Shown: piece by piece, positions 1 through 29,102 of the stretch
How positions within the stretch are numbered: position 1 is the first letter of the stretch
Layout: each line of letters opens with the position of its first letter
Assembly (NCBI GenBank): GCA_037128175.1
Contig: JBAXWY010000036.1
Span: 1-29,102, forward strand
Origin: Methanothrix sp.
GTDB taxonomy: Archaea; Halobacteriota; Methanosarcinia; Methanotrichales; Methanotrichaceae
DNA: 29,102 nucleotides
Direction: 5' to 3'
Position numbers and translations under genes: made by a program
Notes under the pieces: generated by a model
The model's database searches: none
Seen by the model: the letters and a program-made list of their open reading frames with translations, nothing else
What the model was told of the DNA's origin: nothing

Positions 1-30
1 AGGGAGGGCACTTACAGCCTAAAATTAGGC

Positions 31-1059
31 TTATTTAAGCCCAGCTGTACTAGTAAGATGATTGGATAGGACTAGAAGCGTCTTCTCATCCGCTGTTCTC
101 TGGCTCTCATCCCTATCCTTCATAAAAAGAGAAACCTCATCAAGCAGGAGAAGAATGCCGCTGTAGCCCTCGGCCATGATGACTCTGGCCATGTGCTCCA
201 GGATCTCTTCCAGATCAGCCTCGATACGCGGTCTAACCTTCAGGTATTCGTCATAAAATCTCCAGAGTTTGTTGCCGCAAGATTCCTTGTATGCGGGAGA
301 TTTATCATCCTGAATCTCGCGGATGAATTCGTCAATTTCCTCAAACTCATCTTCTTCAAAGAAGCGTGGATCTCGGAGAAACTTCTTGAGATCATTTCTG
401 TATCGATCTAAATCGTCACGGATGAATCGATCTGCCAGCAGTTCCACCGGATAAAGGGAAATATTTTTCCCTGATTCCCTCTGAAGTTGCTCCTTTGCCT
501 CATCCAGGATGTAATCCAACAGGCGTCTTCCGGAACCTACACCATCAGCGCTTCTGCCACCTGATCCTACCAGTGTTTTCACGACGACGAAGATGCCCTT
601 ATTGGGAGCAGAGCTCTTGGCCTCCAGGCCTTCCTCCCAGAACTGGTAGAGTGATTCTCGCTTTCCCCGACCGGCCTTTTGCTCTTTTTCTCGGACCAGT
701 TCCCAGGAATCCTTCGAGCCAAGAGCTAGCGAGGCCAGGAAACAGAGTAAGTGAGATTTGCCCGATCCGAACTCGGCCTGGATCCAGTAGCCTTGACCAA
801 TAGGATCGCCCACCCGGTCCGGTCGGTAGGGGGCGGCCATCTTTCGGAAGATGTCATTCAGGAAGGGGCGGACGGGATCGATCTGAAACTCCTGGATGGT
901 TTTAAGCTCCGGTTTTCTCAGGCGGAAGACATCTGGGTCGAGGTGGCCCCCGGCCCAGACATGCTGCTCAAGAGTGTAAACGGAGATAATTTTATCTGGA
1001 ATCTTGCATATCTTGTCCAGGCTCTCCCTGTAGGTGAAAATGTCCTGCGTGGCGTTCAT
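31..1059 (-). pseudogene. BREX-associated P-loop ATPase (BrxC/PglY/DUF6079-like), apparently C-terminally truncated
   Basis: Walker A 'AEFGSGKSHLL' and Walker B 'ILLLLDEVS'. The ATG at 1059 overlaps the methyltransferase stop (ATGA). The ORF ends about 35 aa after Walker B, whereas BrxC-type ATPases are typically >1000 aa. Confidence 0.7.
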
Positions 1060-3639
1060 GCTTGCCATCCCTCCAATTCTATCTGTGACTTCTTCGCCCT
1101 TCGAGGCTTCTTCTCCGGCTTAGGTGTTCTGGTCAGCATCTTGCCGCAGATCTGGTAGTCCTCGTCCACATTCACCTGCTCCTCTTCGGTCAGGCTCTCC
1201 AGGTTGAGGCCGCCTTTCTCGTAGAGCAGTTTGCCCTGCTCGTACATGCCCGAGCGCTTGCAGTGGCGGATCCAGTCGGCCAGGGTCGCGTCGCCCGGCC
1301 GCTCGCCCGCGGGCACGGGCACGCCCTGCTCCAGATAGGCCAGATAGCGCTTGATCCTGCGGCTGACGCCCTGTGCACGCCCCTCTTTCTTGATCTGCTC
1401 TTCTTCAGGGGAGGCAGGCAGGCGGTAGGTGCCCTCATCGGTTTTGTAGAAGTAATCGAGCAGCCACTCGACCAGAGGCCTGCGCGGCTTGTCCTTGGCC
1501 GGCACGGCGTAAACATAGTGCTCAAATACATCGGAGTAATGGACGCCTTCATCCTCTGGCTTCTTGGCTTTGGCAATGAACCCTTTGATGATATCAGCGG
1601 CAGCGTCTTCTTTGCCTGACTCGGCAGAATCGTCGATCTCCGTCTCCCGCAAGTACCAACGGGCAGCGCCGTTGGCCTCACCTTCGGTATGAAAAGGCTC
1701 AGCCACCTGGGAAAGAAGGTCCTCGAAATTGTGGGACTCCATCCGGCCCCGGCGCACCATGCGACTGACAACCTCGTCGAAGATGCGGTCCTTGGTAGAG
1801 CCTGGATTTGAAGTGAGGTAAATGGTTATGATGTTTTTGACCTTGTCCTGGAAGGTACCAAAGTCGTCAAGTTCCGTGATTAACGGGACGCCTAATTCAT
1901 CCGGCTTGGGCTTGCGGAAGTTGATGATTAAGTCGCGCTTATTGACTTTATCTGCATTAATCTGGTTGAAGGATTTCTGATCAGTATCGATAAAAAGTGC
2001 TAAGCTTGACTTTTCTACTACAAAACCTGCCTCTGCCATAATATCTTGGAGCATTGCCCATGTTCCTTCAGACGTATCGTGATAACAAAGGGATATTGCC
2101 CTGCCAGGCTTGAGGACGCGGAAGCATTCAGCCATGGCTTTTCGCATGTCATTTGCCCAATCAATCTCGGTCTTTCCGCGAATATCATTGATAACAATCT
2201 CCTCATTGTGCCAATTAGTATCGAAGCCAAGCCAAGATTCCCAGACAAAGTTCAACTCACCATATTGTACATTATCTGCGTATGGAGGATCTGTGAAAAT
2301 ATAATCAATTGAATTATTAGATAGACTATTAAAATTATAGGCGTTTTCTGTTGAGATGATGCAATATGCATTCTGTAGATTGGGAAGGATAGTCTGGTAT
2401 CCTTTTAAAATTCTCTTGAATTTATTCTCAAAATGTTTCCATTGCGGTTCCTCACAAGATATTTGCGGCAGGTAATATGTTCCTGTAAGCAGGTAAAATG
2501 GAAATGTGGCGTCTGGCATATACCGATTCATTTTTGAAAGGCCCAAAGAAATCCCCGTAAGCGTGAAACGCAAAACATCCGCGCAATCCTCTTGAAAAAT
2601 AGTAGTTTTTATTGAATTGAAAACTGCAGCCAGCGCCCACAGGTTGCGCTTGGTAAAAAGATCCGTCAGCTTGCTCGCATCTTCTTGACGGAAATCCTTC
2701 TTATAAAGCATTCTGTATGGAATCGCCTTTGCTAGATCTGCTTCAGGATACCAGTGCAGCATTTCTTTTTCTTCGAACTTCTTTTCTATCGTTTTGATTT
2801 TGCCCTGATCGTATTTCTCAAAAAATTCCCGTTTACTCAGATCGATATCATCGTGCCTGCGCTCAGCTCTTGCCGGTTTGCAGCCATTCTCGCAAGATGT
2901 AGCTAACCAAAACAGGAATTGGTCCGAAGTGCTCCCCCGTACTCTTGATCTGCTCCTGGATACCACGCATCTGGCAGTGAGGGCAGACCCTAACCTTCTT
3001 GGGCTTTCCCGACTTGGTTCTCCCTTCCACCACCGTGCAGTCGAAGAGTGCTACCTTCTCCATGCACCTGGGGCACTGGAAGACCTGCGAGTAAACCGTG
3101 CAGGCCGTGGTAGCCTTCCCCCCGCATCGTTCACACCTGGTTTCATACAGCCAGTCGATCTCCGGCTTGACCTTTGCCTTCAGCACCTCAAATGCCGCCC
3201 GCAGTTCATCCACATCCACCGGCGTGCAATAGTTCTTGGTGATGAAGGTAGCCGCAGGCGAGCGGTCGATGGCAATGGCCTTCCTGCCCTCCATGAGCGC
3301 TGCCAGGGCTGTTCCGCCCGAGCCGCAGAAGGGATCGAGCACCAGATCGCCCGGTTTCGTGTAGTGGCGGATGTACTCCCGGATGGCGTCGTGGGGCTTC
3401 TTGGACCAGTAGGTGTGCATGTTGTAGATGGCAGTGGCCTTGGTGGTCTCGATGGCGTGGTCGAAGGCCGGGACATCGTACTTATCAGTCTCGGGATCGT
3501 AAGGCCGCTCTGCCAGGTGCGCTTCCACGAAGGCCCGCAGGTTGGGATTGGGCTTGTCGCCGGAGTAGTAGCCCTCGGGCATCTGAGGAATGCGTTTCTT
3601 TTGTGCTGGCTTCTTGCGGTTGTCTGTCCAGGTGGTCAT
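1056..3639 (-). pseudogene. Large DNA adenine methyltransferase (PglX/PglXI-like, with Zn-ribbon), split by a +1 frameshift at about 2894
   Basis: The N-terminal ORF (ATG 3639, preceded by AGGGA) has SAM motif I 'DPFCGSG' and CxxC pairs (CERC, CPRC, CPHC). The C-terminal ORF has motif IV 'DPPY' (2280-2291) and 'RVLKPG'. Removing one base from TAC ATC T TGC GAG AAT joins them as ...VSYICENGCKP... Confidence 0.85.
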
Positions 3640-3779
3640 GGTGAAGTCCCTGGTTGCCTGATGAGATTCCAGACGATAAGACTTTTGGATGATTATTCTG
3701 CTCATCAAATAAGCGCGATCCGCGAAACGACTAAATATAAAGAGCTATCAATTCTTTTAAGGTAAGTGGAGCCGTTTTG

Positions 3780-4235
3780 ATGCTCGATGTTGACCTGTCA
3801 AGAGAAGAGGCTGATGCTATCTACGAAGCGCCCAAGTATGTAGACTCCAATGCGGTATCCTGGGAGATGACAGAAGGCAATTCCCAACGGATCAATATAT
3901 CTCTGACAACGGAAGACGGGACTCCTCTGCGAATCAGGGGCTGGTATAGCTGGGGTGGATCAATGAGATACGGATTCTCGCTCCTCTTCAAGAATACCAT
4001 CGTTATCAGACGCTGGGACAACAAATTGGGCCACAAAGATCCTGTAACCAGGAGCGAAACTACAGGACCTCACAAGCACTACCACGATCCGATTTATGCA
4101 GACTCACGATGTTATGAGACAAACGATGTTAGAACTGGCGATGTCAATGGCGCTCTATTTGACTTTATGAAGGAGTGCCATGTATCGATAGAAGGAATCG
4201 ATTATCAGTCATTGGGGGAATACCATGGAGTGTGA
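3780..4235 (+). CDS. Hypothetical His-motif protein (DUF6978/DUF6516-like)
   Basis: Intact ORF of about 151 aa with 'RRWDNKLGHKDP...GPHKHYH'. It overlaps the next gene by 11 nt. Family assignment is by motif recollection. Confidence 0.65.
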   Translation: MLDVDLSREEADAIYEAPKYVDSNAVSWEMTEGNSQRINISLTTEDGTPLRIRGWYSWGGSMRYGFSLLFKNTIVIRRWDNKLGHKDPVTRSETTGPHKHYHDPIYADSRCYETNDVRTGDVNGALFDFMKECHVSIEGIDYQSLGEYHGV

Positions 4236-4992
4236 AGAGATAGTCCGGCTTTATTTCGAAGGTATGAGAGATAGATTCTCTGTTGAAGCCACGGAAGATG
4301 GCTGCATCATTCGCACTCCCTACCAGGACCCGGATAATGATCCTATCAGCATTCACGTGAAAAAAGATGACAACTGCTTCCGGATATCAGACCAGACTCA
4401 GGCCATGGAGTTTCTATTCCTTCACGGCATAGATATCAGGCCAAAGTCCAAGCAGAGATGGCACTTCGACTCCATTCTAAGAAGGTTAGATGTCGATACG
4501 GCTGCAAATGAGCTGTACTTAGAAGTCCAGAAGGATGATCTAGCCGATGGCATAGCACGACTCATTGATGCCGTAAAATCAGCCGAGCATCTGGTTTACA
4601 CAGCAAAGACACGAAGCCAGCTGGATTTCGGAGAAGAAGTGGCCATCTGGCTAAGCAGCAACCAGATAATCTCGGATAGGAGAAGGGAGTTCATAGGAGC
4701 TTCAGGCAAGCAGGTACCTGTGGACTTTATAATTTCGCGCAAGAAAAAAGTGCCTGCCTTTTTGTATTCGCTCCATGCGGAGAGTCCAGGATACGCAAAC
4801 GGATTGGTAAATAAAACCATCGTAGCATGGATAGAACTGCGAGACGCCGGAATTCAATTCGATTCTGTCTGTCTTCTTGACGATACGGTAGAAGAAGATG
4901 TATGGAGAGAGCCTTATCCGAAACTGAAGAGACTCACAAGTACAGTAGCTTTCTGGGAGGAGAGGGATGAACTGCTGGAGGCGCTCGCTTGA
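4225..4992 (+). CDS. DUF1828/DUF1829-like protein (chaperone-like N-terminal domain plus restriction-endonuclease-like C-terminal domain)
   Basis: N-terminal 'IRTPYQDPDNDPISIHV...FRISD' matches the DUF1828 pattern. C-terminal 'IGASGKQVPVDFII...LLDD' resembles the GxSG..xDF motif of PD-(D/E)XK/Mrr-like folds. Confidence 0.75.
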   Translation: MECEEIVRLYFEGMRDRFSVEATEDGCIIRTPYQDPDNDPISIHVKKDDNCFRISDQTQAMEFLFLHGIDIRPKSKQRWHFDSILRRLDVDTAANELYLEVQKDDLADGIARLIDAVKSAEHLVYTAKTRSQLDFGEEVAIWLSSNQIISDRRREFIGASGKQVPVDFIISRKKKVPAFLYSLHAESPGYANGLVNKTIVAWIELRDAGIQFDSVCLLDDTVEEDVWREPYPKLKRLTSTVAFWEERDELLEALA

Positions 4993-5039
4993 TCGCCTTC
5001 AGATCAATTATGTGATTATCAATCAGTTCTGAGAACGCG

Positions 5040-5570
5040 TTATGCTCGCTCGTTCAGGCTCCATATGTGATCATCTGCAATGAGGTTGGTGGGTAGCAAG
5101 TAGCTGTCTTCGCCGGACTCGGAGAACATGATTATCTTGTCGCCAGCCCGCCTTCCAGGCAAGAGAAGTATCACTCTCTTCTGGTCCGTGGACAGAGTGC
5201 GGAGAGGATTCAGGTCCACGTCATAGGCGAAGAGAAGTTCCAGGTTAGAAAGCACTACGAGACCGTCTTCCATAAGCTTTTGGCGCAAAAACTTCTCAAA
5301 GGCCCGGTAGATATGAGCTCGGGTAGGCTCGGGCTTCCTGGCCTCGCTCTCAACGAGCTTTTTGAACTCGTCGTCCGGGATAGCACTGAGTATTCCTTTG
5401 TTTACCGAAGTTGGGGCTGGGAAGGGCTGGCCGTCAGAGGTCTTCGCCTCCTGGAGACGGAAAGCAAACCGCTCCAGGGCGCTGTAAGAACCGACTATGC
5501 CATACAGATGTCTCCCTACATCAACTGAAAGCTTGGCTATAATGGCCTCAATAATTTCCGTATCCCTTAT
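5040..5570 (-). CDS. BrxB/BrxF-like small protein (176 aa); canonical start codon missing (ATA)
   Basis: The frame stays open 94 codons upstream of the tracked TTG: IRDTEIIEAIIAKLSVDVGRHLYGIVGSY...SVNKGIL...LVVLSNLELLFAY...VILLLPG. A GGGAGGGA RBS-like sequence lies upstream of the ATA at 5570. The gene sits directly after the BrxA-like gene. Confidence 0.6.
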   Translation of the reverse strand: MRDTEIIEAIIAKLSVDVGRHLYGIVGSYSALERFAFRLQEAKTSDGQPFPAPTSVNKGILSAIPDDEFKKLVESEARKPEPTRAHIYRAFEKFLRQKLMEDGLVVLSNLELLFAYDVDLNPLRTLSTDQKRVILLLPGRRAGDKIIMFSESGEDSYLLPTNLIADDHIWSLNERA

Positions 5571-5657
5571 GCCTGCATCCCTCCCAACTGATCTTTAATT
5601 CTCTTCATGCATTGAAGTAATAAGTCCTTTAAGCGGTCTTCGGTCGGACAAAATATA

Positions 5658-6815
5658 TTATTGCATTATTCTTTCCGTCCCCAAGTATTCGATAAGTTCC
5701 TCTAGAGTGAACTTGGTAGTGAACTGCCTGAATCTGTCTATCTCTGAGACCTTTGCCAGGATGCCCTGATTCCTCAGTTCATATAGCCCGGCAAGCAGCT
5801 TATCTGGATTCCAGAGCATTGATTTTATAGCTTGATTCTGCTCCACATTTGATATCTCGTACATCCCAGGCTGTGGAAATTCGCTGTGGATCACAAAAGC
5901 CAGGGAGGCCGTCAATGGATCGCGATAGCCAAAACTGATTATCTTTCGGTCTGATCGAGCTAGGCCGCCAGCTACAAGAGAACTTACAATGGCCTGGGCG
6001 GACATATTGATAACATTGGCAGAGGGGTAACGTGCTGCCAGATATTCTCTTATCTTCAATCTGTCGAGCCGGCCATAACCGACGGCCGGCATCAACAGGT
6101 CATTAAAGATGGAGAGCATCAAAGGCTCTGCCTTGCAGAACCGGTAAAAGCAAGCATCTCGAAGCTCCTGGCGCCCCGAATAAATCTTGGCAAAAGATCT
6201 CAGCGCCCCATCCGCCTTGCCATCAGGAAACAGCCTGTTCACGATGTAGGGAACGTATCTATCTTTGGTGTTCTGGCCGCTGAAGGGCAAGTTCTCCTTG
6301 AGGAAAGCTCTTATTATGCCGATATCTTCCGTATCAGGCAGCCTGGGAAGAATCTCAATGGCTTCTTTTAGAACCGAATTGGTAAAAAGATCGCTCTTGC
6401 GCCGGGCAATATTTGCTTTGCGCAATTGCGTCTCTTTCTTCGATGGCAATATGGGCTCTTGATCTGACAATGGTTGAAACTTACTTAGGCTTTTTTGCGG
6501 CTTCTCAAAAACTTCTTTTTGTTGATCCTTGGCAGTTTCATTGGCGCGAAGATATCCTACGAGCTTTAGGAGCGTTGCGGTATATGATTTCACTCCCTTT
6601 ACCCGGCATAGAGCATCAAAATCAGAGGACAAAACGCCATCCAATCCTCCAAATTCTAAGATGAGCTTTTTAGCCAAAGGCTCAGGATTTCCTCTGCTCA
6701 GGGCATAGCTCAAAAGCAACTCAAGGAGTGCCTCATCCGTGAGTGCATTTGTCTCTCCTGAGAAAAAGTCATATCTCAGCTTCTGCCTTAGCCCTATCTC
6801 GCTTTTCTCAGCCAT
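5658..6815 (-). CDS. Fusion of a RadC/UPF0758 N-terminal HhH domain and a BrxA (DUF1819)-like domain
   Basis: Residues ~8-90 'LRQKLR...ALTDEALLELLLSYAL...LAKKLILEFGGLDGVL...LCRVKGV' match the RadC N-terminus, with no JAB HxHPSG motif. A low-complexity linker follows, then a ~240-aa helical domain resembling BrxA. Confidence 0.7.
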   Translation of the reverse strand: MAEKSEIGLRQKLRYDFFSGETNALTDEALLELLLSYALSRGNPEPLAKKLILEFGGLDGVLSSDFDALCRVKGVKSYTATLLKLVGYLRANETAKDQQKEVFEKPQKSLSKFQPLSDQEPILPSKKETQLRKANIARRKSDLFTNSVLKEAIEILPRLPDTEDIGIIRAFLKENLPFSGQNTKDRYVPYIVNRLFPDGKADGALRSFAKIYSGRQELRDACFYRFCKAEPLMLSIFNDLLMPAVGYGRLDRLKIREYLAARYPSANVINMSAQAIVSSLVAGGLARSDRKIISFGYRDPLTASLAFVIHSEFPQPGMYEISNVEQNQAIKSMLWNPDKLLAGLYELRNQGILAKVSEIDRFRQFTTKFTLEELIEYLGTERIMQ

Positions 6816-6954
6816 CCGTCCCTCATTAAGGCCATTAGAGATAAAGCCAAATTAAATTATTGGTCAAGACTGCATTCCAGAGAATCCTGTAACGAAGAGT
6901 AGTCATTGCTCTAATTTGGCCTTTTAGCGGATAGCCATTAGCCCATTTCGTGAC

Positions 6955-7638
6955 CTAAACCTTCCGCCCTCTCCGCACGCCCTTCCTCACAATCGTGTAA
7001 ATGGACTGCACGGTATTCCCGATAAAGAACCGCGGCGGCGTCCGCTTGCCCACCACCCGTGTCTGCCCGGCCCGGATGGCCGCCACTACCTCCTCTGCGT
7101 TTGCCGCCTCGATCTCCGTCACACCCAGCCCGACCGTGGCGGCAAAGTGCGAGTCGCTTCCCGCCACCATGGGCAGGTCTAGCTTCTTGGCGTTCCTCCG
7201 GGCCCTTGCGTTGGCTATGCCGAAGAGGTGCTTGGAGTTGTAGACCTCCACGGCATCGCAATCCGGTATGCGTCCGATGGCATGCCGGAAGGGATGGTAA
7301 GGATGGGGAACGATGGTGATGCCACCTTGCTCGCGGGCCATCTCGGACGTCTCTTCCGGGCTCCTGCCCCGGGACGGCAGCTCCTGCACGCCCAAAACCA
7401 ACAGGTGGCCCTCGGCGGTGGTGACCTCTCCTCCCGGTATGAGAATCAGGTCGAGCCTCTCTTCCCGGATGATCTTCATGGCTTTTAGAGAGCCCTGCAG
7501 GGTGTCGTGATCGGTTATGGACAGGCCGGCCAATCCGCGGCGCACGGCGGCGCGGAGAATGGTCCTGACCTCATCGCGGCCGTCGGAACAGTTGGAATGC
7601 ACATGCAGATCAAATCTCATCTTCGCCAGGGGCTCCAT
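6955..7638 (-). CDS. PHP-domain phosphoesterase
   Basis: Motifs 'DLHVHS', 'ITDHD', 'GGEVTT..GHLL', 'HPY', 'GSDSH'. Confidence 0.92.
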   Translation of the reverse strand: MEPLAKMRFDLHVHSNCSDGRDEVRTILRAAVRRGLAGLSITDHDTLQGSLKAMKIIREERLDLILIPGGEVTTAEGHLLVLGVQELPSRGRSPEETSEMAREQGGITIVPHPYHPFRHAIGRIPDCDAVEVYNSKHLFGIANARARRNAKKLDLPMVAGSDSHFAATVGLGVTEIEAANAEEVVAAIRAGQTRVVGKRTPPRFFIGNTVQSIYTIVRKGVRRGRKV

Positions 7639-7656
7639 TGTCTCAATTACATTCTT

Positions 7657-7752
7657 GTTAGTCGCTCTGTGCGTTCTCTGTGAGCTCTGTGTCTCTGTGG
7701 TGGAATCGTCGTTAGCCGCTGGTTATAGCCAAAACGGTTACAGACTACTACC
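7657..7752. repeat. CTCTGTG-heptamer repeat element, copy A (left arm plus spacer)
   Basis: 7657-7732 matches 16793-16868 at 68/76 positions without gaps and contains four CTCTGTG units. Confidence 0.85.
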
Positions 7753-9001
7753 CGCTAATTTCTGGCACAACCAGATAGCCGCTCAGTGCCGAGGCCGCCG
7801 CTGTGGCTGGGCTGGCTAGATAAACCAGTCCTCCTTTGCCCATCCGCCCTGGAAAATTGCGGTTGGAGGTGGAGACGCAGACTTCCCCCTCCGCCAAGAC
7901 GCCCATGTGCGCACCCAGGCAGGGCCCGCATCCCGGCGGACCGATCATCGCCCCCGCTTCCACCAGCGTCTGGATGATGCCGCTTTGCAATGCCGCCAGC
8001 AGAACCTCTCGAGAGGCAGGGATGACCAGAGTTCTCGCGATAACCCGCTTTCCCTTCAAAATGCGCGCGGCGACTGCCAGATCCTCCAGCCTTCCGTTGG
8101 TGCAGGTGCCTATGAAGACCTGATCAACCTCCAGGCCATCCAGCTCCGAGACAGGCCGAACATTGTCCACCCGGTAGGGTACGGCTACCTGCGGCTCTAG
8201 ATCAGTTATATCGTATTCGTATTCATAATCGTATGAACCGGGATCGGAGAACACCGGCTTGTAAGGCTGGCGCGCCCGGCCCGCCAGCCAGGCATCCGTC
8301 TTTTTGTCGGGCGGAACTATTGTGGCCTTGGCCCCCATCTCCACGCCCAAATTGCACAGCGTCATCCTGCCGGATATGCTCAGATCCTCAATGACCGGTC
8401 CGATGTACTCGACGGTCTTGTAGGTCGCCCCGTCAGCGCCCTGCTTGCCTATTATCATGAGCGCAATGTCCTTGGCGTATACGTTGGGCTTAAGCCTGCC
8501 GGACACCCGCACGGCTATGGTCTCAGGCACCTTAAACCACAAACGCCCCCTCGAATAGATCTCGGCCATGTCCGTGGCCCCCACGCCCGTGCCAAACGCC
8601 CCCAGGGCCCCATAGGTGCAGGAATGAGAATCGGCCCCTACCAACAGGAGTCCGGGCAAGGCAAATCCCTGCTCGGGAAAGACCTGGTGGCATACTCCTG
8701 AGCCGCAGTCAAAAAAGTTGCTGATATTCTGCTCTTTCGCCCAGGCCCGCACATCCTTTTGTAGCTCAGCCGCCGTCTCATTATTGGCAGGAACGATATG
8801 ATCGAAGGGTATGACAATCCTTTCCGGGTTCCATACCTTCTCCGAGCCCATTTCCTGGAAAGCCTTGATGGCCAGGACACTTGTTCCGTCATGAGACATG
8901 ACGTAATCCACGCCTGCCTCAAGAATCTCCCCCGGCTCCACCAAATTAGCGGAACCGGAGGCCCGTGAAAAGATTTTTTGGCTTATCGTTCCAGTCGCCA
9001 T
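7748..9001 (-). CDS. 3-isopropylmalate dehydratase/homoaconitase family large subunit (LeuC/HacA)
   Basis: Motifs 'DHIVP', 'GVCHQ', '[11 protein letters not shown]', 'IGTCTNGR', 'GCGPCLG', '[12 protein letters not shown]'. Confidence 0.95.
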
Positions 9002-9042
9002 TTTTATCGCCCGCCTCAGGGCTTAAACGGCGATCCTATCAC

Positions 9043-10908
9043 TTAAGCTCGACGCTTGCATTCAATGTCCTCCGGGGAAGGCATAATGTAAGCGATATCC
9101 TCCGCAGGATGGCGGTAGAGCCTTGAACCCAACCGCTTTTGGTCCAGGATATGCCCGATCAGGCCGATGCTTCTGCCCAGGGCAAACAGCCCATTGAGAT
9201 AGCCCAGACGCACCACTTCATCGATCTCCGCCTTGCTGAAGGCTCCGCAGGAGGTCATCAGATCCAGGAAGAGAATTCCGATGCAGCCATCCACATTCAA
9301 GATCAGATTTCCCTTCTTGGCCGTGGTAAGCTCCTCAACCTGCAGGGCGTAATTGAGCAGCTCTGTGCTCGGGAAGTTCGCCCTGGCGTAGCTTATGAGT
9401 AATTGCACGCGCTTGTCCGGGTTCTTGACGCTCTTGATCTTGTGGCCGATGCCCGGGATGTTGATGCCCTTCCTCTTCATGTCGCTGACAAACTGCTCAG
9501 GCGTCAGATCCGCCTCTTTAGCGTGCTTGAATTCGCGAGCAGCATCGTCGATGGCACCACCGAAGCGCGGGCCGATGGTCAAGAGGCCGCTACATAGTGA
9601 TGATATGAGGTCTTTTCCGGCGCATGAAGCCACAATGGCGTTGTGGGCCCCGGATACGGCCGGGCCATGGTCGGCCACGATCTGCAAGACAAGCTCAATG
9701 AACCCGGCGGCATAGTCAGGCAGCTCCTTCTTAAACCAGAGCAGTCCGATGACCCCACCGATGCCCATCTTCTCATCCATAACAGCGGATAGCTTCTTTC
9801 CGGCATAGAGCACCTCTTCTCCGCTGTCGTCAGATATGGTGCAGATGAATGTGGTCGGCTTTCTGATGTCGCCGGAAGCCAACGCTTTGCTGTAGTCCGC
9901 CGGAATTCTTGGTGCTTCGGGCTCAATGAGCGGCAAAACTGAGCCCTGAGAGAGCAGCGTCTCGTATACCTGTCGCACACAATCGCCATAGCCATCGAAC
10001 GATGTGGGAACATAGGCACCTGCCTCAGAAAAGGCATCATTCTTGGCCTGAGCCGTCTCCTTGTGAGTATCGGCCTTAGCTCCGGCATGGCCAAATTGAA
10101 CGCTGGCGGGAAGCACGGGCGAGCAGGTTCCCGTCACCCATGCTACCAGCGGCTTTTTGATCTTGCCCTCTTTCAGGGCGGAAATGATCCTGTACTCGTC
10201 CTCGCCGCCCAGTTCTCCCAGGCAGGCAATCATCTTGATGGCGGGATTTTCCTCATAGCGCAGAATGTGGTCGAGCATTGTCGAGCCGGGATAGCGATCT
10301 CCGCCAATGGCCACGCCCTCGTAAATGCCGTCTGAGTTTCGGGAGATGATGTTGAAGGCCTCATTGAGCATGCCACCCGATTTGGAGACAAAACCAACAC
10401 ATCCCGGCCGGTAGAGCTTGGAGGCGATGATGTTCTCGATGGTCCCGGCGGTATTACCGATACGAAAAGCTCCCGCCGTCATGCCTCCTACCGTTGCCGG
10501 ACCGATGATGATCTTGCCCTGCTTTTTGGCTGTGGCGCTCATGATCCGCGACTGCCTCTCCGGCACCCCTTCGGCTATGACTGCCACAACGCGAATGCTT
10601 TTCTCTGCTATTGCCTCCATGGTGGTATCGAAGGCGGAACGGTGCGAAGCGAAGTTGACCATCACATCGGCTTTTGGATAGGCTTTGGCTGCCAGGGAGA
10701 TGCTCCTGTACATGGGTAGGATGATCTCTTTGCTTCCCCAAAAGGCCTTGTGAATGCCGGCTCGGCTGGGATTGATGATAGCAGAGATGCTCGGATCGGG
10801 GCGATTGCAGATGTAATCGAAGTCCAGCATGCGCTGGATGGCATTGGTCTGATAGCCGTAGACGAAGGCTTTCGTGTTTCTATCAAAGAGAACGTAATTC
10901 TGGCTCAT
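9043..10908 (-). CDS. aclA: ATP-citrate lyase alpha subunit
   Basis: CoA-binding and ligase domains ('IIGPATVGG', 'FGHAGA' phospho-His) followed by a citryl-CoA lyase domain ('ADHGPAVSGAHN', 'IPGIGHKIKS', 'ILNVDG'). Confidence 0.95.
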   Translation of the reverse strand: MSQNYVLFDRNTKAFVYGYQTNAIQRMLDFDYICNRPDPSISAIINPSRAGIHKAFWGSKEIILPMYRSISLAAKAYPKADVMVNFASHRSAFDTTMEAIAEKSIRVVAVIAEGVPERQSRIMSATAKKQGKIIIGPATVGGMTAGAFRIGNTAGTIENIIASKLYRPGCVGFVSKSGGMLNEAFNIISRNSDGIYEGVAIGGDRYPGSTMLDHILRYEENPAIKMIACLGELGGEDEYRIISALKEGKIKKPLVAWVTGTCSPVLPASVQFGHAGAKADTHKETAQAKNDAFSEAGAYVPTSFDGYGDCVRQVYETLLSQGSVLPLIEPEAPRIPADYSKALASGDIRKPTTFICTISDDSGEEVLYAGKKLSAVMDEKMGIGGVIGLLWFKKELPDYAAGFIELVLQIVADHGPAVSGAHNAIVASCAGKDLISSLCSGLLTIGPRFGGAIDDAAREFKHAKEADLTPEQFVSDMKRKGINIPGIGHKIKSVKNPDKRVQLLISYARANFPSTELLNYALQVEELTTAKKGNLILNVDGCIGILFLDLMTSCGAFSKAEIDEVVRLGYLNGLFALGRSIGLIGHILDQKRLGSRLYRHPAEDIAYIMPSPEDIECKRRA

Positions 10909-12173
10909 GTAGATGCACCATCCAATGCCAGGGGAACAATTCTGGTCATATGCGTCTCAGGTCCGTATACTTCAATGGGCACGCCTAGCCTTCCGCCAAC
11001 ACTCCGCATAAGCTTCAGGCCCTGCTCATAATTGGGGCCGCCTCTCCTCACATAAATCTTGACGCCCGCATCCTGTAGCATTTGCTGGTACTCCTCCAAG
11101 GCCATGACCACGCCCTTGAAGGTCTTGGCCACATCTGTGAAGTTGGCAATAGCGCCTCCTATGAGCAGCATCTTTCCGCGGGGGTCAATGCGACGCGTCA
11201 TCAGGTCCAAAATGGTCCTGGTGTAGTAGTAAGTCTCCTCGGTATTGGGATCGCCGCTGTATTCACCGTAATTGGCCATCTCCTTGGCAAAGCCCAGATC
11301 GCAGATGGTATCGGCGTAGATCACGCTCGCCCCGCCTCCGGCCACCATGGTCCAGACCCTTCCTTCCGGATTTAAAATGGTCAGCTTCAAAGAGGCTCCC
11401 GTCTTGGAATCAAGATCCTTGATGAACTGCTCTTCCTTGGACAGGCTTCTGCCGAAGGGCTCGGGGAAAGAGAGACCTGACCATCTTTTCCTCTGCCAGT
11501 ACTCCTCGGCATCATCAAGCTTGGCCACCATATCCAAAGGCACAATTGAGCCGTTATAGAAGGTAAAGGGATTGATCTCCAGATAGGAAAAGCCCGTTTC
11601 TGCATAAAAGCGCCACAAAGCCTTGATGAAATTCTCAACGGCGGTGCTCTTTTCCCCTAGATCCCCGGGCAAGCGGGACTTTATATCGACGCCATCTATT
11701 CCGGCCAGTACATCGACATGAAAACGAACTACTTTATCCCAATTCTCCTCCACAAAGACGCCGCCTTGCATGGAGAAGAAAATGTTGTCGCCATCGCTGT
11801 TCGAGCTGATGGCCACATAAAGCTCCTCTATGTGGGGTATGAAGGGTTCAATTAAGAAATGGGATAGCCTGCCGGTTATGTCTCCAACTGCGACCAATGC
11901 ACCCATGTTCTCCTGAAGGAATTCCTTCGCCCGATCCCAATCTGCATCCAGAAGAACCAGCCCGTGCTTGCCCCTCTTTCCAAAGAGCTGATCCGGCTTG
12001 ACGACTAGCCTTGCCGTCTTCAGCCAGGGATGAGTTGATGCCAACTCCTCCAGATCGGTCTCTGGTCCTACAAGGGCGAGTTCGCCCTTATAGGAGAATT
12101 CATTGAGGTACTGGGGAAGGAATCCGGCCAGCAAACGCTTTGCATCGTACTCCCTAATGCCTCTTTGTGCCAT
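10905..12173 (-). CDS. aclB: ATP-citrate lyase beta subunit
   Basis: Likely start MAQRGIREYDAK at 12173. ATP-grasp motifs 'VKPDQLFGKRGK', 'YLEINP', 'MVAGGGASV', 'NYGEYSG', 'RRGGPNY'. Overlaps aclA by 4 nt. Confidence 0.95.
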   Translation of the reverse strand: MAQRGIREYDAKRLLAGFLPQYLNEFSYKGELALVGPETDLEELASTHPWLKTARLVVKPDQLFGKRGKHGLVLLDADWDRAKEFLQENMGALVAVGDITGRLSHFLIEPFIPHIEELYVAISSNSDGDNIFFSMQGGVFVEENWDKVVRFHVDVLAGIDGVDIKSRLPGDLGEKSTAVENFIKALWRFYAETGFSYLEINPFTFYNGSIVPLDMVAKLDDAEEYWQRKRWSGLSFPEPFGRSLSKEEQFIKDLDSKTGASLKLTILNPEGRVWTMVAGGGASVIYADTICDLGFAKEMANYGEYSGDPNTEETYYYTRTILDLMTRRIDPRGKMLLIGGAIANFTDVAKTFKGVVMALEEYQQMLQDAGVKIYVRRGGPNYEQGLKLMRSVGGRLGVPIEVYGPETHMTRIVPLALDGAST

Positions 12174-12285
12174 GTTCAAAACCACCTTCGCCGCCTTAAT
12201 GATTTTCTTATTTACAAACCTTTCTAAAGGAAAAAGCCTAAAATGGCTCTTGAATGGCGAAATACTCCAGGGGGATCGGCTTACT

Positions 12286-13284
12286 ATGAAGTGTCCTGTT
12301 TGCAAAAAAGGCTGCATTCAGCCTGCAATAGAGGTTCTGGCAGAGATCGAGCAAAGGTACCCGGCCTGCCCGGCATGCGCGCCGGAGCCCAATTTAGACA
12401 AAACAGCAAGGTCAAAGCTTCTTCCGGAAAGGGTGGAAAGGTGCAGATCCTGCGGCAAAGCAACGCTTGACGGCGTAATGCTCGATGCCCTGCGCTTGCT
12501 GCAAGGCTACGGTCTGCGCGATGAAGATGAGACGTTGCGCTCCGTGGGCTCGCCGCTCATTGAGGTCGGCTATCCCCTGGCCTACTCGCCCCGGCTTGGG
12601 CCCAGGAGCCTGATACTTTCCGGTGACAGGTACAACAAAGAGGCCGCGGAGGCGATGCTAGAGCAAATTCCGGAGATCAAGGGAGTGATTCTGAGCAGGG
12701 GCGTTGCCGGAGTGATCGCCAGAGGGAAAAAGCCCCAGGAGAATTTGCTAATGGCCGGCTGCGACATGCGCGCCGACATCTCTCAAAGCCTCTTTGGGGA
12801 AACTGTGATATACAAAAGCCAGTCGCGAATACACATCGAATTTTCCCGGCAGAGCGCCCCCAAGATGAGAATTTTAGAGCAGCTATATTTGCAAGGAAAG
12901 CTTCGCGATGTGGTGGATGGGCTCGCGGGTCCGGGAACACTGGGGCTGATGTGCGTTTTAGCCGGGGCCAAGCGCGTGGTGCTCAATGATGCCTGGCTTG
13001 CCAGCGTGCAAAACGTGCTGCTCAATCTGGAAGCTAATAGAAGCTTGCTTGGAATCGATGAGATAGAGTATCCGGAAACCTCCAGGAGCACCGTGGGAAA
13101 GCAGCCGGTGCTCGTCGGTCGCGCCCATGGGGCCTGTGAGATCGAAGTCTATCACGGCGACCTTTTGAGGCTCTTTTCCAGAGCGCGGCCCGCCGACATT
13201 TGTCTGATCGATCACTTTCCCGGTGCTAATACAGCGGAGCTGGAGAGGGCCTGCCGGTGCTGTAAAGAGATAGTAATCGTGTAA
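12286..13284 (+). CDS. Conserved hypothetical protein with N-terminal Cys/Zn-finger and SAM-dependent methyltransferase-like C-terminus
   Basis: CPVC, CPAC and CRSC motifs, plus 'VVDGLAGPGTLGL...VVLND' Rossmann motif I. The ATG at 12286 follows GGGGGA. Confidence 0.7.
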   Translation: MKCPVCKKGCIQPAIEVLAEIEQRYPACPACAPEPNLDKTARSKLLPERVERCRSCGKATLDGVMLDALRLLQGYGLRDEDETLRSVGSPLIEVGYPLAYSPRLGPRSLILSGDRYNKEAAEAMLEQIPEIKGVILSRGVAGVIARGKKPQENLLMAGCDMRADISQSLFGETVIYKSQSRIHIEFSRQSAPKMRILEQLYLQGKLRDVVDGLAGPGTLGLMCVLAGAKRVVLNDAWLASVQNVLLNLEANRSLLGIDEIEYPETSRSTVGKQPVLVGRAHGACEIEVYHGDLLRLFSRARPADICLIDHFPGANTAELERACRCCKEIVIV

Positions 13285-13331
13285 AGAATAATAGAGCAAT
13301 AATTGAGGAACGGTTGAATAATAACAATTAG

Positions 13332-13406
13332 TGGGACAGCGCGGATTCGAACCGCGGTCCAAGAGTCCCAAACCCTCGAGGATAGACCAGGCTACCCCAC
13401 TGTCCC
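13332..13406 (-). tRNA. tRNA-Pro (anticodon UGG), no intron, CCA not encoded
   Basis: The reverse complement GGGACAGTGGGGTAGCCTGGTCTATCCTCGAGGGTTTGGGACTCTTGGACCGCGGTTCGAATCCGCGCTGTCCCA folds as a cloverleaf with anticodon loop TTTGGGA. Confidence 0.97.
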
Positions 13407-13436
13407 AAAATGCAGTAGGCCTACTGGTCTGTGGTC

Positions 13437-13450
13437 TTTAAAAGGCTTTT
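13437..13450 (-). promoter_or_regulatory. Putative BRE/TATA promoter of tRNA-Pro
   Basis: Minus strand AAAAG-CC-TTTTAAA; the TATA element lies 31-37 nt upstream of the mature 5' end. Confidence 0.6.
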
Positions 13451-13544
13451 GCTAGGCATTTCCTGGGTGCGACCATCAAAGCATTGCGATTCGAGAAAAA
13501 CCTAATCACAACCTTTTTAAATCCTGCTTTGATAGGGACATCTC

Positions 13545-13724
13545 ATGGGAAAGACAGGAAGCATAGTATGGGTCAAGATTAAGGGTAGAAAGGGTCAGAT
13601 CCGGCAGGTTACTAAGGCCGAGGCAACTCACAAGAAACCCGGTCCAATGCAAAGATATTCTGCAGCAGGTTCTAGAGTCAAGAAGATTAAGAGATCTGCG
13701 AAGGCTACTCAAATCAGAACATGA
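13545..13724 (+). CDS. Small basic protein, 59 aa (DUF5350-like), not in the ORF track
   Basis: MGKTGSIVWVKIKGRKGQIRQVTKAEATHKKPGPMQRYSAAGSRVKKIKRSAKATQIRT. AGGGA lies upstream and the stop overlaps the thiI start (ATGA). Confidence 0.85.
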   Translation: MGKTGSIVWVKIKGRKGQIRQVTKAEATHKKPGPMQRYSAAGSRVKKIKRSAKATQIRT

Positions 13725-14896
13725 TCTCCCAGGACGTAGTCTTGGTTCGCTACGGGGAGATTACACTAAAAGATAGCTGGACCAGGCAGAACTGGGAACG
13801 CATTTTAGCCGGCAATATAGCTTTTTCCTTGCATCGAGCCGGGGTGGAGCATAGAATGGAAAGGGGCGAGGGCAGGATCTTCGTCCATACCTCTGACTCC
13901 AGGGCAAGCGAGATTGCGGCACGGGTTTTTGGAGTAGTCTCAACCAGCCCCGCCATAACTGTCGCTTCCGATCTGGAAGAGATAAGCCGGGCGGCAGCGG
14001 AGCTGGCGGGCCTGGCCAGGCCTAGAACTTTTGCCATCCGGCCAAGGCGCTCAGGGGTCTCATTCTCCAGCGAACAGATCGGACGGGTCGTGGGCGAAGC
14101 GGTTAGAGTTGCGACGCTCTCCGCAGTAGATCTGAATAAGCCGGAACTGGAGATCTTCGTTGAGGCCAGGAAGGATCGAACCCTCATCTTCACCGAGGTT
14201 GTGAAGGGCGTGGGCGGCCTGCCCCTGGGCTCGCAGGGCAAGATGTTAGTGCTCATTTCCGGTGGCATTGACTCGCCTGTTGCCGCCTGGATGATGATGA
14301 AAAGGGGCTGTCCAGTCACTCTCCTGCATTTCGACTCCCGGCCTTATGCCGATGCCATAGACCAGTCCATGAGATGCGCAAAGGTTTTGGTGGACTGGAC
14401 GGCAGGCAGGAAGATTGATTTTATCACGATTCCCATCAGCCGGGGAATCGAGAAAATTGCATCTCACTTTCCGAGAGCCACTTGCGTTCTCTGCCGGCGT
14501 TTGATGTACCGCATAGCTACAGAGGTCATGCAGATGCAGGGATGCCTGGGCATTGTCACCGGCTATTCCATGGGTCAGGTGGCCTCGCAGACCGCAGATA
14601 ACATCCTGGCTGAGCAGGCAGCGATCGGAGTTCCAGTCTTCCATCCGCTCATCTCTCTGGACAAAACGGAGATCACTGATCTGGCCAGAAAGGTAGGCAC
14701 CTACGGCATTGCCGCAGAGACCAAATCCTGCACTGCCGTGCCCAGCAAGCCCATGACCCGGGCCAAGAAGGACGAGATCCTCCAGGCAGAAGAAGAACTG
14801 GGGCTCCGGGAAATAGCCAGGGCGCTGGTCAAAGAGATGACGGTAACCAGAATCGGATACCAGGATATTGACGTACGGCAAGAAGGCCGGGAATGA
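13721..14896 (+). CDS. thiI: tRNA 4-thiouridine synthase ThiI
   Basis: 'VRYGEITLK', THUMP domain, 'GGLPLGSQGK', PP-loop 'SGGIDS', CVLC and 'GQVASQT'. No rhodanese domain. Confidence 0.95.
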   Translation: MISQDVVLVRYGEITLKDSWTRQNWERILAGNIAFSLHRAGVEHRMERGEGRIFVHTSDSRASEIAARVFGVVSTSPAITVASDLEEISRAAAELAGLARPRTFAIRPRRSGVSFSSEQIGRVVGEAVRVATLSAVDLNKPELEIFVEARKDRTLIFTEVVKGVGGLPLGSQGKMLVLISGGIDSPVAAWMMMKRGCPVTLLHFDSRPYADAIDQSMRCAKVLVDWTAGRKIDFITIPISRGIEKIASHFPRATCVLCRRLMYRIATEVMQMQGCLGIVTGYSMGQVASQTADNILAEQAAIGVPVFHPLISLDKTEITDLARKVGTYGIAAETKSCTAVPSKPMTRAKKDEILQAEEELGLREIARALVKEMTVTRIGYQDIDVRQEGRE

Positions 14897-15250
14897 TTTG
14901 TCCGTTAGCAATATCAACAGTCATTATTGATGATATCTGATCAGTAAGTAATGAACTAACTTAAGGATTACAAACAGTGGTTCTTTTCTAGTCCGGCGCA
15001 AAATCCTTAAGGCAATCGATTTTTATGCCACTATTTCATCGCCATTCCCAGACAAATAAAGGCGCAAAACATAAATATTTAAAGAAGAGAGTATAGACAT
15101 CAATTGTAAATTAATTGATAATGAATGAGGAACAAACCAAATTGATCACATTTGTCGCGAATCCCGTAAAGATGGAAAGAATATTGGCAAATGTATTAGC
15201 AACTAACTAAAAATTTAAATTTAAAAATAATAAGTTTCGGAGAGATATGA

Positions 15251-15454
15251 ATGGCTGAAGAAAAAGGAAGTTCCAAAAAAGATGTAAAGGGCACGATGAC
15301 CGTTCAGGAGGCAGGCAGAAAAGGCGGCACGAAGACCGCCCAGACACACGGTAAGGATTTTTATGAAGAAATCGGCCACAAGGGCGGCCAGAGGGTCAAA
15401 GAACTCATTGAAGAAGGAAAGAGATCCAAGGCACTGAGCAGAGAGAAGCAGTAG
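15251..15454 (+). CDS. KGG-repeat general stress protein (GsiB/Em-like)
   Basis: 'MTVQEAGRKGG...HGKDFYEEIGHKGGQRVKELIEEGK'. Confidence 0.9.
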   Translation: MAEEKGSSKKDVKGTMTVQEAGRKGGTKTAQTHGKDFYEEIGHKGGQRVKELIEEGKRSKALSREKQ

Positions 15455-15457
15455 CGC

Positions 15458-15465
15458 TTTTTTTT
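15458..15465 (+). terminator. Putative oligo-T archaeal terminator
   Basis: T8 run 3 nt after the stop codon of the KGG protein gene. Confidence 0.45.
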
Positions 15466-15494
15466 GCAGTATCACAGGGCAAGTCCAGGTAAAG

Positions 15495-15593
15495 TTAGAT
15501 TATTTGCCGCTTTGCTGAGACAGGCATCTTGGCCAGGATCATTCCTCGCTTGGTGCGGGTGAGGGCATAGCCGCCTTTGAGCTTTTTGCCCTC
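15495..15593 (-). pseudogene. Relic of a LigD 3'-phosphoesterase domain C-terminus
   Basis: Translates as EGKKLKGGYALTRTKRGMILAKM..., resembling the 'G.KLKG.Y.L.R....WLL.K' end of LigD PE modules. There is no start codon or N-terminus. Confidence 0.55.
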
Positions 15594-15604
15594 GCAGGGA
15601 ACAC

Positions 15605-15661
15605 TTTCCTAAGAGCACAGGCAAGCTCTTCCAGGCGCACGGGCTTGCAGATATAATCATC
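15605..15661 (-). pseudogene. Relic of a response-regulator receiver domain C-terminus
   Basis: Translates as DDYICKPVRLEELACALRK, matching the REC beta5-alpha5 'DDYIsKPv.leeL' motif. Confidence 0.6.
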
Positions 15662-15671
15662 CTTGTACTAT

Positions 15672-15965
15672 CTATTTCTCTTTGTTTATTCTCATCTTGG
15701 ACTCGATAGATACATCCTTATCCAGGCGGTAATCGATATGAACCGTGGTTATTATTCTCGGCACGCCCATCTTTGCCAGCTTTTTATTCGCCATCTCGAT
15801 CACACTAAAGAGCTGCTCAAAGCTGCTTGCCTCAATGACAGTAGACATGGGTCCGGCAGCAAATTTAATGCCGGAATGTCTTAAAAGCTCATGCACGGCC
15901 CGCACATATTGGGAGGCACTCGTTCCCGCGCCCATGGGAATGGTGGCGAAGTCTGCTACAATCAT
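15672..15965 (-). CDS. MTH1187/YkoF family thiamine-binding protein
   Basis: 'MIVADFATIPMG..TSASQYV', 'GPMSTVIE', 'RIIT...IDYRLDK'. Confidence 0.9.
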   Translation of the reverse strand: MIVADFATIPMGAGTSASQYVRAVHELLRHSGIKFAAGPMSTVIEASSFEQLFSVIEMANKKLAKMGVPRIITTVHIDYRLDKDVSIESKMRINKEK

Positions 15966-16048
15966 AGTAGTATATTAAATTGCAAAGTATAGAAAAGTTT
16001 TGAAAAGATGCCGTCAGGCCGGAATCGGTCCGGACCGAATGGCGCCAA

Positions 16049-16696
16049 TCAAGCAAGCGGGAGAAGAGCAAGAAGCTTCTTTGCCGAGGCTACCGGGTCC
16101 TCTGCCTCGTAGACCGATCTGCCCGCGATTAAATAGTCCGCGCCCGCGCACAGAGCCGCGCCAGCGGAGCCGCCCTGGGCGCCTACGCCAGGCGATATGA
16201 TTATCTGCTCTCCGATGATGGAACGGATCAGCTTAATTCTATCCGGGCGCGTGGCCGGGGCCACCACTCCGGCTGCGCCCACCTCCACCGCCAGCCGGGC
16301 CATCTTCTCGGCCAGGGGCGCCATAAACAGCTCCGCGCCGGGGTGGCTCATCTCCGTTACCACATAGAGATCGGCCCCGTGCTCTGCGGCACTCTTGGCG
16401 CAGGCTTGCAGGGAATCCTTTCCCGGGAAGGCCTGAGCGATAATGCCGCAGGCTCCCGCACCCAGCACCGCCTGGCAGATGAGCCGGTTGGTGTTGGGTA
16501 TGTCGGCCACTTTCAGGTCGGCGATGACAGGCAGAGTGGTAGCGATCTCCGTCACGATTCCGAGGCCGGCGGAGAGAATAAGGGGATAGCCGATCTTGAT
16601 GGCGTCGAAATAGTCTTTGAGCTGTCCGGCTAAGGAAAGGGCCTGCTCTCGGGAGGTGACATCCAGTGCCAGGATCAGCCTTGTCTTTTTCTTCAT
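16049..16696 (-). CDS. pyrF: Orotidine 5'-phosphate decarboxylase
   Basis: Start MKKKTRLILALD at 16696. Motifs 'DLKVADIPNT', 'EMSHPG', 'SPGVGAQGG', 'GRS'. Confidence 0.97.
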   Translation of the reverse strand: MKKKTRLILALDVTSREQALSLAGQLKDYFDAIKIGYPLILSAGLGIVTEIATTLPVIADLKVADIPNTNRLICQAVLGAGACGIIAQAFPGKDSLQACAKSAAEHGADLYVVTEMSHPGAELFMAPLAEKMARLAVEVGAAGVVAPATRPDRIKLIRSIIGEQIIISPGVGAQGGSAGAALCAGADYLIAGRSVYEAEDPVASAKKLLALLPLA

Positions 16697-16792
16697 GCAA
16701 GTCAGATTCCTATTAGGTGTTGGGTAATAATGTGTGGGCTCTTCGCTATTTCTCGTGGCTAACCTCAGGTTACTATGTTTTTCCAATTGTTA

Positions 16793-16915
16793 GTTAGTCG
16801 CTCTGTGCGTACTCTGTGAACTCTGTGTCTCTGTGGTTGAAACGTCGTCAGCTACTGGTTATAACCAATGGCGAACGATACTACCACCACAGAGACACAG
16901 AGCGCACGGAGGACT
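16793..16915. repeat. CTCTGTG/CACAGAG inverted-repeat element, copy B (complete, MITE/REP-like)
   Basis: Arms 16812-16837 and 16886-16911 are reverse complements at 23/26 positions. Confidence 0.85.
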
Positions 16916-17005
16916 CAATTACTCAATTATCCACTCGATACAGCAAGGAACCAATGTAGGTTAGTGCTTACTACTATTAGTTCGTAAGCCATTTCCTTCT
17001 CTTGA

Positions 17006-17644
17006 CTAAATGCAGCCGTCGATCAGCACCACAGCTTCTCGCAGATCGCCCACTACCTCGCGCCCAGATCGTTCTCCCTTGCGATCCAGAAAGAGCGCAT
17101 CAAGACCTGCCTCCAGGGGCGACTCGTAGTCGTAATTGTAGTGATCTCCGATGTGCAGAACCTCAAAGGGCTTGGCGCCCATGTGGGCACAGACCGTGCC
17201 GTAGATGAGAGGCGATTTCTTGACCTCCCGGAAATCTGAGGTAGCGGAGAAGGTCTCGCTGAAGTAGTCCGACAGGCCTTCCAGCTCGATGTCGATGAAC
17301 TCGCGAGCAGCGTTGGATGTCACCACCAGCTCATAGTTTTCGGCGAGAAGATCCAGCACCTCCTGCACCTCAGGATAGGTTTCGATCTCGTCCTCGTACA
17401 TCTGCAAGAGATCGTCCTTGCCAACCTTTAGCCCGAACCTCTCGATCCAGTACATGAGGTCGTACCACTCCAGCCGATCGCTGCCGATCTTCGTGTACTC
17501 GCCGACAACGTAACTCTTGGCAACGGGAAAGTCCAGGCCGGTCTTTTCGGCGTAAAGCATAGGCATGCCTTCCATCCAGACCTTGTCCACGAACCTGGAG
17601 TTGACCAGGGTGCCGTCCATGTCCAGGGATATGACGCGAATCAT
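17006..17644 (-). CDS. HAD-superfamily hydrolase
   Basis: Motif I 'DMDGTL', motif II 'TSN', motifs III/IV 'KK.P...HIGD...D'. Start MIRVISLD at 17644. Confidence 0.92.
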   Translation of the reverse strand: MIRVISLDMDGTLVNSRFVDKVWMEGMPMLYAEKTGLDFPVAKSYVVGEYTKIGSDRLEWYDLMYWIERFGLKVGKDDLLQMYEDEIETYPEVQEVLDLLAENYELVVTSNAAREFIDIELEGLSDYFSETFSATSDFREVKKSPLIYGTVCAHMGAKPFEVLHIGDHYNYDYESPLEAGLDALFLDRKGERSGREVVGDLREAVVLIDGCI

Positions 17645-17725
17645 TGATGGTTTAAAGTCTGCTTTTGGGTTATTATCCTTTCCGAAGCGTAAGACCCTTG
17701 TATCCCCTTGTCCTTTTTTAAAGCT

Positions 17726-18328
17726 ATGCGCAATTTCATCGTTGTCGGTCACAAGGCCACCACCGCCCCTAATTTCTCATTGGAAGACATCCCCGGCACC
17801 TCCGGCCGTCTGGATATTCTCTGCCGCGCCGTCACTGCCGCCTTCGTCATCTCGCACGGCATTCGAAAGGATGTTTGCGTTTACCTGGTGCTGCTGGGCG
17901 GGGAGATTCCCAAGACCATACGGCTCGTGGGCGAGACGCTGCGCCATCTCAATCCGGACGAGCGCACCACGGCCGCTCTGCTCAAGAAGGCCCTGGCCGT
18001 GCCGGCCACGCCGGAGTGGGCCATGTCCACTTCCGGCATCTTTGTACGCACCGGCAACCTGACGGAGCTGCTGGCCGATCTGAAAGAAACGAAATTGATC
18101 TACCTGCGCGAGGACGGCGCGGATATTAGCGGCCTTGATACCGGCAGTCTTTCCGGTGAGGCGGCCTTCATACTGGGAGACCACACCGGCATGACGCCGG
18201 AAGAGGAGGCTCTGATCGAGCAGGCCGGGGCAAAGATCGTCTCCCTGGGATCGACCAGCCTGCATGCCGACCATTGCATTGTTCTCTTAAACTGGTTCCT
18301 GGACACCAACGTCTTTATGCAGGGATGA
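17726..18328 (+). CDS. trmY: tRNA (pseudouridine54-N1)-methyltransferase
   Basis: 'GRLDILCR', 'LNPDER', 'FILGDHTG', 'SLHADHCI'; SPOUT fold. Start at 17726. Confidence 0.95.
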   Translation: MRNFIVVGHKATTAPNFSLEDIPGTSGRLDILCRAVTAAFVISHGIRKDVCVYLVLLGGEIPKTIRLVGETLRHLNPDERTTAALLKKALAVPATPEWAMSTSGIFVRTGNLTELLADLKETKLIYLREDGADISGLDTGSLSGEAAFILGDHTGMTPEEEALIEQAGAKIVSLGSTSLHADHCIVLLNWFLDTNVFMQG

Positions 18329-18364
18329 TGATAATATCGGTTTGAATGAAAATGGAGCTAAGAC

Positions 18365-18610
18365 ATGTCTGAATCAAAGAGCCCAATAATCGCAGTGATA
18401 TTGAACCTCCTCATCGCTGGACTGGGCCACGTTTATTTGGGGTACACCAAGCGAGGAATAGTTCTGTTCTTATTGACCGTCCTGATTGCAGTCATCAGCT
18501 CGGGATTGGGCTGGATCGTGGGCGTAATCCTCTGCTCATACGATGCCTGGCAGCTTGCCAAGAATAGACCTGCGCCCTTCGACTTCCTGGCGAAATATAT
18601 CGACGAATAG
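18365..18610 (+). CDS. Small membrane protein (TM2-like)
   Basis: 'KSPIIAVILNLLIAGLGHVYLG..KRG' followed by hydrophobic helices. Confidence 0.8.
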   Translation: MSESKSPIIAVILNLLIAGLGHVYLGYTKRGIVLFLLTVLIAVISSGLGWIVGVILCSYDAWQLAKNRPAPFDFLAKYIDE

Positions 18611-18785
18611 ATTTCAAAAACTTTATCTTTTTGAATCCTTTTTGCGCTGCAAATAAGTTATCTTGGCTTCCTCATAACGGAAGACGCTCCAATTCCCTCC
18701 AGACATGATACAAATCCTCTCCGGGATGGATCAATTGCAAGCTCTAATAAACCAGAAGTGTGAACGCAAGATATGAAGAGTCATT

Positions 18786-20180
18786 ATGAGCGAAGACAAT
18801 TTAGAGAATCTAGAGAATCCCAAAGACAACATCCTTGACACGGCCCGAAAGATCATCAGCTTCGGCCCCATCTGCGACAATTGCCTGGGCCGCCAGTTTG
18901 CCATGCTCTCCACCGGCCTTACCAATGCCGAGCGCGGGTGCTCCCTCAAGACAGCCCTGGCCATGCAGGCCGCCGTCGATGACGACCGCGCCTTGCTTGA
19001 AGAGCTGGCCCCCTCCTTCCGATCGGCGCGCCTCAAATTGGGCCGCAAAGATGAGGAGGATGCCCGTTGCACGGTCTGCCTGGGCGAGATGGCCCCCCCA
19101 AATCTGGACGCCTGGGCGGACAAAGCGGCTGCTGCCATCGCGGGCCGGGAGATCGAGACCCTGGTGGTGGGGACAAGGATGTCCGGCCTTTTGGCTGAGA
19201 ACGAGGAATTGCTGCTGGCGGACGGCGGCTCCACCCACGCCGAGCCTTTCAAGTCGGAGCTGAATCGCGAAGTGGGAAAGAGGCTTTCCATCCAGACAGG
19301 GAAGACGGTTGATTTGAAGAACCCGGATGTGGTAGTTCACCTCAATTTGGAAAAAGGCGAGGTGGAGCTGCAGATCGCGTCTCTCTTCATTCGCGGGCGC
19401 TACCGGAAGCTCGTGCGCGGCATTCCCCAGACACGCTGGCCCTGTCGCGAATGTCGCGGCCGCGGCTGCCCGCGTTGCCAGGGCACGGGCAAAATGTACC
19501 AGGAGTCAGTGGATGAGCTGATCCGCCCGGCTGTGATGGCGGCAGCCGCAGCCGAAGACACCGTTTTTCACGGCGCAGGTCGCGAGGACATCGACGCCCG
19601 CATGATAGGCACCGGTCGTCCCTTCATTGTCGAGGCGGTGCGCCCTCTCATCAGGACAATCGATCTGGCCGCACTGGAGGCAGAGATCAACCGCCATGCT
19701 GCGGGCAAAGTGGAGGTCCTGGGCCTCGCCAAGGCGCATTCTGCAATGGTAGAGAAGATCAAAGAGGCCACATTTGAGAAGACTTACTCCGCCCTGGTAA
19801 GGCTTGGTGCCGAGGTTTCAGAAGAAAAGCTTAAATCTGTCCTGAAAGAATTGGAAGGGCCGATCGATCAGCGTACGCCAACCCGCGTGTCTCACCGAAG
19901 GGCAGATAAAGTCAGAGTGAGGAAAGTTCACAGCGCTGATCTACTAGAGGTTACGGGCAACTTGGCCCGCATAAATATTAGAGGCGACAGCGGTCTGTAT
20001 ATCAAGGAGCTGATCTCCGGAGACGGAGGCAGAACCCGCCCGAACCTCGCAGAAATCCTTAGAGTCGACGCAATCGTCGAAGAATTAGATGTAATAGATG
20101 TAGGTGGAGAATCAGATGGCACATCATCACGGAATGCGGAAGAAGTCAAGAGACAAGCTGAGCAGGACAGTCAGGGCTAG
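18786..20180 (+). CDS. pus10: tRNA pseudouridine(54/55) synthase Pus10
   Basis: 'CDNCLGRQF', 'GRYRKLVRGIPQTRW', 'GAGREDIDARM', 'QRTPTRVSHRR', 'GLYIKELISGD.GRT.P'. Confidence 0.96.
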   Translation: MSEDNLENLENPKDNILDTARKIISFGPICDNCLGRQFAMLSTGLTNAERGCSLKTALAMQAAVDDDRALLEELAPSFRSARLKLGRKDEEDARCTVCLGEMAPPNLDAWADKAAAAIAGREIETLVVGTRMSGLLAENEELLLADGGSTHAEPFKSELNREVGKRLSIQTGKTVDLKNPDVVVHLNLEKGEVELQIASLFIRGRYRKLVRGIPQTRWPCRECRGRGCPRCQGTGKMYQESVDELIRPAVMAAAAAEDTVFHGAGREDIDARMIGTGRPFIVEAVRPLIRTIDLAALEAEINRHAAGKVEVLGLAKAHSAMVEKIKEATFEKTYSALVRLGAEVSEEKLKSVLKELEGPIDQRTPTRVSHRRADKVRVRKVHSADLLEVTGNLARINIRGDSGLYIKELISGDGGRTRPNLAEILRVDAIVEELDVIDVGGESDGTSSRNAEEVKRQAEQDSQG

Positions 20181-20406
20181 GGGCATATCCCCGGTAGTCA
20201 GGGCGATTCAGGAGTTCGAGACGGGCGCAATGGTCCATGTGATCATCGATCCGAGCATACACAAGGGCATGCCTCACCCCAGGTTCCACGGAAAAACGGG
20301 CGAGGTTGTAGGAAAGAGAGGTAGAGCCTTTGTCCTGAAGGTCACTGATGGCAACGCCACCAAGACCTTGATCACATTACCAGAACATCTGACGGCACAA
20401 AAATAG
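20116..20406 (+). CDS. rpl21e: 50S ribosomal protein L21e
   Basis: 'IDPSIHKGMPHPRFHGKTG...PEHL'. The ATG at 20116 follows AGGTGGAG. Confidence 0.96.
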   Translation: MAHHHGMRKKSRDKLSRTVRARGISPVVRAIQEFETGAMVHVIIDPSIHKGMPHPRFHGKTGEVVGKRGRAFVLKVTDGNATKTLITLPEHLTAQK

Positions 20407-20751
20407 ATGATTGTCAAAAGCATATTGCAGGAGGACATCCTGACCATGGCGGAAGTCAGGGAGATCCTAGACCAGATCCGGCTGAAGCGAGCCGATGAAG
20501 AGGAACTGGGTTACGAACTGCGCAGGGCCATCAGACATGCAGACCTCTTTAGCAAGGGCACTGCTGAAGAAAGCCTGGCAATGGTAGCGGAGCTCATGAA
20601 GCTGGAAAAGATAAACAAGGTAATTGCCGTAAAGATCGCCGATGTCAGGCCCGTCACGAAGGATGAACTGAGGGCGATTTATGCCAAGGAACGGTTCACC
20701 TTAAGCGAAGAAGAGCTCAACAGTATTTTAGAGATAGTATTCAGGGGGTAA
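20407..20751 (+). CDS. rpo4: DNA-directed RNA polymerase subunit Rpo4 (F)
   Basis: 'AVKIADVRP...ELRAIYAKER'; conserved position after rpl21e. Confidence 0.93.
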   Translation: MIVKSILQEDILTMAEVREILDQIRLKRADEEELGYELRRAIRHADLFSKGTAEESLAMVAELMKLEKINKVIAVKIADVRPVTKDELRAIYAKERFTLSEEELNSILEIVFRG

Positions 20752-20757
20752 AGGCAC

Positions 20758-21339
20758 ATGCCTGAGGGGAGACCGCCGAAGAGAGAAGAGGTAGCTAGGA
20801 TTCTCGATTACCTCCCCTATGGACGTACTCCTGACTCCAGGAGCTACCAAAAGCAACCTCTTATCCAGGCCGTAGGAGAAGCCAACTTCGTTCTCATGGA
20901 GATGACACCCAAGGAGAATGTAGTTCCTACAGCCGGAACTCGAGTCTACATCGGCAGCGGTAGTCGTGATATCATAGACCATGTCAATCGCAGAATCGAC
21001 TATTCAGAGCTGTCTAACAACGCCAAACTCGAGCTAACTTATCAGATTGTGAGCATAGTCCTGGAAAATGAAGCCCGGTTCATCCGATACTTTAACGAGG
21101 CCGGACCCATAACCACGCGTATGCACGCTCTGGAGCTATTGCCCGGGATCGGCAAAAAGCTGATGTGGGCGGTGCTCAATGAGCGCAAGAAAGGAGTTTT
21201 CAAGAACTTTGCCGATCTGATGGAGAGGGTGAAGGGGTTGCACAATCCCGAGAAGATCATCTACAGGCGCGTCGAGGACGAGCTGATGGATGACAAAATC
21301 AAATACCGCGTCTTTACCACAGTGCCCCGCGCGAGATGA
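20758..21339 (+). CDS. DUF655 family putative RNA-binding protein
   Basis: 'LDYLPYG', 'FNEAGPITTRMHALELLPGIGKK' (HhH); conserved archaeal gene order. Confidence 0.92.
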   Translation: MPEGRPPKREEVARILDYLPYGRTPDSRSYQKQPLIQAVGEANFVLMEMTPKENVVPTAGTRVYIGSGSRDIIDHVNRRIDYSELSNNAKLELTYQIVSIVLENEARFIRYFNEAGPITTRMHALELLPGIGKKLMWAVLNERKKGVFKNFADLMERVKGLHNPEKIIYRRVEDELMDDKIKYRVFTTVPRAR

Positions 21340-22079
21340 AGCTGGGGCAGCATTTTCTCATGGATCGCGCTGCCATATCGCGCATCGCGAACTATGCCGA
21401 TCTGGGACCGCAGGACAGTGTGCTGGAGATTGGACCGGGGTCTGGAAATCTCACCGAGGCGCTGGCCTCTCGAGCCGGCCATGTTTGTGCGGTGGAGATA
21501 GATCCCGATCTGGCCGCGCAGCTTTCCGGCCGCTTTTCTAACGTCCAGGTGATAATGGGCGATGCACTGAAGGTACAGCTTCCCCCTTACAATAAGATCG
21601 TCTCCAATTTTCCCTATCAGATCTCGTCTAAGATCACCTACCGTTTGCTCTCCCGGCCCTTTGAGACGGCAGTTTTGATGTACCAGTGGGAGTTTGCAGA
21701 GCGTATGGCAGCAGCCGTCGGCAGCGAGGAGTACGGCCGTCTGGCCATGGTCGCGGGCTTCTTCTGCCGCATCGAGATTTTGGAGAAGGTCTCCAAGATG
21801 GCCTTTCGACCTGTGCCCCAGGTTGACTCAGCAGTCGTGCGGCTACAGCCCCGATCGGATCGGCCTCTGGCGGACGGGGCGGATTTCATGAGGCTGGCCG
21901 AGGGGCTCTTCAACAATAGACGCAAAAAAGTAAAGAAGGGCCTGGCGGCATTGGGAGCAGGCCCGCGGGCAATAGCGGAGCTGGATGCCACCCTTTTGGA
22001 GAGAAGGCCGGAGGATCTAACGCCGGATGAGGCGGCAAGCCTTGTCGGGGCCATATCCAAGAATCCAGCTCATGAGTGA
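21336..22079 (+). CDS. ksgA: 16S rRNA dimethyladenosine transferase
   Basis: 'LGQHFL', 'LEIGPGSG', 'SNFPYQISS', 'F.P.PQVDSAVV', 'RRKK'. Confidence 0.96.
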   Translation: MKLGQHFLMDRAAISRIANYADLGPQDSVLEIGPGSGNLTEALASRAGHVCAVEIDPDLAAQLSGRFSNVQVIMGDALKVQLPPYNKIVSNFPYQISSKITYRLLSRPFETAVLMYQWEFAERMAAAVGSEEYGRLAMVAGFFCRIEILEKVSKMAFRPVPQVDSAVVRLQPRSDRPLADGADFMRLAEGLFNNRRKKVKKGLAALGAGPRAIAELDATLLERRPEDLTPDEAASLVGAISKNPAHE

Positions 22080-22083
22080 TCAT

Positions 22084-22131
22084 AGACTACTACCACGCTC
22101 ACCACAAAGACACAAAGGCACAAAGACGACT
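22084..22131. repeat. Degenerate right arm of the same repeat family, copy C
   Basis: AGACTACTACC (identical to 7742-7752), then ACCACAAAGACACAAAGGCACAAAG-ACGACT, paralleling 16886-16915. Confidence 0.65.
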
Positions 22132-22291
22132 CTGCTAAGATGCTTCCTCGCTACGGTTAGATCCCTTGAATCACGGATTTAATTATCGCAAGCAGATGAG
22201 ACCGAACCACAGAGGCAAAATCTAGTGGTTTGTTTCCACCATAAATGCAAACACTAAAATAAATCTACGCCGTTGCACCGGCTGATCTCTC

Positions 22292-23461
22292 ATGTCCTCT
22301 CCCAAATCCAGCAAGAATATACTACTATTAGGTTTTGTCAGCCTGCTTAACGACATCAGCAGCGAGATCATTCAGCCCATTCTCCCGCTCTTTATCGCCT
22401 CTTTGGGAGGCGGCTCCATGGCCGTTGGTCTCATCGGTGGCATAAGCGACGGCTTGCCCAGCCTGCTCAAGGTTCTAGCCGGATACTGGTCCGACCGGCT
22501 GGGCAAGAGAAAACCGCTGGTGGTGGCCGGTTATGCACTTTCGGCGGTGGGCAAGCTCTTTTTACCCGCGGCCACCTCCTGGCAGCAAGTCTTCCTGCTC
22601 AAGACCCTGGAGAGAAGCGGCAAAGGAGTGCGCTCTGCTCCCAGGGACGCCATGATCTCCGAGTCGGCTGAAGAAGGCAGGCGAGGAAGGGGCTTTGGGC
22701 TACATAGAGCCATGGACTCCACGGGCGCGGTTATCGGCTCGATCCTGGCCTATCTTCTCTGGCAGGAGGGCATGAGCTACAGCTCCATATTCATGGTGGC
22801 AGGGGTACTGTCCGTGCTGGCTCTGCTTCCTTTCTACAGTGTAAAAGAGAGCTTTCGAGCTCCGAGCTGCATGGTCAGACTGAAGCTCTCCGATCTTTCG
22901 CCGGAGCTACGCCGTTTCCTGGGTCTAGCCGGTCTTTTCGCTTTAGGCAACTTCAGCTACATGTTCTTCATCCTGCGCGCCCAGGGGCTTTTTTCAGGGG
23001 CAGAGGCGGTGGCCGCGCCCCTTCTGCTTTATGCGCTCTTCAACTTAGTCTACGCCCTGCTGGCGTTGCCCGTTGGTATCTGGTCGGACCGGGTGGGCCG
23101 GAGAAAAGTCCTGGCCCTGGGATACGCCCTCTTTGCCCTGACTGCCCTGGGATTTGCCTTCGTCACCTCTTTAGCGGGCCTGATAGCTCTCTTTGCCCTC
23201 TACGGGCTGGTCTATGCACTGGTGGACGGCTCGGAGAGAGCTTATGTATCCGACCTGAGCATCGCCAGTATGCGCGGCAGCTCTCTGGGGATTTATTACG
23301 GAGCCATTGGTGTGGTGGCTATTTTATCCAGCCTCCTGGCCGGAGCCCTCTGGGCCTGGTGGGGGGCAGAGGCGACATTCATCTTCGGGGCGGGAGCGGC
23401 GACGCTGGCGGCGGTGGGGCTGCTGGGGATGAAAAAGACGGACGCTTTGGCAATACCTTAA
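22292..23461 (+). CDS. MFS transporter
   Basis: About 12 hydrophobic segments; motif A 'GYWSDRLGKRK' and 'GIWSDRVGRRK'. Confidence 0.93.
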   Translation: MSSPKSSKNILLLGFVSLLNDISSEIIQPILPLFIASLGGGSMAVGLIGGISDGLPSLLKVLAGYWSDRLGKRKPLVVAGYALSAVGKLFLPAATSWQQVFLLKTLERSGKGVRSAPRDAMISESAEEGRRGRGFGLHRAMDSTGAVIGSILAYLLWQEGMSYSSIFMVAGVLSVLALLPFYSVKESFRAPSCMVRLKLSDLSPELRRFLGLAGLFALGNFSYMFFILRAQGLFSGAEAVAAPLLLYALFNLVYALLALPVGIWSDRVGRRKVLALGYALFALTALGFAFVTSLAGLIALFALYGLVYALVDGSERAYVSDLSIASMRGSSLGIYYGAIGVVAILSSLLAGALWAWWGAEATFIFGAGAATLAAVGLLGMKKTDALAIP

Positions 23462-23487
23462 ATAAATACGGTGCATAAGTAATAACC

Positions 23488-23742
23488 ATGTCCATGGAAG
23501 ATACGCAAAAGCGGCTGAAGGAATTACTTTCCAAAGGTGTGTCTGAAGAGCTAATGCTCCGGCAGCTCAGCCTGGCGGATGGATGCGGACTCAAAGTATT
23601 CTGCGAGCAGCAGATCGTTCCCGGCACAGAAAAGAAGATACACCGCTGGTGCGGATATATCACTCACTGCGACGACCCTGCGGAGAGCATACCGGAGACC
23701 GTCTACGGCGCCTGGATGGATGGAGGCTGCCCGGGAAAGTGA
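23488..23742 (+). CDS. Hypothetical protein (84 aa, five Cys)
   Basis: Fills the gap between two co-oriented genes; no recognisable family. Confidence 0.65.
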   Translation: MSMEDTQKRLKELLSKGVSEELMLRQLSLADGCGLKVFCEQQIVPGTEKKIHRWCGYITHCDDPAESIPETVYGAWMDGGCPGK

Positions 23743-23781
23743 TTAGATATTCTTAACAGTGAGGAGAGACATTATATTTTT

Positions 23782-24912
23782 ATGGATTTCAATGTTAAAG
23801 TAAACGAGGACCTAAAATTAACATCCCTCACAGAAATCGACCTGCACTCTCTGGCAGAGATAAGAGATACGAAGGATACCTTCCTGACAATCTATTTTGG
23901 AGCTACGGGAAGGGATCGCGACCAATCCTTTGTAGCATCAAGGCTGAGTATCATTCAGAAAGCCATGCCAAAAGATCTATTGGAGGCTTTTCAAGAGACG
24001 CTTGGCATGGTAGAGGCCGCTCTGTCAGCACCAGGCATAAAAGGTGAACGTGGCCGGGTCATCTTTGCCTCAGCCACCGCCGGCTTCCTGCACGTCTACA
24101 GATTGAGCGTGGAGCCGGAGCCGCTCGTTGTTTATGATATCTCGCCGTTTCTTCTCCCCCTGGCAAAGCTGAAGGAAGAGTACGAGGACTACGGCCTTTT
24201 GCTCATCGACTCTCAGGAGGCAAGGCTCTTTTTGGTGAGGTCTAACTTGCTGGAGGAGAACGAGAATGCCTCCATAGACCTCATGAACAAGCACAAGAAA
24301 GGAGGTTGGAGCCAGATGCGCTACAACCGCCTCAGAAGGGGGCAGATCGATTCCTTCTTCACCCAGCTTATAGAAGATTTGCAGAAGAACGAAGATCTGA
24401 CCAAGATGCGCGGCCTGGTGGTGGCCGGTCCGGGCGAGGCCAAGGGCCAGCTTGTAGAGATGATGCCTCAAGCCCTGAAGGATAAGGTCATAGGAACTGT
24501 GGATATCTCTATGGATGCATCCTCGAAAGACCTGTTGAATCTAGGCAAGGATTTTGCCCATGAGGACCAGCTTTCCCGGGAAAAAGTTCTGGCTGAAAGG
24601 CTGAAAGAAGCCGTGCTGCGTGGTCATCCTGCTGCCTGTGGTCTGGCGGAAGTTGGGAATGCTCTAAAGGATGGACGTGTGAATTACCTTTTGATCTCGG
24701 AAGGCTTTGCCCTGCCTGGAATGATCTGCACGAGCTGCCAGCAAATCGATTCAGAGGGAGATAAGTGCCCCACCTGCGGCGGGGAGGCAGCGGCACTCAG
24801 CCTGGAAAGCCTCTATGAGTTGGCAGAGAGAATGGGCGCAGAAGTGGCTTTGGTAGAGGACGACGCTTTCCTGGAAAGCATTGGGAATATAGGGGCAATA
24901 CTCAGGTACTGA
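23782..24912 (+). CDS. eRF1/aeRF1-fold release-factor paralogue (baeRF/VLRF1-like)
   Basis: 'KHKKGGWSQMRY' in place of GGQ, 'VVAGPG', a CxxC...CxxC ribbon and a terminal 'IGAILRY'. No NIKS or YxCxxxF motif. Confidence 0.85.
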   Translation: MDFNVKVNEDLKLTSLTEIDLHSLAEIRDTKDTFLTIYFGATGRDRDQSFVASRLSIIQKAMPKDLLEAFQETLGMVEAALSAPGIKGERGRVIFASATAGFLHVYRLSVEPEPLVVYDISPFLLPLAKLKEEYEDYGLLLIDSQEARLFLVRSNLLEENENASIDLMNKHKKGGWSQMRYNRLRRGQIDSFFTQLIEDLQKNEDLTKMRGLVVAGPGEAKGQLVEMMPQALKDKVIGTVDISMDASSKDLLNLGKDFAHEDQLSREKVLAERLKEAVLRGHPAACGLAEVGNALKDGRVNYLLISEGFALPGMICTSCQQIDSEGDKCPTCGGEAAALSLESLYELAERMGAEVALVEDDAFLESIGNIGAILRY

Positions 24913-24955
24913 AAGGATTTTAGTAGTGGGGCAAGAATTGCCCCTGCTTTTTCCC

Positions 24956-26389
24956 TCACATCCCCAGGCGGATGTGCTTCGTCTCCAAATAAGCCTCCAG
25001 GCCATGGTGCCCCAGCTCTCGCCCCAGGCCGCTCTCCTTCCATCCGCCAAAGGGCGCTTGCAGATCCACCACATTGTTCACATTAACCCCGATGCCTCCT
25101 GCCTCCAGCCCTTCTGCAGCACGTAGCGCCGTCTTGAGGTCATTGGTAAAGACGTAGGCGGCCAGGCCGTACTCGCTGTCGTTAGCGAGAGCTACGGCCT
25201 CCTCCAGCGTCTTGAATTTCATGATGGGAGCCACCGGTCCAAAGGTCTCCTCTCGCATAACTCGCATGCAGTGGTCAGCTTCACCCAGCACCGTGGGCTG
25301 GAAGAAGTAACCCTTCAGATAAGCCTCGCCCCTCGGCTCACTGCCGCCCGAAAGAAGCTCTGCACCTTTTTCAAGCGCGTCGGCCACATGATCCTTGGTC
25401 CTCTCCCGCTGCGCCCCGCTGAACATGGGCCCCAGATCCACATCCGGCTGCAGGCCATCGCCGATCTTGAGCCGCTCGGCTCGCCTGACCAATTCCTCTG
25501 TGAACGGCTCGGCCACATCTTCCGCCACATAAATTCGATTGACACTGATGCAGATCTGGCCCATGTTGGAGAAGGCACGCTGGGCGGCCGCTGTGGCGGC
25601 GGCCTCTAAGTCGGCGTCCGGGCAGACGATAAAGGGCGACTGACCGCCCAGCTCCAGGGAGACGCGCTTGATGTGCGCTGCCGCGTGAGCCATAATCTCG
25701 CGACCGGTCTGTGTCTCTCCGGTAAAGGCGATCTTTCGGGAGATGGGATTTTCCACCAATTCCGCACCCACCTCGCTCCCAGGCCCGTGCACTACGTTCG
25801 CCGCGCCCGCGGGAAGGCCAGCTTCGCTCACCGCCCGCACAAACTCTGTGGCCGCCAGCGGGGCCTTGCTAGGCGGTTTGGCCACGAAGGTGCAGCCCGC
25901 GGCAAGGCAGGGGCCGACCTTCCAGGCCAAAAGATCCACGGGAAAGTTCCAGGGGGTGATGAGAGCGGCAACGCCCACCGGCTGCCGGAGCACGATGCTG
26001 CGGCTGTGCGAGGAAGTGATCCACTCGCCAAAGTTTCTTTTGCCTTCTTCTGCGTAAAAATCGAGAACGTCCGCCGAGGAGAGCAACTCCATTTTAGCGT
26101 TCTTGAGGGGCTTGCCCATCTCCAGAGTCAGCAGCCTGGCTATTTGCTCGGCTCGCTGCCGTACTAAGTGCGCAGCAGCGTGCAAGATCTTAGCCCGCTC
26201 TTGGCTGGAGGTTGCCGACCAGATGGGGAAAGCCTTCTTGGCCGCCTGCAAGGCCTGGCAAGCATCCAGGCGCGTGCCCACGGCCACTTGAGCCACCGGC
26301 TCCTGGTTGGCCGGGTTGTAGATGATTTCAACTCTACCGGATAAGGAGGCGACATCTTCTCCGTTGATGAGCATTTGTGATTGGTGCAT
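24956..26389 (-). CDS. NAD(P)-dependent aldehyde dehydrogenase (succinate-semialdehyde dehydrogenase-like)
   Basis: 'TPWNFP', 'FTGET', 'LELGG', catalytic Cys in 'GQICIS', 'EETFGPV', 'PFGGWKESGLGRE'. Confidence 0.95.
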   Translation of the reverse strand: MHQSQMLINGEDVASLSGRVEIIYNPANQEPVAQVAVGTRLDACQALQAAKKAFPIWSATSSQERAKILHAAAHLVRQRAEQIARLLTLEMGKPLKNAKMELLSSADVLDFYAEEGKRNFGEWITSSHSRSIVLRQPVGVAALITPWNFPVDLLAWKVGPCLAAGCTFVAKPPSKAPLAATEFVRAVSEAGLPAGAANVVHGPGSEVGAELVENPISRKIAFTGETQTGREIMAHAAAHIKRVSLELGGQSPFIVCPDADLEAAATAAAQRAFSNMGQICISVNRIYVAEDVAEPFTEELVRRAERLKIGDGLQPDVDLGPMFSGAQRERTKDHVADALEKGAELLSGGSEPRGEAYLKGYFFQPTVLGEADHCMRVMREETFGPVAPIMKFKTLEEAVALANDSEYGLAAYVFTNDLKTALRAAEGLEAGGIGVNVNNVVDLQAPFGGWKESGLGRELGHHGLEAYLETKHIRLGM

Positions 26390-26530
26390 AAACGACCTCT
26401 TTGTTGCTTGTCTCTGTTACTCACGTGCATCTATAATTTTGCTTTTTCATCTGTCAATGTATTATTAATATTAAGGGTATTATATGACAGTAAAAGATAA
26501 GAAACTGTATGACTCTTGGAGAGATGAAAT

Positions 26531-27070
26531 ATGAATGGTTTTGTCGAATCTATTGATTCATGGCGAGATTTCTACATGCTGACAGGTTCAGCATCTGCAA
26601 CCCTTGTTGGTTTGATCTTTGTTGCAGTTACATTGCATATTGATGTCATAGCCGAGGCAAAAAAGTCAAGCGACATTCGCATGCTGGCCGAAGAAATATT
26701 TATAAATTTCTTGATGATTTTATCTTTTGCTTTCATTTTCACGGTCCCTTCCGATACACCCTCTGGAATCGGATATCCGCTTCTCATTCTGGGAACGATA
26801 CAAATAGTGCATACATCCGCTTTGTGGCTGAGATTCTTAAGAAGCAAGGGCGAGAATAGAGCCTTCACATCAAGCATGATCTTGAGAGGACTATTGATTC
26901 CCAATACGATCTGTTACTTGACTTTGATAGTTATCGGGGCAGATGTCCTGCAGGGAAAGACTCGATACCTGGGTTGGATGGTGATGGTAATAGTATGGTT
27001 GATCATCGCCGCTGTCGAGAATACCTGGCATTTGATGATGAGAGTTGCCGAGCTGAAGCGAAACCGCTGA
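26531..27070 (+). CDS. Hypothetical integral membrane protein
   Basis: 'WRDFYMLTGSASATLVGLIFVAVTL' and about five transmembrane segments; visibly AT-richer than its neighbours. Confidence 0.8.
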   Translation: MNGFVESIDSWRDFYMLTGSASATLVGLIFVAVTLHIDVIAEAKKSSDIRMLAEEIFINFLMILSFAFIFTVPSDTPSGIGYPLLILGTIQIVHTSALWLRFLRSKGENRAFTSSMILRGLLIPNTICYLTLIVIGADVLQGKTRYLGWMVMVIVWLIIAAVENTWHLMMRVAELKRNR

Positions 27071-27139
27071 AAAAGTATTTAGGCTTGAATGGCTAGCGTT
27101 GTTCTCGATGCAGCCGCATAGAATTGGGGGACGTGCACT

Positions 27140-28324
27140 CTGAACGACGATCTCTGGGTCATCTCATTCCTGGGCAAAGATCGACCGGGACTGATTCGCG
27201 ATATCCTGGAGGAGCCAGCCCAGCAGAATGTAAATATCGTGGATATGGATCAGCGGGTGATGCAGGGCATATTCGTCATGTCTGTGGTAGCTGATTTTGC
27301 CAATGCGCGCGTCACGGCCAGCGAGTTGCAAGCATGGCTGCAAAGAAAGGCCGACGATCTCGGCATTCAATTCAACTTCCTGCCCCTGGGCCAGTACCGG
27401 GGCCGGCGCAAATCGAAGAAGAGCCTGCATGTGGTCACCATTCTGGCCAAAGACCGGCCGGGCATCATCCGCGATGCGGCAAACGTGGCTGCTGGAAATG
27501 AGATCAATATCGAAAGGGCATCGGTCACGGCCCGGGGGGATCTCATCTCCATTGAATTTCTCATGGACTTTTCCGATTGCGATGAGGATGAATGCAAAGC
27601 CAGGCTCAAGAAGGATTGCGAGCTTCTAGGCCTTGATGTGGTGATTCAGGATCTGGGGCGCTCTCGCAAAGAGAAGCGGCTTATCGTTTTTGACATGGAC
27701 ATGACCATTGTCGATTTCGAGATCATCAACAAGCTGGCCGGATTTGCTGGAGTGGACGAGCAGGTAAAAGCGATAACGGAAATGGCCATGAACGGGGAGA
27801 TGGACTTCAAAGAGTCGCTGCGCCAGAGGGTGCGCCTCCTCAAGGGAATGCCAGAGAGAACCTTGCAGGAGATCGCTTCCGATCTGCGTCTTACCCCTGG
27901 ATCGGAGGAGCTGCTACATCATCTAAAGCACCTGGGCTACAAGATCGCACTCATCAGCGGCGGATTTACCTATTTTACCGATGTGCTCAAAGAGCAGCTG
28001 GGCTTTGACTACACCTTTGCCAATGAACTGATGATCGAGAACGGCTTTGTAACCGGCGAGATCAAAGGAGATATCATCGATGCCGAGGCCAAGGGGCGCA
28101 TCATCTACCGGCTGGCGGAGCTGGAGAATATCAGTTCGGACAATATTGTGGCCGTGGGCGACGGAGCCAACGACTGCCTTATGATCGAGAACGCAGGCCT
28201 TGGTGTAGCCTTCAATGCCAAAGAGGTCTTAAAGAAGGTATCGGACGGGTCACTTTCCCGAGAGAACCTGCTGGGGCTGCTTAATGTTCTGGGCCTGGCG
28301 GATAAAGATAAAGAGATGCCTTAA
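27140..28324 (+). CDS. serB: Phosphoserine phosphatase SerB with two ACT domains (probable CTG start)
   Basis: Two 'KDRPG' ACT motifs, the first upstream of the tracked start. HAD motifs 'FDMDMT', 'ISGGF', 'VGDGAND'. Confidence 0.92.
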   Translation: MNDDLWVISFLGKDRPGLIRDILEEPAQQNVNIVDMDQRVMQGIFVMSVVADFANARVTASELQAWLQRKADDLGIQFNFLPLGQYRGRRKSKKSLHVVTILAKDRPGIIRDAANVAAGNEINIERASVTARGDLISIEFLMDFSDCDEDECKARLKKDCELLGLDVVIQDLGRSRKEKRLIVFDMDMTIVDFEIINKLAGFAGVDEQVKAITEMAMNGEMDFKESLRQRVRLLKGMPERTLQEIASDLRLTPGSEELLHHLKHLGYKIALISGGFTYFTDVLKEQLGFDYTFANELMIENGFVTGEIKGDIIDAEAKGRIIYRLAELENISSDNIVAVGDGANDCLMIENAGLGVAFNAKEVLKKVSDGSLSRENLLGLLNVLGLADKDKEMP

Positions 28325-28514
28325 TTTTTAGTTGTGGCCATTTATCCCTTCCTTATAGAGTACAGGATAATAAGAGCGTCGGAGCACTTGGGCATGGGGC
28401 AAAGGGAGGCCGGAAGCCCACTAATTTGCGACAGCTCCACCCAATAGAAAGTTAGGTGACCACGGCAGCGATCTGCAGCTTGGCTTTTTCGGGCACATAG
28501 CAGCCCGATCGACC

Positions 28515-28676
28515 ATGAGACTTTCCAAGCTGAAAAGTGAAGCCGTTTCTAATTTGAAAACGGGACTTCTGGAGCACTACCTGGTTCTTTTAGAGCTGGC
28601 ACCCAAAGGACGAAAGCTCTCTTTCCTGGACATCGAGGTAGAAGCACTTGTCCAGGCTTCCGGCAATCTCGGCTAA
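28515..28676 (+). pseudogene. HicB-like antitoxin, N-terminally truncated (53 aa)
   Basis: MRLSKLKSEAVSNLKTGLLEHYLVLLELAPKGRKLSFLDIEVEALVQASGNLG. It retains the 'EA..NLK' helix and overlaps hicA, but lacks the preceding beta-strands and xQGxT motif. Confidence 0.55.
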
Positions 28677-28875
28677 AGCGGCCATCAAGGCTCTGGATCA
28701 TTTTGGATTTAAGGTCTATCGCCAGACCGGAAGCCATATTCACCACTGGAATGAAGAAAGAAATCTTGTCGTTACCGTGCCGAACCACCCGGAGCTGGCG
28801 AAGGGCACATTGATCTCGATCATTAAGCAGGCGAAGCTGGAAAGAAAAGAATTCATTGCCGCCTTGAAGGAATAG
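28648..28875 (+). CDS. hicA: HicA family toxin (mRNA interferase)
   Basis: 'GFKVYRQTGSH', 'VTVPNHPELAKGTLISIIKQA'; TTG start. Confidence 0.93.
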   Translation: MSRLPAISAKAAIKALDHFGFKVYRQTGSHIHHWNEERNLVVTVPNHPELAKGTLISIIKQAKLERKEFIAALKE

Positions 28876-29102
28876 AACCACAGGTAACAACAAGCCCTCG
28901 CCTGACGTCGCCAGGGGCGCGCGCCCATGCGTGTGGCCTCCCGAGGGGAGCGGAGGTGCATGCGAGCATGCGGAAAATGGGGGCTGGTTTCGTGGAGACG
29001 ATGGCAGTTTGCTATTATTATTAGCATATAATTATAGCTAAGGAATATTGAGGATTCCTATAAACCTGCCCAATTATTAATATGCAAAAGTATATATAGT
29101 AT

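Follow-up and report, generated by a model that had tools for sequence, protein, structure and literature searches.

The left end of a Methanothrix contig carries four genes of a probable BREX variant outside the published types

At the left end of the Methanothrix sp. DNA analysed here (29,102 nucleotides, referred to in its entirety as the window) lie four genes that probably open a BREX phage-defence system, one with a gene set outside the published BREX types. We consider it highly probable that positions 1–6815 represent the promoter-proximal two thirds of an unlisted six-gene BREX-family system, in a copy that is most likely dead or disabled and has a PDC-M24 pair embedded in it. The six genes are denoted A (HhH-BrxA fusion), F (BrxF/BrxB-like), X (PglXI-type methyltransferase), C (BrxC), Z (PglZ) and L (BrxL), of which Z and L are known from relatives only. 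All of the genes named in the initial annotation are present between positions 31 and 6815. Along the minus strand, they encode a RadC-N(HhH)+BrxA-like protein, a BrxF/BrxB-like protein, a PglXI-type methyltransferase and the beginning of a BrxC ATPase, with the PDC-M24 pair on the plus strand between brxF and pglXI. The ORF positions and profile matches bear out the four co-oriented genes described in that annotation, and its assignment of the locus to the BREX family likewise holds.

The leading gene (5658–6815, minus strand) encodes a protein of 385 residues, previously described as a RadC-N and BrxA fusion. NCBIfam, Pfam and Foldseek results delineate an N-terminal RadC-N/UPF0758_N helix-hairpin-helix (HhH) domain, a disordered linker (residues ≈99–140) and a C-terminal BrxA-like HTH/wHTH region (residues ≈148–385). 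The protein itself matched NCBIfam RadC (E = 4.3e-8, residues 22–113) and, weakly, Pfam UPF0758_N (E = 0.0041), and gave no match to Pfam BrxA. Within an alignment of 29 family members (A2), UPF0758_N was matched by 26 and Pfam BrxA by seven at E ≤ 0.01. When the AF2 model (pLDDT 83.1) was compared to the PDB with Foldseek, there was no match at E ≤ 0.001; SspB (6juf, E = 5.3e-3), 3bhw (E = 0.032, TMt = 0.66) and BrxA (7zge, E = 0.099, TMt = 0.56) were all matched with a probability of 1.00 and modest E-values (0.005–0.1). The Pfam matches of the alignment and the Foldseek matches of the model support the fusion.

The second gene, at 5040–5570 on the minus strand, comprises 176 codons and encodes a brxF/brxB-like inactive P-loop (iSTAND) protein, identified by NCBIfam, PADLOC, alignment and AF2/Foldseek. 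From the sequence, its start is probably the ATA codon at 5570–5568, which has GGGAGG upstream and is aligned with the family start Met in seven of 40 loci. An 82-residue ORF with a canonical start (5288–5040) was rejected as the whole gene, since it covers the last 82 codons only and both the open frame and its conservation extend further upstream. The match to NCBIfam BREX_3_BrxF (1.2e-6, 28.3 bits) did not reach the cut-off of 50, and PADLOC BrxF was matched at 1.2e-4. The best PDB fold match to the AF2 model (pLDDT 88.6) was chain G of 9zll, the BrxB of Acinetobacter (E = 9.3e-4, probability 1.00).

The gene for the BrxXI-type N6-adenine methyltransferase, also on the minus strand, consists of two ORFs in different frames (3708–2863 and 2966–1056) rather than one, because of a single extra T at 2894–2895. 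The 5′ part (2896–3639) runs from the family start Met at 3639 and contains the SAM-binding motif DPFCGSGGT and the CxxC pairs of the Zn-ribbon; its frame continues to a stop at 2863. The 3′ part, which follows the +1 frameshift (1056–2894), contains the DPPY catalytic motif and the C-terminal region. The window reads ATCTTGC where relatives read ATC-TGC or AT-TTGC. Both parts were aligned to relatives of 841–855 residues. The 5′ part matched PADLOC PglXI at 2e-47 and Pfam N6_N4_Mtase at 6.2e-16, while the 3′ part matched PADLOC PglXI at 1.5e-54 (model positions 331–624 of 919). The DPPY/Zn-ribbon enzyme, initially taken as a sign of an atypical type, is thus the ordinary PglXI/BrxXI that defines type 3, for which a four-Cys Zn-finger TRD insert is described in a 2026 survey (PMC12839542). 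The last ≈80 residues of pglXI also occur in a kinase that some relatives encode.

The stop codon of pglXI overlaps the second ATG of brxC at positions 1059–1056, in agreement with the ATGA coupling of methyltransferase and ATPase noted previously. The brxC gene, encoding a DUF6079-type AAA+ ATPase with the Walker A motif GSGKSH and the Walker B motif LLLLDEVS, is represented by its first ≈335 codons (54–1059, minus strand). The corresponding ORF (1068–31, minus strand) matched Pfam BrxC_BrxD with 24.7 bits, exceeding the cut-off (22.2), and covers about the first quarter of a ≈1447-residue protein that in full-length relatives contains PF10923 and PF19557. The invariant columns of brxC end at L335, and DNA homology ends at position 50 for the relative L001 and at position 62 for L057 and L002. 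Positions 1–53 are non-brxC sequence, with an early stop at 33–31, no homology to relatives and no second copy within the window or in the 78 related loci described below. Candidate readings of this segment are an insertion edge, a rearrangement or an assembly join.

The initial annotation was silent on the frameshift and the truncation. The sequence suggests that this copy is most likely dead or disabled, given the +1 frameshift in pglXI and the break in brxC after about codon 335. Both defects could be assembly or sequencing errors, and a possible, if rather doubtful, alternative is that the organism has an intact, functional system and that the extra T and the brxC break are artefacts, for example of a contig that ends within a repeat or of a chimeric join. 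Consistent with this alternative, the break is only 53 bases from the window start, the other frames of the locus are all clean, and in the related assembly L057 brxC is broken into five ORFs, so that some such contigs must carry indel errors. However, the extra T lies outside any homopolymer longer than two bases and is missing from all five aligned relatives (L057, L002, L004, L008 and L005). Moreover, the 53 bases past the break are real sequence that has no similarity to brxC and provides a stop codon, and interrupted pglX genes are reported to be common in nature (PMC9716671).

The antisense two-gene cassette on the plus strand, initially described as an embedded second module, corresponds to the PADLOC candidate pair PDC-M24. 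Its first gene (3777–4235) encodes a PDC-M24A-like, DUF6978/TumE-like protein of 152 residues (PADLOC PDC-M24A 2.1e-5; Pfam DUF6978 1.1e-6 and TumE 5.1e-4), and the second (4225–4992), overlapping it by 11 nt, a PDC-M24B-like DUF1828 protein of 255 residues (PADLOC PDC-M24B 1.1e-30 over the full length; Pfam DUF1828 3.1e-14). The order A then B is that of PDC-M24 and both proteins match, although the A protein is slightly under the Pfam DUF6978 cut-off (29.4 bits versus 29.6). A literature text search for “PDC-M24” found no paper; PDC-M24 is a candidate system, and this TumE-like and DUF1828 pair would be a separate two-gene system occupying the junction of brxF and pglXI. Junctions flanking the methyltransferase gene in relatives carry other defence or toxin–antitoxin cargo (Fic, DarTG, MntA/HepT, AAA_21+DUF4276, GmrSD and others). 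The pattern, in the window and in relatives, of an unrelated defence gene inserted beside the BREX methyltransferase gene resembles that of ORF376, described as an accessory defence gene embedded in type 3 loci between PglXI and BrxHII (PMC10799925), but the cargo in the window consists of other genes in an antisense pair.

We collected 78 related loci, nine archaeal and 69 bacterial, with a BrxC alignment. Among the 42 loci that extend 5 kb or more upstream, A was present in 40 and F in 39. In the 38 loci that have a complete C and extend 8.5 kb or more downstream, Z, correctly placed outside the window by the initial annotation, always followed brxC, and L was present in 33; in the other five, BrxL was not seen within the downstream DNA covered. 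X was found in all 26 loci with both flanks, and 22 of these had all six genes. The backbone A-F-C-Z-L is constant, and X precedes brxC, follows either brxC or pglZ, or is duplicated, with at least seven changes of position on the methyltransferase tree. Gene order is therefore conserved across homologous loci except for the methyltransferase gene, and its location before the ATPase gene is not the defining trait it was proposed to be. The closest relatives, L001 (96% BrxC identity) and L057 (97%), have the arrangements X-C-Z-L and, at the same chromosomal site, A-F-X-C-Z-L, respectively. The island has a G+C of 0.42–0.55, below that of the flank, and contains an unrelated cassette, as might be expected for a chance neighbourhood of an orphan methyltransferase, an unrelated ATPase fragment and a RadC-like gene in a defence island. 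Such a coincidence is extremely unlikely, considering that the same genes occur in the same orientation across the nine archaeal and 69 bacterial loci and that the start of brxC overlaps the stop codon of pglXI.

The BrxL proteins of the relatives matched PADLOC (2.4e-166), TIGR02688 (463 bits, exceeding the cut-off of 329), Pfam BrxL_N, BrxL_ATPase and Lon_C, and PDB entry 8emc (1.8e-102). The Lon Ser-Lys dyad motifs aligned to Lon, with the Ser motif present in 31 of 32 proteins. PglZ (≈965 residues) exceeded its Pfam cut-off (35.8 versus 25 bits) and matched PADLOC at 6.5e-12; the best of the typed NCBIfam PglZ models was BREX_PglZ_3 (1.6e-11), with 43 bits versus a cut-off of 250. Full-length BrxC scored 19.5 bits with Pfam PF10923, under the cut-off of 22.2, and had no NCBIfam match and no PDB sequence match. 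No BrxHII/SNF2 helicase was found among 53 ORFs of at least 450 residues in the 10-kb flanks, nor a BrxHII-type helicase among 77 + 7 embedded ORFs compared with the models of Pfam or PADLOC/NCBIfam.

By analogy with type 1 BREX, for which a B:C:Z core, a BrxA–BrxC connection and a PglZ nuclease model have been presented (PMC13326643), F would join BrxC to PglZ in a core complex, and this complex would enable PglXI to methylate a short, non-palindromic motif of the host. DNA binding and modulation of BrxC would fall to A, and unmethylated incoming DNA would be blocked via the nuclease activity of PglZ and the BrxL ring ATPase. Proteolysis may contribute to the mechanism, since the Ser-Lys dyad of Lon is retained in the BrxL of this family.

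The family is probably an undescribed BREX variant, because BrxF and PglXI, hallmarks of type 3, co-occur with the type 1/4 hallmark BrxL, which is “entirely absent” from type 3 according to the 2026 survey (PMC12839542); the supplement to that survey may list loci of this family. The earlier proposal of an unclassified subtype is thus upheld by a gene set that fits no published type (BrxF and PglXI alongside BrxL, with no BrxHII helicase found), but not by the two reasons given for it, the DPPY/Zn-ribbon enzyme and the methyltransferase preceding the ATPase.

The BrxF-like inactive P-loop protein, the BrxA-like DNA-binding protein, BrxC, PglZ and a PglXI-type methyltransferase with a Zn-finger insert and DPPY are all shared with type 3 BREX (BrxF, BrxC, PglXI/BrxXI, BrxHII, PglZ and BrxA), and BREX_PglZ_3 is the typed model closest to the family PglZ. 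Nevertheless, it is improbable that the locus is simply a canonical type 3 system (brxF-brxC-pglXI-brxHII-pglZ-brxA) with its genes rearranged and cut short by the window. No relative yielded a BrxHII helicase, either inside or adjacent to its locus, and BrxL is present instead; BrxA heads the operon, fused to the RadC-N HhH domain; the position of the methyltransferase gene is variable; and BrxC and PglZ score far under the typed models.

A DUF499/DUF1156 “BREX-related” (BR) restriction-modification-like system, as opposed to BREX proper, is very improbable. The methyltransferase weakly matches DUF1156 anti-phage models (NCBIfam 8.9e-6, PADLOC 9.7e-4), but with only 24 bits versus a cut-off of 1000. 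Type 3 BR systems, which are described as comprising a DUF499 ATPase, a BrxHII-like helicase, a stand-alone PglZ and an iSTAND protein (Rakesh & Krishnan 2026), also combine a PglXI-like Zn-finger methyltransferase, PglZ and iSTAND in one locus. In the present family, however, the ATPase is DUF6079 + BrxC_BrxD, no helicase was found, and a long PglZ occurs together with BrxL.

Compared to type 1 BREX (BrxA, BrxB, BrxC, PglX, PglZ and BrxL), the methyltransferase of this family is a beta-type PglXI and not PglX, and BrxC has no PDB sequence match, even though 9zll includes residues 1–551 of Acinetobacter BrxC. The Lon domain of the family BrxL keeps the Ser-Lys dyad motifs, which type 1 BrxL is said to lack (PMC12839542), and matches true Lon at 1e-41 versus 5.5e-11 for the C-domain of Acinetobacter BrxL. 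The family and type 1 nevertheless share a full-length BrxL, an F model that best matches a BrxB chain, and the same backbone of A, a small inactive P-loop protein and C, followed further on by Z and L.

The ORF map confirmed the four minus-strand genes and the plus-strand two-gene insert that the initial annotation had placed at 31-6815. Gene A (6815..5658, minus strand) encodes 385 aa and is followed by a small gene, F (minus strand, ending at 5040), the methyltransferase gene X (minus strand, between 3708 and 1056) and the ATPase ORF, C (1068..31, minus strand), with the two cassette genes (3777..4235 and 4225..4992, plus strand) lying between F and X. The proposed ATGA coupling was also correct, the second ATG of C overlapping the stop codon of X. 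To the right of the locus are genes for a PHP hydrolase, an aconitase, ATP-citrate-lyase-like proteins, tRNA-Pro, archaeal Pus10, Rpb4/RpoF and aRF1, and the nearest protein matches of the window carry the name Methanothrix (97% identity); the window is archaeal chromosome.

Several features of this flank were noted in passing. The two-subunit ATP-citrate-lyase-like genes (9043-12317 and 7748-9001; domains Citrate_bind, Citrate_synth_N, CoA-ligase plus Citrate_synt) adjoin an aconitase-family gene in this Methanothrix-like genome. ARAGORN located tRNA-Pro(TGG) at 13331-13406, yet no Rfam family was found there at gathering thresholds, at which Rfam gave no matches across the whole window. The segment 14917-16049, with a G+C content of 0.43, has no ORF of at least 110 aa and only small ORFs, such as 15251..15454 (plus strand, 67 aa, Lys/Gly-rich) and 15672..15965 (minus strand, 97 aa). 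A scan for sigma-70 promoters and terminators, which is ill-suited to archaea, gave sites no more numerous than in shuffled sequences.

The window's fragment of C scored 24.7 bits with Pfam BrxC_BrxD, which exceeds that model's 22.2-bit cut-off, and represents the N-terminus of a BrxC/DUF6079 ATPase, the kind of ATPase that characterizes the BREX superfamily. Its relatives are ≈1,447 aa at full length, with precomputed matches to PF10923 and PF19557/DUF6079. The PADLOC BrxC matches were weak, and a full-length relative had no sequence match in the PDB. In the window, homology to brxC stops near position 54, where the invariant columns end at L335; the ≈53 bases beyond this point, at the window edge, are unrelated to brxC and contribute a stop codon, and they do not recur elsewhere in the window or in any of the 78 related loci described below. 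Furthermore, the pglXI gene, which in relatives reads ...PVLVSYICENGCKP..., is split in the window by one extra T at 2894-2895, which is not present in any of the five aligned relatives (5/5). The BREX locus of the window is thus probably disabled, the alternative being that an assembly artefact has given a functional locus this appearance.

In a syntenic Methanotrichaceae contig (L057) the locus also appears broken. At L057:10001-14354, brxC is split over five ORFs and pglXI is likewise fragmented, reflecting either assembly indel errors or a second decayed copy. DNA identity between the window and L057 is 94.8% over the defence genes at 5042-6879 and 87.0% over the neighbouring housekeeping flank at 6955-8884; the higher identity of the defence genes hints at a recent exchange of the locus.

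The two halves of the window's X matched PADLOC PglXI with E-values of 2e-47 and 1.5e-54, and an intact relative (L008) did so with 4.9e-106. The motifs run from the SAM motif (motif I) through the Zn-ribbon CxxC pairs to DPPY, corresponding to the PglXI/BrxXI methyltransferase of type 3 BREX with its Zn-finger TRD insert and DPPY motif. PglXI was the best methyltransferase model, and none of the listed matches was to a PglX-specific model. The DPPY/Zn-ribbon enzyme, previously taken as a sign of a new subtype, is therefore a type 3 PglXI by PADLOC.

Gene F gave 28.3 bits against NCBIfam BREX_3_BrxF, below the cut-off of 50, and 1.2e-4 with PADLOC BrxF. The reading frame of F stays open over 185 codons, and at the position of the family's start Met the window has an ATA (5570-5568) with a ribosome-binding-site-like GGGAGG ahead of it. 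Judging from the alignment, ATA is the apparent start codon of the brxF-like gene in 7 of the 40 loci (the window, L002, L008, L016, L020, L021 and L052, comprising archaea and Firmicutes), while the remaining loci use ATG (28), GTG (4) or TTG (1). The gene is consequently called too short by a standard ORF finder. A model of the 176-aa protein (pLDDT 88.6) had its best PDB fold match in chain G of 9zll (E = 9.3e-4), an entry described in PMC13326643 as the BrxC1-551:BrxB:PglZ1-98 complex. We took chain G to be BrxB, since a chain of 189 residues fits no other component. The P-loop of F is degenerate (GRHLYGIVGSY), a trait described for the BrxB/BrxF iSTANDs. Searching the F-family profile against PDB sequences gave only chance-level matches.

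Gene A starts with a RadC-N/UPF0758_N helix-hairpin-helix domain (NCBIfam RadC, 4.3e-8 over aa 22-113) and belongs to a conserved family of ≈385 aa with 557 matches, falling into 100 clusters at E ≤ 1e-30. In an alignment of 29 members, UPF0758_N was matched by 26 and Pfam BrxA (PF08849) by 7 at E ≤ 0.01. The best BrxA score, 25.1 bits, was the only one over the cut-off of 23; the window's own protein had no Pfam BrxA match. The AlphaFold model (pLDDT 83.1) has two folded parts separated by a disordered linker, and its best Foldseek matches in the PDB were SspB, 3bhw and BrxA (7zge), with a probability of 1.00 and E-values of only 0.005-0.1. BrxA itself is described as SspB/FokI-like in the 2026 survey of Rakesh and Krishnan (PMC12839542). 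Our literature search found no account of a RadC-BrxA fusion.

A profile scan of GTDB species genomes with the BrxC alignment yielded 78 loci (9 archaeal and 69 bacterial, many from anaerobes). Clustering of their ORFs revealed six recurrent families, including PglZ and BrxL families that are absent from the window. Genes A and F were found in 40/42 and 39/42, respectively, of the loci with at least 5 kb of upstream sequence, and pglZ and brxL in 38/38 and 33/38 of those with at least 8.5 kb downstream; where both flanks were available, X was present in 26/26 loci and all six genes in 22/26. The expectation that pglZ lies outside the window was correct, the gene being located directly after brxC or further downstream in all 38 relatives with enough DNA. 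The PglZ protein, ≈965 aa in length, scored 35.8 bits with Pfam PglZ (cut-off 25) and 6.5e-12 with PADLOC, so that, through the relatives, the operon contains the PglZ expected of the BREX superfamily.

The BrxL of the relatives is full-length and was identified by PADLOC (2.4e-166) and by its match to PDB entry 8emc (1.8e-102). It combines, as in type 1, BrxL_N (97 bits), an MCM-like AAA+ domain (BrxL_ATPase, 383 bits) and a Lon-like C-terminal domain (Lon_C, 175 bits); TIGR02688 was over its cut-off, and TIGR02653 was under it (485 versus 628 bits). In these proteins (e.g., L001:8228-10288), PKEGPSAG and GGIQ(E/Q)K align with the Ser-Lys dyad of E. coli Lon (1rr9). Of 32 BrxL proteins, 31 carry the Ser motif, and true Lon was matched at 1e-41. 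No BrxHII Swi2/Snf2 helicase was found among 77 + 7 embedded ORFs or among 53 flanking ORFs with a length of 450 aa or more in the relatives; the only helicase-like ORFs in these sets were UvrD-like in L067 and DEAD/DbpA in L059.

A tblastn search of plasmids with BrxC gave one distant match, on the Halorarius halobius plasmid NZ_CP101162.1 (14184-24006; L079). The order there is methyltransferase, "BrxA family protein", a 173-aa hypothetical protein, a 1,301-aa hypothetical protein and PglZ, followed by a metallophosphoesterase. The 1,301-aa protein is 22.8% identical to the family's BrxC, and the annotation of this locus includes neither BrxL nor BrxHII.

Gene order was conserved only in part across the collected loci: the A-F-C-Z-L backbone was constant, whereas the position of X varied. 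We tallied this position over the 76 loci whose brxC lies on the plus strand. X was found only before C in 18 loci, only after Z in 19 and only after C in 6; it occurred both before C and after Z in 6, both before C and after L in 5, and in none of the tallied adjacencies in 22. Placement of the methyltransferase before the ATPase, which the initial annotation counted towards an unclassified subtype, is thus a recurrent arrangement, but one of several. When mapped on a FastTree phylogeny of 48 methyltransferases, the position label required at least seven changes on well-supported branches. In two loci with two X genes each (L053 and L060), the pre-brxC and post-pglZ copies are sisters within the locus (support 100), which points to in-locus duplication as the route of position change. 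Four loci (L014:14304-15473, L006:14280-15440, L017 and L026) have a Ser/Thr protein kinase gene between brxC and pglZ. Over its last ≈80 residues this kinase shows homology to the PglXI C-terminus (aa ≈528-609 in the 636-aa pglXI ORF of the window), which may constitute a shared docking module.

The embedded second module recognized earlier corresponds to the PADLOC candidate pair PDC-M24. By PADLOC and Pfam, its genes match PDC-M24A (2.1e-5, DUF6978/TumE-like) and PDC-M24B (1.1e-30, DUF1828), and they are adjacent on the same strand with an 11 nt overlap. No repeats flanking the cassette were found in a repeat search; the sole tandem repeat, a 17-nt, 2.4-copy array at 4090-4131, lies within the PDC-M24A gene (3777..4235). 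A tblastn search of plasmids with PDC-M24B gave 8 distant matches. In the syntenic L057, a Fic gene occupies the site of PDC-M24. Altogether, 28 relatives and the window contain 101 extra ORFs between core genes, some of which may be calling artefacts. Of the 51 junctions that hold such ORFs, 41 lie next to the methyltransferase gene. This varied defence and toxin-antitoxin cargo includes Fic, DarT/DarG, MntA/HepT and other HEPN-nucleotidyltransferase pairs, AAA_21+DUF4276, AAA_15+DUF3226, DUF4062+Schlafen-AlbA, GmrSD, PIN, TIR (TIR+8xMP) and transposases (IS200/PDDEXK).

A mechanism can be proposed on the model of those aspects of type 1 biochemistry reported in PMC13326643. F would bridge BrxC and PglZ into a core that would enable methylation of host DNA by PglXI. 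By the same analogy, A would bind both DNA and BrxC, and unmethylated DNA would be the target of PglZ and BrxL.

BREX is among the most widespread prokaryotic defence families, but the means by which it stops phages has yet to be settled, and views on the role of BrxL differ. The present family pairs a type 3 modification module (PglXI and a BrxF-like protein) with BrxL, not a helicase, which shows that types can exchange the "motor" component. The Lon protease site of its BrxL, apparently active to judge from its motifs, offers a direct way into the role of BrxL in defence. The family also documents how the X gene changes place and is duplicated while the backbone stays fixed, with other defence genes nesting beside it. 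Only BrxL and PglXI are confidently recognized by the current typed NCBIfam and PADLOC models, and such loci will consequently be missed or mis-typed. The window copy, a probably disabled BREX locus of a methanogen, is of lesser weight.

Our comparison with published systems used BREX type definitions drawn partly from PMC12839542 and PMC10799925 and partly from the wider background on BREX. The window locus appears to be a disabled, truncated copy of an undescribed BREX variant; the novelty belongs to the family, not to the window copy. The earlier proposal of an unclassified BREX is supported in part: the gene set of the family combines a BrxF-like protein and PglXI with BrxL, but the gene order is not a hallmark. 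None of the typed models comes close to the family's BrxC and PglZ. Our literature search found no description of a seventh BREX type, although the supplement of the 2026 survey, which lay outside this search, may already list these loci. A joint reading that we consider quite possible, while stopping short of calling it probable, is that of a seventh, unnamed BREX lineage, spread horizontally among anaerobic bacteria and methanogens, in which a fixed HhH-BrxA/BrxF/BrxC/PglZ/BrxL backbone recruits a movable PglXI cassette, other defence and toxin-antitoxin modules land at the junctions on either side of the methyltransferase gene, and BrxL, unlike that of type 1, is a competent Lon protease, so that restriction would include a proteolytic step.

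Two other assignments were considered and rejected. A BREX-related (BR) system of the DUF499/DUF1156 kind does not fit, the DUF1156_antiphage score of 24 bits falling short of the cut-off of 1000 and the relatives of the ATPase carrying DUF6079, not DUF499. Canonical type 3 comprises BrxF, BrxC, PglXI, BrxHII, PglZ and BrxA (PMC10799925; PMC12839542), and according to the 2026 survey (PMC12839542) BrxHII occurs in 77% of type 3 systems and BrxL is absent from them. The family shares PglXI with type 3 and has a BrxF-like protein, yet BrxHII was not found among the embedded and large flanking ORFs scanned and BrxL is present in 33 of the 38 informative relatives; a plain type 3 reading was rejected on these grounds. 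Type 1, in turn, has PglX, a gamma-type methyltransferase with an N-terminal helical domain, where the family has PglXI, and whereas type 1 BrxL is said to be without the Lon Ser-Lys dyad (PMC12839542), the BrxL of the family keeps the dyad motifs.

Follow-up and report, generated by a model that had tools for sequence, protein, structure and literature searches.

A diverged PDC-M24 module with a TumE-like putative toxin in a BREX-like locus of Methanothrix

We found that an intact two-gene cassette, lying antisense within a BREX-like locus of a Methanothrix sp. contig (the window, that is, the whole stretch of 29,102 nucleotides analysed), is by profile comparison a diverged archaeal copy of the candidate defence system PDC-M24, and that on balance it most likely works as a toxin–antitoxin pair. 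The product of the second gene matched the PADLOC M24B models PDLC04540 and PDLC04539 over nearly its full length (both E=1.1e-30, about 105 bits), and that of the first matched the M24A models weakly (PDLC04533, E=2.1e-5, 22.5 bits; PDLC04538, E=1.2e-4). Six distant archaeal pairs matched the same models, the best with E values of 6e-108 (B) and 1.4e-57 (A). PDC-M24 is a PADLOC candidate listed, in the accessible part of its source, among 145 'guilt-by-embedding' predictions (Payne et al. 2024, 10.1101/2024.01.29.577857). An earlier note on this DNA had taken the pair to be uncharacterised, allowing that it might belong to an already named system; given the PDC-M24 match it does carry a name, although the name itself marks a prediction only. 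The kind of system that the cassette represents is not new. A literature search for the term 'PDC-M24' returned no paper, and the searchable literature held no toxicity, binding or defence data on the pair or on any PDC-M24 member. As far as the accessible text describes PDC-M24, the cassette resembles it in having two adjacent same-strand genes that match both models and are embedded in a BREX-like locus. It differs in the weak M24A match, in its host, a methanogenic archaeon, and in running antisense to the host system, whereas embedded genes share the orientation of their host system in 96.7% of cases according to the available portion of that study (10.1101/2024.01.29.577857). A search of NCBIfam gave no match for either cassette protein, and the Brx/Pgl models of PADLOC matched the flanking genes only.

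Gene 1 (3780..4235, + strand) encodes a putative toxin of 151 aa, or of 152 aa from an alternative TTG start at 3777, and gene 2 (4225..4992, + strand) encodes a putative antitoxin or sensor of 255 aa. As had been noted before, the two frames are undamaged and overlapping: neither contains an internal stop, and the genes on both flanks are on the − strand. The stop of gene 1 and the start of gene 2 share 11 nt (ATGGAGTGTGA, 4225..4235, + strand), suggesting translational coupling. Because homologues of both genes span archaea to Firmicutes prophages, their conservation indicates that they are more than chance open reading frames. A Shine-Dalgarno-like TGGAG (3767..3771, + strand) precedes the ATG of gene 1 by 8 nt and was kept in 5/5 related loci, including deletion variants, in which it drives the remaining part of gene 2. 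Further upstream, the TATA-like element TAAATATAA was present at 3732-3740 as previously claimed and is its sole copy in the window, where 0.06 copies were expected by chance and at least one copy arose in 5/100 shuffles. It belongs to a promoter-like block of the + strand (3718..3742), ATCCnnGAAACnnCTAAATAYAAAG, that was kept in all five related loci, which elsewhere were about 73-80% identical; the purine-rich GAAAC stretch 5′ of TAAATATAA looks BRE-like by eye. In RNA libraries from two studies, contigs had their first base at 3785-3788 and none extended over 3630-3785, though one DNA run covered 3630-3785, which hints only weakly at a transcript start near 3785-3788. Both genes were covered by contigs of three RNA libraries, and the gene junction was bridged in two; such contigs cannot prove transcription, because RNA libraries may contain DNA.

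The homology of gene 1 points to the TumE toxins. Judged by its profile scores, gene 1 is a remote member of the TumE superfamily that belongs to the sister family DUF6978 and falls outside the Pfam TumE family proper (PF20126 / DUF6516), because its score of 20.5 bits (E=5e-4) is under the cut-off of 23.4. Against DUF6978 (PF22398) it scored 29.4 bits over the full profile length (1-133) with a cut-off of 29.6, and eleven of its homologues passed that cut-off (37.8-156.9 bits); DUF6978 as a whole comprises roughly 2,000 clusters. The homologue in genome G386 passed the Pfam TumE cut-off (24.4 vs 23.4 bits). When the gene 1 family was aligned to 26 canonical TumE proteins using hhalign, the match covered 114 columns (Prob 96.7, E=4.1e-10) and set RRWDN..GH against FRYDNAPHH and GPHKH against FPHHKH. 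The RxD..xH...GPHKH cluster that the earlier note had singled out is real (R77 R78 W79 D80, H85, G96 P97 H98 K99 H100); it was invariant or nearly so among 20 close homologues, and H85, H98 and H100 were kept in 13-14 of 14 deeply divergent ones. This histidine cluster is a better candidate for catalysis than the C-terminal domain of gene 2. Nine longer proteins of the gene 1 family were scanned and mostly lacked an extra Pfam domain, so that wrongly called start codons may explain their N-terminal extensions.

The predicted model of gene 1 (pLDDT 88.6) contains helices at residues 8-16 and 122-132 and 7-8 strands. Its secondary structure fits the TumE fold as published, which the accessible text describes as a seven-stranded antiparallel sheet with two helices packed against it and no confident match in the PDB (Durairaj et al. 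2023, PMC10584680). Comparison of the model with solved structures likewise gave no clear match (Foldseek against PDB, best E 0.047; VIA-align, best Z 5.2), and the sequence profile of gene 1 gave 0 hits against PDB. This missing PDB match agrees with the TumE paper and says nothing on function. In E. coli, the toxicity of TumE, its neutralisation and inhibited 35S-Met incorporation are demonstrated in the available part of the same paper (PMC10584680). Compared with the TumE-TumA pairs described there, gene 1 agrees in the motifs R-[YW]-D-N..H and P-H-x-H, in the description of its fold and in profile homology, and the cassette has the same bicistronic layout with an unrelated partner. It differs in that the toxin gene comes first and the downstream partner is a large two-domain protein (255 aa), whereas in most of the TumE-TumA clusters covered by that text a small partner, RelB-like or an unknown protein, is upstream of the toxin (PMC10584680). 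An example of this small-partner-upstream order occurs in the cassette's own genome.

The product of gene 2 had been read as a chaperone-like N-terminal domain joined to a restriction-endonuclease-like C-terminal domain, and both folds were recovered. Pfam DUF1828 covers residues 31-116 (E=3.1e-14, 53.5 bits, cut-off 22), and VIA-align matched residues 1-128 to T3SS-chaperone/YbjN-like folds (Z up to 10.7) and residues 132-255 to PD-(D/E)xK folds (Z 8.4-9.5). The predicted model was of moderate quality (pLDDT 70.9, lowest around residues 184-190), and the sequence profile gave 0 hits against PDB. Pfam DUF1829 did not hit the window protein at E ≤ 1; the G358 homologue matched it at E=5e-34, and its alignment to the window family spans profile positions 3-237; moreover, the nearest Atlas clusters to gene 2 are DUF1828+DUF1829 proteins. 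The label of nuclease was the part that lacked support, because no (D/E)xK is conserved in the C-terminal domain among 17 homologues, in which only D167 and D220 are conserved (both in 16/17). The same residues bear on a reversal of roles, in which gene 2 would be a PD-(D/E)xK nuclease effector and gene 1 its sensor, activator or inhibitor. The two aspartates, an acidic residue at position 137 kept among close homologues, and matches of the C-terminal half to Can2 (Z 8.8), Card1 (8.4), NucC (6.7) and restriction enzymes (7-8.4) are what such an effector would show. Yet the third strand lacks a conserved (D/E)xK, E186 is kept in the close clade only, and the model reaches its pLDDT minimum in just this region; moreover, it is gene 1 and not gene 2 that is homologous to validated toxins, and natural variants in which the C-terminal domain remains alone as an open frame (loci L008 and L009, below) are unexpected for an unregulated toxic nuclease. 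We consider this reversal quite unlikely.

The two genes were found together throughout. In a sample of 401 genomes of the phylum, a gene 1-family gene was followed directly by a gene 2 homologue in all 14 genomes that carried it; the pair was likewise adjacent in 3/3 phage or satellite records examined, the phage records being searched by tblastn for homologues of the genes, and in 2/3 plasmid records. The spacing ranged from -29 to +12 nt over 14 pairs examined, and in one protein DUF6978 is fused to the start of DUF1828. Loss was uneven: gene 2 occurred without gene 1 in 4/18 genomes, and gene 1 without gene 2 in 0/14 genomes of the phylum sample. In the Methanothrix variants L005 and L011, gene 1 was exactly deleted and its ATG joined in frame to codon 3 of gene 2. 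At L008, L009 and L010 both gene 1 and the DUF1828 domain were deleted, and in two of these three loci (L008 and L009) the C-terminal domain alone runs as an open frame from the gene 1 start. In addition, a Lactobacillus plasmid carries a 62-aa remnant of gene 1 next to an intact gene 2. Such natural deletion variants are already an indication of which of the two genes can be lost by itself; the argument from this asymmetry rests on few events that are partly related. The Methanothrix variant loci could not reveal gene 1 alone, because gene 2 was the query; only the phylum and genus searches were unbiased for such cases. Pattern-based scans were narrow and yielded confirmed stretches for 2/99 genome contigs and 8/290 metagenome contigs. 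No deletion joint appeared among the contigs of four runs examined, in which the uncovered parts are no evidence of absence.

The genomic settings of the pair are both mobile and defensive. It was found in 12 plasmid records, flanked by the repressor region and the integrase in the phages Lj965 and Staphylococcus phage 37 and the satellite Javan357, and in archaeal contexts that include a neighbouring transposase or integrase. Of seven contexts, four had the pair within or next to RM or BREX genes, and two, in the genomes G110 and G358, were plain housekeeping neighbourhoods without defence neighbours. In sister genomes, the slot between PglXI and the BrxF-like gene that holds the cassette here was occupied by Fic, DarT+Macro, HD+SocA/Panacea or PIN modules. 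DarTG, Fic and Panacea-linked modules resemble the cassette in being TA-type cargo of the same slot and differ in that their proteins are unrelated to it. Families among this cargo (DarTG, Fic) include reported anti-phage systems. A pair of 248 and 156 aa in the slot of genome G406 was considered as a diverged copy of the cassette and ruled out, as it gave no hits.

These settings would also suit a toxin–antitoxin module that merely stabilises mobile elements or genomic islands by addiction and has no anti-virus role: the pair rides on plasmids, beside integrases in prophage lysogeny modules and next to archaeal transposases or integrases, two of the seven contexts have no defence neighbours, and in the window the cassette persists while the surrounding BREX genes are damaged. 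An addiction-only role is nevertheless rather unlikely in our estimate. Against it count the RM or BREX association in four of seven contexts, the presence of DarTG and Fic among the other cargo of the slot, and the independent selection of PDC-M24 by guilt-by-embedding, as far as the accessible part of that report goes; strong addiction is disfavoured by the ready natural loss of the cassette. The position between repressor and integrase in the three viral elements further raised the question of a regulatory or lysogeny-control pair without a toxin, of a repressor/anti-repressor type or for superinfection immunity, and the YbjN-like fold of gene 2 does match a transcription-associated regulator, PA14_16140 (Z 10.7). 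Against this stand the absence of any HTH DNA-binding hit in Pfam for either cassette protein, the homology between gene 1 and TumE toxins, and the presence of the pair in chromosomal contexts that are non-viral; we regard lysogeny control as highly improbable.

A toxin–antitoxin pair therefore remains the reading that we prefer. It draws on the PDC-M24 identity, the TumE homology, the pairing, the asymmetry of loss, the cargo of the slot, the hint from the RNA libraries and the precedent of HipAD described below. It has to be set against Pfam scores under the cut-offs, the weak M24A match, the unusual gene order, the antisense placement and the two housekeeping contexts. The earlier idea of a two-component toxin–antitoxin or anti-virus module in a BREX-like locus accordingly fits the co-occurrence of the genes, their defence and mobile neighbourhoods and the toxin homology, but the module is not unnamed and its nuclease is unsupported. 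By analogy with validated TumE toxins, gene 1 would halt growth through a block of translation and would probably be a His-dependent RNase. Gene 2 would be co-translated with gene 1 from one short-leader transcript and would neutralise it, and its T3SS-chaperone-like DUF1828 domain would be the likely toxin-binding part. The DUF1829-like fold would be a nucleic-acid-binding or sensing part more probably than a nuclease, because the catalytic motif is not conserved. Since the module rides mobile elements and defence loci, the toxin may be freed on virus attack, leading to abortive infection, or the island may merely be stabilised.

A comparable division of labour is found in DS-6/HipAD, which combines a HipA-like translation-targeting toxin with a DUF3037+DUF1829 partner and for which phage protection is demonstrated in the accessible part of its description (DefensePredictor, Science 2026, PMC13092281). 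The partner is proposed there to act as an antitoxin that binds DNA as well as the toxin, in a toxin–antitoxin or abortive-infection model (PMC13092281). On what that text provides, the cassette resembles HipAD in having two genes, a translation-targeting toxin (putative in the cassette) and a partner with a DUF1829 domain (DUF1829-like in the cassette). It differs in that HipAD has a HipA-like kinase toxin and a DUF3037 N-terminal domain, whereas the cassette has a TumE-like protein and DUF1828 and is only a predicted defence system. We also propose, as a doubtful but conceivable extension, that PDC-M24 is a sensor-coupled abortive-infection system of archaea, bacteria and prophages, in which a TumE-type translation toxin would be kept inactive by the chaperone-like DUF1828 domain and freed by a fused, catalytically dead DUF1829 detector; invading nucleic acid or a viral protein would be the target of the detector. 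DUF1829 would then be a portable trigger domain joined to unrelated toxins, TumE-like or HipA-like, and the Methanothrix variants, which retain both genes, gene 2 alone or just the sensor domain, would offer a ready-made genetic dissection.

To our knowledge, few archaeal defences other than CRISPR and RM have been examined experimentally. If the toxin–antitoxin reading is right, one of the 145 PADLOC candidates would gain a concrete mechanism, a His-triad TumE-type toxin with a two-domain neutraliser, and Pfam DUF6978 would be linked to a validated toxin superfamily. It would also suggest that the DUF1829 domain can be reused as a partner of various translation toxins, in line with the comparison with HipAD, and that the Methanothrix BREX slot exchanges TA-type cargo.

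The genes that flank the cassette had both been thought to carry lesions. The PglXI-type BREX methyltransferase gene (1056..3708, − strand; PADLOC, tblastn) is indeed frameshifted, but the BrxF-like gene (5040..5594, − strand) is not truncated. By tblastn, a +1 frameshift near 2894-2896 breaks the PglXI gene into the frames 2863..3708 and 1056..2966; the sequence at the switch reads 'atcttgc', and PADLOC matched PglXI once on each piece (E=1.5e-54 and 2e-47). The true start of PglXI, which runs divergently to gene 1, is probably near 3639. Over 184 codons the BrxF-like frame contains no stop, yet an ATG, GTG or TTG is absent before about codon 103; an intact homologue of 174 aa shares 58.8% identity with it over 177 aa. 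Because the frame is open and lacks an early start, start loss or a non-canonical start applies, and not truncation. Both the BrxF and the BrxC assignment were weak in PADLOC (E=1.2e-4 for BrxF, on an 82-aa ORF; about 1e-3 to 1e-5 for BrxC). PglZ-like frames were present on two other contigs of the same genome.

The cassette is made up of two intact frames on the + strand, gene 1 (3777/3780..4235, 152/151 aa) and gene 2 (4225..4992, 255 aa), which overlap by 11 nt and have − strand neighbours on both sides, as the earlier note had described. When the two proteins were searched against PADLOC, gene 2 matched PDC-M24B along its whole length (E 1.1e-30) and gene 1 matched PDC-M24A weakly (E 2.1e-5, 22.5 bits). 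The pair, for which the earlier note knew no established function, is thus a catalogued candidate. Searches against Pfam revealed that gene 1 matched DUF6978 over the full profile length with 29.4 bits, just below the 29.6 cut-off, and TumE with 20.5 bits, below the 23.4 cut-off, while gene 2 matched DUF1828 (E 3e-14); neither gene had a match in NCBIfam. The accessible text of a 2024 preprint presents PDC systems as 145 predicted 'phage defence candidates' (10.1101/2024.01.29.577857). No paper using the term 'PDC-M24' was found in the literature searched, the accessible texts on DUF1828, DUF1829 and DUF6978 gave nothing more on function beyond the TumE and DS-6/HipAD papers, and the module was absent from the main text of a recent archaeal-immunity survey in its accessible part (PMC12988326). 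Collectively, these data indicated that the cassette is a diverged archaeal member of PDC-M24, and that the module is real and intact.

The TATA-like element noted earlier 5′ of the cassette, TAAATATAA at 3732-3740, held up: it is the sole copy in the window (0.06 expected; at least one copy in 5 of 100 shuffles), and a 25-nt block around it was kept in 5/5 related loci, as was a TGGAG lying 8 nt 5′ of the ATG. Parts of both genes were covered by contigs of three RNA libraries from different studies, X7 (3862-4332, 4361-4897), X17 (3788-3956, 4117-4462, 4445-4753, 4751-4948) and X18 (3785-4066, 4464-4621, 4876-5093), with the gene 1/gene 2 junction bridged by X7 and X17 contigs. The region 3630-3785 had no RNA-library contig and was covered by one DNA run. 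Because assembled contigs show no strand, level or ends, and RNA libraries may contain DNA, this gives a weak hint that the transcript begins shortly 3′ of the TATA-like element; the module is probably expressed.

We examined the pairing of the two genes in a phylum sample of 401 genomes, in which all matched loci were inspected with local HMMs and Pfam. The gene 1 profile matched 7 genomes, the gene 2 profile 16 and Pfam DUF6978 12. In 14/14 genomes, the window's own included, the gene immediately after a gene 1-family gene, on the same strand, was a gene 2 homologue (in two of these pairs the homologue was detected by local HMM and not in the genome-wide search), so that the pair does co-occur elsewhere; over 14 pairs the spacing ranged from −29 to +12 nt. 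Homologues of gene 2 occurred in 18 genomes in all, four of which had no gene 1: the upstream position held a Mutator-transposase fragment in G002 and was a gap of 600 nt in G307, G152 had a 60-aa ORF of negligible similarity, and G198 had a protein with DUF1828 only. When six distant pairs were scanned, PDC-M24B matched all six and PDC-M24A matched five at E <= 1e-5. Outside archaea, tblastn with the homologue from genome G358 as query found 12 plasmid and 18 phage records. Three of the 12 plasmid records were examined; a full gene 1 frame lay directly upstream in Acetobacter (E 3e-40) and S. epidermidis (6e-15), and the Lactobacillus plasmid had an intact gene 2 beside a 62-aa C-terminal remnant of gene 1. 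Among the phage records, three of 18 were examined (prophage Lj965, Staphylococcus phage 37 and satellite Javan357), and the pair was present in all three, in the lysogeny module and adjoining the integrase. From this distribution, gene 1 and gene 2 form a conserved module. In a single predicted protein of 243 aa, P0116, DUF6978 (residues 4-120) precedes the beginning of a DUF1828 domain (residues 178-221); it could be a genuine fusion, or else an artefact of read-through or gene calling. The gene 1 homologues of Acetobacter (L085, 4582-5058) and S. epidermidis (L083, 3504-3968) are 155-159-aa frames for which public annotation has nothing, or short fragments or a 79-aa CDS.

The definition of TumE (DUF6516) goes back to Durairaj et al. 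2023. In that study the growth of E. coli was abolished by each of six TumE proteins from gammaproteobacteria, their neighbours neutralised them, and one TumE lowered the incorporation of 35S-methionine. The authors proposed, and did not prove, that TumE is an RNase; its fold, in which two helices lie on an antiparallel sheet of seven strands, had no confident PDB match (PMC10584680). We found TumE in 40/121 genomes of the class, the window's own genome having two copies. When an alignment of 20 gene 1 homologues was compared by hhalign with 26 canonical TumE proteins from same-class genomes, they aligned over 114 columns (Prob 96.7%, E 4.1e-10), in a register that placed RRWDN..GH of gene 1 on FRYDNAPHH of TumE and GPHKH on FPHHKH. 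As modelled by AlphaFold (pLDDT 88.6), gene 1 has a helix at 8-16, seven to eight strands and a helix at 122-132; structure and sequence-profile searches gave no convincing match in the PDB, and a viral library gave a single match, to a siphovirus protein of 154 aa that is uncharacterised (E 9e-5, TM 0.57). K19, G33, H85, H98, H100 and F129 were still conserved over 14 homologues 19-49% identical to the window's gene 1. The histidines persist in such divergent proteins, and the His cluster singled out by the earlier note is therefore the family's conserved core. An exhaustive profile search of 1.84 billion representatives gave 2,067 gene 1 clusters at 50% identity, 926 of them at E <= 1e-10, and most of the best 150 of the 2,067 were 140-160 aa long. 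By profile comparison, gene 1 is a TumE-superfamily protein, which newly links the small protein of PDC-M24 to validated TumE toxins.

The domain reading of gene 2 is likewise new here. Its model was moderate (pLDDT 70.9), and Foldseek gave weak matches to AF1548, NucS and T3SS chaperones. Using VIA-align, residues 1-128 resembled T3SS-chaperone/YbjN-like proteins (PA14_16140, Z 10.7; Spa15, 9.5; SycN, 9.4) and residues 132-255 resembled PD-(D/E)xK folds (XisH, Z 9.5; Upx, 9.3; AF1548, 9.2; Can2, 8.8; NucS, 8.5; PspGI, 8.4; Card1, 8.4). Pfam DUF1829 had no match in the window's gene 2; the G358 homologue has DUF1828 (1.5e-28) and DUF1829 (5e-34), and DUF1828+DUF1829 proteins make up the nearest clusters in the Atlas. 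Over 17 homologues P32, D39, D56, L64, A116, L123, F135, V139, D167 and D220 were conserved, no (D/E)xK was kept in the third strand, and E186 was invariant in close relatives only. We therefore read the C-terminal domain as a predicted nuclease fold with no demonstrable catalytic site. The chaperone-like and restriction-endonuclease-like parts proposed earlier were recovered, and a nuclease catalytic site was not.

Natural variants of the cassette, whose asymmetry of loss is also new here, fell into four states. Both genes were intact in L001 (98%), in L004 (100%), which may be the same assembly, and in L007, a distant locus (48%). In L005 and L011 the segment corresponding to 3783-4230 was missing, placing the gene 1 ATG in frame onto codon 3 of gene 2, which in L005 was full length and 97.6% identical. 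In L008, L009 and L010 about 3789-4620 was missing and the first three gene 1 codons were joined in frame to about residue 135 of gene 2, so that only the nuclease-fold domain follows the conserved promoter and TGGAG; this frame was open in L008 and L009 and had one stop in L010. L002 retained gene 2 residues 1-134 only. Of 59 genomes of the genus searched at the DNA level, 15 matched the query at least in part and only two (the window's genome and G463) had the full cassette; gene 1 alone was found in none. Gene 1 was thus lost from loci that keep gene 2, and no locus showed the opposite, as one would expect were gene 1 the harmful partner; this asymmetry comprises few events at partly related loci, those of the four states having been found with gene 2 as query. 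The gene 2 remnant of L002 has around it (6501-7794 and 8463-8996) a 177-aa gene that is SocA/Panacea-like (E 9e-4) and two paired genes, of 171 aa and 273 aa, for which Pfam gave no match. Judged by eye, the 171-aa product may resemble the 177-aa one, and a nuclease-like D..E.K stretch may form the end of the 273-aa product.

The flanking genes, described earlier as carrying lesions, were only partly so. The PglXI-type methyltransferase (− strand) is split into 2863..3708 and 1056..2966 (PADLOC PglXI, E 2e-47 and 1.5e-54), and tblastn with an intact relative placed the frame change at 2896/2894. The break site (2890-2900, − strand) reads atcttgc where relatives are uninterrupted (..YI|CEN.., ..VSYICENGCKPAR..), consistent with one extra T and a +1 frameshift, which may be a true BREX inactivation or an assembly error. 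The BrxF-like gene (5040-5594, −; PADLOC BrxF, weak, E 1.2e-4) aligned with an intact 174-aa relative in one single frame (tblastn, 58.8% identity over 177 residues); that relative matched no PADLOC or Pfam family. The 184 codons of the window's BrxF-like frame are open, the first ATG/GTG/TTG comes only at about codon 103, and the L009 relative begins with M; the gene has lost its start codon or uses a non-canonical one, and is not truncated. A 385-aa gene (5658-6815, −) adjoins it, its sole family match being weak (UPF0758/RadC N-terminal, E 0.004); G442 has DNA 95% identical across the end of this gene, which is thus carried along with the locus. PglZ-like frames of 967 and 806 aa occur on other contigs of the genome (G000:C5:4985-5170 and G000:C9:8549-8695), and since the BREX-like operon heads toward the contig start, one of them might be its continuation. 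The window is the entire contig C36 of a 2.96-Mb genome in 98 contigs, and its archaeal gene content includes Pus10 with an archaeal THUMP domain, ThiI and two adjacent ATP-citrate-lyase-type genes (9043-12317, −; citrate-binding + ATP-grasp, and CoA-ligase + citrate-synthase C-terminal); an aconitase-family gene (7748-9001) adjoins this pair, a metabolic context unrelated to the cassette.

In same-genus genomes both borders, PglXI at its 5′ end and the BrxF-like gene, were kept and the insert between them varied. This slot held Fic/DOC in G442 (L098) and G424 (L099); HD with SocA/Panacea, Macro with DarT, and Fic in G455 (L100); HD with Panacea and a small ORF with PIN in G413 (L102); and, next to what remains of gene 2, DarT with a Macro-domain gene in L009 and L010, whose PglXI is intact (frames of 946 and 873 aa) and whose BrxF-like gene has 174 aa. 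In G406 (L101, 905-2122, −) it held a 248-aa plus 156-aa pair with no Pfam match and no similarity to the cassette, another candidate embedded module. The slot of this archaeal BREX-like locus is thus a swap hotspot for embedded TA-type modules, and such exchange of TA-type cargo is new here. In other genomes of the phylum, the pair lies between BrxL and a type IIG enzyme C-terminus (G287), adjoins a Schlafen/AlbA_2 gene and a 1,299-aa type IIG-like enzyme (G386) or a type IIG enzyme and a transposase (G056), shares a contig with an archaeal phage integrase (G380), or sits among housekeeping genes (G110, G358). RM or BREX genes were at most two genes away in 4/7 contexts, the window counted.

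The best-supported reading, which we hold to be rather probable, is that the cassette is a toxin-antitoxin module of a putative TumE-type translation toxin (gene 1) and a putative neutraliser (gene 2). Gene 1 would act through its His triad, the likely active site; gene 2 would bind it through the chaperone-like DUF1828 domain, and the DUF1829-like fold could serve nucleic-acid binding, autoregulation or sensing. The module may provide virus defence by abortive infection, or merely stabilise mobile DNA. In the accessible text on DS-6/HipAD, the nearest functional analogue for gene 2, the partner is a DUF3037+DUF1829 protein and the toxin a HipA-like kinase. AlphaFold3 there gave ipTM 0.76-0.79 for toxin-partner and 0.67 for partner-DNA contacts, and phage defence needed kinase activity (PMC13092281, accessible part). 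Compared with canonical TumE-TumA, the cassette has a downstream, large and two-domain partner. The window's genome has its own canonical TumE genes at G000:C22:15148-15378 and G000:C49:19528-19752 (L054), the latter encoding a 140-aa protein with a 96-aa ORF immediately upstream, in the usual TumA position.
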